From the IMG/VR virus record IMGVR_UViG_3300046804_001959: a stretch of 36,150 bases of DNA; one strand, written 5' to 3'. Positions within the stretch are counted from its first letter, which is position 1; each line of letters opens with the position of its first letter. The notes under the pieces were generated by a model. That model did not search any database, was not told the origin of the DNA, and saw nothing but the letters and a program-made list of their open reading frames with translations. Both the position numbers and the translations under genes were made by a program. Source of the DNA: a virus (Duplodnaviria; Heunggongvirae; Uroviricota; Caudoviricetes). This document shows positions 1-36,150 of the stretch, piece by piece.

Positions 1-520
1 CACGACGACGAATGTACTTCTCGACGAATGCCTTAGCACCAGAAAGCTGACCGATTACCTGCTTACCTACATAGTCAATGTTATAGATTGAGTAGCCGAT
101 CTCGAGATATTCTGGCCTCTCGTAAACACCGTCTGATAGACGAAAGATTTTTTCTGCCGGATACTGAACTTCAGCAGATGTACCGTATACAAGTTTAAAG
201 AACAGGTCGATCGATTGTTCTGTACCCTTCGAACGATATAGATCGAGCGAGTTCTTGACAAGCAGTTTCTTGTTGGTGGCAGTATCGAACTGAATGTTCT
301 TCAGATACTTCTCTTTGAAGTGAACGATGAAGTCGTCAGTCGTCTCGTCGATGTCACGATAGTTGGGTAGACGACGTGCATGATACAGCGGATTATTAGT
401 ATTTTCAAGCCACTCGTAATATGCCTTGACGAACGCGATGAAGTTCTCTCCCTCTTCTTGATAAAAAGAAGGGAATTGACTTTCAATTAACGGAGAGATT
501 CTCTTTTCGATGTTCTTCAT
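1..520 (-). CDS. gp7: Baseplate wedge subunit, T4 gp7-like (N-terminal part; runs off the window)
   Basis: Not in the ORF track. Read by hand from ATG 520, which overlaps the gp6 stop (TAATG): MKNIEKRISPLIESQFPSFYQEEGENFIAFVKAYYEWLE...LLVKNSLDLYRSKGTEQSIDLFFKLVY. This matches the gp7-like N-terminus of T4-like phages and follows gp6. Confidence 0.85.
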   Translation of the reverse strand, partial: MKNIEKRISPLIESQFPSFYQEEGENFIAFVKAYYEWLENTNNPLYHARRLPNYRDIDETTDDFIVHFKEKYLKNIQFDTATNKKLLVKNSLDLYRSKGTEQSIDLFFKLVYGTSAEVQYPAEKIFRLSDGVYERPEYLEIGYSIYNIDYVGKQVIGQLSGAKAFVEKYIRRR

Positions 521-2397
521 TATTCTCTGATCTGCTCGATGGTGACGTCGACGTCGTTTTCAAGGATATTTAGTATGACGTTCTGGGACGACGTGATGTC
601 CAGAGTACGTGGCTTAGCATAGATCTTGAGCGATGTACCAGTGTAGTTAGTGATACTAAAGTTGTTGATACGAATGATACCAGTATCGTAGTCGACTGTA
701 CCGATATCTACGATCGTTCTGTGTTGTGTACCTTGAGTATTCACGATCCTTACTACACCGTCACCGTCGTCTTCAAGACGACAGTTGGCAAGACCGTTGT
801 AAGTAAACGTCGAAGAGCGAACAACATGAATATCTTCGATCGGGTGGTTTACACTCTTACCAGGAACATCGTTTCTGAGAGGGTTCTTGAAGTCGATCGT
901 AACGTTCTGTCCAGATGTAACGACTCCTGAGCTAGCAAGCGATACGAGAGATCCACTTGTCGATGTAGCAGAAGATGTCACCGTCGTGCTCAGAACTGGA
1001 GTAAGATACTTGATCAGCTCTACTTCAGTCTCGTTACTGATGATGCTGTTCTCAGCCGTATCGATGCCACGAATGAATCTTGAATAACGTAATGTACGAC
1101 CAAAGTTGTTGAGATTCGTCGAAGCGTATCCAAGAATAGAATCGATAACGTAAGTACGAATATCTTCTGGGTTCAGACCGGTTCTGTTGATGTTGTACTT
1201 GATGTTTGTGTTGACGTACAAGTATGTGTAGTCAGGAGATACGAAGATCGGTTCGATGGCAACAGAAGATCTCGAACGCAAGAATCTCTTGTACTCGTTC
1301 TCTTTGATCTTTGGTAGACCGTCGACGTCTTGAAGGTCGATCGACAAGAAGATTCTGCCGTACTGAGGAGGAACTGCATCCTCACCACCATACGCAACAA
1401 CAGCGTTGATTTCTGGGAAGTTTGCTTTGAGAAGGTTCTCGTAATCTTCTGAAGTAACTGCTCTTTCTTGTGTAGTGAAAGCACGAGGAGCGTTGTACTT
1501 GATCGAGTTCATATCTTCGGCAACCGCTCCGTCAGCAGCCGCGCTTACGACTTCGATAGCGATGTTCGACTCGTTATCGATACGTGCTGTATTGTTGAAT
1601 CGATAAGCACCGTTCGGAAGCTCACCGTTACACACACGATACTCGATAACAACTACTGAGTTGTTCTTTGGCTTACGACCTACAACTCCATCACCGAACA
1701 CGACCTCATATGTATCGCCTACACCTGCCTGTAGAAAGAATACTTTTGAGTTGAGATCATATCCGAACATAGACGTTGCACGAGTGTAAGTGTGTGTGGT
1801 TGTTCCGTTGTCCTCGAACACGGTAACAAGCAGACTCTCAAGGTCAACTCTCTTGTTACTGATCTTATATACAAGAGGATTGTTGTAGTTTACGTTGTAC
1901 GTATCGCTAAGATAGTTACCTTCGTATACATCGATGCTATCGCTTGTATAAACAAAGTTCGAACCCGATGGAGAACGATTCGTGATAACGATGTTCTCTG
2001 TCGTGCTAAAACTATAAGTCGAGTCGTCTACACGTGTAGTAAAGATCGTTCCTTTCGGTACAACGATCGATCTCTTTGCAGAGTCTGCAGAAGTGATAGT
2101 TAGCTTGAGTGTAGCTTTAGCAGAGCGGAAAGAACGCGGCAGATAGTTCAGTTCCTTGGCATGAGAGATCACACTGTCACGTAGCTTTGCAGAATCAAGA
2201 AACATCTCGTTGCTGACCATGTTCAGATAGAACGCGTTCTGATATGTGTTGTATGCTAGAAGATCAAGCAAGACAGACATGTTACTTCCATCGAAGTCAT
2301 AGTCCTTGAATCGATCTTGAGCCTTCAAGAAGGTCTTGAGCGAGTCCTTGTAGGAATCGAAGTCTAACTGTGTAAGGACTATGCTGGAATCTGCCAT
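520..2397 (-). CDS. gp6: Baseplate wedge subunit gp6
   Basis: Motifs LDFDSYKDSLK..FKDYDFDGSNMSVLLDLLAYNT, FLDSAKLRDSVISHAKELNY and QERAVTSEDY; 625 aa; lies between gp25 and gp7. Confidence 0.95.
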   Translation of the reverse strand: MADSSIVLTQLDFDSYKDSLKTFLKAQDRFKDYDFDGSNMSVLLDLLAYNTYQNAFYLNMVSNEMFLDSAKLRDSVISHAKELNYLPRSFRSAKATLKLTITSADSAKRSIVVPKGTIFTTRVDDSTYSFSTTENIVITNRSPSGSNFVYTSDSIDVYEGNYLSDTYNVNYNNPLVYKISNKRVDLESLLVTVFEDNGTTTHTYTRATSMFGYDLNSKVFFLQAGVGDTYEVVFGDGVVGRKPKNNSVVVIEYRVCNGELPNGAYRFNNTARIDNESNIAIEVVSAAADGAVAEDMNSIKYNAPRAFTTQERAVTSEDYENLLKANFPEINAVVAYGGEDAVPPQYGRIFLSIDLQDVDGLPKIKENEYKRFLRSRSSVAIEPIFVSPDYTYLYVNTNIKYNINRTGLNPEDIRTYVIDSILGYASTNLNNFGRTLRYSRFIRGIDTAENSIISNETEVELIKYLTPVLSTTVTSSATSTSGSLVSLASSGVVTSGQNVTIDFKNPLRNDVPGKSVNHPIEDIHVVRSSTFTYNGLANCRLEDDGDGVVRIVNTQGTQHRTIVDIGTVDYDTGIIRINNFSITNYTGTSLKIYAKPRTLDITSSQNVILNILENDVDVTIEQIRE

Positions 2398-2825
2398 TAT
2401 CTTACTCTATAAAGGGTTAACTGAAGTGTTTGAGGGTTAGCATTATTTATGATCTCATAATAGACTGATACTTCGTATGAATGGTCGAACTCGTTCGAGA
2501 TCACTAATACATCTCTCACTCTTGCTCTCGGTTCGTGTTTGCCGATCGAATCTTTTACCGCGTCTTTAATAAGATCTGCTGTGATAACAGAAACGTCTTC
2601 GAACAAGAACCGACGAAGCCCACCTCCAAAATCTGGATTGAAGAGGCGTTCCCTTGTGTTTGTTGACAAGATATTACGCAGCGATCTTCTTACCGCTTGT
2701 TCATCGGTATAGAGAGCGAGTCTCTTGTTCTGTGGATGCACGTTAAAGTTGTTATAAAAATCCGAGAACACCGGATTTTTTTCAACCGTTTTTCTTGTGG
2801 TTAGAAAGTCTATTCTGTCTGCCAT
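2397..2825 (-). CDS. gp25: Baseplate wedge subunit gp25
   Basis: AVRRSLRNILST..ERLFNPDFGGGLRRFLFE...HEPRARV is the GPW/gp25 family signature. Confidence 0.93.
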   Translation of the reverse strand: MADRIDFLTTRKTVEKNPVFSDFYNNFNVHPQNKRLALYTDEQAVRRSLRNILSTNTRERLFNPDFGGGLRRFLFEDVSVITADLIKDAVKDSIGKHEPRARVRDVLVISNEFDHSYEVSVYYEIINNANPQTLQLTLYRVR

Positions 2826-2844
2826 GAAAACCCTGCTTTTATCT

Positions 2845-2852
2845 TATTTATG
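2845..2852 (-). promoter_or_regulatory. T4-type late promoter (CATAAATA) for gp25-gp6-gp7
   Basis: One mismatch to TATAAATA, 20 nt upstream of the gp25 ATG. Confidence 0.6.
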
Positions 2853-3303
2853 CTGGAATCAGTTCGCCGCCTGGTCCAATAGATGCAATCTCTGTCTCAG
2901 TGAAGTCATAATTTTCGATGTCTGCAGTTGGAATATCATCTGCGAGGTTGCCCACTGTTCCAGTATCTGCAAAGTTTTGATAGTCTTCGTTGGTGCCTAC
3001 CGCGTCGAGTGCTGGTCCTGGAGTACGGACGATCGTAAACAAGATCATCTTACCTGTCGACTTGTTAGTCTCGAGATACGAAACCATCTTTTCTCCCGCA
3101 TATGTGAAGTGATCCATGATGATGTCGTTATCTTCGTATCTGGTTACTTTTCCGTCAGTAAGAGTAGTTGTTCCTGGTTCAGGAGGTTGAGTAGGAGGGT
3201 TTCCAGGAGGACTTAAATCCCCATAAGAAGTGTCAGGAAATCCAGGAGCGTTGATGTCGGTAAAGAAGAAACCGTTCTCGCTGATCATGTAATCGTCTGT
3301 CAT
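2848..3303 (-). CDS. Hypothetical acidic, Pro/Thr-rich protein (probable virion component)
   Basis: Start moved to ATG 3303, which overlaps the upstream stop (ATGA). Lies within the baseplate operon; no family recognised. Confidence 0.7.
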   Translation of the reverse strand: MTDDYMISENGFFFTDINAPGFPDTSYGDLSPPGNPPTQPPEPGTTTLTDGKVTRYEDNDIIMDHFTYAGEKMVSYLETNKSTGKMILFTIVRTPGPALDAVGTNEDYQNFADTGTVGNLADDIPTADIENYDFTETEIASIGPGGELIPA

Positions 3304-4625
3304 ACCGGTCTTGCCCATTCTGGTGTCACTGAAGGATCTGGATTCGGTTCTAATCCGTACTTCGTTCTCTTGATCTCAATGCAATCTGGAAGAAATTTCA
3401 AGATCTGCTCAGGAATATCGAAGATCGGTTTCAAGATGATACTGATTACGAAGCAGACTGGAACCTTGCCACGGATGATGTTGATGATCAACTCAATAGT
3501 TCTGATGATCTTACCGATGATAGGGAACTGCTTCAGCAACCAACCTGGTGCCTTTAGAAGGATGTCATAGATCTTACCGATGAACTCACCTTGAAAGAAT
3601 CGCTTGATCTTTTCCATGGCATCTTCGAAGGCGTCTTCGATACGATGCCACAATCCTACTTTCGAGTGTACAGTTTCCTTCTTCTTTCTCTCTTTCTCTA
3701 CGAACCCAATGAGTTTTCCGAGAGTTCCGAACAGCGGGATCGGCAGATTCAATACAAAGTCTATCAGTTCTTGAAGTATTTTTTCTCCAAGATCCTTGAG
3801 TGCTTTGCCTGATAAGACGTCTTCTTTCGCTTTCTTGATCTTGGCTTTTAACTCTTCATACATCTTCTTGAGCTGTTCTTTGATCGGCTTTGTAGGATCG
3901 ATGAACAAACCTAACTTCTTGATCAACGGACCAATGATTGGGATCTTCGTAAGAAGTTTGATCATGGCATTGATACACTTTCCGATAAAGTCGCTCAGCA
4001 TCTCCTTCATCCATCTCATAGCCTTTTGCCAAAACTCTTCAGCTTCATGCTCTGGACTCTTGATGCCAAGAGTACCATCATACTTGTCACCTCCGAAGAA
4101 CTTCTTGATCGATTCGATATCCTCTGCAATAGCTGCTTTGATCTTGACTTTACCATCTTTCGTAAAGAAGTCTCTGATCACTGGCTGATAACGAACAGGG
4201 TTTCCGTTTGCATCGGTCAGTGTAACTGCAGTAATGAAAGGAATCGGCATCGCTAGGATGTCAGGAATTCCTAGGATCTTGATGATCTTCAGCAGAGCTT
4301 CTACGATCTTCTTCTGAAACCATACGTCGATTTCCTTGAAGAACTCACGAACTTTGTACTTCAGTTCCTCTTCTTTTGACTTGATCTTCTTCATGACATC
4401 TGTCATCAGAATGCCAGTGATATCGTCGATCAGCTTCTCAATTTTCTTGATAGCTTCGATGAGCTCTTTGGCACACTCGTCTTGAATGAACTTAGCTTGA
4501 AGCTTGAGCTGAGATACGATCTTCGAGATTCCTACAAAGTAATCTTCCATCTGACGGAAAGATATCTTTCCATCCGAACTGCAAAGTAAGTTAGGAACTT
4601 CAGGGATATAGACTACTGCTCTCAT
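3300..4625 (-). CDS. Hypothetical 441-aa amphipathic-helical protein downstream of gp5
   Basis: Long ORF with ATGA coupling at both ends. Lys/Ile-rich, with recurring P-I/L-I/F-G segments (IPIIGPLIK, IPLFGTLGK, FPIIGKII). Confidence 0.8.
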   Translation of the reverse strand: MRAVVYIPEVPNLLCSSDGKISFRQMEDYFVGISKIVSQLKLQAKFIQDECAKELIEAIKKIEKLIDDITGILMTDVMKKIKSKEEELKYKVREFFKEIDVWFQKKIVEALLKIIKILGIPDILAMPIPFITAVTLTDANGNPVRYQPVIRDFFTKDGKVKIKAAIAEDIESIKKFFGGDKYDGTLGIKSPEHEAEEFWQKAMRWMKEMLSDFIGKCINAMIKLLTKIPIIGPLIKKLGLFIDPTKPIKEQLKKMYEELKAKIKKAKEDVLSGKALKDLGEKILQELIDFVLNLPIPLFGTLGKLIGFVEKERKKKETVHSKVGLWHRIEDAFEDAMEKIKRFFQGEFIGKIYDILLKAPGWLLKQFPIIGKIIRTIELIINIIRGKVPVCFVISIILKPIFDIPEQILKFLPDCIEIKRTKYGLEPNPDPSVTPEWARPV

Positions 4626-5431
4626 GCATTCAACCCGATCAATGGACCCATCATGTCGATCACACCTGACTTCGACACTACCTGAACGCTACCGTTGTTT
4701 GCATAGATACCGACGTTTCCTTGGTTGGCATAGATGTCGACGTTCTGCTCTGCTGTGATGATGATCTTGCCTTGGTTCGATGTAACTTCGATATCCTTAC
4801 CGCCGTTCTCATCTCCTTGATTGAAGATGGAAATGTTACCGAACGCCAGTTGAATATGATCTTTGACAGATTTGGTAACGATCGTTCCATCTGGCAAGAT
4901 CTCGATGTATGAACCGGCTTTGTGAAAGATCTGAATACGTTCTGCACCAGGAGTATCATCGAACTCGAGTAGATGACCGCTACGAGTCGTCATCGTGTTG
5001 TTGTAAGGGTACTGAGCCTTGTACTTTGATTCTGGTTCGATCACTGAACCGTCTTCGCCTTTGATACGATTCTGAGTTTTCTTATCAGGCTCACCTTGGC
5101 CCCGAGCATAAGAAGATACACTGTGATTGCCTTCAGGTGCATAGTTCAATACACCCATCACGTATGCAGCAGCTTGATCAGGAAACTTGATACACATGAC
5201 ACGTGTACCTTTGAGCAGACCAGTCGGACTGACTCCCACACCGCCGATACCAGCGCTTATCGAAGGCATGATGATGTATGCCGGAAGTAGATCTTCTGAG
5301 GATACTTTGTTCGAGTGACCAAGGATTTCTCTGACCAATACTCTTCCTGTCTGAGGTTCATCAGCAGCCAGTCCCAGTTCTGAGACTGGATCCTCTGCTA
5401 CTACACCTTCGAAGAAATATGGTTGCTGCAT
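4622..5431 (-). CDS. gp5: Baseplate central spike gp5 (OB-fold plus beta-helix; no lysozyme domain)
   Basis: FFEGVVAEDP..GRVLVR N-terminus and YPYNNTMTTRSGHLLEFDDTPGAERIQIFHKAGSYIEI; only 269 aa. Confidence 0.92.
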   Translation of the reverse strand: MQQPYFFEGVVAEDPVSELGLAADEPQTGRVLVREILGHSNKVSSEDLLPAYIIMPSISAGIGGVGVSPTGLLKGTRVMCIKFPDQAAAYVMGVLNYAPEGNHSVSSYARGQGEPDKKTQNRIKGEDGSVIEPESKYKAQYPYNNTMTTRSGHLLEFDDTPGAERIQIFHKAGSYIEILPDGTIVTKSVKDHIQLAFGNISIFNQGDENGGKDIEVTSNQGKIIITAEQNVDIYANQGNVGIYANNGSVQVVSKSGVIDMMGPLIGLNA

Positions 5432-5441
5432 CTTATCATCC

Positions 5442-6728
5442 TTATGTGTGAGTCATCGGCAATCCGAGGATACCGTCTTTGACTATTTCAAGCCCTTGCA
5501 TGTACTCTGCTTTTTCATTGAAAGTCAGAACGTGTCGACATTTGGTTACGATGTAGTTACCCGCCGTCATCTGACTATCTTCTCTTACGGGATTATCCTG
5601 TCCTCGAGTAAGAGCATCTACTTCTGGAAGTTGGCAACGAATCACATCTCCAACCGAGATCGTGCTGTCACCGTAGATAGTTATCTGAGATACCGTAGTC
5701 AGGAAGTGTGCCATATAGAAAGGAAGATGGTTCTTCTTTTCAGCTCTTTCTGCGTTCTCAGTCTTTGGATCCACCATGACCAGGACGATGTTACCTTCAT
5801 CCTCGCCCATCTCGTTCTGAGTCTTGAGCGTAGCCGAGATCGACTTCTCGTTGAGAGTTTCAAAGTCGAGGTTCTTCGGATCTACTTTCCATGGAATGAT
5901 CTCGCCAGTCACACGATCCATTAGTTGTACTAAGTTATTCCCTGCACCAATTCTTCTAGCTACACCTTGATTGCCGTTCTGAATAGCCTTGAACGCTAAG
6001 ATGTTTCTCCACTTGGCACCATTAAAGTCCATGTTGGCAAGAGTAGACTGCATGAAACACTTATCGCCGATGTTTTGCTTGCCTTCTTTGATCAGCATTT
6101 CCATGCTCTTGAAAACGAAACCGTATTTGTTTTCGAAGAAATAGAATGCATGACCTTTGAACTCGGTCGACATGGCATACTCTACGCGAATCTGATCGAT
6201 GCACTCCATCGGAGTCTTTTCGGTAAAGTTAAAGGCATGAAGTCCGCGTGTCTTCTCTGCAAAGAGATCCTTCTTCGAGCCGATAGCATCGAGATATGCC
6301 TTGACCATCTTCTCACACTCGATCTTCTTGCGAGCAAGCGGAAGATTGCGAATCGTGGCAGATTTCCATACTTCGTAAGTTACACAAGATAACTTAAACG
6401 TCACACCTTTATCATCGTTGGTAGGAGTAACGCGATCGACCTTTACAACATACAACTCGTAACGAATAGAAGACTTTGGATTCGTTTCGTTTGTGCTAAA
6501 ATCGATCACGATCTTCTTATCAGTGAAGACGAAGCTGTTGAACATTCCCTTGGAATCATAGAAATCAAAGTCGGCGATCACGGATGGGTTTAGAACCGAT
6601 TCGTAGATGTTTGCTTGAACACAGACAGGAGTTAAATCGAGTGCTTTGCCACAGTCTACCGTCTTGGCAGTGGCATCGATCATCACGAACTCGTTGAGTT
6701 TATACTGTCCGTCTCTAATAGCGACCAT
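5442..6728 (-). CDS. Probable baseplate hub protein (gp27-like)
   Basis: Lies between gp53 and gp5. NIYESV, FYFFENKYGFVFKS and ITIYGDSTISVGDVI..GNYIVTKCRH are typical of gp27/GpD-like hubs. Confidence 0.65.
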   Translation of the reverse strand: MVAIRDGQYKLNEFVMIDATAKTVDCGKALDLTPVCVQANIYESVLNPSVIADFDFYDSKGMFNSFVFTDKKIVIDFSTNETNPKSSIRYELYVVKVDRVTPTNDDKGVTFKLSCVTYEVWKSATIRNLPLARKKIECEKMVKAYLDAIGSKKDLFAEKTRGLHAFNFTEKTPMECIDQIRVEYAMSTEFKGHAFYFFENKYGFVFKSMEMLIKEGKQNIGDKCFMQSTLANMDFNGAKWRNILAFKAIQNGNQGVARRIGAGNNLVQLMDRVTGEIIPWKVDPKNLDFETLNEKSISATLKTQNEMGEDEGNIVLVMVDPKTENAERAEKKNHLPFYMAHFLTTVSQITIYGDSTISVGDVIRCQLPEVDALTRGQDNPVREDSQMTAGNYIVTKCRHVLTFNEKAEYMQGLEIVKDGILGLPMTHT

Positions 6729-6729
6729 A

Positions 6730-7572
6730 TTATGTGCTTAACTTCTGAATAAATTGTTTCTCTACTTCTGCGAGGTACGACGACTTCAATACAGTAACGT
6801 TTCTCTTCAGTTCGTTCGTCTCTTGTTCTTCTTCGTATGCGTTGACTGCATACCAGTATTCGCCTTCAGCGTCACTGATATTCTGCTTGAGAAGAACAAT
6901 TTCCGAGATACCTTCAGATGTATTCGCTACGAAAGCTCCAGATACGTGTTTGACTGTAAGAGTATTGTTATCTGTATCCACGAAGTCAACTGTAGCGTAT
7001 GCTCCTGTGCTCGTTTGAGATACTCTGTCACCGATATCGAATGCAGCAGGAGATGCAGTAAGCTTGAGTAGAAGGATCTTATTGGTTGATACTACCCAAT
7101 CTTCTTTCATTCTTTCATAACCTAAGACCGCACCTGTATTGGTAATCTTTGCTTTCCAATACTTTCGAAGGTTCAGTGTCTCGTCTGCTTGTAAAGCTTC
7201 GTACTGCTGAACCGTAATCAAACGCTCGTCGTCGTGCCAATTGGTACGATAGTACTTAGTGATCAGTCTTGCGTTCGAAGTAGATCCGTACTTTCTATCG
7301 ATAAAGCTCTTAAACTCGCCGGTCGACTTATAGTAATCGTAGTAAGGATCGACGATATTGTTTGTCAGGTAGATCATCCAGTCAAACTGTGAAGACCCGT
7401 AGTAGTTGTAAGACAGTAGATCTGGTCTCTCGAATCCTTCTTCAAGCGTGAACTGGAAAGTAGAGTAGATGTCTTTCTTTGTCTGATCGGTGAAGTCGAC
7501 ACGTGCCAAGATATTCTTGGCAATGACTCCATCATAGTCGAGTACTGGAAAACGATCGAAGTATCTTGCCAT
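6730..7572 (-). CDS. gp53: Baseplate wedge subunit gp53
   Basis: MARYFDRFP..Y and ERPDLLSYNYYGSSQFDWMIYLTNNIVDPYYD; C-terminal NAYEEE..NELKRNVTVLK. Confidence 0.92.
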   Translation of the reverse strand: MARYFDRFPVLDYDGVIAKNILARVDFTDQTKKDIYSTFQFTLEEGFERPDLLSYNYYGSSQFDWMIYLTNNIVDPYYDYYKSTGEFKSFIDRKYGSTSNARLITKYYRTNWHDDERLITVQQYEALQADETLNLRKYWKAKITNTGAVLGYERMKEDWVVSTNKILLLKLTASPAAFDIGDRVSQTSTGAYATVDFVDTDNNTLTVKHVSGAFVANTSEGISEIVLLKQNISDAEGEYWYAVNAYEEEQETNELKRNVTVLKSSYLAEVEKQFIQKLST

Positions 7573-7578
7573 CTATTA

Positions 7579-8868
7579 TTACTCTTGATTGCTTGATTGT
7601 GTTTGACTACGAGCAGATTGAATGCCGCGTGTAACAGCCGCTTCTGTTTCTTTTAGAGTGTCTCGAATGTTGAAACCAGTGTTGGCTGCATTGAGACCCT
7701 TCTGAAGCTGATCGATAAGAGCATCAGTTCCTGCGGTTAGTCTATCTCCGCCTTCTCTACCGTAATCTCGCGACGTCTGAATCTGAGTTTCAAGCATTGA
7801 AATAGAAACTTCGATAAATGCCGGATGGTGTGTACCTTCGAAGAACGCGGGTAGACCTTGCGGAGAGTAGTTTAGCTCGACAGATTGGATCAAACAAGGT
7901 TGGAACGCGATCAGAGATTTTTCTCCGTTGATAACGAGTTCTGGCTGACATAAGAACGGATAAGCCAATGCGGCGGTTCCGAGTGTGCTGTATGAAGGAA
8001 GAGAATATGCTTTCAACGCTTTCAGCAACGTCATCAGCTGCTGGCTTTCGCGCGCGTTTCTTGGAGAGAAAGTCCATTCGAATCGGTGAGAACGCAGAGG
8101 CACACCGCTAAACAATGCCTGTAAGTGTGGGTTCGGAACGGCGCCGAAAGCTTGGCCAACGGAACTACCGAGGTCTCCTGACTTTTGAACGAGTTGACCG
8201 TATGCGATAGCCAGAGCAGCTTTAGTAATTTCGCCGGCTTGACCAGATCCATTCATCGATCCGACTTTGGCGATGGTATCGGCGATGCCTCCCATCATAC
8301 CAGTAGCTTCTTGTCCTACTTCGATTTCGAACGCTTCTCTGAGACCCTTCGGGAGAGGAAGAACAAATGCTTGCTTGAACGTAGTAGTACCTGCAGCTTC
8401 AGGAGCAGGACGCTGGTATTCTTTGAACTTAAATGCCATATAATACTGTGTAGGCATATGTTCAGGGAACTGCATCGAAGCAGTGCCGTCTTTGAGTTTG
8501 ATCTTGTTCGATGCACGTTGAATAGCATCCACGTATGTTTCCGCCGAGGCAGATGCACCGATGATGTTACCCTTATTCGGGTTGAAGTTGTTACGAATAT
8601 CTGCGCAAGATGCACGTTTCATCTCGCTCGTAAAAGTCTGGAAATACTTGTCCTCGAGGCCTGAAGTAAGAGCATCGCCGAATCTAGAAGAAAGTTCTGC
8701 AGCGATCTTATCAGATAGACCGAGTTTCTTTAGACCTTTTGCAAATAGGTCCTCGACAGCATTCTCGAGCTTGTCCTCGATCTTGTTTACTACTTTGTTC
8801 ACAAGCTTGTTCACAAGCCCGCCAGCATCTTTCTTAAAGCTGTCGATGTTTACTTTAACGAGTGCCAT
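7579..8868 (-). CDS. gp48: Baseplate tail-tube cap gp48
   Basis: VPNPHLQALFSGVPLRSHRFEWTFSPRNARES and PCLIQSVELNYSPQG. Start placed at ATG 8868, downstream of the late promoter. Confidence 0.88.
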   Translation of the reverse strand: MALVKVNIDSFKKDAGGLVNKLVNKVVNKIEDKLENAVEDLFAKGLKKLGLSDKIAAELSSRFGDALTSGLEDKYFQTFTSEMKRASCADIRNNFNPNKGNIIGASASAETYVDAIQRASNKIKLKDGTASMQFPEHMPTQYYMAFKFKEYQRPAPEAAGTTTFKQAFVLPLPKGLREAFEIEVGQEATGMMGGIADTIAKVGSMNGSGQAGEITKAALAIAYGQLVQKSGDLGSSVGQAFGAVPNPHLQALFSGVPLRSHRFEWTFSPRNARESQQLMTLLKALKAYSLPSYSTLGTAALAYPFLCQPELVINGEKSLIAFQPCLIQSVELNYSPQGLPAFFEGTHHPAFIEVSISMLETQIQTSRDYGREGGDRLTAGTDALIDQLQKGLNAANTGFNIRDTLKETEAAVTRGIQSARSQTQSSNQE

Positions 8869-8897
8869 GTTCTCTCTCAGATGATAAGCCTTAATGT

Positions 8898-8909
8898 TAT
8901 TTATAAATA
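8898..8909. promoter_or_regulatory. Overlapping divergent T4 late promoters (TATTTATAAATA palindrome)
   Basis: Perfect TATAAATA on + (8902-8909) and on - (8905-8898), between divergent gp48 and gp4. Confidence 0.9.
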
Positions 8910-8914
8910 GATCC

Positions 8915-9355
8915 ATGGCTTATCAGGGAAAGTTTCGACCAAAGAATACGAAGAAGTATATTGGCGACCCGAATAACATCATCTACCGCAGTCGATGGGA
9001 ATTGAAGTTCATGATGTACTTAGACTCCCATCCTAACGTGGTGCAATGGGGGAGTGAAGAACTAGTCATACCGTATCGTTCTCCGATCGATAATCGAGTA
9101 CATCGATACTTTCCAGACTTCGTTGTCAAGAAGAAAACGCCGGAAGGAAAGCTCGACACAGTTGTCGTCGAGATTAAACCTCATGCGCAGACCAAGCCCC
9201 CAGTGGTGATAAATAAACCTAATAAGCGCTATATCAACGAAGTCATGACATGGGGAGTCAACGAAGCAAAATGGAAAGCCGCAGCAGTCTTCTGCAACGA
9301 TCGTGGCTGGAAGTTTGAGATCTTGACTGAGAAAGAACTAGGAATCAAGTTTTAA
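8915..9355 (+). CDS. gp4: Head completion nuclease gp4
   Basis: MAYQGKFRPKNTKKYIGDPNNIIYRSRWE...RYFPDF...EIKP. Start set at ATG 8915, after the late promoter. Confidence 0.95.
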   Translation: MAYQGKFRPKNTKKYIGDPNNIIYRSRWELKFMMYLDSHPNVVQWGSEELVIPYRSPIDNRVHRYFPDFVVKKKTPEGKLDTVVVEIKPHAQTKPPVVINKPNKRYINEVMTWGVNEAKWKAAAVFCNDRGWKFEILTEKELGIKF

Positions 9356-9954
9356 TGGCAACGGTATTCGATACCATCATCACACAAGGTGTCCGCGCAG
9401 GTCAGATCCCTGCGCGTACTAATCAGGCGCGTGAATGGTTCCGTGAGACTGCTGGTAAGATGAACCGTGTCAACGAGCGTGAGATGATGCGAGGCGAAGT
9501 GAGTCGTATGACCACACAGCCTCTGCTCGGTTCGATGTACATGTTCTACTACGATCCGAAGTACAAGGAAGAGTTACCGTACTACGATAGATTTCCCCTC
9601 ATTTTCCCATACAAGAAGGTGAAAGGCGGGTTCATGGGACTCAACCTTCACTACCTTCCTCTACAGTTTCGAGCTAAACTGATGGATGGTCTATACGACT
9701 ATGCCAACAACACTCGCTACGACGAGTCGACCAAACTCAAGTTGAACTATGAACTTCTTACTCGTGCATCGAAGCTAAGATGGTTTCAACCTTGTATCAA
9801 ACATTACTTGACTCAACACGTACAATCGAAGTTCATGTACGTGTATCCTTCAGAATGGGACATCGCGCTGTTCCTTCCTACAGAACGCTTTGTCAAAGCA
9901 AAGAAGAACCAAGTCTGGATGGACAGCAAGAGAATGCTAGGAGTTAGTAAGTAA
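9355..9954 (+). CDS. gp2: DNA end protector protein gp2
   Basis: MYMFYYDPKYKEELPYYDRFPLI..GLNLHYLP..PCIKHYL..EWDIALFLPTERF. Confidence 0.95.
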   Translation: MATVFDTIITQGVRAGQIPARTNQAREWFRETAGKMNRVNEREMMRGEVSRMTTQPLLGSMYMFYYDPKYKEELPYYDRFPLIFPYKKVKGGFMGLNLHYLPLQFRAKLMDGLYDYANNTRYDESTKLKLNYELLTRASKLRWFQPCIKHYLTQHVQSKFMYVYPSEWDIALFLPTERFVKAKKNQVWMDSKRMLGVSK

Positions 9955-11000
9955 TGGCTACAACGTTTGAGGAACAGTTCGATGCCGAGTTTGGTACAGA
10001 TAAAAAGCGAGAGTTACAGTTTAGTTCCAACGGTGTTGCGAAGCCTGTAAACTCTGAGATCGACACAAAGAACTTCTCTGCAACAAGAAATCGTAGAAAA
10101 AGTTTTGACATCTCTACTTTCAGAGCAGAAGTTACAGAAATAGACGGTGTTCTTCCTACTCATAGCTTCTTAGTAAGGTTCGCTCCGATGGATTGGGTGA
10201 AGCCTTTCCCATCAGCAGATCGAAATAGTATCGATGAGATGCTGACGATGAGATGCGACAACGTTATTCTTCCGTCCATCAACCTTTTACAAGAACAGAA
10301 CATTCGTAGATACGGTTTCGGACCAGTAGAAAACGTTGCTTATGGTGTTAACGTCGGCGACTTTAGCTTGCAGTTTATCGTTGACAGAAATGCATGGGTA
10401 GTGGATTTCTTCGAAGCGTGGCTAAACAAGATCGTGAACCGTGACTCATACGGCGGAGCTAACATGAATGCCGATGTCGGCGGCGGAAGAACGCCTTACG
10501 AGGTCGCGTATAAAGATTCATACGCATGTTCTTCTGTAAACGTGTTCATCTACGATCGGGCGCAGAACACTGTCATGGAATACAATATCTACGATGTGTT
10601 CCCTACTGGCATTCAGAGCATGAACATGTCATGGTCAGAAGAGAACGCTATGATGAGACTCAACATCACGTTCTCGTTCACAGACCTTCGTATTCGACCG
10701 AAAGCGAGTTTATTTGGGCAGTCTGCTGCAGAAGCTCCGAGCGCACCGGTTTCCGATGTTATCACGAAGATGATGGAAGCCGGAGATAGACCTCTGGTTG
10801 ATCCATCGTTGGTAGTTTCTCTTGATCAACAGACAGCTACCGATCTTTCGAACTTACCTGTCGTGATCGGTGATGGGCCGAATGGAGCGCTTCGTACATT
10901 TGGAACTCCAGAAGATACTGCTCCTTTAGGAACAAGCAGTCCAGAAGTAACACCGCCTACATCACGTGATCCGTTCGGACAACCACAAATACTAGCATAA
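9954..11000 (+). CDS. Baseplate-tail tube initiator (gp54/gp19-like fold)
   Basis: Tail-tube-type core (FFEAWLNKIV..YKDSY..YDVFPTGIQSMNMSWS..LNITFSF); sits between gp2 and gp26. Confidence 0.75.
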   Translation: MATTFEEQFDAEFGTDKKRELQFSSNGVAKPVNSEIDTKNFSATRNRRKSFDISTFRAEVTEIDGVLPTHSFLVRFAPMDWVKPFPSADRNSIDEMLTMRCDNVILPSINLLQEQNIRRYGFGPVENVAYGVNVGDFSLQFIVDRNAWVVDFFEAWLNKIVNRDSYGGANMNADVGGGRTPYEVAYKDSYACSSVNVFIYDRAQNTVMEYNIYDVFPTGIQSMNMSWSEENAMMRLNITFSFTDLRIRPKASLFGQSAAEAPSAPVSDVITKMMEAGDRPLVDPSLVVSLDQQTATDLSNLPVVIGDGPNGALRTFGTPEDTAPLGTSSPEVTPPTSRDPFGQPQILA

Positions 11001-11023
11001 TTTTATTATAACAGGAGAATATA

Positions 11024-11734
11024 ATGCCTTTGCCAAAAATTGATCAACCTCTTTTTGACGTGATCGTTCCTTCTACAGGAAAGAAGATTCTGTTCAGACC
11101 GTTCTTGGTCAAAGAAGAGAAGCTTCTGTTGATCTCTCAACAGGGCGGTGAAGATACTGAAGTGATCAGAGCTATCAAGCAGATCCTGCGTCTGTGTGTC
11201 CAAGACGAAGGTTTCGATGTCGATCGTCTTACTACTTTTGATCTCGAGTACTTGTTCTTGAAGCTGCGTGCGAAGTCTGTCAACAACGTTGTCAAGCTTT
11301 CGTATCGCGATAACGAAGACAACAAGGTTTATAACTTTGATCTAGATCTTGATACGATCGAAGTAGAGATGCCAGAAGGTGTAGACTCGAATATCGAGTT
11401 GAACGATACTATCTCGATGGTGATGAAGTACCCAAGTGCTAGCATCACAGATAAGATCAAGCAGTTCGATAACGAAGTCGATCTTATGACGTTCTTCATC
11501 GTCAACTGCATTGATACGATTCTAACGCCAGATGAGATTTTCCCTGCATCAGATTACTCTGATAAAGAACTCGAAGAGTTTCTCGATCAACTGCCGATCA
11601 CCGCTTTCGAAAAGATTCGTGCGTTCTTTGAAAAGATGCCGAAGCTATATCATAAGATCGAGTACAAGAACGAGCTTGGAAACGACAGGAGTATCGAGTT
11701 AAATAATCTCAAAGATTTTTTTATGTGGCGCTGA
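11024..11734 (+). CDS. gp26: Baseplate hub subunit / assembly chaperone gp26
   Basis: MPLPKI..PSTGKKILFRPFLVKEEKLLL..FDLEYLFLKLRAKSV..FFEKMPKL..DFF; SD CAGGAG upstream. Confidence 0.93.
   Translation: MPLPKIDQPLFDVIVPSTGKKILFRPFLVKEEKLLLISQQGGEDTEVIRAIKQILRLCVQDEGFDVDRLTTFDLEYLFLKLRAKSVNNVVKLSYRDNEDNKVYNFDLDLDTIEVEMPEGVDSNIELNDTISMVMKYPSASITDKIKQFDNEVDLMTFFIVNCIDTILTPDEIFPASDYSDKELEEFLDQLPITAFEKIRAFFEKMPKLYHKIEYKNELGNDRSIELNNLKDFFMWR
11716..11722 (+). other. Candidate -1 ribosomal frameshift heptamer T TTT TTT
   Basis: GAT TTT TTT ATG near the end of gp26; the -1 frame is the open gp51 frame. Confidence 0.65.
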
Positions 11735-11907
11735 GCCACACATCTTTGCCAAACTACTATAGTATGATCTTTGCTTTGGCTCAGCATCACAAATACTCGA
11801 TTACAGAGATCGAAGCTTTGATACCTTATGAGAGAGATCTATACGTCGACATGTTGATGAATCATCTTGAAGAACAGAAACGAGAGATAGAGAGTAGAAG
11901 AAAGTAA
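11725..11907 (+). CDS. gp51: Baseplate hub assembly catalyst gp51 (possibly made as a gp26-gp51 frameshift fusion)
   Basis: LSHTSLPNYYSMIFALAQHHKYSITEIEALIPYERDLYVDML is the gp51 signature. GTG start has no obvious SD. Confidence 0.88.
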   Translation: MALSHTSLPNYYSMIFALAQHHKYSITEIEALIPYERDLYVDMLMNHLEEQKREIESRRK

Positions 11908-14090
11908 TGGCAGGAAAAGGTGGAGGCCGCGCAGCGGCTGCACGGATCGGAGCGGAAGTAATCGGAGAAACCATTGAAGGTATCTTCGGTTTGGCGTCGG
12001 CTACTGTCTCCGCTGCCGGTGAAGCCGCAAAAGGAATCGGTACCGCGGTAGGTGGTGCTCTCGAAGGTGCACTCAGCCCTGCTCCAGTGACTGTCGTGAA
12101 CAATGTAGGAATGGCAGGAGAAGCTGCTAAGGCAAAGGTTACTGGCGGCGGATCTATTCCTACTGCTCCGAAGAAAGCTGCAAAGCCTGTAGCCAACGTC
12201 AAGATGCCTACTGAGAAGCTTCTTGTTATTGCTGTCAACTACCTATCATCGATCGAAAAGACTCTCGAATCTCAACTCAACTTTGAAAGAACTGCTGCTG
12301 CTCAACAAGCTCAAGCAGAAAGAGAAGCTGCTATCGAGGATACGGCATCTCCTACATCTTCTTTTAAAAGTTTAGGAGAAAAGCTTGGAGGTCTGAAAGA
12401 AGACGCGACTGATAGAGCCAGTGCTCTAACTAAAGCCGTTCTTGGAACAGGAGCACTTGCCGGGTTTACATTACTTGGTCTCGGAGAGATGGACAAGTCT
12501 GAGCTAGAAAATCTGAAGAAGAACTGGACTGAGTTCACTGACCAATGGAAATGGGTAACAGATATTCTTGAACCAGTGTTAGAACACTCTGGTTGGGGAA
12601 CCTTTATAGGTTATATGATCGCCGGGCCGAGAGGCGCTGTAGCAGGTTGGTTTGGTGATTTTATCAAAGATATTACTAATAGTGATCTTGCAGCATGGAC
12701 AACGAGTGCAACGGTGGCCACTGGTTTAGGATTATTTGGTAAAACTGCAAGAACTCTATTGTTTAGAACACCCGGAGGTCTAGCTGCATTAGGCACCGCC
12801 GCTACTTTGGCTGGTACTGAAGCGGCTTTTACTTCTACGCAATCATCTGAACAAAAGAAGTTTGCAGATTTCTTTATGAAATATGGTCTGTATGTACAAG
12901 AATGGAGTGAAAACAGTCTTGTAGCAAAGAAATACCGTATTAGTATCCCAGAAAGAAAGATTAATATTGTTAATATTACTCAAGCTCAGCTTAGAGGAAG
13001 TGATAGACCGGCAGACAAGTATTACTATTGGTATATGGTTCTTGAAGCCAGTTGGATGAGAGGTGGAAGTGCAGTAAGAGCTCAGCAGTGGCTCGATTCT
13101 CCCGCTGCTCAAGAGTGGCTAAACAAGTATTTCCCTATTTCAACCGATGCTACGGTTGTACCTCCTGCAAATGATAATGCATCTGAAATTTCAGATGCAA
13201 GCCCTGCAGCATCTTCTTCAGCAACACCCGACGCCGAGGCTCTTCCACCTGCTGCAACTGGTTCGATCGACGCTATTCTTGACAAGAATCCAGAGCAACT
13301 TTCTGATGCAGAACTAAGACAGCTCGTAGAAGCACAAGGTCGCATCGAAGATCCGAACGGAAGAACGAACAATCCGGGTGGTATTCTTTACGGAACTGGA
13401 CCTCTACAAGAACATCAGATTGGATCGGTAGGTGCTAACGCTGATAGTTCAGTGAAGATCGCAGTATATGATACTCCAGAAAACGGTATTCGTGCTGCGA
13501 TGGAAAACTGGAGAAACTCTCGCTACTATCGAGGTAAATCTGTAAGAGAAGGCCTTGGAACTTGGTCTGGAGGAAACGGCGCTCACTATGCACAGATGCT
13601 AGGATCTGTCCGTCCAGGGTATGAAGGCACTTCTAATCCACAAGCCGAATCTGGTGGCAGTGGACTAGCATCTGGCCTGTGGGAAATGACTAAGGGTGCT
13701 ATCGAAGCGGTATCTAATATTATGTCTGCAGCTGCAGGAAAGTACACTCCTACTAAAGGTTCTCAGCTCACATCGTTCAACACTGATATGAAATCGAGTA
13801 GCTCTGTTTCTCCATCTTCTTCGCCTTCAGCTTCATCTGCTGCTGCGCCAATGACTCCACCGCCCGATCCAAAAGTTTCTCAGCTAAACAGCATTTCGAC
13901 TCAGATTCAAACTGCGGTCGATCTTGGAAACGCAAAAGATTCTCAGACGAACATGATGACAAATGTACCATCTGGACAAGCATCTCTTCGTAGTGCATCT
14001 CCAGATGGTAAGCTCGAAGCGATCGATCCTAACTATCCTGGAACAGGTGGCATCGAAGCCTACCTTCAGTACTATAGATTGGCTGCGTAA
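11907..14090 (+). CDS. Tape-measure/gp29-like virion protein A with a lysozyme-like domain
   Basis: Follows gp51. Ala/Gly-rich N-terminus, coiled coil, hydrophobic helices, then RTNNPGGI...YDTPENGIRAA...W..G...Y, a phage lysozyme-like motif set. Confidence 0.7.
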   Translation: MAGKGGGRAAAARIGAEVIGETIEGIFGLASATVSAAGEAAKGIGTAVGGALEGALSPAPVTVVNNVGMAGEAAKAKVTGGGSIPTAPKKAAKPVANVKMPTEKLLVIAVNYLSSIEKTLESQLNFERTAAAQQAQAEREAAIEDTASPTSSFKSLGEKLGGLKEDATDRASALTKAVLGTGALAGFTLLGLGEMDKSELENLKKNWTEFTDQWKWVTDILEPVLEHSGWGTFIGYMIAGPRGAVAGWFGDFIKDITNSDLAAWTTSATVATGLGLFGKTARTLLFRTPGGLAALGTAATLAGTEAAFTSTQSSEQKKFADFFMKYGLYVQEWSENSLVAKKYRISIPERKINIVNITQAQLRGSDRPADKYYYWYMVLEASWMRGGSAVRAQQWLDSPAAQEWLNKYFPISTDATVVPPANDNASEISDASPAASSSATPDAEALPPAATGSIDAILDKNPEQLSDAELRQLVEAQGRIEDPNGRTNNPGGILYGTGPLQEHQIGSVGANADSSVKIAVYDTPENGIRAAMENWRNSRYYRGKSVREGLGTWSGGNGAHYAQMLGSVRPGYEGTSNPQAESGGSGLASGLWEMTKGAIEAVSNIMSAAAGKYTPTKGSQLTSFNTDMKSSSSVSPSSSPSASSAAAPMTPPPDPKVSQLNSISTQIQTAVDLGNAKDSQTNMMTNVPSGQASLRSASPDGKLEAIDPNYPGTGGIEAYLQYYRLAA
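13680..13790 (+). repeat. Copy 1 of a 111-nt coding repeat shared by the two tape-measure-like genes
   Basis: Encodes WEMTKGAIEAVSNIMSAAAGKYTPTKGSQLTSFNTDM; aligns without gaps to 15890-16000. Confidence 0.9.
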
Positions 14091-16237
14091 TGGCTGAACC
14101 TATCACGATCGGCGGTCAAACATTTATCAAAACAGAAGACGGCTGGATAGACAAGAAAACGAAGGTCAGAGCTCCTGAAGGGTTGACTACTCTTCTGGAA
14201 AAGATGAACGTCGACAACACACCTCAAGAAAAGAAGAAGCGTGTTCGTATCGACACGAGTAGACCGATCGTCAAGCTCGGAAAGAGCGAGTACGTTTGGG
14301 ACCTGAACGGAAAGACATGGATCGATAAGAAGACTAAAGATCCAGTCAACCCAAACTTTAGTAAGCTGATCGAAGCCACGTATCAGAGCATCGAAGAAGG
14401 TGTAACACCCGATGATCAGCTTTATAAGAAGCAAATCTCGGATGCTGCATCTAAAAGCATGGGTACTGCAGGCCAAGCAGCCAAGCAGAAGGTGAAGAAG
14501 CCGACTGGTAAAGGGCAGTTCGCTGTTCCGAACGTGAAGATCAACTCTCCTATCGTGAAGATGATCGAGAAACTGGCTACGATCGATACTTACTTAAAGC
14601 AGCGTCTTGAAAATCAGAAGATGACTGCTGCTAAAAATATCGTTGCAGCAAAAGAACAACAGATCGAGTCTACTGCCGCCATCGATGCGCAGCCAGTTAT
14701 CGATGAAGAAAAGATAGATGCTGAAGTAGAAGCTGAGAACAAAAAAGCTAACGCGGCGATGATTGCTTTTGGAATCGGTGCTGCAGGTTTGATAGCTTCG
14801 CAGTTCGATCCCGTCAAAGAAGCGTTTACCGGAGTAGTAGACTTTGCGAAAGGTGTATACGGTTATCTCAAAGATTTCATAAGCATCACAAACAGTGGGC
14901 TCGAGACTATCAATTCAATGGGAAGATCAATTGGATTAGGAGAAAAAACTTCTACTCCTACATCTGGATCTCCGGCATCGAGCAACTCTGGAAATGACTC
15001 TGCATCTATGCAGAGTCCTGTAGCGACTCAAGTTTCTAACCCACAAGATTCTGCTAATCCCGTTCAGAGTTCTGCACCTGTTGCAACAAGCAACGGAGAT
15101 GAGATCGTAGTCACTGCACCGAGAAGATCAACTTCATCATCATCTTCGTCTTCGACCTCATCAGATGAGATAGTAGTTACAGCTCCGCGCAGATCATCTT
15201 CAAGATCTTCTTCATCGAGTTCTTCATCTTCAGGATCTTCTGATGCATCTCGTCAATCGGCACCTCCCCCTACAAGCGCTGCTCCAGTACAAACAAATTC
15301 AGAACTATCTGAAGCTCAGAACGGTACTGTGTGGGCTGGAACAGATGCATCTGGTATGAAGACATTTGTTCGTAAGATTAACAATAAGTTCGAAACGTGG
15401 ACCTCGACAGACGGCACTCACTATGATATCGATGAAAGCCAAGCGCAAGCACAAATATCTTCTCGCGGGCTGCGTAATGTAAACACTGGATCAGATCAGC
15501 GTCAAGCAACTGGCCAGCAAACAATACCGCAAAATAATATTGTAGAATTAGGAAGATACCTGCAAAGTCAAGGCCTTCGTATTTCTGGGCACTCACAGTT
15601 TGGAGGCCAAGAACGAGGAAGTCATAGTGCCAACTCTAGACACTATCGCGATATGGCTATCGATGTCAACGTCGGAACAGGATTAAGGGAAGCAGATGAT
15701 CCTACAGCCGGTGCACGCTTCGATAAGTTAGCTACAGATCTTCGAGCAGCCGGATACAGTGTTATCTGGAGAGCAAAAGATCACTACGATCACTTACACG
15801 TTTCAGTAGGAGGCCCTGAAAGCGCAGGAAGCAGCGGCGAAGGTGCTGACAGCGATAGCAGTCTGATCAGCAATATAGCAAAAGGCGGTTGGGAAATGAC
15901 CAAAGGCGCCATCGAAGCGGTATCTAACATCATTCGAGCTGGTGCAGGAGAATACAAAACTACTACCGGATCTCAGCTCACTTCGTTCGATACTGAGATG
16001 GTAGGAAAAATCAATGCAGCTGCTCGAGAAAAGAATGCAGCCATGGCAGATGCAAAGACAACAGAAGATGTGAAGAAGGTATCCGATCCTCTTAACCTAA
16101 ATGCTAAGAGCGGATCTCCGGTAGTCCAAAACTTGGCATCGTCTGCTGATATCGATCAGGTTCAAAAGTATCTTACTCGTATGGGATTCCCAAAGATCGA
16201 GTATCACATACAGACTCCAAAGATGAACGTGGCATAA
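14090..16237 (+). CDS. Tape-measure-like virion protein B with an M15/LAS-type Zn peptidase domain and two TonB-box-like motifs
   Basis: HYRDMAID (H-x6-D) and HYDHLHVS (H-x-H) Zn motifs; DEIVVTAPRRS twice in a Ser-rich linker; WIDKKTK twice at the N-terminus. Confidence 0.7.
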   Translation: MAEPITIGGQTFIKTEDGWIDKKTKVRAPEGLTTLLEKMNVDNTPQEKKKRVRIDTSRPIVKLGKSEYVWDLNGKTWIDKKTKDPVNPNFSKLIEATYQSIEEGVTPDDQLYKKQISDAASKSMGTAGQAAKQKVKKPTGKGQFAVPNVKINSPIVKMIEKLATIDTYLKQRLENQKMTAAKNIVAAKEQQIESTAAIDAQPVIDEEKIDAEVEAENKKANAAMIAFGIGAAGLIASQFDPVKEAFTGVVDFAKGVYGYLKDFISITNSGLETINSMGRSIGLGEKTSTPTSGSPASSNSGNDSASMQSPVATQVSNPQDSANPVQSSAPVATSNGDEIVVTAPRRSTSSSSSSSTSSDEIVVTAPRRSSSRSSSSSSSSSGSSDASRQSAPPPTSAAPVQTNSELSEAQNGTVWAGTDASGMKTFVRKINNKFETWTSTDGTHYDIDESQAQAQISSRGLRNVNTGSDQRQATGQQTIPQNNIVELGRYLQSQGLRISGHSQFGGQERGSHSANSRHYRDMAIDVNVGTGLREADDPTAGARFDKLATDLRAAGYSVIWRAKDHYDHLHVSVGGPESAGSSGEGADSDSSLISNIAKGGWEMTKGAIEAVSNIIRAGAGEYKTTTGSQLTSFDTEMVGKINAAAREKNAAMADAKTTEDVKKVSDPLNLNAKSGSPVVQNLASSADIDQVQKYLTRMGFPKIEYHIQTPKMNVA
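15098..15196 (+). repeat. Tandem DEIVVTAPRRS peptide repeat (TonB-box-like)
   Basis: Identical 11-aa peptides at residues 337 and 359, with synonymous codon differences. Confidence 0.9.
15890..16000 (+). repeat. Copy 2 of the 111-nt coding repeat
   Basis: Encodes WEMTKGAIEAVSNIIRAGAGEYKTTTGSQLTSFDTEM. Confidence 0.9.
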
Positions 16238-16265
16238 AAGAAAGGGCGACCGAAGCCGCCCTTTC
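16236..16265 (-). terminator. Rho-independent terminator (UUCG hairpin) between convergent genes, possibly bidirectional
   Basis: Minus strand reads GAAAGGGCGGC-TTCG-GTCGCCCTTTC-TTTT. Confidence 0.88.
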
Positions 16266-16272
16266 CCACCTA

Positions 16273-17172
16273 TCAATCTTCTTCAGCAAGTCGCTTGAAG
16301 AAATCAAGATCATCGTCGTCATCATCGACCGTCTTTGAAGGTGCAGGAGCCGCAGCTGCTGCCTTGAACGTAGGTGCCGGAGCACTGTATTCATCTTCAT
16401 CGAGATCGACCCCACGAATCTTGGCAGGTTCTGCCGTGACAGCGAGGACCGTATTCAGACGAGCCTTCAGTTCGTCATAAGACTTGAACTGCTTCGGCGA
16501 TACCAGCTCAGCGAGCGAGTATTCCGAGTTGTAAACGCGTTCAAGCTCAGCGTCATCATCGAACAGTGGTGCGGGAGAGTCGAATTCTGACTTATCGTAG
16601 TTAGGCCAACCTTCGACCTTACGAATCTTGAGCTTGAAGTTAGCGCCCGTCCAAAGATCGAAAGGATTTACTGGCTTCTCGTCCTCAAACGCGGGGTTCA
16701 TGAGGTCGTTAAGCTTGTCGAAGATCTTCTTACCGTACTTGTACAGGAAGACCTTACCTTCGTTGGCAGGGTTACCCGGATCCTTCACAACATAGATGTT
16801 GCTGTAGTATGCCAGGCGACGCTTCTGCTTGCGAGCGATTTCCTTATCAGAGTCAAGACCAGTGTTCCAAAGAACGCTGTTGTACTCCGATACGGGATCG
16901 TTCTGACCGAGAGTCGTCAGCGACTTCTCGATGTACCAAAGTCCGGTCGGACCTTGGAATCCATGGTCCCAAATGCGAGTGAATGGGATATCTTCTCCTG
17001 CAGGTGCAGGAAGGAAACGAATGACGGCGTATCCGTTGCCAGCCTTATCGACTGTCGGCTTCCAATACTTGCCCTCATCGGGATCTGTGTAGGTGGTGTT
17101 CTGCTTAGCGAGTTCTTGCGTGAGCTTCTGGAACGAAGAGGTGGAAGAACGCTTAAGATCAGCAAATGACAT
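16273..17172 (-). CDS. gp32: Single-stranded DNA-binding protein gp32
   Basis: WKPTVDKAGNGYAVIRFLPAP, WYIEKSLTTLG, NEGKVFLYKYGKKIFDK, NPFDLWTGANFKLKIRKVEG.NYDKSEF, and an acidic tail. Confidence 0.97.
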   Translation of the reverse strand: MSFADLKRSSTSSFQKLTQELAKQNTTYTDPDEGKYWKPTVDKAGNGYAVIRFLPAPAGEDIPFTRIWDHGFQGPTGLWYIEKSLTTLGQNDPVSEYNSVLWNTGLDSDKEIARKQKRRLAYYSNIYVVKDPGNPANEGKVFLYKYGKKIFDKLNDLMNPAFEDEKPVNPFDLWTGANFKLKIRKVEGWPNYDKSEFDSPAPLFDDDAELERVYNSEYSLAELVSPKQFKSYDELKARLNTVLAVTAEPAKIRGVDLDEDEYSAPAPTFKAAAAAPAPSKTVDDDDDDLDFFKRLAEED

Positions 17173-17235
17173 AATTATCTCCTATATGTCGTTGTTTACG
17201 GTATGTTTCGATGTGTTTGCAACGTGCTGCAATTC

Positions 17236-17243
17236 TATTTATC
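17236..17243 (-). promoter_or_regulatory. Late-promoter-like GATAAATA upstream of gp32
   Basis: One mismatch to TATAAATA, at the gp59/gp32 junction. Confidence 0.5.
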
Positions 17244-17817
17244 ATGAAGTGAAGACGTCCTTGACAATTTTTCTACACTTGAATACATCATAATGAAAGA
17301 ACGGCTTGTACTTCAGCAGCTTCTTGTGGATGCTGGGCCATAGGACTGTATCCTCAATCTTCTTGTTCCAATGACCGAAGAACCCGAAGATATCGTTGAG
17401 GATGATCACCGTCTCGATTGAAATCTCGCGACGAAGATACTGTTTCAACAGATAGGGATGTTGTCCATTCTTTACAATAACATTATCGTTGAAATTTGTA
17501 CATAGTTTTTTCATATCCTGTTCAAAGATATAAGACAGAGACTGTTGTCTCCGCACCCATTCGTTGTACACTTTCTCAGAGTCATCGCTGAACAGATCGC
17601 CTATCCATTTGAGATCGCCGTCTACGAAGTTGGCGACCAGATACTTGAGTGGATCTTTGTGCTTCGACAACTTGTAGAACTGATACTTGTCCTTACGTAC
17701 ATCGAAACTGGCAGGACGAGCGCCTACCTTGCCGTTGTACTTGACGTAGTCGTAGCTGTCTGTAGTGAAGTGATTTTTAAGGGCGAGAAAGGTGGTGTAG
17801 CTCTCGAAAGGAGTCAT
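17242..17817 (-). CDS. gp59: Helicase loader gp59
   Basis: FESYTTFLALKNHFT..YDYVKYNGK..RKDKYQFYKLS..ISIETVIIL..KYKPF; directly upstream of gp32. Confidence 0.92.
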   Translation of the reverse strand: MTPFESYTTFLALKNHFTTDSYDYVKYNGKVGARPASFDVRKDKYQFYKLSKHKDPLKYLVANFVDGDLKWIGDLFSDDSEKVYNEWVRRQQSLSYIFEQDMKKLCTNFNDNVIVKNGQHPYLLKQYLRREISIETVIILNDIFGFFGHWNKKIEDTVLWPSIHKKLLKYKPFFHYDVFKCRKIVKDVFTS

Positions 17818-18059
17818 ACAGGTAGCTTTGCCCTCTTCGGAAGAAAGTTGAGTTCTTCTGCTTCGTCTTGAAGCTTGGCCTTGATTCGAAGGTTGCTACG
17901 AATGATACCTGCAGCAGCCTCGAGTTCGATGTTATTCTTTTCACAGTAGTGGACGACGGCATCCATATAGTCCAGATTGTACCTCGTCACGAGATTCTCG
18001 ATCTCTTTAATAAACTTTTCAGAAGTCAACGCTTTACCAGAAATGACGTCGTCCACCAT
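17814..18059 (-). CDS. gp33: Late transcription co-activator gp33
   Basis: YMDAVVHYCEKNNIELE..KAKLQDEAEELNFLPKRAKLPV. Start set at ATG 18059, with SD GAGGA. Confidence 0.9.
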   Translation of the reverse strand: MVDDVISGKALTSEKFIKEIENLVTRYNLDYMDAVVHYCEKNNIELEAAAGIIRSNLRIKAKLQDEAEELNFLPKRAKLPV

Positions 18060-18063
18060 ATGA

Positions 18064-18630
18064 TCATCCTCTATAAAATATATGTGCTCCGATTTGAGCA
18101 ACACGTGTCAATCCCCAATTAGGGTTTACATAATTAGCATGATAGAATTTTGCGCCTCTCGTAACGTCTCTCGTATTTCCAAGATAGACATCTTCGGCTG
18201 CCTTTCGAGCTGCTGCGAACATTTGCATGTCACGAACGCGCTTCTTGCCTTCACACACCCAAGAAAACTGGCATACGCCTCTTGTTTTCTGATGAACGAC
18301 ACCACAGGCCGTTTTAGGGAACCGCGAGTCTTTGACTCGGTTCATAACCACGTGTGTGACGGCTAACTTACCTTTTTGTGATTGATTGCCTGCTTCGAAG
18401 TATGCATTCTCTGCCAGACATTGGATTTGGCGTTTGTCGTTAGCGCTGAGGTAAACAGGCTTTTTAACGACCACCGGTTTTTCGATTACTTTGACTTCCG
18501 GAACTCGGACGATTACTGGCTTGGGTTCTGGCATCAACATGCTAAACAGTATTACTACCATAGCACCGATTGCAAAACCTTCTGCCCATCTGAGATATGG
18601 GAAGCCTTCGATCTTATCGAAGATTTGCAT
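18064..18630 (-). CDS. SleB/Hydrolase_2-family cell-wall hydrolase with an N-terminal membrane anchor
   Basis: CLAENAYFEA...AVTHVVMNRV..RFPKTACGVVHQ..CQFSW..GAKFYHANYVNPNW..IGAHIFY; hydrophobic segment at about residues 19-33. Confidence 0.92.
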   Translation of the reverse strand: MQIFDKIEGFPYLRWAEGFAIGAMVVILFSMLMPEPKPVIVRVPEVKVIEKPVVVKKPVYLSANDKRQIQCLAENAYFEAGNQSQKGKLAVTHVVMNRVKDSRFPKTACGVVHQKTRGVCQFSWVCEGKKRVRDMQMFAAARKAAEDVYLGNTRDVTRGAKFYHANYVNPNWGLTRVAQIGAHIFYRG

Positions 18631-18639
18631 TTGTACCTC

Positions 18640-18870
18640 TTAGTCGAATGACTTTGGCCAACAGAGACTACTGTGCCGGGCATCTCAGCCCTATAGATGT
18701 CTGTCGCTATGAGAAGATACAAAATAGAATAACGAAGGTATCTTCCATCCATTTCCCTCTTACTGGAAATGCAAAATCATTATGGTTTCGTCTGTGACCT
18801 AACGGTCGCTTTCTAGCCTTCTGACTTGAAGCTTGTTGTAAGAGTCAATGGAGGTGCCAACCTCCGTTGC
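18640..18870 (-). ncRNA. Putative structured leader RNA of the cell-wall hydrolase gene
   Basis: About 245 nt without a credible ORF, lying between a late promoter and the RBS, with seven hand-identified helices including a multi-way junction. Confidence 0.55.
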
Positions 18871-18877
18871 GATGTTT

Positions 18878-18885
18878 TATTTATG
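18878..18885 (-). promoter_or_regulatory. Late promoter CATAAATA
   Basis: One mismatch to TATAAATA; lies upstream of the structured leader. Confidence 0.6.
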
Positions 18886-18939
18886 CTATGGCCAGTTGTT
18901 TTTCTGGCGACTCGTAGCACCAATCTAACACCTTGTAGT

Positions 18940-19245
18940 AAGTTGCCGGATTCTGTTTCGAGGCTCCGGCGGGCCCAATGCTAGCCTCAAGCGGCTAGAG
19001 CAAAGGCAACGTCATTATCGTTTGCATTTACGTTTAGTGGCAACTTTGCCAAGCAATCAGTCTCGAACCGCCTTATTCTGCGTGCATCGATTCCCAGTAA
19101 CACCCCCATCAACTACCTTGAGTTATCGTCTTTCACAACCCGTACGTAGAGGATACTCGTCTTTCCCCTCAAGGTAGATGGTGGAGGTGGGGGGATTCGA
19201 ACCCCCGTCTACTCCGCTTTTATTGTTGATTGTCATCAACTGATA
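18940..19245 (-). ncRNA. ssrA: Circularly permuted (two-piece) tmRNA
   Basis: The acceptor piece ends GGGGG-TTCGAAT-CCCCC-CACCTCC-A-CCA (3' end 19179). After a 71-nt intervening segment, the coding piece starts GGGGGTG at 19107, forming a 7-bp acceptor stem with G3:U70. Tag ORF 19025-18987 reads ANDNDVAFALAA*. Outer ends are approximate. Confidence 0.95.
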
Positions 19246-19250
19246 TTCTA

Positions 19251-19280
19251 TATATACCCCAACGCGATTTAATTGTACAC
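19251..19280 (-). promoter_or_regulatory. Early-type promoter for tmRNA
   Basis: GTGTACA-N17-TATATA. Confidence 0.7.
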
Positions 19281-19285
19281 CCTGT

Positions 19286-19930
19286 TTATCGCAGTTTGTA
19301 GCCTAATTTCGCTTCGAGTTCTTCGAGCTTCATGGTCTCGACTTGTGACTTCGGTGTAACGTTGTCTACGATGTACACTGCCACGTTGCCGCTCTCGAAG
19401 TATGCTACCTTGTACAGGAAATCTGGAACAGGAACTTTGGCCTTACCGATAGTCTTTGGATTCGGAGGGTAATGTGCACCTGTTACAACCCACTTGAAAG
19501 GAACCGAACGAACGCGCTCTTCGAGGTTCTTCCATGCAATACGGTTGACAGACGGCAACTGCGGTGTCATGTTCGTCATCAAGAACGTGTCTGACATCTC
19601 TACTGGATCGTCTGCGTTGGCTGCTGGGACCATGTGGCCACGATCGTATCCAGAGTTGGTGTAGTCCTCAGGAACAGGAGTATCGGCGATACGCTTGTCA
19701 CCTCTGAAGTCATCCTTACGTGCAACCTTGACTGCTCTTTCTTGAGCTACTTCGGTAGAGAATACGTTGGCATTGTTGGCATCGTCGTACACGATTGCAT
19801 AGAACGAGTTACATAGGACCTTCGTATTTGGTACTACGATTTCCTTGCCGTTCGGAAAGAACTGATCACAAGGAGATGCAAAGGCAGTAGTAGGTAGCGC
19901 CAGAAGTAAAGCGGCAAGAATCTTTTTCAT
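19286..19930 (-). CDS. Secreted DNA/RNA non-specific endonuclease (NucA/EndA-type)
   Basis: Signal peptide MKKILAALLLALPTTAFA; SGYDRGHMVPA and NMTPQ...N..AWKNLEE motifs. Confidence 0.92.
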   Translation of the reverse strand: MKKILAALLLALPTTAFASPCDQFFPNGKEIVVPNTKVLCNSFYAIVYDDANNANVFSTEVAQERAVKVARKDDFRGDKRIADTPVPEDYTNSGYDRGHMVPAANADDPVEMSDTFLMTNMTPQLPSVNRIAWKNLEERVRSVPFKWVVTGAHYPPNPKTIGKAKVPVPDFLYKVAYFESGNVAVYIVDNVTPKSQVETMKLEELEAKLGYKLR

Positions 19931-19939
19931 GTATTTTCC

Positions 19940-20284
19940 TTAATTGCAGGTAGTTTCCCAATAGACATAGCGTTCGCCGCGGCGCCATTCGACGACTTGC
20001 TCGCGGACACAGTAGCGTCTATCGTATCTATAATCGGGAGGGTAATAGCGGTTATCGTAGTCGCGTTCACGGTCGTAGTCAGGATTACGACGGGATTCAC
20101 GATCGCTGGAAGAAAGAGCACCTACAACGATACCACCGATGATCGCTCCGCAAAGCCATCCACAACCACCGCCTCTACGTTCAGATCGTTCATGATGTTG
20201 TCCACGTTCACGTGCTTCTGCAGTGACAGGTGCAGTGACCATCGTCAGAGCTGCAGCTGCAAGGAGTACATTCTTAATCATCAT
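19940..20284 (-). CDS. Exported or membrane hypothetical protein
   Basis: SD GGAG before ATG 20284; signal peptide ending AEA; GAIIGGIVVGAL glycine-zipper-like segment; Arg/Tyr/Asp-rich region. Confidence 0.75.
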   Translation of the reverse strand: MMIKNVLLAAAALTMVTAPVTAEARERGQHHERSERRGGGCGWLCGAIIGGIVVGALSSSDRESRRNPDYDRERDYDNRYYPPDYRYDRRYCVREQVVEWRRGERYVYWETTCN

Positions 20285-20486
20285 AATTTCTCCTATCAAA
20301 CATGTAACCCGTATCAGCAAACATCAATCGTTTGCGTGGATCGCCAGGTGTGATGCACCTGACCAGTCTTAAGGCTTCTTTGTAATCAGTAGTGTTGAAG
20401 CAGACCGGGAAGACATCGGGATCAAATCCTTCGTCTTCCAGATCTAACATCATAGCCACAAAATAAGTACCATTTTCTTCTTCCAT
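20274..20486 (-). CDS. Hypothetical protein
   Basis: 70-aa ORF tiling the operon, preceded by late-like AATAAATA (20492-20499). Confidence 0.6.
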   Translation of the reverse strand: MEEENGTYFVAMMLDLEDEGFDPDVFPVCFNTTDYKEALRLVRCITPGDPRKRLMFADTGYMFDRRNYDD

Positions 20487-20490
20487 GTAC

Positions 20491-20847
20491 TTATTTATTA
20501 GTGGAAGATTTTACCTTTACATAGCTAATAGCATCGTAGCCGTCATAACCACCAGCCCATTTACTACGTTCTTGTTCCTTGAACCCGATCTTATCACCGT
20601 GTTCTTTGAAATAAGCTCGAGCAGCAGAACCGATATCCCATTCACTTTCAGCTTGGATCTCAAACTTATCTGAGTACCACCGCTTCTCGAAAGTTACCTT
20701 ATAGGTCTTGAGCTTCTTTGCTTTCTTGAGATGACTTTTGATAGCATCCTTGGCATGCAGCTGATTAATCAGACTCTTGAACTCGCGATCACCGCAATCA
20801 GCCAAAGGACCCCAAGACTCCACTGAACGATTCTTTACTTCAATCAT
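20491..20847 (-). CDS. Hypothetical protein
   Basis: 118-aa ORF with ATGA overlap to the upstream gene. Confidence 0.7.
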   Translation of the reverse strand: MIEVKNRSVESWGPLADCGDREFKSLINQLHAKDAIKSHLKKAKKLKTYKVTFEKRWYSDKFEIQAESEWDIGSAARAYFKEHGDKIGFKEQERSKWAGGYDGYDAISYVKVKSSTNK

Positions 20848-21029
20848 ACATTCACCTTATAAGTCTTGAGAATATGCAGACGATCTTGCATTAACATATG
20901 CAGAAGAGCACCCATATTATCGTACTCTCGCTGATATTCTCCGGCTTTCCGCAATCGGAAGAACCCACGATAGAGCTCCCCGATTGCGGTTTCGATTTCA
21001 GCTTCGATCTTTTCAATCTCAGGCTGCAT
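20844..21029 (-). CDS. Hypothetical protein
   Basis: Start moved to ATG 21029 (MQPEIEKIEAE...), with SD GGAG. Confidence 0.65.
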   Translation of the reverse strand: MQPEIEKIEAEIETAIGELYRGFFRLRKAGEYQREYDNMGALLHMLMQDRLHILKTYKVNV

Positions 21030-21966
21030 CGGCAAACTCCACTGCAGTTTCCAACGCCTTGGTCTTGAGGTTCTTGTTAGCACCGTACCAAGCCGAGGTG
21101 AGACGATTGTCAGCGTTACGACCGATGATGTGATCAGTCATGAAAGTGACGGCGTTGAAAGCCTGCCACCAGCTACCTTCGCCGTATTCGGCACCAGGCT
21201 GCTGGTCCATGATTTCGAGAGCGATACCAGCATTCTTGCTGAGCTGCTTCTTATCACCAGAAACGGGGAAGACGCGCTTGAAGTAGTCGACGATCGACTC
21301 GTCGCTGTAGCGCTTCGAACCGAGGTACTGAGCCATTTCCTTGTAGGTAGCCAACTTTTCCTTGGCAACGCCGAGCGTTTCCTTGACGAGATCACCGTCG
21401 AACTCACGACGATGGCTGACCTTGACGATCTTGCTCGACTGGCTGTTGAGCGAGAGAGTCAGAGTGTTGTTGCAAACTACGCGGATCGGAGTGAAACGAA
21501 CGTCGATCGACCAACCGTACTTGTGAGGATTGGTAAACAGCAGATAGGATTCTACCGTGTCACCCTTGAAAAGCTCGAAGCTTTCCTTGACCTTCGCGAG
21601 GCCCCAAACGAGCTGACCGTCACGGAGCGAACCAGCGGTGTGCATTTCCATCTCGCCAGCTGCGACGAAATCGTTGAAGAACTCGAAGGCTGCTTCGTTC
21701 TGGTTCGGAACCCAATCGTTAGTGATAACGTCCAGAACCTTGTTGTCGATGTCACGGACCAGAGCCGAGTGACCGATATCGACCTGCTTACCACCGATCT
21801 CGGCGAAGGCAGGAACGGGGTTGACCTTCCAGTCGAGGCCAGCTGCCTTGAGCATCTGAGCGGGAGTGAGGTCGTTGGGGACTTCGGTGCCGAGGCCATG
21901 CCACGGAGTTTCGCCAGCGTAAGCCATCGAAGCCTTACCGTCGAGGAATTCAATCATATGTGCCAT
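21019..21966 (-). CDS. DUF932 / TIGR03299-like phage-plasmid protein
   Basis: MAH..MAYAGETPWHGLG..AGLDWKV..QNEAAFEFF..TAGSLRDG..FTPIRVVCNNTL..GSWWQAFNAVT. Confidence 0.88.
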   Translation of the reverse strand: MAHMIEFLDGKASMAYAGETPWHGLGTEVPNDLTPAQMLKAAGLDWKVNPVPAFAEIGGKQVDIGHSALVRDIDNKVLDVITNDWVPNQNEAAFEFFNDFVAAGEMEMHTAGSLRDGQLVWGLAKVKESFELFKGDTVESYLLFTNPHKYGWSIDVRFTPIRVVCNNTLTLSLNSQSSKIVKVSHRREFDGDLVKETLGVAKEKLATYKEMAQYLGSKRYSDESIVDYFKRVFPVSGDKKQLSKNAGIALEIMDQQPGAEYGEGSWWQAFNAVTFMTDHIIGRNADNRLTSAWYGANKNLKTKALETAVEFADAA

Positions 21967-21998
21967 AATAAAGTATCCTTCTCAATTTGGGTATAACC

Positions 21999-22028
21999 AT
22001 TCTACTGCAGAATGGCTTATTTGTACAT
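21999..22028 (-). promoter_or_regulatory. Early promoter for the DUF932 operon
   Basis: TGTACA-N17-TAGAAT. Confidence 0.75.
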
Positions 22029-22035
22029 GCTAAAA

Positions 22036-22173
22036 TCAGTTAGGAGTGACAATCCACAGCGCTGCGAACAGCAGAGGAAAACCAATAATGAATGCGATGC
22101 CACCGAGGATCTCGTTGCGGAACTGTTCCGGAGTCATGGTAGCCTTCATTTCGCGAATAACCTGAGTGATCAT
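22036..22173 (-). CDS. Small 45-aa membrane protein
   Basis: Not in the track: MITQVIREMKATMTPEQFRNEILGGIAFIIGFPLLFAALWIVTPN. Has SD AAGGA and its own promoter. Confidence 0.75.
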   Translation of the reverse strand: MITQVIREMKATMTPEQFRNEILGGIAFIIGFPLLFAALWIVTPN

Positions 22174-22180
22174 GTTTGCT

Positions 22181-22232
22181 TCCTTCTTCATTATAGGTTC
22201 ACCTTACATTGTTTTTAAAATAATGTACACCC
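22181..22232 (-). promoter_or_regulatory. Early promoter plus RBS cassette, repeat copy 1
   Basis: GTGTACA-N17-TAAGGT followed by GAACCTATAATGAAGAAGGA; 48/52 identical to 22906-22957. Confidence 0.85.
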
Positions 22233-22405
22233 TATTTTTCGATAAAATCGCAAACCATCTGAAAAAAATCATCTTCAGAGTTGACAGCCATGACCATCAG
22301 GAGATCTCGAACGTCCTCAGTCAGACCGTTCTTGGCAAAGAAGTCAGCAACCGCAGCTTCGACCGTGGCTCGACCGAAGTACTCGATAGTAGCAGAGTCA
22401 GTCAT
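22232..22405 (-). CDS. Hypothetical acidic 57-aa protein
   Basis: Not in the track: MTDSATIEYFGRATVEAAVADFFAKNGLTEDVRDLLMVMAVNSEDDFFQMVCDFIEK. SD GGAGG; ATGA overlap. Confidence 0.75.
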   Translation of the reverse strand: MTDSATIEYFGRATVEAAVADFFAKNGLTEDVRDLLMVMAVNSEDDFFQMVCDFIEK

Positions 22406-22605
22406 GCGACCTCCATAAACTCGATCATGATACCGATGATCTTTTCGAAGTCATCATCCGGATGCAGCATATAGTCTGCAGAGATGTCGTAGTACAGGTC
22501 AGTGACAAGCTGCATGGTTTCAGTACCATGAGTTCCACCAAGAGCTTCATAGATGAAATCGAAGGGATCATCTTGAGCGAGGATATATTGAAAAGCGCTA
22601 GTCAT
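22402..22605 (-). CDS. Hypothetical acidic 67-aa protein
   Basis: ORF with SD GGAG inside the early cassette. Confidence 0.75.
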   Translation of the reverse strand: MTSAFQYILAQDDPFDFIYEALGGTHGTETMQLVTDLYYDISADYMLHPDDDFEKIIGIMIEFMEVA

Positions 22606-22607
22606 TC

Positions 22608-22898
22608 TTACATCTCCATCTGACGTTCGTAGGCGTAACGCTCGGCAAGAGCGTCGTAGTTGGTGCAGTCGCGGAAGATCACCTTGAACTTCATCATCGC
22701 CAGAGCAGTGTCAGCGAGAGGAACGATCGAGTACTTCGACGGCGACTTTTCGTTGTAGTACTGAACGTAGATCCAGTCGATCAAGTCGCCAGCAGCGTTC
22801 CAATCCTTCGTGATCTTGACAACTTCACCATGAATGGTGCCAGCAGCAGATTCGTAGCGAACGCGATCACCGATCAGGATAGTCTTCGGAGCAGTCAT
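22608..22898 (-). CDS. Hypothetical protein (SH3/KOW-like IGDRVRY start)
   Basis: Start at ATG 22898, after the cassette RBS. Confidence 0.75.
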   Translation of the reverse strand: MTAPKTILIGDRVRYESAAGTIHGEVVKITKDWNAAGDLIDWIYVQYYNEKSPSKYSIVPLADTALAMMKFKVIFRDCTNYDALAERYAYERQMEM

Positions 22899-22905
22899 GT
22901 TTTCG

Positions 22906-22957
22906 TCCTTCTTCATTATAGGTTCACCTTATATTGTTTTCGAAATAATGTAAACCC
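22906..22957 (-). promoter_or_regulatory. Early promoter plus RBS cassette, repeat copy 2
   Basis: GTTTACA-N17-TAAGGT; the -35 matches the T4 early consensus GTTTAC. Confidence 0.85.
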
Positions 22958-22965
22958 CTTTTGTC

Positions 22966-22993
22966 AAAAAAAATGCGACCGAAGTCGCATTTT
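22966..22993 (-). terminator. Rho-independent terminator (UUCG hairpin)
   Basis: Minus strand reads AAAATGCGAC-TTCG-GTCGCA followed by a T-run. Confidence 0.9.
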
Positions 22994-22994
22994 C

Positions 22995-23684
22995 TTATCC
23001 GTACATCTGATGGTAAGATCGAACCAGATCAGCGGCTTTCTCAAGGTATCGTTGAGGTCGTTCAACGAATACCTGTGCTTCGAGAGAATCGTCTACACCG
23101 ATGATGATGACGATGTCCTTGACAGCGATGCCTGTCATCTCCCATAGCATGTAAGAGTAGAGACTTGCCTGAAGGAAGTAACCTTCGATCCATTCCTTTC
23201 GCTTCAGCTTGGACGATGTCTTGTAGTCGATGATGGACAGTCGGCCGTCGTAGTCGGCAATGAGGTCGCATGTACCTGCTACCTTCAGATGATCAGAGAA
23301 CAGAGTGCACTCAGTAGCTCGGATCATGTCAACCTTCTCGTCGAGGATCATCTTGATCTGACGGAAGATCATGTTGTTATGAGGCATCGACGTGTCGATC
23401 TCGTTGCCGAGCACATAGTTCTCACACATGGTATGGACGTTGGTCCCGCGAGTGGCTGCTCGAGCCGAGACCCGAGCAGCTTCTTCCTCCCCGACTCTTT
23501 TCTTCCATGCCTCGAGAGCAGACTTATCAGTCATCTTTCCGAGGACGGCAGTTACTGAAGGGTATCGGTTTCCTTCAGGTGTCTCATAGAGACGTGTCGG
23601 TCCATCGATCCGCTGCAGAGCAGCAAAGTCGAGGAACTCGTGTTCGAATTGTTTACGGTTGAAGTCCGAGGTTTTGGCGAGCAA
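22995..23684 (-). CDS. PD-(D/E)XK exonuclease (T4-like-phage exonuclease; RecB/Cas4-like fold)
   Basis: RYPSVTAVL..WKKRVGEEEA..RGTNVH..AGTCDLIADYDGRLSIIDYKTS..Y.LQASLY. Start codon uncertain. Confidence 0.9.
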   Translation of the reverse strand: MLAKTSDFNRKQFEHEFLDFAALQRIDGPTRLYETPEGNRYPSVTAVLGKMTDKSALEAWKKRVGEEEAARVSARAATRGTNVHTMCENYVLGNEIDTSMPHNNMIFRQIKMILDEKVDMIRATECTLFSDHLKVAGTCDLIADYDGRLSIIDYKTSSKLKRKEWIEGYFLQASLYSYMLWEMTGIAVKDIVIIIGVDDSLEAQVFVERPQRYLEKAADLVRSYHQMYG

Positions 23685-24408
23685 TGATATATTCCTTCAC
23701 AAGTTTACTACGCACGATATCTTTTTCTAGGAAATCAATATACACGAAGTCTGATAATTTTGACACCACTTTCATAAATTCTTTTAGACCATTTTTCTCT
23801 TGGTCCTTGGTCAGATCCGACTGACGGAAGTCACCGCAGAAGATCACGCGACAGTTCTTGCCGATACGAGTGATGACTGAGTCCAATTCATGGAAAGTCA
23901 TGTTGTTGATCTCGTCTACGATGATGTAGCAGTTGTTCATGGTGATACCGCGAACGAACGAGGTCGACATAAACTCTACCGCGTTCTTCTGCTTGAGGAT
24001 ATCGTAGGCATCTCCACGGCTAAACAGCTCGTTACAGATTGCCTGATATGGAGCTTCGTAGACCTTCATCTTCTCCTTCTGAGATCCAGGCAAGAAACCC
24101 ATATCGCGAGTAGGAACCACTGACCTGACGATATAGATCATTTCTTGATCAGACTCTCCAGACATGAGATCTTCGAGAGCGAGGTACATCGACAAGAATG
24201 TCTTACCAGTACCGGCCATGCCATGAAGCATGAGATGCTTACCTTCACGAAACGCTTCGAATGTCAGGCGTTGATTTTCAGTAAGCGGTTTAACAGTTTT
24301 AATATCGAAGTTCTGTGTTCGAATGGCGATCTTCGATTTGAGTAGATCTTCTTCTCCGTTCTGCTTCAGGATTCTCTTCTGTCTTTTTGTGAGTCTGTGT
24401 GATTCCAC
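23653..24408 (-). CDS. phoH: PhoH-family ATPase
   Basis: GMAGTGKT Walker A, RDMGFLPG, FVRGIT, IIVDE, TRIG..GDFRQSDL, DIVRS. Confidence 0.95.
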   Translation of the reverse strand: MESHRLTKRQKRILKQNGEEDLLKSKIAIRTQNFDIKTVKPLTENQRLTFEAFREGKHLMLHGMAGTGKTFLSMYLALEDLMSGESDQEMIYIVRSVVPTRDMGFLPGSQKEKMKVYEAPYQAICNELFSRGDAYDILKQKNAVEFMSTSFVRGITMNNCYIIVDEINNMTFHELDSVITRIGKNCRVIFCGDFRQSDLTKDQEKNGLKEFMKVVSKLSDFVYIDFLEKDIVRSKLVKEYIIARQNLGLQP

Positions 24409-24417
24409 GAGTTATCC

Positions 24418-24717
24418 TTATTTTTTATTACGGGCTTTGTTGACCGCCTCTCGAACCTTGGTAGCCTTGATGCCCTTATCACCATGCTGCTGCCCGAGAG
24501 GAGAGTGTGGGTTGGCATTGCCGATTCTATTTAGTAGGTCGTTGAAACCACTATCGGTCTTGTGCGTGATACCTGAGATACCAGATATGATGTTCGGAGC
24601 TCCGATGATCTCTTCGAATTCAGGATTATCTTCGAGGAATGCTTTCTTCTCATCGTAAGTAAAGTATTCCTCGAAGGTCTCTCCGGATTCTTTTATTCTA
24701 AATTCATAAAGTGGCAT
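24418..24717 (-). CDS. FmdB-like small protein lacking the zinc-ribbon cysteines
   Basis: MPLYEFR..SGETFEE..FLEDNP..SGFNDLLNRI; this type of gene commonly precedes phoH in T4-like phages. Confidence 0.7.
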   Translation of the reverse strand: MPLYEFRIKESGETFEEYFTYDEKKAFLEDNPEFEEIIGAPNIISGISGITHKTDSGFNDLLNRIGNANPHSPLGQQHGDKGIKATKVREAVNKARNKK

Positions 24718-24885
24718 TTAAAAGTCTTCGTCGTCTATCAAATCAAGTAGTGCGCTCTTTGCTTTCGATCGAAGGGCAGATTTCAACCTCTTTTCTTTGA
24801 GGTGTTCACGACGATCGTAGTTCTCTTCGATCATGTCATACTGTTCTTCATTATACTTGCGGAAACGCTTGACTGAGTGGCTCAT
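24718..24885 (-). CDS. Hypothetical 55-aa protein
   Basis: Not in the track: MSHSVKRFRKYNEEQYDMIEENYDRREHLKEKRLKSALRSKAKSALLDLIDDEDF. Fills the gap exactly. Confidence 0.7.
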   Translation of the reverse strand: MSHSVKRFRKYNEEQYDMIEENYDRREHLKEKRLKSALRSKAKSALLDLIDDEDF

Positions 24886-25301
24886 GCTGGAATTAGTCCC
24901 GGAAAAGCTTCGTTGATGGTGGCGACATCCAGTCCCTCGACTTTCTTGTCCTTGACGGCGATCAGAAGTTCGGCGTCTCCAGGATGAATCGATTCGAGAA
25001 GACCGATGAAGAGGTTCTCACGCTGGTGCTTCTTCAAGTCTGGTCGATTGCCATAGAGGTACATCGGCAGAGTTCGAATGGCATCATGATACAGTCTACC
25101 TTCAGTATCAAGCACTTCAGAAGGCTTGTACGGAGGTGCACCTTCGGGCAACCACCATCCTACGTTGGGATGAAACGCCAACTCAAGGATGTACGTGAGA
25201 GTTTCACTGTGATGCTTACGAAGGATTTCTACCTTTTCCTGCTTTGTCTTTGCAGACTTGACAAGGTTGAGGATTTCAGAGATTGCGAGTGTTCTTTGCA
25301 T
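24882..25301 (-). CDS. Conserved T4-like hypothetical protein
   Basis: ISEIL..KTKQEKVEILR..LPEGAPPYKP..RENLFIGLLESIHPGDAELLIAVKDKK..EAFPGL; typically found next to rnh. Confidence 0.8.
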   Translation of the reverse strand: MQRTLAISEILNLVKSAKTKQEKVEILRKHHSETLTYILELAFHPNVGWWLPEGAPPYKPSEVLDTEGRLYHDAIRTLPMYLYGNRPDLKKHQRENLFIGLLESIHPGDAELLIAVKDKKVEGLDVATINEAFPGLIPA

Positions 25302-25303
25302 GT

Positions 25304-26155
25304 TTAAAACTCATTAATGCTTTCGAGGAGGATTTTGAGGCGGCGCTCGATGAAGTAGTTAAAGAGCTTATCACGGCCCTTACCCTTCTGTTCTTCGAAC
25401 TGAGCGAGCACCTCTTTCTTGATATCAGCAGGAATAAAGTTCAGATCGACGAGCTGCTGGTTGCGTAGGTAGCCACGCAGCATCTTCTCGTCGCAGAAAA
25501 CCTGAGGATCTTGTTCGAGCCAAAGATCTAGCTTCTTCTGACTGATGGGCTTTTGACGACTGCCTACGACGAAGGTGTCATCGGCAGACAGGAAGTTAGG
25601 AACACCGTCGCCAGTATCGCCACGCATGATGTGTTCCTTGATGAACCGGTCAGGATCATTCGTTTTACGCCACTTCTTCTGTACAGGATCGAACTGCTGA
25701 ACGTTCATGTAACGCTGCAGTTGCACGAAGTCTTTGTCACCAGAGAGAATGAGGATCTGCTCGTTGGTGTCGCCGTGTTCCTGTACGATCGTGCCAATGA
25801 TATCGTCGGCTTCAGCTCCGTCGACATGGATAACACGATACGGGAAGTGTTCTTTGAGTTCTTCGCGAACCTTGTTGAGAGTCTCGAACACAACGGTCCA
25901 GTTGATCTCAGACTTTTCGCGGTTCTTGCGGCGGTTCGCCTTGTAGTAAGGGAACACTTGCCTACGCCAGTTATGACCAGCATCAGCAGCGATGATCATT
26001 TCACCGAACTGAGCCTTGAACTTGACGTTGTATGCCCTGATGGAATTCAGGATCATATGACGGAGCAGATCTTCTTCGAGCTCTGCGTTGGTGTGGTTTC
26101 CAAGCTGAACCATCAGGTTGGAGATCATGACCTGCGAGAGGTCCATAATAATCAT
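25304..26155 (-). CDS. rnh: T4-type RNase H (5'-3' exonuclease, FEN family)
   Basis: NWRRQVFPYYKANR, EADDIIG, ILSGDKDFVQLQ, GDTGDGVPN. Confidence 0.95.
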   Translation of the reverse strand: MIIMDLSQVMISNLMVQLGNHTNAELEEDLLRHMILNSIRAYNVKFKAQFGEMIIAADAGHNWRRQVFPYYKANRRKNREKSEINWTVVFETLNKVREELKEHFPYRVIHVDGAEADDIIGTIVQEHGDTNEQILILSGDKDFVQLQRYMNVQQFDPVQKKWRKTNDPDRFIKEHIMRGDTGDGVPNFLSADDTFVVGSRQKPISQKKLDLWLEQDPQVFCDEKMLRGYLRNQQLVDLNFIPADIKKEVLAQFEEQKGKGRDKLFNYFIERRLKILLESINEF

Positions 26156-26164
26156 TTCAGTTTC

Positions 26165-26512
26165 TCACTCTTCTTCTGGTAAGGTGTAGGTGTACGCGAT
26201 TGTACTGTCTTCATTATAACTAAACTCGAATATATTGTCAACCATTTTGTGAAACGGGTGCTCTAAATTATACTGCCGATGTAGAAGCGACTTAGTCGAT
26301 TCCATGATCATCGCCACATCTTTCACATATTTATCGTCGTTGATGTCTACACCGTAGGCGCCGAACATGTGAATGATTTCAGGAATCATATCGTTTAGAA
26401 CCATGTTGACATGATCTTTACGAGTCTGAGTAACCTTATCGAGTATCTCTTCCATGTTCTGAGGAGCAGAGTCTCTCTTCATACCTGGAAACAAGATTAC
26501 GTTGTCTGTCAT
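26165..26512 (-). CDS. Hypothetical protein
   Basis: NVILFP N-terminus and HPFH motif; coupled to its neighbours. Confidence 0.75.
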   Translation of the reverse strand: MTDNVILFPGMKRDSAPQNMEEILDKVTQTRKDHVNMVLNDMIPEIIHMFGAYGVDINDDKYVKDVAMIMESTKSLLHRQYNLEHPFHKMVDNIFEFSYNEDSTIAYTYTLPEEE

Positions 26513-27600
26513 TTAATGACCCTTAGTAGGATTGTCTGTTCATTGATTCGGCCGTTAGGCTTGGATTCAGTCGTCTTCAAGTCCGTCATAAAAGTCCTTA
26601 GCGCGACTTTTCCTGCGGAGAGAAGCGACTGCAGAGAGATATCTGGCTTTCGCAACGCTTTGCTCGACGAGGTTTCTGCGTCGAACCCGATCAGAGTCGT
26701 ACCCTTCACTTGAATGCCGCTCGGGCCGATAGCATCGTATCGCGACAGTTTCTTGTACTTGGTATTGTAAGTCCATAGTTGTTTGCATCCTACAACCTCG
26801 GCCGGATGGACCGACACGATCTTCAGCGAAGGTTCTTCCTTCTGATATTTAAGGTTCTTGACCTGATCGACTGCCGACTTGACCTTCTTCTCGCGAGGCT
26901 TGCGGACCTTGACAGCTTTCTTGTTGTTGAGGTAGCGATCGATGTCACCGAAGAACTCGCTCCAGAAATTGATCCAGAATTTCTGGCGCTTGCCAAAAGC
27001 TTCCTTCACCTGCTCGTCGTTAGACATGATCTCGTCATACTGAGGACGGTAGTAGTCAGCTACGATGTTGAGGATCTGAGGATTCAGTTCGTTAGCTTGG
27101 CAGAAGGAGTACATCGAGAACGTCTTGCCATCCATGACAAGGTCGAGTTCTTCTTCGAGGCTCGTGATGATGTGCTTTGCCTTATCACGAACACGAGCTT
27201 GAATGTCTACGACTGGCTTTGGAGCTTCTTCGACTACTTCGTCGACGATCTTCTTGCCAGCATCGATCAACTCTTGAACACCGTTCTTGAAGAAGTCGAT
27301 GTTGTTCTGAGGCAACTCGTTGCCGTTGAGAAGGATGCGAGCCACGTTGCCGAGAGTCTTCGCGATCTTCCACTTCGGCAGCTTACGAACCAGAGCGATG
27401 TCGTTCTTGGTATAGTTCTTCTTCATGTATGTGAAGAACCACTCACGTGACTGATCATCAGTCGCCATGTAGTTGTACCAGTTCAGAGCATCGCTCAGGC
27501 TCGTGATGACGATAGGTTCAGGACCATAAGCTTTGTCATCGATCGACTTGATCTGCGAGCGAGTGATCTGCTTTGGCTTGGGCTTAACCTTGATGGCCAT
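26509..27600 (-). CDS. Conserved T4-like hypothetical protein (early-promoter driven)
   Basis: ALNWYNY, LWTYNTKYKKL, VKGTTLIGFD..LRKP, NGRINEQTILLRV. Confidence 0.8.
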   Translation of the reverse strand: MAIKVKPKPKQITRSQIKSIDDKAYGPEPIVITSLSDALNWYNYMATDDQSREWFFTYMKKNYTKNDIALVRKLPKWKIAKTLGNVARILLNGNELPQNNIDFFKNGVQELIDAGKKIVDEVVEEAPKPVVDIQARVRDKAKHIITSLEEELDLVMDGKTFSMYSFCQANELNPQILNIVADYYRPQYDEIMSNDEQVKEAFGKRQKFWINFWSEFFGDIDRYLNNKKAVKVRKPREKKVKSAVDQVKNLKYQKEEPSLKIVSVHPAEVVGCKQLWTYNTKYKKLSRYDAIGPSGIQVKGTTLIGFDAETSSSKALRKPDISLQSLLSAGKVALRTFMTDLKTTESKPNGRINEQTILLRVIK

Positions 27601-27633
27601 TAGTTCCTCTGTAGTTTCGTTGTCATAATATTT

Positions 27634-27663
27634 AACCTACTACAGTTTTGATAATTTGTACAC
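27634..27663 (-). promoter_or_regulatory. Early promoter
   Basis: GTGTACA-N17-TAGGTT, with an A-tract upstream. Confidence 0.75.
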
Positions 27664-27671
27664 CCCCTTTT

Positions 27672-28427
27672 TTAGAGGTCGATCTTATAGTTGAACAGCG
27701 GACCGCTCTTTGGCGTGTACTGCTCTGCATTCGGTTCCCAACCAGGAGTGCCGACCGTAGGTTCCCATACCTTGTCAACATGTTCCTTCTTGACGTATGA
27801 CCACTTACGAGGAGTTTCCATGACTCCTTCGTAGCCGTGCTCGAGTAGCTTGACGTGAATAGCATCGTGTTCGTACATCTCTACGTCGTCGAAGACGAAG
27901 ACTGCACCAGGATCAGTACGATCAAGGAAGAACGAGATCTCAGCATCGAGAGCTTCAAGAGTATGAGGACCATCGAAGTGGACTACGCTGTACTTGTTTA
28001 CGATGCTCTTATGCTCTGCATAGACAGGAACACCGTCTGCGTAGCGAGTAAAGAACTCAGTGTCTTCGAGGTTGAACATGTAGAAGTTGACGTTGTTCTG
28101 ACGACAGTACAGGTACATGTTGATCAGACAGATATCACGCATCTCGTTGGTATAGTCGCAACGACCTTCCTTGAAGATCTCGTCACGATAATACTCGATA
28201 TTGCCATACGGATCGATGCCGAAGACTGGCTTATCAGGAACTTGTCCTGTCTCGATCAGACCATCGATGATGAACTTCAATCCACCACCAAGACGAACAC
28301 CAATCTCGACTGCTGCGCCTTCTACACCCTTCGAACGGCGGGCTGCATCTTCGAGAACTTCATAGTTACCGCTGTCGGTCCCAAACTGAGGAGCGATATC
28401 GTGAATTGAAATCGGTTGATTTGACAT
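27672..28427 (-). CDS. Class I SAM-dependent methyltransferase (TylF/Methyltransf_24-like O-methyltransferase)
   Basis: AVEIGVRLGGG, FGIDPY, VVHFDGPH, GAVFVFDD. Confidence 0.82.
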   Translation of the reverse strand: MSNQPISIHDIAPQFGTDSGNYEVLEDAARRSKGVEGAAVEIGVRLGGGLKFIIDGLIETGQVPDKPVFGIDPYGNIEYYRDEIFKEGRCDYTNEMRDICLINMYLYCRQNNVNFYMFNLEDTEFFTRYADGVPVYAEHKSIVNKYSVVHFDGPHTLEALDAEISFFLDRTDPGAVFVFDDVEMYEHDAIHVKLLEHGYEGVMETPRKWSYVKKEHVDKVWEPTVGTPGWEPNAEQYTPKSGPLFNYKIDL

Positions 28428-28437
28428 TATATAATCC

Positions 28438-29010
28438 TTACTTCTTTCTGAGATACTTTGCGATCATGTGCATAATGGCTTGATGAACGTCTTCAGCTGC
28501 TTCGTATTCCTGAATATCGACATGAAGAGAGATGTCTGCGAGCTGAGCACACTTGTTATCGGGAGAGAAACCAGTCAGAGCAATAGTCTTTACTTTCAAA
28601 GACTTAGCCGTCTCGATTGCTTTGACAACGTTCGGTGAGTTGCCGCTCGAAGAGATGGCAACGAGTATATCACCTTCTTGGCCGAGAGACTCGAGTTGAA
28701 ATGCATAGACATCGTCGTAGCCGATATCGTTAGAGATGGCAGTCATGAGAGGGATGTTTGCTGCCAGAGAAATGACTCGCGGTCTCAATCCACCCTTTCG
28801 ACACCCCTTCGTATAATCGCATGCCCAGTGCTGGGCGATGGATGCTGAAGCCCCGTTGCCAATTGTGTAAATGTTGTTACGATAGTTCGATAGACTAGTC
28901 AACCAGATAAGTTCAGCAGCCTTTTCGAGTTCTTTCATGTCAATAGAATTGAAACCATGAACAATTGTATCAACGTGATTATCCCAAATGTCTTCAGTCA
29001 GTGTAGACAA
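28438..29010 (-). CDS. gmhA: SIS-domain phosphoheptose isomerase
   Basis: IGNGASASIAQHWACD, MTAISNDIGYDDVY..Q, GDILVAISSSGNSPNV, EDVHQAIMH. Confidence 0.9.
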   Translation of the reverse strand: MSTLTEDIWDNHVDTIVHGFNSIDMKELEKAAELIWLTSLSNYRNNIYTIGNGASASIAQHWACDYTKGCRKGGLRPRVISLAANIPLMTAISNDIGYDDVYAFQLESLGQEGDILVAISSSGNSPNVVKAIETAKSLKVKTIALTGFSPDNKCAQLADISLHVDIQEYEAAEDVHQAIMHMIAKYLRKK

Positions 29011-29944
29011 CTCTTGCTCCTTCGTGTGCGATTCCTACATCGAGGCATGTACGGTCTGAGAATTCTTGGCGAATCTTACTCTTCGAATCTGTCAGAGCAA
29101 GCATGTATCCTCCGCCTCCGGCTCCAAGCAACTTGGCACCGATGGCACCAGCAGACTTGCAACGTTCGTACATATTATCTATCTCATCGTTCGAGATGCC
29201 GTCGTCCATCTGCTTCTTGAGTACCCATGCAGAGTCGAGCAATCTACCATACTCGTGTGCTTTGACCGGTTGAGTCGCTTGCATCTCTGCCATGTGTGCC
29301 AACTCTCTGATCACGAAAGTCTTGGTTTCGAAGTTGATGTTATCAAGGATCTTGGCTGCATGATGCTCTACGTTGGTAGGGATCAAGATCATATAGTTTT
29401 CGATGGAATTGGTATCCATACGCTTGACATCTACTCGTCCTTGACCGAGCTCGTTTGCATACTTGATGTAGTTCATACCACCGAACGCAGAGGCAAACTG
29501 ATCTTGCATGCCAATCTTCCAACCGCAGAGGTCGATCTCGATATGACATGCAGTCTTAGCTACTCCGTATGGGTTGACGTACTCGTAACCGAGATAGGCA
29601 GACAAGGCCTTGACGAGAGCACAAGTAAAGGCAGACGATCCACCAAGACCGTTGCCGATCGTGGGAATGTCTGCGAACGAGGTGATCTCGATGTTGGATT
29701 TGATGCCGAAGAACTTGAGAGCGTTCTTCACGATATCGTTCTGAAGGTCGTCGATATCGGTGACACACTCTTGCTTGGAATAGGAGACCTTAATATGGTC
29801 GTGAGGAGTGTGCATAACTGCCACGTAGACATACTTGTCGATGGCGGTCGAGACGGTAGCACCGCCCCATGTTGCAAAGTGGGTGGGGATATCGCTACCC
29901 CCACCGAAAAAACTAACCCTGAGTGGGGCTTTGGCCAAGATCAC
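28994..29944 (-). CDS. GHMP sugar kinase, HddA-like (D-glycero-D-manno-heptose 7-phosphate kinase)
   Basis: KAPLRVSFFGGGSDI, GLGGSSA, IGMQDQFASAFGG, GAKLLGAGGGG. Confidence 0.88.
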   Translation of the reverse strand: MILAKAPLRVSFFGGGSDIPTHFATWGGATVSTAIDKYVYVAVMHTPHDHIKVSYSKQECVTDIDDLQNDIVKNALKFFGIKSNIEITSFADIPTIGNGLGGSSAFTCALVKALSAYLGYEYVNPYGVAKTACHIEIDLCGWKIGMQDQFASAFGGMNYIKYANELGQGRVDVKRMDTNSIENYMILIPTNVEHHAAKILDNINFETKTFVIRELAHMAEMQATQPVKAHEYGRLLDSAWVLKKQMDDGISNDEIDNMYERCKSAGAIGAKLLGAGGGGYMLALTDSKSKIRQEFSDRTCLDVGIAHEGARVVYTD

Positions 29945-30902
29945 GGTGTTGTTCCTTTAACGAAGCGATGAGACCCTTCCACTTGGGCATAACAGAATCC
30001 CAAGAGAAACGAGTATCTGCGTATGCCTTGATGAACGACATCAGGTTGGTCAGGTCGTTGTTCATCATGTTCTCGATAGCATACATCAGGGTGTGTGCGA
30101 AGATGTTAGCATGCAGGTTCGGGTTCTCATGATCACCGTCATACTGAACCGTCAGACCGCCTGAAGTATCAGTCAGAGCAGAGAAGTTAGGATGTACTGC
30201 CATACAACCAGCAGACATAGCTTCGATTAGAGAACGACATGAAGTTTCAGGCCAAATGCAAGGATATGCAAAGATGTGTGCTCGCTGATAGGCGGCACGA
30301 ACCGTTTCCTGATCTGCCCAACCATGATAGTTGATCTGCGGATGTTCCTTCATCTTGTCGAAGAGAGGTTTATATGCTTCGTCACGAGCTTCCCAACCAG
30401 GACCATAGATGCCGAACGAACTGAATACATCGAGCTCGATGTTAGGATAACGTTCTGCTAGTGCGCAAAATACAGGAACCAGAATCTCCAGTCCGCGATG
30501 AGGTGTGGACGTATAGATGAGACGAATCTTGTCCTTTGGCTTGTCAACGAGTGGAATTGGTTCGATACCAGTTTCAATAACTGTCGAATGGTTGCTATAT
30601 GGAACTCCAAGATAGTCACGATACTGTTGATACTGCCAGTTACTGCTGAAGACCAACTTTTGAAAGCGAGCTCTTGAAGCTGGATCTTTAAGGTGTGCAG
30701 CTTCCGGATCAAGGGCGAGATCGTGTAAGTGATAGATCTTAATTCTGTCAGGATCGAGGTCGCGGACGCGAGCAGTGACAATTTGGACACCATCGAGTTC
30801 ATCACGAGATAGTCGGTGGAAGAGATTTCGAGTGGTGAGTTCTGTTCCACCGTTCGACTCCTTGTTGAGTTCGTTCAATTCAATTAGGTCTTGGTTATTC
30901 AT
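29913..30902 (-). CDS. GT-B glycosyltransferase (GT4-like)
   Basis: GGTE, LIYTSTPHRGLEIL, YPCIWPETSCRSLIEAMSAG (E-x7-E motif). Confidence 0.9.
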   Translation of the reverse strand: MNNQDLIELNELNKESNGGTELTTRNLFHRLSRDELDGVQIVTARVRDLDPDRIKIYHLHDLALDPEAAHLKDPASRARFQKLVFSSNWQYQQYRDYLGVPYSNHSTVIETGIEPIPLVDKPKDKIRLIYTSTPHRGLEILVPVFCALAERYPNIELDVFSSFGIYGPGWEARDEAYKPLFDKMKEHPQINYHGWADQETVRAAYQRAHIFAYPCIWPETSCRSLIEAMSAGCMAVHPNFSALTDTSGGLTVQYDGDHENPNLHANIFAHTLMYAIENMMNNDLTNLMSFIKAYADTRFSWDSVMPKWKGLIASLKEQHRDLGQSPTQG

Positions 30903-31240
30903 ACAGGTGTATCCAATAGATATTCAATGTCGGCATCCTTGAAGAACTCTGCATCGTTCAATGCCTTATCGTCGATCCATACATCGTACGAAGGCTTTCC
31001 GAGCCGAGCTTCATGGAACTTACAGCCCCATTCATTCAGTTGTTGATGAGTAAGTTCGGTCCAGTCGATTCCCGATCCTGAACCACGGGCTGTCCAATAG
31101 ATGATGGTATGCCCTTCGTCGTACAGTTTATTTATACGATCGATCCGATGGTGGAAAGGAATGGAAAGATCATAACGATGCTTTCCATCCACTCGCGGAG
31201 TGACACAGATAGTCTGGTCAATATCTACCATGTAGATCAT
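30899..31240 (-). CDS. Small HAD-superfamily phosphatase
   Basis: DIDQT (DxD), WTARG, GKP..D.WIDDKA. Confidence 0.85.
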   Translation of the reverse strand: MIYMVDIDQTICVTPRVDGKHRYDLSIPFHHRIDRINKLYDEGHTIIYWTARGSGSGIDWTELTHQQLNEWGCKFHEARLGKPSYDVWIDDKALNDAEFFKDADIEYLLDTPV

Positions 31241-31542
31241 GCGTCTAACGATAGCACGCTAAAGCCGATGACAGAGTCGTAACGAAACGAACGCCATCCT
31301 TTATTTTCAAGATCCCATACAGCAAGAACTTCTGGGTTTGGAGTCTTCTTCTGTACAGCTTCTTCGAGATCAGTCTGTGCAGGAAGAGCGCTCGGCATCA
31401 GAGTGCAGAGCAATTCTCGAACAGTACCATCTTTCTTTGTAAAGATTACCTTTGCAGTTCCAGTCTGAAGTGTGTTCTTCAGATACTCATTCTGCCAAGA
31501 ACGTTCGTTCTGGTCTGTCGTAGTATTCAATGAGTTTGTCAT
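31237..31542 (-). CDS. SH3/WYL_2-like (DUF2693-type) protein
   Basis: VIFTKKDGTVRELLCTL..VWDLENKGWRSFR. Start uncertain. Confidence 0.8.
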   Translation of the reverse strand: MTNSLNTTTDQNERSWQNEYLKNTLQTGTAKVIFTKKDGTVRELLCTLMPSALPAQTDLEEAVQKKTPNPEVLAVWDLENKGWRSFRYDSVIGFSVLSLDA

Positions 31543-31738
31543 AACCACCTACTTTTTCTCCGTCAATAATAATGAAAGGCACCGTTCTCACATCGGGGAA
31601 AAGTCCCATGAAGTCTTCGCGTGTTAGATCAACACCTATCTTCATCTCTGTATACTGTTGTCCTTTATTTGTAAACAAGTTTTTCGCTTGCACGCAGTAC
31701 GGACAGTTGTCTTTCGTATAGATGATGATATTACTCAT
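31487..31738 (-). CDS. Glutaredoxin (NrdC/NrdH-like)
   Basis: CPYC, RTVP, VGGYD. Confidence 0.93.
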   Translation of the reverse strand: MSNIIIYTKDNCPYCVQAKNLFTNKGQQYTEMKIGVDLTREDFMGLFPDVRTVPFIIIDGEKVGGYDKLIEYYDRPERTFLAE

Positions 31739-32000
31739 CGCCTGCTACCTTGCTATAGATGCCGTGTGAAATCTTCTTCGGATCACCCCAAAGGCTATTA
31801 GCGCGAACACGAATGAAACGCATGTTCGACTGAGTACCAGGAACAGTAACCCACGGGTTCTGACCCTTCTTCCACGCTGCGATCTTGTTCAGAGCCTTTA
31901 CGACTTCTGGAACATCGCGACGAGCTTCCTTGACACCAGCCACGATACTGCGACGCTGACCCTTCGAAATCTGTGTCTTACGAATTCTCTTCTTACCCAT
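31731..32000 (-). CDS. Basic hypothetical protein
   Basis: SKGQRRS..AWKKGQNPWVTVP..MRFIRV; SD GAGGA. Confidence 0.75.
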   Translation of the reverse strand: MGKKRIRKTQISKGQRRSIVAGVKEARRDVPEVVKALNKIAAWKKGQNPWVTVPGTQSNMRFIRVRANSLWGDPKKISHGIYSKVAGDE

Positions 32001-32009
32001 TATCTATCC

Positions 32010-32105
32010 TCACTTCTTGCTCTTACGTGCACCGCGAGCTTTACGCTTCGATGACCCGATCTTACGACGACCTTTTCTTGGTCGATTCTTTGATGGATGT
32101 GGCAT
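32010..32105 (-). CDS. Very basic 31-aa peptide
   Basis: Not in the track: MPHPSKNRPRKGRRKIGSSKRKARGARKSKK. Fills the gap between its neighbours. Confidence 0.6.
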   Translation of the reverse strand: MPHPSKNRPRKGRRKIGSSKRKARGARKSKK

Positions 32106-32108
32106 TAC

Positions 32109-32315
32109 CTATTTCACCTTTTTTCTCTTAAAGAAATTACCAACTTTAGTAGTAACATACTTACTTATCTTACCAGTTTTAGAGTTGACACTGGTAGTAG
32201 ATTTGGTTCCAGAAGCTTTCGATTTGAAACTAGTCGACGTCGTTCGACCCTTCTTCGATTCTGTTACAGTACGCCGCATCGAAGAGTTTATTTTCTTGCT
32301 TCTTTTCCTAATCAT
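32109..32315 (-). CDS. Basic Lys/Ser/Thr-rich protein
   Basis: 68 aa from ATG 32315; AT-rich; start uncertain. Confidence 0.5.
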   Translation of the reverse strand: MIRKRSKKINSSMRRTVTESKKGRTTSTSFKSKASGTKSTTSVNSKTGKISKYVTTKVGNFFKRKKVK

Positions 32316-32316
32316 A

Positions 32317-32703
32317 TTATATAACACGTTTCTCAATTAAAGTCAACTGGTTTTCTCTGTCGATATACTTATATTCTACCTTGACAGGTTCCCATTCATT
32401 CATGGCTTCGAACACATCTTCGATGTTGAGAGCACTACACGTGTAAACGTCCAGTTGAGCGAGTGCAGGTTCTACTTCATCCCATACATGCAGAGCGATG
32501 TGACTCGTTTCGATGATAGTGACCGCGGTCAGACCACGATTGCCGATCATATCTGAATAGACAGAGTAAGGACCCATCAGTATATTCATATCTATCTGTT
32601 TCACCAGCTTCTTCATCCAGGCCTCGATGGCAGTGGTGCAGTTTGGTGGATTGTTTAGCTCTGCTCTTACGATGAGATGCTTGTGTTCTAGAATCTTTCC
32701 CAC
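32317..32703 (-). CDS. speD: Pyruvoyl-dependent S-adenosylmethionine decarboxylase-like proenzyme
   Basis: HLIV..GLTAVTIIETSHIALHVW..QLDVYTC. GTG start chosen after SD CAGGAG. Confidence 0.85.
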   Translation of the reverse strand: MGKILEHKHLIVRAELNNPPNCTTAIEAWMKKLVKQIDMNILMGPYSVYSDMIGNRGLTAVTIIETSHIALHVWDEVEPALAQLDVYTCSALNIEDVFEAMNEWEPVKVEYKYIDRENQLTLIEKRVI

Positions 32704-32704
32704 T

Positions 32705-33121
32705 TCATGAATTCTCCTGTGTCTTGAGTAGGTTTTTAACATGACTCGCTTGAATTTTACAAGAGACCCAGGTGTTGTAGTACCTCGGGCTCAAGATGGC
32801 ATCATGATCAAAAATGTACTTCGTCTCGAAGTAGTTACATTCACCACGCGTTTTACACAGTCTCAGAATGGTTCGACGAAAACTATCCTTACCGTAATAG
32901 TCAATGTCTTCCTTCAGAGCAGAAGAAGATCCGTAATAGTCGCCCCAATCGGACTCTACACGGATCTTCTTTCGTTTACCTTTAACGGTCTTGTATCCTG
33001 CTTTTGTCAGGTACTTTCGACCTATGTACTTTCTACCATTCACGAGATTCTCGATGAGGTATACGAAGCCGTACCAATCTTCATCTAAAGCGAACTCTTT
33101 ACCTTCGTATAACCAAGTCAT
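32705..33121 (-). CDS. GIY-YIG nuclease (DenA/endonuclease II-like)
   Basis: YGFVYLIEN..NGRKYIGRK..ESDWGDYYGSS..F.RTIL..E..YYN. Confidence 0.8.
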   Translation of the reverse strand: MTWLYEGKEFALDEDWYGFVYLIENLVNGRKYIGRKYLTKAGYKTVKGKRKKIRVESDWGDYYGSSSALKEDIDYYGKDSFRRTILRLCKTRGECNYFETKYIFDHDAILSPRYYNTWVSCKIQASHVKNLLKTQENS

Positions 33122-33154
33122 TTAAATCTACCCATAACAAGTGGAAAGATTTAT

Positions 33155-33298
33155 TTATTCATCTTCCTCGTCGTCGAAAAGATCGTCGTCATCGAACTCT
33201 AAATCTTCAGCACAGAACGGGCAGTATTCTGGCCGTGCGGTTCCATCGGTAATGATTTTAAATTCTTCCTCGCATGAGGGGCAAGTGGTCCAATCCAT
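33155..33298 (-). CDS. 47-aa zinc-ribbon protein with an acidic tail
   Basis: Not in the track: MDWTTCPSCEEEFKIITDGTARPEYCPFCAEDLEFDDDDLFDDEEDE. Confidence 0.8.
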   Translation of the reverse strand: MDWTTCPSCEEEFKIITDGTARPEYCPFCAEDLEFDDDDLFDDEEDE

Positions 33299-33469
33299 TT
33301 ACTGTAATCCTTCGATCTCTCTGATCGCTCGTTGTAAAGCCTGAATCTCCACACCCATGTCATGAATGCCATGTGCATCCTTGTTCATCAGAAAGACTTC
33401 AGCCATATCCCAGCATTTTTCTTCACGGTATCTCAGGTTATCGAGCGCCTCTTGTTCTCTTGTTCTCAT
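33299..33469 (-). CDS. Hypothetical 56-aa protein
   Basis: Not in the track: MRTREQEALDNLRYREEKCWDMAEVFLMNKDAHGIHDMGVEIQALQRAIREIEGLQ. ATGA overlap with nrdB. Confidence 0.7.
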   Translation of the reverse strand: MRTREQEALDNLRYREEKCWDMAEVFLMNKDAHGIHDMGVEIQALQRAIREIEGLQ

Positions 33470-34551
33470 AACGTAAATCCTTTGAACGTGTTTTCGTCCA
33501 CGTCTTTCTTGACTCCACCAATCACATAACTAGTAATCTCTGTTTCTTGAGGAGCAACCTGAACCTCAGAACCTGAGATCCACTTCTGTGTCCACGGCAA
33601 CGGGTTTGCACCTGGCTTACCGTTCAGACCGATGTTGCCCATTCTCTTGGCAGCAATATGATCTACGTAGTCGCAAAGCAATTGCTCATTCAAACCGATC
33701 ATCGACCCGTCTTTAAATAGGTAGCGCGCCCACGATTTCTCCTGCTCAACCACACTATAGAACATCGCGATGCAATCCTCGCGTGTCTCATCCTGTATGC
33801 GCGCAAAGTCCTCATCTTCTTTTGGAAGAATTTTGAGGAGCTGCTGAGTGCTGGCAAGGTGAACGTTTTCGTCGCGTGCGATGAGTTTAATGATCTTAGC
33901 GTTGCCCTCCATCTTCTTAACTTCTGCAAACGCCCAACTGCAGGCGAAACTGACATAGAACCTTACTCCTTCAAGTGCGTTGACTGCATTCAGACACATC
34001 CATAGATCACGCTTATGATCGTAAGCATGCTTCTTGTCATGCTTGAAGAGAGCGTACTGGTTGTTGGCAGTGATGAGACGATCGTAGTACTTACTGATGT
34101 CGTTAGCGCAGTCTACGATTTCCTGGATGTCGAGCATCTCATCGAAGACTTTACTCGGATCAGAGTAGATGTTACGAATGATATGAGTGTACGAACGCGA
34201 GTGAATAGTCTCGCTAAACGCCCATGTTTGGATCCACGTTTCCAGTTCCGGCAACGAACACACTGGAAGAAAAGCCAGAGAAGGGGCTCTGCCCTGCACG
34301 CTATCAAGAAGGATCTGACGTTTGAGGTTGGACGTAAAGATGTGCTTTTCATTATCAGTCAGTCCCTTGAAATCTTTACCGTCTCTCGATAGATCTACCT
34401 CTTCCGGTCTCCAAAAGAAACCGAGCTGCTTGTCTGTTAACTTTTCGAAAATAGAATAGCGTTGCTTGTCGTAGCGAGCGATGTTGACAGGCTCGCCAAA
34501 GAAGCAAGTTTGTTGTGTGGCATCTTCATGGTTGATGCTGAATACAGTCAT
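33466..34551 (-). CDS. nrdB: Ribonucleotide reductase class Ia beta subunit
   Basis: FFWRPEEVDL, QILLDSVQGR, ETIHSRSYTHI, LEGVRFYVSFACS, IARDENVH, QVAPQETEITSY. Confidence 0.97.
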   Translation of the reverse strand: MTVFSINHEDATQQTCFFGEPVNIARYDKQRYSIFEKLTDKQLGFFWRPEEVDLSRDGKDFKGLTDNEKHIFTSNLKRQILLDSVQGRAPSLAFLPVCSLPELETWIQTWAFSETIHSRSYTHIIRNIYSDPSKVFDEMLDIQEIVDCANDISKYYDRLITANNQYALFKHDKKHAYDHKRDLWMCLNAVNALEGVRFYVSFACSWAFAEVKKMEGNAKIIKLIARDENVHLASTQQLLKILPKEDEDFARIQDETREDCIAMFYSVVEQEKSWARYLFKDGSMIGLNEQLLCDYVDHIAAKRMGNIGLNGKPGANPLPWTQKWISGSEVQVAPQETEITSYVIGGVKKDVDENTFKGFTL

Positions 34552-34563
34552 TAATTTCTCCGT

Positions 34564-34752
34564 TTACCAATCTTTTGCTTCGAGCCACTCGATCTGGTTC
34601 TGTGCTACTACTCGAGTAGTAGTTTCTCCAGATCCTGTATCTTCTAGCACGAGAGTTACTGCAGTTGAGTCTGGGCGAGTAGAATACTCTAACACTGCCC
34701 AGACTTTACCTGCGTCATCCCACCTATCATTATCAAGTTTAATGTACTGCAT
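34564..34752 (-). CDS. Hypothetical 62-aa protein
   Basis: ORF coupled to the upstream gene (TAATG), between nrdA and nrdB. Confidence 0.7.
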   Translation of the reverse strand: MQYIKLDNDRWDDAGKVWAVLEYSTRPDSTAVTLVLEDTGSGETTTRVVAQNQIEWLEAKDW

Positions 34753-34898
34753 TATCTACCTTGTCCACGATAAGCTTTGAAGCTTCTCTTCTTGTGTTTA
34801 TTCATCGTCGAGAACTTCGGCCGACGAGTGTCTTGTGATGTTCCTGTTACGATAGGAACATGTCTAGTGATTGTTGCTGACGGCGCTTTCTTTGCCAT
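34752..34898 (-). CDS. Basic 48-aa protein ending KRSFKAYRGQGR
   Basis: Not in the track: MAKKAPSATITRHVPIVTGTSQDTRRPKFSTMNKHKKRSFKAYRGQGR. SD CAGGAG; the C-terminal YRGQG motif recalls a small protein common in T4-like phages. Confidence 0.8.
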   Translation of the reverse strand: MAKKAPSATITRHVPIVTGTSQDTRRPKFSTMNKHKKRSFKAYRGQGR

Positions 34899-34909
34899 AT
34901 GATCTCCTG

Positions 34910-36150
34910 TTAGATTTTACAAGAGTCACAATCTCCATCATCTACTTGCCCTTGTGCGAGTGGTTTTGGTTCTTCAATCTCACCAGCACCGTCAAAGGTG
35001 TTGAAGTAGTACAGAGTCTTACCGCCGTACTTATAATGCATCAAGATATGCTTGATCATCTCAGACATCGGGATCTTCTCGTCCTCGTAATGACGAGGGT
35101 TGTAAGAAGTGTTTACCGAGATTGCCTGATCGATGAATTTCTGTAGGACTGCCATGATCTTCAGATAACCTTCTGGAGACTTTTGATCCCATAGTAACTC
35201 GTATTTATTCTTCAGCTTCTGAATACCTGGAACAACCTGCTTCAGAACACCGTCCTTCGATTGCTTGATCGATACAAGTGCTCGAGGAGGTTCGACACCG
35301 TTGGTAGAGTTACTGATCTGTGCAGATGTTTCGGCTGGCATAAGAGCCATCAGAGTCGAGTTACGAATGCCGATATCGTTGGCTCGGATCGACAGCGCGT
35401 TCCAGTCCATCTTATAGTTCGGAGCTACGAGCTCATCGACTTCCTGCTTGTATGTATCGATAGGCATGATGCCGCTGCCGTACTTGGTCTCGTCTGCCTT
35501 CGGACATGCACCTACTTCTTCAGCGAGATCTACAGATGCTTTGATAAGATAGTAGCTCCATGCTTCAGCATACTCATGAACCAAATCAAGGTTTGGATCA
35601 GAATAATTGGTGTCATTACGAGCAAGCCAATAAGCAAGATTAATGATACCGACGCCCAAAGGACGGCGATTGCGAGTACCAACAGCAGCGGCTCGAACAG
35701 GATAGTCCTGATAGTCAAGTAGAGCGTCGAGAGCACGTACGGCAATGGTGCACGGCTTCTCGAAGTCAGTTGGCTTTCTAATCTTTCCCCAATTGATTGC
35801 AGCAAGCGTGCAAAGGCTAATTTCGCCTGACTCATCATGAATGTCCTGTAGTGGTGTGGTTGGAAGAGTAATCTCACAGCAGAGGTTACTCATGCGAATG
35901 GGCGCTTTCTTCTTATCGAACGAACCATGATCGTTGGCATGGTCTACGTTCATCAGATAGATTCGGCCAGTGTCCTTTCGTTCGGTAACGAAGGCTGAGA
36001 AGAGATCAATCGCAGGGACGGTTTTTTTTCTGATTTTGGTGGAGCGTTCGTACTTTTCATAGAGTTCTCTAAACGTTTCAACGCTCGTGTAAAACGCCTC
36101 ATAGAGATCCGGGACATCACCAGGTGAGAAGAGGGTGATATTACCTCCAG
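34910..36150 (-). CDS. nrdA: Ribonucleotide reductase class Ia alpha subunit (C-terminal part; start lies beyond the window)
   Basis: SNLCCEI, LCTLAAIN, RRPLGVG, RNSTLMALMPAETSAQISNSTNG, DQAIS, KTLYY, C-terminal CDSCKI. The frame stays open to the window edge. Confidence 0.97.
   Translation of the reverse strand, partial: GGNITLFSPGDVPDLYEAFYTSVETFRELYEKYERSTKIRKKTVPAIDLFSAFVTERKDTGRIYLMNVDHANDHGSFDKKKAPIRMSNLCCEITLPTTPLQDIHDESGEISLCTLAAINWGKIRKPTDFEKPCTIAVRALDALLDYQDYPVRAAAVGTRNRRPLGVGIINLAYWLARNDTNYSDPNLDLVHEYAEAWSYYLIKASVDLAEEVGACPKADETKYGSGIMPIDTYKQEVDELVAPNYKMDWNALSIRANDIGIRNSTLMALMPAETSAQISNSTNGVEPPRALVSIKQSKDGVLKQVVPGIQKLKNKYELLWDQKSPEGYLKIMAVLQKFIDQAISVNTSYNPRHYEDEKIPMSEMIKHILMHYKYGGKTLYYFNTFDGAGEIEEPKPLAQGQVDDGDCDSCKI

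Follow-up and report, generated by a model that had tools for sequence, protein, structure and literature searches.

The window analysed here is a stretch of 36,150 nucleotides from an uncultured, T4-like tailed virus (Caudoviricetes, IMG/VR record IMGVR_UViG_3300046804_001959), and the features of the locus under study are collected in Table 1. The 236-aa ORF belongs to the T4_baseplate family PF12322 (1.5e-57; 195.2 bits against a Pfam gathering cut-off of 24.5) and also matches phrog_150, "baseplate hub" (4.7e-61). The 60-aa ORF that overlaps its end matches phrog_634, "baseplate hub assembly catalyst" (5.2e-23), with the match confined to profile positions 58-115 of 121, that is to the C-terminal half, and the -1 extension in which it lies aligns colinearly with the C-terminal 50 residues of T4 gp51. 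These matches uphold the names gp26 and gp51 that had been given to the pair in an earlier note, written from the letters of this DNA alone. The gp26 family as a whole comprises 3985 representative clusters at E <= 0.001. When the junction was searched as DNA against the phage collection no match came up, and for this reason the relatives described below were gathered through protein searches.

Table 1. Positions of the genes and sequence features at the gp26/gp51 junction of the window
Feature	Position	Strand	Remark
Tail-tube-family gene upstream (gp54/gp48-like tube initiator)	9954..11000	+	phrog_45 "tail tube", 4.3e-28
gp26-like baseplate-hub assembly chaperone gene	11024..11734	+	236-aa 0-frame product; short, "G-like" form
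-1-frame TAA, upstream limit of the -1 ORF	11704..11706	+	direct reading
Slippery heptamer T_TTT_TTT (X_XXY_YYZ, in phase)	11716..11722	+	3 codons before the 0-frame stop
-1 frame extension	11722..11907	+	61 codons + TAA; "T-like" tail of a predicted 294-aa long form
60-aa gp51-like ORF called from GTG 11725, inside the -1 extension	11725-11907	+	
0-frame stop TGA of the short form	11732..11734	+	
Predicted 13-bp long-range stem, 5' arm	11725..11738	+	9-bp core begins 7 nt past the heptamer
Predicted 13-bp long-range stem, 3' arm	11777..11790	+	
Two large downstream ORFs	11907..16237	+	727 + 715 aa, cell-wall-hydrolase-like parts

The gp26-like ORF ends with the codons AAA GAT TTT TTT ATG TGG CGC TGA, and the first T of its T7 run is the third base of GAT, a phase that fits tandem -1 slippage. 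Direct reading of ORF 11024-11734 confirmed the X_XXY_YYZ site that the earlier note had placed at 11716-11722, and confirmed its further claim that a -1 slip leads into the gp51 frame: if base 11722 is read twice, the protein would continue as ...KDFF followed by YVALSHTSLPNYY..., in the frame to which the GTG ORF 11725-11907 belongs. The -1 frame is open only from 4 codons ahead of the T7 run and, past the heptamer, remains open for 61 codons up to the TAA at 11905-11907, so that the conceptual fusion counts 233 + 61 = 294 aa, against the fusion of about 293 aa that had been expected. T7 runs as such are not over-represented in the window (7 seen, 7.0 expected), and the significance of this heptamer rests on its position, its phase and its conservation. 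One other in-phase site of the window, A_AAA_AAT at 2776-2782 on the minus strand, falls in codons 15-17 of a gp25-like baseplate wedge gene; its -1 frame closes after 8 codons and the site is probably due to chance.

Close relatives were represented by 80 IMG/VR contigs with a gp26 at 68-88% identity, 78 of which reach the junction, and in every one of these 78 the stretch GAT TTT TTT ATG TGG is identical. They comprise 29 distinct junction sequences in which GAT, TTT and TTT are invariant while the upstream codons vary synonymously, for Leu (TTA, TTG, CTG, CTA or CTT), Glu (GAG or GAA), Ile (ATC or ATT), Asn (AAT or AAC) and also Thr. In contig L029, at about 2173-2175, a TAG replaces a conserved GAG six codons ahead of an intact T7, so that gp26 is truncated there unless the TAG is an error of sequencing.

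By tblastn, 524 phage records were found to encode a small gp51-like ORF and 676 to encode gp26, and the junction was read in 13 lineages, namely the clade of the window and 12 others. The 12 are the Kyanoviridae P-TIM68, S-CAM4, S-PM2 and P-SSM3, Pelagibacter phage HTVC008M, Sinorhizobium phage phiN3, two KVP40-like Vibrio phages, Desulfovibrio phage 7757, Cronobacter phage S13, Stenotrophomonas phage Ps15 and Aeromonas phage Asswx_1. All 13 carry an in-phase T_TTT_TTC or T_TTT_TTT, 0-3 codons before the gp26 stop, and in all 13 the gp51-like ORF lies in the -1 frame. A T_TTT_TTC one codon before the stop was also read in each of 83 further IMG/VR contigs of cyanophage-like and CC2-like Aeromonas-phage type; the KVP40-like and CC2-like phages with the site are Straboviridae. 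The comparison of gp26/gp51 junctions across distant T4-like phages, which the earlier note had proposed as a check, thus finds both the T-run and the -1 relation conserved from the close relatives to other families. Two phages depart from the canonical heptamer: in Aeromonas phage phiA8-29 (Ackermannviridae; L094, about 2730-2944) and Vibrio phage K351 (L095, about 2565-2795), a gp51-like ORF is likewise found in the -1 frame, with A_CTT_TTC (Leu-Phe) at the site, and in these phages initiation may be coupled, or a single tRNA may slip more weakly.

The cyanophages allow the junction to be studied codon by codon. Across 81 distinct cyanophage sequences the site is invariably NNT TTT TTC, the codon before the Phe pair being AGT (43), TCT (35), AAT (2) or GGT (1). 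The Ser at this place is never written AGC, TCC, TCA or TCG, whereas the Ser codons one and nine positions upstream are freely TCA, TCC, TCG or AGC. Immediately after the heptamer the 0-frame residue may be A, G, V, D or E, whereas the overlapping -1 codon is invariably CGN (Arg). The -1 frame is therefore subject to selection as protein from its very first codon past the slip, a point upstream of every candidate start codon. In the close relatives and the cyanophages alike, selection on the junction acts at the nucleotide level. Start codons for a separate gp51 are themselves not always to be found: neither S-CAM4 nor HTVC008M offers an ATG, GTG or TTG ahead of the conserved L-x-x-Y-Y motif, the first start codon of the CC2-like Aeromonas phages stands 31 codons in, already well within the conserved domain, and in several genomes without a usable start codon "gp51" has been left unannotated.

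T4 itself has a gp26 of 208 aa and a gp51 of 249 aa. Table 2 of Leiman et al. 2010 (PMC3004832) names both as "hub assembly chaperones", gp51 being needed for assembly and absent from the particle (PMC3004832). The two genes are divergently transcribed, so that no fusion is possible in T4. Residues 1-201 of T4 gp51 nevertheless match the gp26 family model (PF12322; 3.9e-52), and its residues 147-246 match phrog_634. When the proteins are aligned jointly, T4 gp26 ends 3 residues past FF, as the 0-frame products do, whereas T4 gp51 runs through the junction and goes on with the tail that the conceptual fusions have (Y-Y / N-F / H-H-x-Y / P-x-E-R). Since T4 gp51 joins a gp26 domain to this tail, colinearly with the fusion, we infer that T4 encodes the short and the long forms as paralogues. 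The likeness between the two systems is therefore one of family (PF12322, phrog_150), of the shared end of gp26 and the 0-frame product, and of the colinearity of gp51 with the fusion; they differ in that T4 has two separate genes and no slippery site, where the window has one gene and a predicted -1 slip, and in that T4 gp26 and gp51 carry Cys pairs which the window protein lacks.

T4 is not alone in this layout, as a full-length single-ORF gp51 was found in 1380 phage records, mostly Tevenvirinae and allies. We read the gp26 C-terminus in six two-gene lineages (T4, VR26, Acinetobacter phage Henu6, Aeromonas phage AhFM11, Proteus phage Pm5461 and Klebsiella phage Fraggle) and none of the six has the heptamer, their gp26 genes ending with GAG TTC TTT, GAA TTC TTT, AGC TTT ATG, AAC TTA TTA or GCG TTT CTA, or without any FF. 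Relatives in which FF is recoded had been named in advance as evidence that would refute a frameshift; such recoding (TTC TTT) or loss of FF was met in no lineages but those that encode the long form separately. In the Klebsiella phage Fraggle_ER53 (L183), the long form (247 aa, 1501-2244) and the short form (187 aa, 2231-2794) are adjacent on the same strand, a gene order that may be intermediate between the one-gene frameshift and the divergent two-gene layout of T4.

An AlphaFold2 model of the window gp26 (pLDDT 85, pTM 0.79) was compared with 48,161 representative PDB chains. The first three ranks, all on model residues 1-95, are 3fgx (Z 8.3, 86 residues), HK97 2ob9 (Z 6.7, 85 residues) and YqbN 3klu (Z 6.4, 86 residues), with ORF12 of the lactococcal phage p2 further down the ranking (Z 3.3). 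These three entries, 2OB9, 3KLU and 3FGX, are phage tail assembly chaperones (PMC9603447). With Foldseek, 2ob9 was recovered at probability 0.80 and nothing matched at E <= 0.001; searched by sequence against solved structures, gp26 found no match. The evidence that the N-terminal domain has the tail-assembly-chaperone fold is good but not conclusive, as Z values of 6-8 are moderate and in the range of chance matches.

The comparison with lambda combines this predicted fold with gene position, the window gene being placed between a tube-family gene and large downstream tail proteins, a synteny with the lambda pair of which only the upstream half is shown; the tail-tube-family upstream neighbour is also present in phiN3, HTVC008M, the KVP40-like phages and S13. 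By contrast, the window protein has no sequence similarity to gpG or gpT, its body of about 235 aa (the chaperone-like domain and a second alpha/beta domain) compares with about 140 aa in the lambda type, its heptamer is U-rich where the slippery site of lambda is G_GGA_AAG, and the role assigned in T4 is hub assembly. The -1 frameshift that is conserved among tail assembly chaperone genes, and of which lambda gpG/gpGT is an example, was reportedly described by Xu, Hendrix and Duda in 2004. P2, a myovirus, has a T-rich slippery run near the end of the upstream gene, and its extension is a small domain; its E/E+E' tail chaperone frameshift was reportedly the work of Christie et al. in 2002. The P2 proteins differ from those of the window in belonging to an unrelated sequence family. 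The architecture of T4 gp51, together with the chaperone fold, lends support to the proposal of the earlier note that gp26 and gp26-51 are the equivalents of G and GT, the fusion product itself not having been shown.

We consider it very probable, judging from the sequence evidence, that both a 236-aa and a 294-aa product are made, by programmed -1 ribosomal frameshifting. The majority of ribosomes would read GAU UUU UUU AUG UGG CGC UGA and release the 236-aa protein. In a minority, the two tRNA-Phe on UUU UUU (11717-11722) would slip back by one base, re-pair with UUU UUU (11716-11721) and continue with UAU GUG GCG..., adding 61 residues to give a 294-aa protein that has its N-terminal 233 residues in common with the short one. 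The short form would correspond to T4 gp26 and the long form to T4 gp51, both hub assembly chaperones. By analogy with lambda gpG/gpGT, the common chaperone-fold body would handle the tape-measure/hub complex, and the rarer long form would carry a small helical adaptor; that the body binds the tape measure and the extension the tube protein is an inference of this same analogy, with no binding data behind it. What the analysis has shown is a slippery site that is in phase and conserved, a fusion that is colinear with T4 gp51 and, with the reserve on the Z values, the fold of a chaperone. The slip, its efficiency and the binding partners are inferred, and there is no direct evidence for the fusion protein.

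The existing annotations describe two genes, and it could be that they are indeed two ordinary genes, with a 60-aa peptide made from GTG 11725 (or ATG 11764) by translational coupling and the T-run kept for the sake of FF. The GTG overlaps the 0-frame stop by 10 nt, an arrangement in which termination-reinitiation could yield a free 60-aa peptide, and an ATG occurs within a few bases of the gp26 stop in many other lineages (TAATG in the KVP40-like phages, TAG CG ATG in P-TIM68). The GTG is also kept in 78 of the 78 close relatives, but this conservation is uninformative because the 0-frame Met-Trp codons fix it. The conservation of FF as protein means that coding alone explains part of the T-run; it gives no account of the T-ending codon before FF, nor of the fact that TTT TTY never becomes TTC TTC. 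Two genes also leave unexplained the invariant -1 Arg upstream of the starts and the lineages that have no start codon at all, whereas T4 carries the gp51 tail only within a gp26-like protein and the heptamer is gone exactly where a separate long-form gene exists. The earlier note had further pointed to the absence of an evident SD at the gp51 GTG. This is true, the value being -0.9 kcal/mol against a window median of -3.5 and a strong -7.4 kcal/mol for the gp26-like gene, but it makes a weak argument, since a weak SD is common in the window (8 of 32 genes are equally poor), and SD strength was for this reason dropped as a discriminator. Taken as the whole explanation, the two-gene account appears to us quite improbable, and independent or coupled initiation at GTG 11725 may nonetheless coexist with the slip.

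The ribosomal slip has also to be weighed against slippage during transcription, in which RNA polymerase would add one U on the T-run and some of the mRNAs would encode the fused protein. The site is a homopolymer, an extra U yields exactly the same protein, and the T that precedes the Phe codons fits a requirement for a longer run equally well. On the other hand, most lineages have a run of just 6 T's with a C after it, and the window has 7, whereas bacterial polymerases usually require 8-9 or more to slip productively, and the classical tandem-slippage rule fits the heptamer in every lineage. We regard transcriptional slippage as having only a slim chance of being correct, without it being excluded.

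That the T-run is a sequencing or assembly error in what is really one continuous ORF, as a 289-aa fused ORF in an NCBI record (P0001; junction ...KFF/YLLMSY..., the stroke marking the join) might suggest and as the earlier note had allowed for, can be set aside with near certainty, since T7 recurs identically in 78 independent metagenome contigs and T6C in 83 more and in many finished isolate genomes. P0001, with PF12322 and PF28602, is the sole NCBI protein found in a search for longer proteins with the 60-aa tail. It is an outlier: 150 of its 150 nearest representatives are short forms, about 190-270 aa long and in most cases 225-250, whose match to it stops at the junction, where they end. 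P0001 probably stems from a T-run that differs in length by one base, although only the protein record is available. Its tail was modelled as three to four helices, at low confidence as there is no alignment support for the C-terminal tail.

Programmed frameshifting at the heptamer remains the best explanation, and the window would add a case to the known class of tail-assembly-chaperone frameshifts, without being a system of a new kind, and would close a gap that has long been quoted. According to Atkins et al. 2016 (PMC5009743), the G-T frameshift of tail assembly chaperone genes is conserved across phages with long tails, "except T4"; it is among the most conserved recoding events known, T4 being the sole exception in reviews (PMC5009743). 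Judged by the window and its relatives, phages of the T4 superfamily do make use of the frameshift, T4 proper having replaced it with two paralogous genes. We think it likely that T4-like phages sensu lato, by which we mean the cyanophages, pelagiphages, rhizobiophages, KVP40- and CC2-like phages and the freshwater-type clade of the window, ancestrally use a lambda G/GT-type frameshift, and that T4 gp26 and gp51 are the same pair split by duplication. We did not find a report of a gp26/gp51 frameshift in the literature searched, subscription journals being outside its coverage, and none is given in PMC3004832, PMC5009743, PMC9024508, PMC5587285 or PMC5349666.

If this reading is true, one textbook exception ("except T4") is removed, and gp26 and gp51, whose roles in hub assembly stayed vague for decades, gain a concrete mechanistic role and a testable function. 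It would also account for the small size of the cyanophage "gp51", a stub of 45-65 aa that is often without a start codon, the long form being systematically missed by gene callers, and the gene pair would need to be re-annotated in hundreds of deposited genomes.

Elements that might stimulate the slip were sought around the heptamer. The predicted long-range stem downstream of it has an MFE of -21.5 kcal/mol (z -3.08), and its cells are 96% paired in 33 distinct sequences of the clade, yet no pair is changed on both sides, so that there is no covariation. Downstream folding in other lineages is mixed (z from +0.4 to -3.4), and a comparable downstream structure is missing in P-TIM68, HTVC008M and the Aeromonas phages. 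Upstream, the window has an AGGAG 24 nt from the heptamer, which is outside the stimulatory range. In the cyanophage loci L096-L175, a conserved L-E-G-L motif writes, in 57 of 81 sequences, an SD-like GAGGG that precedes the heptamer by about 9-10 nt, 23 of the 81 using GAA; the spacing recalls the stimulator of dnaX, and the window is without such an element.

The two large ORFs downstream of the junction have only partial matches. There is a weak endolysin match (phrog_873, 4e-4), and phrog_13339, "tape measure" (6.8e-11), is matched in a peptidase-like part only; the Atlas leads for these ORFs are Phage_lysozyme2 proteins (0.90-0.91), and T4 gp29 shows no similarity to the 727-aa ORF. They are possible tape measure or ejection proteins, which is not proven. 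A segment of 73 residues is common to the two ORFs, with 55% identity (E 1e-15; window positions 13584-13790 and 15782-16000), and includes W-E-M-T-K-G-A-I-E-A-V-S-N-I, a repeated C-terminal module in two otherwise unlike large tail proteins.

What the first reader, a model, noticed from the sequence alone, without database searches (positions are those of the whole stretch)
15098..15196. Two TonB-box motifs in a putative injected tail protein: possible TonB-energised entry step
Seen: DEIVVTAPRRS occurs twice (residues 337 and 359) in an otherwise low-complexity Ser-rich linker of the 715-aa tape-measure-like protein, between a hydrophobic helix and a Zn peptidase domain. The copies are identical as protein but differ at synonymous sites (GAG ATC GTA GTC ACT GCA CCG AGA versus GAG ATA GTA GTT ACA GCT CCG CGC), which suggests selection on the peptide. 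Known: (D/E)EIVVTA-x-(R/K)R is the typical N-terminal TonB box of alphaproteobacterial TonB-dependent transporters, and group B colicins carry their own TonB box in a disordered region for import. Inference: once ejected into the periplasm, this protein binds host TonB to be pulled, anchored or guided to the inner membrane, or it acts as a decoy that jams TonB. I know of no description of a phage ejection protein with its own TonB box.
Basis: partly seen in the sequence, partly recalled or inferred. Interest (0 to 1): 0.9.

Follow-up and report, generated by a model that had tools for sequence, protein, structure and literature searches.

The report
TonB-box look-alikes on phage tail proteins
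A T4-like phage of an alphaproteobacterium carries, in a floppy linker of a wall-degrading protein in its tape-measure gene slot, two conserved copies of the short tag that host outer-membrane transporters use to dock onto the TonB energy motor; the phage may use that motor during entry, but binding has not been shown.

Summary
DEIVVTAPRRS occurs twice (aa 337-347 and 359-369) in a 715-aa ORF. The copies differ at 6 of 33 bases, all synonymous.

The ORF lies in the tape-measure (gp29) slot of a T4-like baseplate module. It has a conserved N-terminus, a roughly 120-aa Ser-rich disordered linker and a swappable cell-wall hydrolase domain (here a LAS-type Zn peptidase).

A scoring matrix built from 30 TonB boxes of alphaproteobacterial transporters gives the motif 25.9 bits, inside the real-box range. 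Nothing else in the window exceeds 7.5 bits.

Eleven of the 12 closest homologues keep at least one copy in an otherwise unalignable linker.

The same motif recurs on other phage proteins that act in the envelope:
- disordered N- or C-terminal extensions of gp54-like tube proteins, including sister phages of this one;
- the N-terminus of a post-gp5 protein;
- a large protein beside a giant virion structural protein;
- the N-terminal extension of GH19 endolysins.

Caveats: TonB binding is untested, the host is unknown, some relatives lack the motif, and Clostridia-phage tape measures carry the same heptad. I found no paper describing this. Earlier notes of this scan flagged similar motifs on other DNA (a sphingomonad prophage tape measure and a crAss-like ejected protein).

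The parts
14090..16237 (+). 715-aa tape-measure-slot protein 'TMP-B': conserved N-terminal ~270 aa, disordered linker, small beta-rich domain, LAS-type Zn peptidase, conserved C-terminus
   Evidence: synteny with the Caulobacter phage Cr30 tape measure gene
15098..15130 (+). TonB-box-like motif, copy 1 (DEIVVTAPRRS, aa 337-347)
   Evidence: 25.9 bits on the TonB-box matrix
15164..15196 (+). TonB-box-like motif, copy 2 (DEIVVTAPRRS, aa 359-369); 6 synonymous differences from copy 1
14930..15298 (+). Ser/Thr/Pro-rich linker (aa 281-403), predicted disordered and hypervariable among homologues apart from short conserved islands (the motif and a DATRxSAPPPTS island)
14750..14806 (+). Hydrophobic helix (aa ~221-239, NAAMIAFGIGAAGLIASQF), conserved in the family
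15299..15469 (+). Small beta-rich domain (aa 404-460), pLDDT about 90, conserved in the motif-bearing clade
15521..15814 (+). LAS-type Zn peptidase domain (H-x6-D in SRHYRDMAID; H-x-H in DHLHV)
   Evidence: PHROG 13339, E 6.8e-11; tblastn to peptidase parts of siphophage tape measures; Foldseek best match VldE C-terminal domain, then hedgehog N domains, a Zn DD-peptidase and LdcB; all matches weak (best E 3.6e-3, prob 1.0)
15857..16000 (+). C-terminal block shared with the upstream paralogue (55% identity over 73 aa)
11907..14090 (+). 727-aa paralogue 'TMP-A' with a lysozyme/transglycosylase-like segment; no TonB-box-like site
9954..11000 (+). gp54-like tube protein (Pfam Phage_TTP_2). This window's copy lacks the motif. 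In six sister phages its disordered C-terminal tail starts with a related strand: four score 19.3-29.8 bits and two score 14.8 bits.
11024..11734 (+). gp26-like baseplate hub protein, which marks the start of the gp26-gp51-tape-measure arrangement
18941..19276 (-). Alphaproteobacteria-type permuted tmRNA gene (context: a pointer to the host class)
   Evidence: Rfam RF04321 at 90.8 bits and RF01849 at 56.5 bits

Best explanation
The two DEIVVTAPRR segments are functional short linear motifs that mimic the TonB box of the host's TonB-dependent transporters.

Proposed mechanism. The 715-aa protein is packed in the tail core in the tape-measure position. It is expelled into the periplasm when the T4-like tail contracts and the tube breaches the outer membrane. 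Its roughly 120-residue disordered linker then exposes the motifs. Each motif pairs as a beta-strand with the C-terminal domain of TonB, as transporter and group B colicin TonB boxes do.

Most likely consequence. TonB is anchored in the inner membrane and spans the periplasm through the cell wall. Binding would therefore tether the tail-core protein and its wall-cutting domain to TonB. Binding might also transmit ExbBD/proton-motive pulling that draws the protein out of the tube or brings the tube tip and inner membrane together.

Shown: the motif, its duplication, purifying selection, the disordered context, identity with the alphaproteobacterial TonB-box consensus, and recurrence on other envelope-acting phage proteins.

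Inferred: virion location and ejection, a host with TonB, binding, and the consequence of binding.
For: 1. Sequence. Thirty TonB boxes taken upstream of Plug domains in three alphaproteobacterial genomes give the consensus D-E-I-V-V-T-A/G-x-R-R, and nine of them contain the exact heptad DEIVVTA. The phage sites score 25.9 bits against a range of 19.4-31.6 for the real boxes, and the next best site in the window scores 7.5 bits.

2. Bacterial context. Of 14 exact [DE]EIVVTAPR matches in about 185,000 bacterial and archaeal species genomes, 5 are transporter N-termini confirmed by Pfam or by near-identity to a confirmed one (plus a candidate without a Pfam hit) and 4 are TonB_C-domain proteins. 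Three are Burkholderia-type proteins in which the motif lies inside the fold, which I read as chance, and one is a Sphingobacterium DUF5686 protein.

3. Selection. All six differences between the two copies are synonymous. Eleven of the 12 closest homologues keep at least one intact copy in one of two 'slots' of an otherwise unalignable linker, whether they carry an M15 or an M23 hydrolase domain.

4. Accessibility. The linker has pLDDT of about 30 and no secondary structure.

5. Place and host class. The gene order gp26-gp51-tape measure, followed by a convergent gp32, is the same as in Caulobacter phage Cr30. The window carries an alpha-type tmRNA, and Cr30 is the closest isolate by gp6, at 38%.

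6. Portability.
- In gp54-like tube proteins, 7 of 150 representatives (each standing for a cluster at 50% identity) score at least 19 bits, against a shuffle expectation of 0. The motif sits in N-terminal extensions in some and in C-terminal tails in others.
- In one sister phage that tail is predicted disordered.
- Six of 7 genomes of this phage genus have a site of at least 19 bits on a central tail protein.
- The motif also occurs at the N-terminus of a post-gp5 protein, in a large protein next to a giant virion protein, and in GH19 endolysins that sit between holin and spanin genes.
- Endolysins are not tail parts, so a partner shared by all these proteins is more likely to be in the host envelope.

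7. Specificity control. Two permuted versions of the DNA pattern each hit 1 stretch in IMG/VR, against at least 100 stretches for the real motif.
Against: - No binding data exist, and the host is unknown, so a host TonB is not verified.
- One close homologue (P0011) has no copy. Sister clades of the same genus, whose gp32, gp59, gp26 and gp2 are 85-94% identical to the window's, lack it in this protein or carry a different island, EEI[TL]T[PA]FPGP, with prolines where a pairing strand should be. One genome (L169) has only a 14.8-bit site.
- About 85 tape measures of Clostridia siphophages end in ...IDEIVVTAQQR.... Their hosts are Gram-positive and have no TonB, so the heptad alone is not diagnostic and can be an ordinary tail-protein strand.
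- Pro at position 8 was not seen in the 30 transporter boxes, although that position is variable.
- There is no evident reason why a cytoplasmically made endolysin should engage TonB.
- TonB_C proteins of Terricaulis carry DEIVVTAPRRP just upstream of their own C-terminal domain, which shows the peptide also has other contexts.
Confidence: 0.5

Rival explanations
1. The motif is a structural or assembly strand of the tail core. It pairs with a phage partner (hub, tube, assembly chaperone or another tape-measure copy) while the tail is built. Its likeness to TonB boxes reflects only the general chemistry of strand addition.
For: - Most carriers are central tail parts: the tape-measure-slot protein, the gp54-like tube protein and the post-gp5 protein.
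- Tape measures of Gram-positive phages carry IDEIVVTAxQR in a conserved C-terminal hairpin-like segment.
- The tube-protein tail has a second strand-like conserved piece (...ETTIIGDF...) that could pair with the motif.
Against: - The same motif sits in GH19 endolysins within holin-endolysin-spanin cassettes, and these are not tail parts.
- Its position is not fixed: N-terminus, C-terminus or an internal linker, in one or two copies.
- It lies in regions predicted disordered in two different proteins.
- The flanks (acidic before, Arg/Lys after) and the VTA/VTG variants follow the variation seen in transporter boxes.
Confidence: 0.2
2. The motif is a functional linear motif for another host envelope factor: a periplasmic protease that releases or activates the hydrolase domain, a chaperone, or a wall-associated protein that positions muralytic enzymes. 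TonB is not the partner.
For: - In two unrelated families the motif lies just upstream of a linker and a cell-wall hydrolase domain.
- Host periplasmic and inner-membrane factors are already known to serve tape measures: HK97 needs FkpA and PtsG, as summarised in PMC5099701.
Against: No other periplasmic protein is known to recognise this exact 10-mer. Proteases and chaperones of that compartment have loose specificity, which does not explain near-invariance of ten residues that match the TonB-box consensus.
Confidence: 0.15
3. The motif has no function of its own. It is a remnant of host sequence captured from a transporter or TonB-like gene, or a by-product of repeat expansion in a low-complexity linker.
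For: - The linker is repeat-prone and hypervariable.
- A Terricaulis TonB-like protein holds the identical 11-mer next to a Pro/Ala-rich linker.
- Some relatives have lost one or both copies.
Against: - Only synonymous differences separate the copies.
- The motif is invariant across homologues that are 44-75% identical overall, while its flanks cannot be aligned.
- It recurs independently in several other protein families.
Confidence: 0.08

Closest known systems
TonB box of TonB-dependent outer-membrane transporters (alphaproteobacterial form, DEIVVTA-x-RR)
   Same: The ten-residue consensus is the same, including an acidic pair before and Arg-Arg after. It sits in a flexible segment and scores within the range of 30 real boxes.
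   Different: It is not at the N-terminus of a plug and barrel protein. It lies inside, and occurs twice in, the linker of a phage tail-core protein. Pro follows TA. Binding is untested.
Group B colicins, S-type pyocins and pesticin (bacteriocins with their own TonB box in a disordered translocation region; pesticin pairs one with a lysozyme-like domain) - my knowledge, PMC3390615, PMC11658791
   Same: A TonB box lies in an intrinsically disordered region of a protein that enters the periplasm from outside. In pesticin, as here, a wall-degrading domain lies downstream.
   Different: Bacteriocins thread through a transporter after receptor binding. Here delivery would be by a contractile tail, and there is no receptor-binding or translocation domain.
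Tape measure proteins with muralytic domains or host-factor dependence (T5 pb2, mycobacteriophage TM4 tape measure, HK97 tape measure with PtsG/FkpA) - PMC1796659, PMC5099701, my knowledge
   Same: A tail-core protein carries a cell-wall hydrolase module, and host envelope proteins assist genome delivery.
   Different: None of these has been reported to carry a TonB box. This protein has no detectable sequence similarity to T4-type or Cr30 tape measures and comes as a tandem paralogous pair.
Filamentous phage g3p binding the TolA C-terminal domain (my knowledge)
   Same: A phage virion protein engages the periplasmic domain of an inner-membrane energy-transducing protein that is structurally related to TonB.
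   Different: The g3p contact uses a folded domain rather than a linear motif, and it involves the Tol system rather than the Ton system.
TonB-dependent phages T1 and phi80 (PMC11658791)
   Same: Infection depends on TonB and the proton-motive force.
   Different: In those phages TonB is understood to act on the receptor FhuA. No TonB box on a phage protein has been described.

Membership tests
TonB box (TonB-binding linear motif) | Sequence matches the consensus of the host class's transporter TonB boxes | tested here: met
   25.9 bits on a matrix of 30 alphaproteobacterial boxes (range 19.4-31.6). The exact heptad DEIVVTA occurs in 9 of the 30.
TonB box (TonB-binding linear motif) | Lies in a flexible, accessible segment | tested here: met
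   AlphaFold2 gives aa 281-403 no secondary structure and pLDDT of about 30. The composition is Ser-rich. This is a prediction only.
TonB box (TonB-binding linear motif) | Binds the TonB C-terminal domain by strand addition | tested here: inconclusive
   The complex job with the Sphingomonas TonB C-terminal domain gave no verdict. This is evidence in neither direction.
TonB box (TonB-binding linear motif) | Exposed in the periplasm of a host that has TonB-ExbBD | not testable with these tools
   The host is unknown. The host class is inferred from the alpha-type tmRNA and the closest isolate, Cr30.
TonB box (TonB-binding linear motif) | Function lost on strand-breaking (Pro) substitutions or in tonB mutants | not testable with these tools
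   Needs experiments.
T4-type tape measure (gp29) | Gene position after gp26 and gp51 in the baseplate hub cluster | tested here: met
   Same order as in Caulobacter phage Cr30, where the gene is annotated as tape measure and is followed by a convergent gp32.
T4-type tape measure (gp29) | Sequence or profile similarity to known tape measures | tested here: not met
   hhalign probability 0.2% against the Cr30 tape measure. There is no Pfam family. PHROG and tblastn hits cover only the peptidase domain. I therefore call it a 'tape-measure-slot protein' and do not file it as gp29.
T4-type tape measure (gp29) | Present in the tail lumen and expelled at infection | not testable with these tools
   Needs virion mass spectrometry or cryo-EM.
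LAS-type Zn peptidase (M15 / hedgehog-like) | H-x6-D and H-x-H zinc ligand motifs on the LAS fold | tested here: met
   SRHYRDMAID and DHLHV are present. PHROG 13339 hits aa 478-588 with E 6.8e-11. Foldseek's best match is the VldE C-terminal domain (prob 1.0, E 3.6e-3), followed by hedgehog N domains, 1lbu and LdcB. The fold match is weak and Pfam is below threshold.
Group B colicin-type translocation domain | Receptor-binding domain plus threading through a TonB-dependent transporter | not tested
   No such domain is apparent. Delivery by tail contraction is assumed instead. The resemblance is in mode of action only.

The most novel reading that the evidence does not exclude
TonB-box mimics are a widespread, portable module that tailed phages of Gram-negative bacteria place on whichever protein first meets the periplasm: tape-measure-slot proteins, tube-initiator tails, spike-associated proteins, ejection proteins and even endolysins. 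Through it they couple to the host Ton motor. This would be an energised entry or positioning step analogous to group B colicin import, and it has not been described for phages.
Probability: 0.3. Interest if true: 0.9.

Novelty: new variant of a known kind. Interest (0 to 1): 0.75.

Why it matters
How contractile-tailed phages bridge the periplasm and engage the inner membrane after piercing the outer membrane is still poorly understood.

A TonB box on tail-core proteins would give a concrete, testable mechanism. The phage would hook onto an inner-membrane-anchored, proton-motive-force-driven protein that already spans the periplasm, as bacteriocins do.

It would also:
- explain why these tail-core proteins evolve so fast within an otherwise conserved phage genus;
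- predict tonB/exbBD-dependent host range and resistance routes;
- add phage proteins, including endolysins, to the small set of natural TonB-box carriers.

The motif is short and easy to mutate, and peptides are cheap to make, so the idea can be tested directly.

Tried and rejected
- **Complex prediction.** I paired the window linker aa 328-375 with the C-terminal domain of a Sphingomonas TonB taken from a tonB-exbB-exbD operon. The result was no verdict (score 0.26, mark 0.32), so I count it as evidence in neither direction.
- **Host identification failed.**
  - No genome is held for the window.
  - BLAST of the tmRNA against 401 alphaproteobacterial genomes matched only the conserved ~30-nt arm.
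- **Similarity to the Cr30 tape measure.** None was found.
- **Pfam on the 715-aa protein.** No family was found.
- **The sister-clade island EEI[TL]T[PA]FPGP as a mimic of a host motif.** There were no matches in the 401 alphaproteobacterial genomes searched. G243 and G043 were again among them.
- **Complementarity between proteins.** From five genomes I suspected that the motif sits either on the tube-like protein or on the tape-measure-slot protein, but not on both. Two further genomes carry it on both, so I rejected this.
- **A tube-tail hairpin.** I considered that the tube-tail motif forms a folded hairpin. The AlphaFold2 monomer model leaves that tail unstructured, but this does not exclude ordering in the assembled tail.
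- **Isolated phages.** No isolate has a close homologue of the 715-aa protein or of the large L044 protein. The isolates' gp54-like proteins are only 24-30% identical. Cr30's shows no motif; the other isolates were not checked for it.
Full report
**1. The observation**

ORF 14090-16237 (+) encodes 715 aa. DEIVVTAPRRS is at aa 337-347 (nt 15098-15130) and aa 359-369 (nt 15164-15196). The two DNA copies differ at 6 of 33 bases in 5 codons, and all differences are synonymous. About 26% of possible single changes in this stretch are synonymous, so the naive chance of six synonymous changes is about 3e-4. The flanks of the two copies differ, so this is not a fresh duplication. The motif lies in a stretch with 45 Ser in 150 residues.

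**2. What the gene is**

The window is a T4-like myovirus baseplate and tail segment. It holds these parts:
- gp6-like wedge, gp25-like, gp5-like (Gp5_OB) and gp27-like proteins;
- gp53-like, gp48-like, gp4-like and gp2-like proteins;
- a gp54-like tube protein (Phage_TTP_2) and a gp26-like hub protein;
- two large ORFs of 727 and 715 aa;
- gp32 and gp59 on the other strand.

By gp6, the closest isolated phage is Caulobacter phage Cr30 (38%), followed by Sinorhizobium T4-like phages. Cr30 has the same order: gp26-like, gp51, a small ORF, an annotated tape measure, then a convergent gp32. The two ORFs therefore occupy the tape-measure slot.

They have no detectable similarity to the Cr30 tape measure and no Pfam family. 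I therefore call the 715-aa protein a tape-measure-slot protein and do not file it as gp29.

The two ORFs are paralogues. They share a C-terminal block (55% over 73 aa) and an N-terminal coiled segment.

The AlphaFold2 model of the 715-aa protein shows the following:
- aa 1-280: a structured, helical N-terminal part;
- aa 281-403: no secondary structure, pLDDT about 30;
- aa 404-460: a small confident domain;
- aa ~478-575: a domain carrying H-x6-D and H-x-H.

The last domain matches LAS-family Zn peptidases, but weakly.

**3. The family**

A homologue search found 170 proteins, all from metagenomes. They share a conserved N-terminus, a hypervariable linker, a swappable wall hydrolase (M23, several M15 types, VanY, CHAP or amidase) and a conserved C-terminus.

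Syntenic relatives have gp32, gp59, gp26 and gp2 that are 85-94% identical to the window's. The two tape-measure-slot proteins are only 33-52% identical. They are fast-evolving parts of what appears to be one phage genus (GC 41-46%).

**4. Conservation of the motif**

Twelve of the 120 best homologues carry [DE][DE]IVVTA. These are the closest ones, whether they carry an M15 or an M23 domain.

In an alignment of the 12 closest, the linker holds two 'slots' for the motif:
- each protein has slot 1, slot 2 or both;
- decayed remnants are visible in the empty slots;
- 11 of 12 keep at least one intact copy, while the surrounding linker cannot be aligned;
- one close homologue (P0011) has none.

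Another clade has a different island, EEI[TL]T[PA]FPGP, at a similar place (23 of 120 proteins). The remaining 86 match neither pattern; one of them, P0028, carries a degenerate NDIVVTARR. That island matched nothing in the 401 alphaproteobacterial genomes searched.

**5. Is it a TonB box by sequence?**

I took 30 Plug-domain genes from three alphaproteobacterial genomes (a Terricaulis MAG, an uncultured alphaproteobacterium and Sphingomonas sp. IBVSS2) and read the box upstream of each.
- The consensus is D-E-I-V-V-T-A/G-x-R-R, and nine boxes contain the exact heptad DEIVVTA.
- On the matrix built from them, the phage sites score 25.9 bits, against a training range of 19.4-31.6.
- The next best site in all window ORFs scores 7.5 bits.

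An exact-pattern scan of about 185,000 species genomes for [DE]EIVVTAPR gave 14 hits:
- 5 transporter N-termini, confirmed by Pfam or by near-identity to a confirmed one, and 1 candidate without a Pfam hit;
- 4 TonB_C-domain proteins with the motif about 16 residues upstream of the domain;
- 3 Burkholderia-type proteins with the motif inside the fold, which I read as chance;
- 1 Sphingobacterium DUF5686 protein.

The host-class pointers fit this reading. Rfam finds an alpha-type permuted tmRNA at 18941-19276, and Cr30 is the nearest isolate.

**6. The motif elsewhere in phages**

A degenerate DNA pattern for [DE]EIVVTA-x-x-R hit at least 100 stretches in IMG/VR. Two permuted control patterns hit 1 stretch each.

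Most real hits are one family, and it argues for caution. About 85 tape measures of siphophages end in ...IPVYIGG-x-x-IDEIVVTA-x-QR...SGGR. Their isolated relatives infect Clostridia such as Coprococcus, Agathobacter and Ruminococcus. Those hosts have no TonB, so the heptad can also be an ordinary strand of a tail protein.

The other hits are more telling:
- **Transporter genes.** Real transporter genes on viral contigs.
- **L044/L090.** An 885-aa protein with PPPPELEEIVVTAQKR in mid-sequence, next to an 1831-aa virion structural protein.
- **L021/L074.** A T4-like module in which the protein after gp5 begins MATEEIVVTAASRGP.
- **L001.** A 271-aa GH19 lysin with an N-terminal helix, then DEIVVTAPRP, then a Pro/Ala linker.

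The GH19 family is large (1607 homologues). Of its best 120 members, 25 score at least 12 bits at aa 22-31, and many others carry degenerate versions. The L001 gene sits between a holin-like gene and overlapping spanin-like genes, so it is an endolysin. The closest isolate's homologue, in Erythrobacter phage R16L, lacks the motif and is also followed by spanins.

**7. A second carrier in this phage genus**

I scanned syntenic relatives with the matrix. The gp54-like tube protein has a variable C-terminal tail that starts with a motif-like strand:
- L173 and L174: KDEIIVTGRRR, 29.8 bits;
- L167: KDEIVVTARRN, 25.0 bits;
- L168: 19.3 bits;
- L165 and L169: 14.8 bits;
- the window's own copy lacks it.

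Six of 7 genomes of the genus have a site of at least 19 bits on a central tail protein. Only L173 reaches that level on both proteins; L174 carries 29.8 bits on the tube protein and a weaker 16.5-bit site on TMP-B, so there is no either/or rule.

AlphaFold2 on the L167 protein gives a confident tube fold (aa ~165-345) and an unstructured tail around the motif, with pLDDT 36-48.

I also ran a library-wide search with the L167 protein (1481 hits). Each of the best 150 proteins stands for a cluster at 50% identity. Of these, 7 score at least 19 bits and 15 score at least 12 bits, against shuffle expectations of 0 and 0.15.

In several representatives the motif is in an N-terminal extension a few residues before the first strand of the tube fold. 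Examples are MADPNEEIVVTANRR... and ...EQIDEIVVTANRI.... In others it is in the C-terminal tail. Many homologues have no extension at all. Both VTA-x-RR and VTG-S/T-R variants occur, as they do in transporter boxes.

A motif that turns up at either end, or inside a linker, of unrelated proteins and always in flexible segments behaves like a portable linear motif rather than part of a fold.

**8. Interpretation**

The facts fit a functional short linear motif exposed in the periplasm. Its sequence is the TonB box of the presumed host class, so TonB is the leading candidate partner. I give this 0.5.

Its presence on endolysins argues against a purely tail-internal partner. Its presence in Gram-positive phage tape measures, and its absence from some close relatives, argues against over-reading.

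The effect I consider most likely is tethering of the tail-core protein and its hydrolase to TonB, which is anchored in the inner membrane and spans the wall. Force transmission is a further possibility.

Titrating TonB as a decoy is unlikely for a protein present in a few copies per virion (inference).

**9. Literature and earlier notes**

Full-text searches found no natural phage tape measure, ejection protein or endolysin described with its own TonB box. The hits concern T5 and FhuA, engineered lysocins, pesticin and colicins. TonB-dependent phages T1 and phi80 are reviewed in PMC11658791. HK97's need for PtsG and FkpA is summarised in PMC5099701.

Earlier notes of this scan, which are unchecked AI notes, report TonB-box look-alikes in a sphingomonad prophage tape measure and in a crAss-like ejected protein on other DNA. 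I did not test those.

**10. Limits**

The limits are these:
- The complex job gave no verdict.
- The host is unknown.
- Virion location is inferred from synteny.
- Family counts include related sequences.
- The unpublished genomes G243 and G043 were part of the 401-genome samples. No claim depends on them.

Noticed in passing
L167:5449-6783, L173:1405-2886, L174:1749-2894 (window counterpart 9954-11000): The gp54-like tube protein of sister phages has a disordered C-terminal tail that begins with a canonical TonB-box-like strand (KDEIIVTGRRR or KDEIVVTARRN). In other T4-like lineages the same kind of motif sits in an N-terminal extension just before the tube fold. The window's own copy lacks it.
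   Followed up: yes
L001:2526-3341 (-), proteins P0121 and P0123-P0241: A large family of GH19 endolysins of alphaproteobacterial-type siphophages has an N-terminal helix, then (E)EIVVTAP(R/K)P, then a Pro/Ala linker. The L001 gene sits between holin-like and spanin-like genes. Why an endolysin would carry a TonB-box-like motif is unexplained.
   Followed up: partly
L110:2007-2744 (-), L114, L105, L106: TonB_C-domain proteins of Terricaulis and of an uncultured alphaproteobacterium carry DEIVVTAPRRP about 16 residues upstream of their own C-terminal domain. This may be a strand that binds the domain in cis. Other TonB paralogues in the same genomes have different strands at that place.
   Followed up: partly
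L008:6601-9426 (-) and about 85 similar IMG/VR loci: Tape measures of Clostridia siphophages end in a conserved ...IPVYIGG-x-x-IDEIVVTA-x-QR...SGGR. This is the same heptad in phages of hosts without TonB.
   Followed up: partly
L021:3191-4645 (-) and L074: In another T4-like phage the 484-aa protein encoded between gp5 and gp25 starts MATEEIVVTAASRGP. A helical region and Ig-like repeats follow. The window's protein in the same slot (3300-4625, -) has no such start.
   Followed up: partly
L044:54-2711 (+), L090: An 885-aa protein with no family assignment carries PPPPELEEIVVTAQKR in mid-sequence. It lies next to an 1831-aa virion structural protein and a DNA polymerase/primase/helicase block. 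No isolated phage has a relative.
   Followed up: partly
window 11907-16237 and relatives L165, L167-L169: The two tape-measure-slot paralogues are only 33-52% identical between phages whose gp32, gp59, gp26 and gp2 are 85-94% identical. The hydrolase domain is swapped among M15, M23, VanY, CHAP and amidase types.
   Followed up: partly
window 15220-15290 (aa ~378-400) and homologues: A second conserved island in the linker, D-A-[ST]-R-x-[ST]-A-[PS]-P-P-T-S, is shared more widely than the TonB-box-like motif. A sister clade has EEI[TL]T[PA]FPGP, which matched nothing in the 401 alphaproteobacterial genomes searched.
   Followed up: partly
window 18941-19276 (-): A phage-encoded permuted, Alphaproteobacteria-type tmRNA is confirmed by Rfam (RF04321 at 90.8 bits, RF01849 at 56.5 bits). 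ARAGORN did not call it.
   Followed up: partly
L104:1361-4069 (+), Sphingomonas sp. IBVSS2: A 902-aa protein with no Pfam or PHROG hit carries QDEIVVTAPRRGD about 100 residues from its start. Its nature is unknown.
   Followed up: no

Follow-up and report, generated by a model that had tools for sequence, protein, structure and literature searches.

The minus strand of the window, by which we mean the entire 36,150-nucleotide stretch of DNA analysed here, carries at 18647-18865 a pseudoknotted RNA, ~220 nt long and conserved in structure, located before a gene for a SleB-type cell-wall hydrolase in an uncultured T4-like phage. The RNA represents a real, widespread family matching no Rfam family, and its fold, conservation, strand and fixed position before the hydrolase gene are shown. 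The function that we propose, a cis-acting leader gating the translation of the late endolysin mRNA, is inferred and its trigger is unidentified; we give this reading a probability of roughly 0.6.

The locus comprises a circularly permuted tmRNA and a secreted nuclease gene upstream of the leader, and the genes for the hydrolase, gp33, gp59 and gp32 on the other side (Table 1). A gene-free stretch of ~295 nt separates the tmRNA from the hydrolase gene, with longer tmRNA models extending to 18926-18941. The hydrolase of the window is presumed, from sequence alone, to be a membrane-anchored endolysin. The gp33 gene lies downstream of the hydrolase gene in 180 of 192 loci, and gene 32, whose product in the window displays 54-66% identity to cyanomyovirus gp32, has its own upstream region, three genes past the leader. 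The DNA of the window recurs in metagenomes from freshwater, river, lagoon, sediment and wastewater, and a DNA similarity search against cultured phages returned no match.

Table 1. Features of the leader RNA and of its gene neighbourhood in the window.
Feature	Position	Strand	Basis or support
Putative T4-type late promoter, CATAAATA	18878-18885	minus	match to T4 late-promoter consensus
P1 hairpin, GGAGG/CCUCC	18861-18865 / 18850-18854	minus	100% paired (75 sequences); 2 pairs with both-sided changes
Pseudoknot, CUCUUAC / P4 loop GUAAGAG	18838-18844 / 18757-18763	minus	7 bp; paired in 75/75; two pairs covary
P2a, GCUU/AAGC, tentative lower stem	18829-18832 / 18808-18811	minus	86% paired; no covariation
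P2 hairpin, AGUC/GGCU	18823-18826 / 18815-18818	minus	98.7% paired; changes one-sided only
P3 hairpin, GACC/GGUC, variable length	18804-18807 / 18796-18799	minus	99.7% paired; 4/4 outer pairs covary
A-rich junction, consensus CACCGACGAAAACAC	18782-18795	minus	almost invariant unpaired columns
Closing helix, AAUGAUUUUG/CAAAGUCAUU, 10 bp	18772-18781 / 18647-18656	minus	99.2% paired
P4 hairpin, CAUUUCC/GGAAAUG	18765-18771 / 18750-18756	minus	100% paired; 3 pairs with both-sided changes
P5 hairpin, GAAGAUAC/GUAUCUUC, variable loop	18738-18745 / 18713-18720	minus	98.8% paired; lower stem almost invariant
Junction UCAUAGC, then P6 region	18659-18712	minus	conserved junction
P6a outer stem, CGACAGA/UCUGUUG	18700-18706 / 18659-18665	minus	both-sided changes in 5/6 pairs
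P6b inner hairpin, GGGC/GCCC, loop UGAGAU	18688-18691 / 18678-18681	minus	both-sided changes in 4/4 pairs
Shine-Dalgarno AAGAGG(U) and hydrolase start codon	18628-18641	minus	sequence pattern
SleB-type cell-wall hydrolase, 188 aa, N-terminal hydrophobic segment/anchor	18064-18630	minus	Pfam Hydrolase_2 PF07486, E 5.6e-26
gp33, late-transcription coactivator	17814-18104	minus	Pfam
gp59	17242-17817	minus	Pfam
gp32	16273-17172	minus	Pfam
Circularly permuted tmRNA, upstream of leader	18987-19241		Rfam RF04321, 90.8 bits

The hydrolase protein, used as bait, recovered ~30 close relatives in viral contigs, whose leaders display 73-87% nucleotide identity by blastn, the hydrolase protein reaching only 55-77%. 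Two sets of loci were baited with different halves of the RNA, including (i) a viral set, retrieved with DNA patterns from the 3' domain, and (ii) a metagenome set of 67 loci, retrieved with DNA patterns from the 5' domain. Altogether they comprise at least 214 motif loci, including 98 distinct full-length sequences; some loci represent one contig fetched twice, and the viral and metagenome collections may overlap. The leader is under stronger conservation than the neighbouring enzyme coding sequence: mean identity to the window is 80.5% for the leader versus 70.2% for the adjacent coding DNA, and in 79 of 90 distinct relatives the leader has the higher identity.

The helices were first derived by eye from the relatives and then tested on alignments, comprising A2, made from 34 sequences by MAFFT alone and thus independent of the structure, and A3, in which 76 loci (75 distinct sequences) were aligned with R1, a covariance model of 231 positions and 52 pairs. 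Standard pairs occupy 97.6% of the 4329 pair cells of A3, a share that drops to 44-55% when all 3' partners are slid by 1-3 columns. Both-sided changes are found in 23 of 59 pairs (278 cells), none of 500 shuffles of A3 matches any observed covariation measure, and a blind mutual-information scan of this alignment ranks the proposed pairs at the top. The MAFFT-only alignment gives 95.6% pairing and 19 covarying pairs. The sequence-only reading that preceded this analysis had held that covariation among homologues upstream of phage SleB genes, together with the absence of an Rfam hit, would support a new motif, and that covariation is strong. The minimum free energy of the 276-nt stretch is -76.7 kcal/mol versus -61.6 kcal/mol for dinucleotide shuffles (z = -3.3). 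Since many of the pairs are G-U, the RNA is assigned to the strand of the hydrolase gene.

The architecture comprises seven helices and the pseudoknot, with a three-armed domain (P4, P5 and P6) closed by a 10-bp long-range helix. The near-invariant core includes P1, the junctions AUUGA, CACCGACGAAAACAC, GAUG and UCAUAGC, P4, and the stem of P5, and length varies in P3, with insertions of up to ~70 nt in relatives, in the P5 loop and in P6. P1 takes the form GGAAGAU/AUCUUCC in the relative L193. The 8-nt loop of P4 is formed by an A followed by GUAAGAG, the 3' strand of the pseudoknot, of which compensatory variants (CCAUUAC/GUAAUGG and CCUUUAC/GUAAAGG, plus wobble forms) are found; by our reasoning, the geometry is plausible, the 8-nt loop accommodating the 7-bp helix with a single A across the deep groove. 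In the closing helix, changes from U-G to U-A are common and one pair displays a both-sided change. P2a is considered tentative because it is paired in 86% of cases without covariation. The 3' arm of P5 is a pyrimidine tract complementary to the Shine-Dalgarno. P6b is absent from some clades, and one additional pair closing P6 covaries as well.

Several further contacts were considered. The mutual-information scan disclosed no convincing second pseudoknot or further long-range pair, only the proposed helices and the extra pair closing P6. A pairing between the P5 loop and the GACGAAAA junction was rejected for its inconsistent register, with a loop as short as 6-8 nt, and a GGCUA/UAGCC pairing near the closing helix is broken in three relatives (L006, L012 and L014). 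A double T-loop platform, formed by the P2 loop UUAGAU and the P6b loop UGAGAU, was also rejected: both loops are dispensable in some members, and the P2 loop of the window itself, only AGAA, counts against it. Separately, a thin hint from three sequences links the J3 G (column 163 of A3) to the extra P6-closing pair.

The sequence-only reading had named nine stems, whose complementary segments are all present at or near their proposed positions; seven are kept in relatives and two are not. Those retained include GGAGGT/ACCTCC, which holds as GGAGG/CCTCC (P1), GACC/GGTC (P3), the long-range stem, which is 10 bp, and the three arms CATTTCC/GGAAATG (P4), GAAGATAC/GTATCTTC (P5) and CGACAGA/TCTGTTG (P6a). 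The two that failed, TGACT/AGTCA and CATCT/AGATG, are present in the window only as complementary letters not kept in relatives: the 5' half of the former is part of a conserved junction and of the pseudoknot strand, with P2 as the conserved hairpin at that site, and in place of the latter the conserved inner hairpin is P6b, a relative that is 96% identical over the leader (L001) having AAACT at the position of the CATCT/AGATG stem. The 7-bp pseudoknot was absent from that reading. Its ribosome-binding site AAGAGG soon after the closing stem (18636-18641, with a gap of 5 nt) and its late promoter both held.

In 74 of 76 distinct relatives the motif NTAAATA, in 54 of them as TATAAATA, precedes the first hairpin, P1, by 7-13 nt; its function as a late promoter is inferred from its letters, by the T4 consensus. 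With the promoter at this distance, the late transcript would therefore, by the T4 rule and as an inference, start a few nucleotides before P1, which is thereby placed at the predicted 5' end of the transcript. At the other end, wherever the search pattern found a Shine-Dalgarno, it begins 8-10 nt beyond the closing helix, with a linker whose sequence is not conserved. Every locus with room downstream, 145 of 145 in the viral set and 56 of 56 in the metagenome set, has a SleB-type gene immediately after the leader, encoding a homologue of 43-100% identity; R1 matches exactly once per locus, and among these 201 loci the RNA was never found apart from the hydrolase gene. No terminator-like site was found on the minus strand from the tmRNA to the end of the hydrolase gene. 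The distance between the tmRNA and the leader can be as short as about 40 nt or as long as about 1150 nt in relatives, tRNA genes intervening in L024 and no tmRNA being detected in L193; it varies so widely that the RNA is considered to belong with the hydrolase gene. The sequence-only reading had left two possibilities, a cis-regulatory RNA or an independent ncRNA adjacent to the tmRNA, and the former is favoured because the spacing between RNA and hydrolase gene is fixed and the distance to the tmRNA is variable.

Evidence for transcription is slight. In four RNA-library runs from four studies, contigs of relatives span the leader core as well as the tmRNA; being contigs, they give no information on ends, strand or level, DNA carry-over is possible, and the runs were found via the same conserved words, so they amount to a weak hint only. 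One such contig of a relative continues upstream past the promoter, which fits either read-through transcription or DNA carry-over.

None of the 4227 models of Rfam 15, including riboswitches, ribozymes, tmRNA, GOLLD/ROOL and manA/wcaG, matches 18631-18925, whether the gathering threshold is applied or E is relaxed to 10; the only Rfam match near the leader is the neighbouring tmRNA, the loci of relatives matched only tmRNA and tRNA, and a search of the literature and Rfam found no description of the leader RNA. The sequence-only reading withstands three of the conditions that it had named as refuting it: no known family is matched, covariation is strong, and the 65-aa ORF at 18555-18752 is not conserved. 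A wcaG match was discarded as noise, lying on the opposite strand, inside the tmRNA, at 15.4 bits versus a cut-off of 42. The RNA is not an extension or part of the two-piece tmRNA, whose models stop at 18926-18987 and whose distance varies among relatives. Neither does it qualify as an independent small-RNA gene, having no terminator on the minus strand and never being separate from the hydrolase gene, with processing still possible. A bacterial element was also rejected: representative bacterial and archaeal genomes gave two pattern matches, both due to chance, with R1 scoring 8.4 bits in one and nothing in the other. In cultured phages with SleB endolysins (Moby, BUDD and DSS3_MAL1) there is no R1 match, and the upstream gaps are only 17-129 nt.

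We propose a mechanism in which the leader gates endolysin translation. The T4-type late promoter would start the transcript a few nucleotides before P1, and the ~220 nt would fold compactly into P1, P2 and P3, then the P4/P5/P6 domain under the 10-bp helix, with the 7-bp pseudoknot joining the 5' region to the P4 loop and linking the two halves. This native fold would pair each anti-Shine-Dalgarno-like pyrimidine tract with an internal purine partner, the pairings found being CCUCC:GGAGG in P1, CUCUUAC:GUAAGAG in the pseudoknot and CUUCU:GGAAG in P5, and would leave the real Shine-Dalgarno free, 8-10 nt beyond the closing helix. With the pseudoknot or P5 unformed, a freed pyrimidine tract could capture the Shine-Dalgarno; whatever stabilises the native fold, be it a small ligand, a protein of the phage or its host, ions, or folding kinetics alone, would then set the timing and amount of endolysin.

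Folding calculations are compatible with this mechanism. The mean unpaired probability of the Shine-Dalgarno is 0.26 in free folding versus 0.59 with the comparative fold imposed, and it exceeds 0.5 in 16% versus 78% of sequences, respectively. Free nearest-neighbour folding, which cannot form the pseudoknot, pairs the Shine-Dalgarno chiefly with the P5 3' arm or the pseudoknot strand; the imposed run, in which the pseudoknot strands were blocked, costs ~9 kcal/mol relative to the free fold, a cost that the 7-bp pseudoknot might repay by our own estimate, which was not computed. Pairing of 5 bp or more between the CUUCU tract of the P5 3' arm and the Shine-Dalgarno core is possible in 76 of 76 sequences. 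As model predictions, these results fit a two-state leader, with the native form open and the misfold closed.

The gating step nevertheless rests on weaker ground than the fold. That the complementarity holds in 76 of 76 sequences is partly due to the invariance of both partners, whose pairing is untestable by covariation, and pyrimidine tracts pair with any purine-rich Shine-Dalgarno. Nearest-neighbour folding of ~290 nt without pseudoknot terms is unreliable and its long-range predictions are fragile; the predicted partner of the Shine-Dalgarno differs by clade, including the P5 3' arm, the pseudoknot strand or a local pairing. Against gating, the Shine-Dalgarno and start codon lie in no conserved helix, the linker is unconserved, and the expression platform is without covariation support. 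Capture of the Shine-Dalgarno specifically by the pseudoknot strand was rejected, the clade with the CCAUUAC variant being unable to pair, and a pairing of the closing-helix 3' strand with the start codon proved no better than that of other U-rich segments. The label 'lysis timer or riboswitch-like' given by the sequence-only reading is still inference, with no ligand or switch shown.

Other explanations have to be weighed against the gating leader. The RNA might be a stable trans-acting ncRNA of the phage tmRNA/tRNA cluster, transcribed together with the hydrolase gene and released by processing, with a possible role as a translation-related RNA or as a decoy against host defence. In support, the locus sits among RNA genes, with a permuted tmRNA upstream in most loci and tRNA genes nearby or just past the hydrolase gene in L024, L028 and L193; the size, the pseudoknot and the invariant junctions recall stable functional RNAs; and the RNA-library contigs, weakly, hold leader cores together with tmRNA. 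Nevertheless, we consider it unlikely: there is no terminator, a Shine-Dalgarno follows 8-10 nt on in every scored sequence, the RNA is never away from the hydrolase gene in the 201 loci with room, and the tmRNA distance is not fixed. Even less credible is a small protein or regulatory uORF, encoded by the 65-aa ORF or by a 13-14-codon ORF from the AUGGAUG after AAGAGGG. The P4 loop and 3' arm, AAGAGGGAAAUGGAUG, do resemble a translation start, one of the two AUGs yields an ORF of 13-14 codons in 44 of 60 relatives, and this short ORF ends at the conserved UAG of UCAUAGC (seen by eye in the window and the commonest variant). However, 44 of 60 is close to the two in three expected with an AUG in two of three frames; only 3 of 60 relatives keep the 65-aa ORF open, the same AUG giving 2-30 codons in others with frames shifting with loop indels; helix variation is compensatory, not codon-like; and the apparent start is sequestered within the pseudoknot and P4.

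A further alternative retains the cis action and dispenses with sensing, making the leader a constitutive element, such as a 5' structure shielding the late mRNA from RNases of host or phage, a fold keeping the ribosome-binding site open, or a standby site. In its favour, P1 lies at the extreme 5' end predicted for the late transcript, the Shine-Dalgarno is accessible in the comparative fold, and no alternative structure is backed by covariation; yet protection or standby needs no ~220-nt pseudoknotted RNA with near-invariant junctions conserved above the coding sequence, and we find this account improbable. In the opposite direction, a bolder reading makes the RNA a new phage-only riboswitch class, whose aptamer senses a host metabolite or second messenger, for instance a cell-wall precursor or a nucleotide or energy-state signal, and opens the endolysin ribosome-binding site when the cell is ready for lysis, an RNA lysis clock. 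This remains a possibility, with no ligand binding shown; in its favour, the leader has the complex, conserved, aptamer-like 5' domain in fixed orientation before the SleB gene that a riboswitch calls for, and the same slot holds a glutamine riboswitch in marine relatives. Confinement to one gene type and one phage clade suits a protein-binding or constitutive element as much as it does a riboswitch, and the three are not separable in silico.

The slot occupied by the leader has a precedent. In Melnitz, a marine T4-like phage of Methylophilales, and in some pelagimyophages, a glutamine riboswitch is located between the two-piece tmRNA and gp33 (PMC9004378), and we recovered that of Melnitz (RF01739) in the tmRNA-gp33 gap with 52.8 bits and E 8e-10. 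The order of nuclease, permuted tmRNA, structured RNA, gp33, gp59 and gp32 is shared, placing the leader in the same slot, which is a known site for a metabolite-sensing RNA in this phage group, as shown for Melnitz and by analogy only for the leader. The differences are also clear: the glutamine aptamer comprises 53 nt, whereas the leader is larger, with a different fold and no RF01739 match at E up to 10, and R1 finds no match in Melnitz; in addition, the hydrolase gene sits elsewhere in Melnitz, without a leader, whereas here the RNA precedes it.

Regarding lysis enzymes, translation of the T4 lysozyme gene e is reportedly controlled by mRNA structure (McPheeters et al. 1986). The T4 e hairpin buries the Shine-Dalgarno in early transcripts, and late transcripts, whose promoter lies inside the hairpin, escape it. 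Both systems have an RNA structure in the mRNA of a lysis enzyme together with a late promoter, timing translation, a role that for the leader is inferred. In contrast to gene e, the late promoter of the leader lies upstream of the entire structure, which is a seven-helix pseudoknotted RNA with the Shine-Dalgarno outside all conserved helices, and an inhibitory hairpin of the gene e type was rejected on these two grounds. Among bacteria, the c-di-AMP riboswitch (ydaO-yuaA, RF00379) and the orphan lysM and NLPC_P60 motifs precede cell-wall hydrolase genes. They resemble the leader as big structured RNAs before peptidoglycan hydrolase genes, a likeness compared only via Rfam; unlike these bacterial motifs, the leader is phage-only and has no Rfam match.

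Two further groups of phage RNAs are relevant. The manA, wcaG and PhotoRC motifs are candidate cis-regulatory RNAs of T4-like cyanophages (Weinberg et al. 2010, PMC2864571), similarly found in T4-like phages of aquatic bacteria before particular genes and with ligands unidentified, but there is no match to the leader, and their gene association and fold are unlike it. The operator of T4 gene 32, a small element controlling that gene, is formed by a 5' pseudoknot and an unstructured tract reaching the ribosome-binding site. The leader likewise comprises a pseudoknot followed by an unconserved single-stranded linker to the Shine-Dalgarno, a likeness that suggests a protein-binding operator as one possible mode.

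The timing of phage lysis is usually ascribed to holins, antiholins and signal-anchored endolysins, and to our knowledge there are no RNA examples beyond the simple hairpin of T4. Should the leader bind a ligand, it would define a riboswitch class of its own and be one of few instances in which a virus reads the physiology of its host via RNA; should its partner be a protein, the leader would be a translational operator of a new kind. Either way, the RNA family is uncatalogued, its comparative support is very clean, and it could serve as a genetic part for timed expression. That an abundant freshwater clade of T4-like phages keeps a large knotted RNA before its endolysin gene suggests an undescribed RNA layer of lysis control.

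The leader-hydrolase module lies inside the RNA-gene cluster of these phages, being flanked by tRNA genes in several relatives. One of these, L193, carries a tRNA gene immediately 3' of the hydrolase gene, in a locus without a detected tmRNA. In Methylophilales phage Melnitz, the slot syntenic to the leader and hydrolase gene of the window is occupied by a glutamine riboswitch aptamer, identified by an Rfam match and already described by the authors of that genome (PMC9004378), with a permuted tmRNA immediately before it and gp33, the late-transcription coactivator, about 250 nt after it.

Coordinates of features in and around the leader-hydrolase module
Feature	Locus	Position	Remark
tRNA genes	L024	2472-2673	flank module
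tRNA gene	L193	7816-7905	flanks module
tRNA genes	L028	5510-5909	flank module
Glutamine aptamer	Melnitz, MZ577097	about 46398-46446 (= L369:6399-6447)	RF01739, 52.8 bits
Co-changing columns 163, 292, 351 of A3	window	about 18789, 18706, 18658	
Look-alike start site	window	18750-18763	P4 loop and 3' arm
7-bp hairpin	window	18606-18622	hydrolase codons 4-9
Terminator-like site	window	18846-18869	plus strand
gp33 start region	window	18059-18104	41-nt hydrolase overlap, from gp33 GTG at 18104
Alternative gp33 ATG	window	about 18059	5 nt past hydrolase stop codon

Within the leader, the loop and 3' arm of P4 comprise the sequence GUAAGAGGGAAAUGGAUG, a close likeness of the real hydrolase start region, CUAAGAGGUACAAAUG. 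Both P4 and the pseudoknot bury this likeness, which may act as a decoy or may be left over from a duplication of the start region. In addition, the leader alignment A3 discloses two changes that coincide in three sequences from two lineages (L012, L018 and L193): the G of the GACGAAA junction is replaced by A, and the C-G pair closing P6, the third arm, by U-A. The two sites could form a base triple, or their joint change could be a coincidence of phylogeny.

Close behind the hydrolase start codon, the window displays a perfect 7-bp hairpin, CUUCGAU-AAG-AUCGAAG, whose conservation in relatives is not established. At the leader 5' end, the opposite strand receives a terminator-like score over the P1 hairpin and the CGATGTTTTA that comes after it; this site is probably incidental, as the neighbourhood holds no plus-strand gene converging on it.

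The gp33 ORF overlaps the hydrolase gene end when read from its GTG, an in-frame ATG providing a possible alternative start. The hydrolase gene is followed by gp33 in 180 of the 192 related loci; therefore, the late-promoter leader may also head gp33, a factor required for late transcription, and a positive feedback via gp33 is possible.
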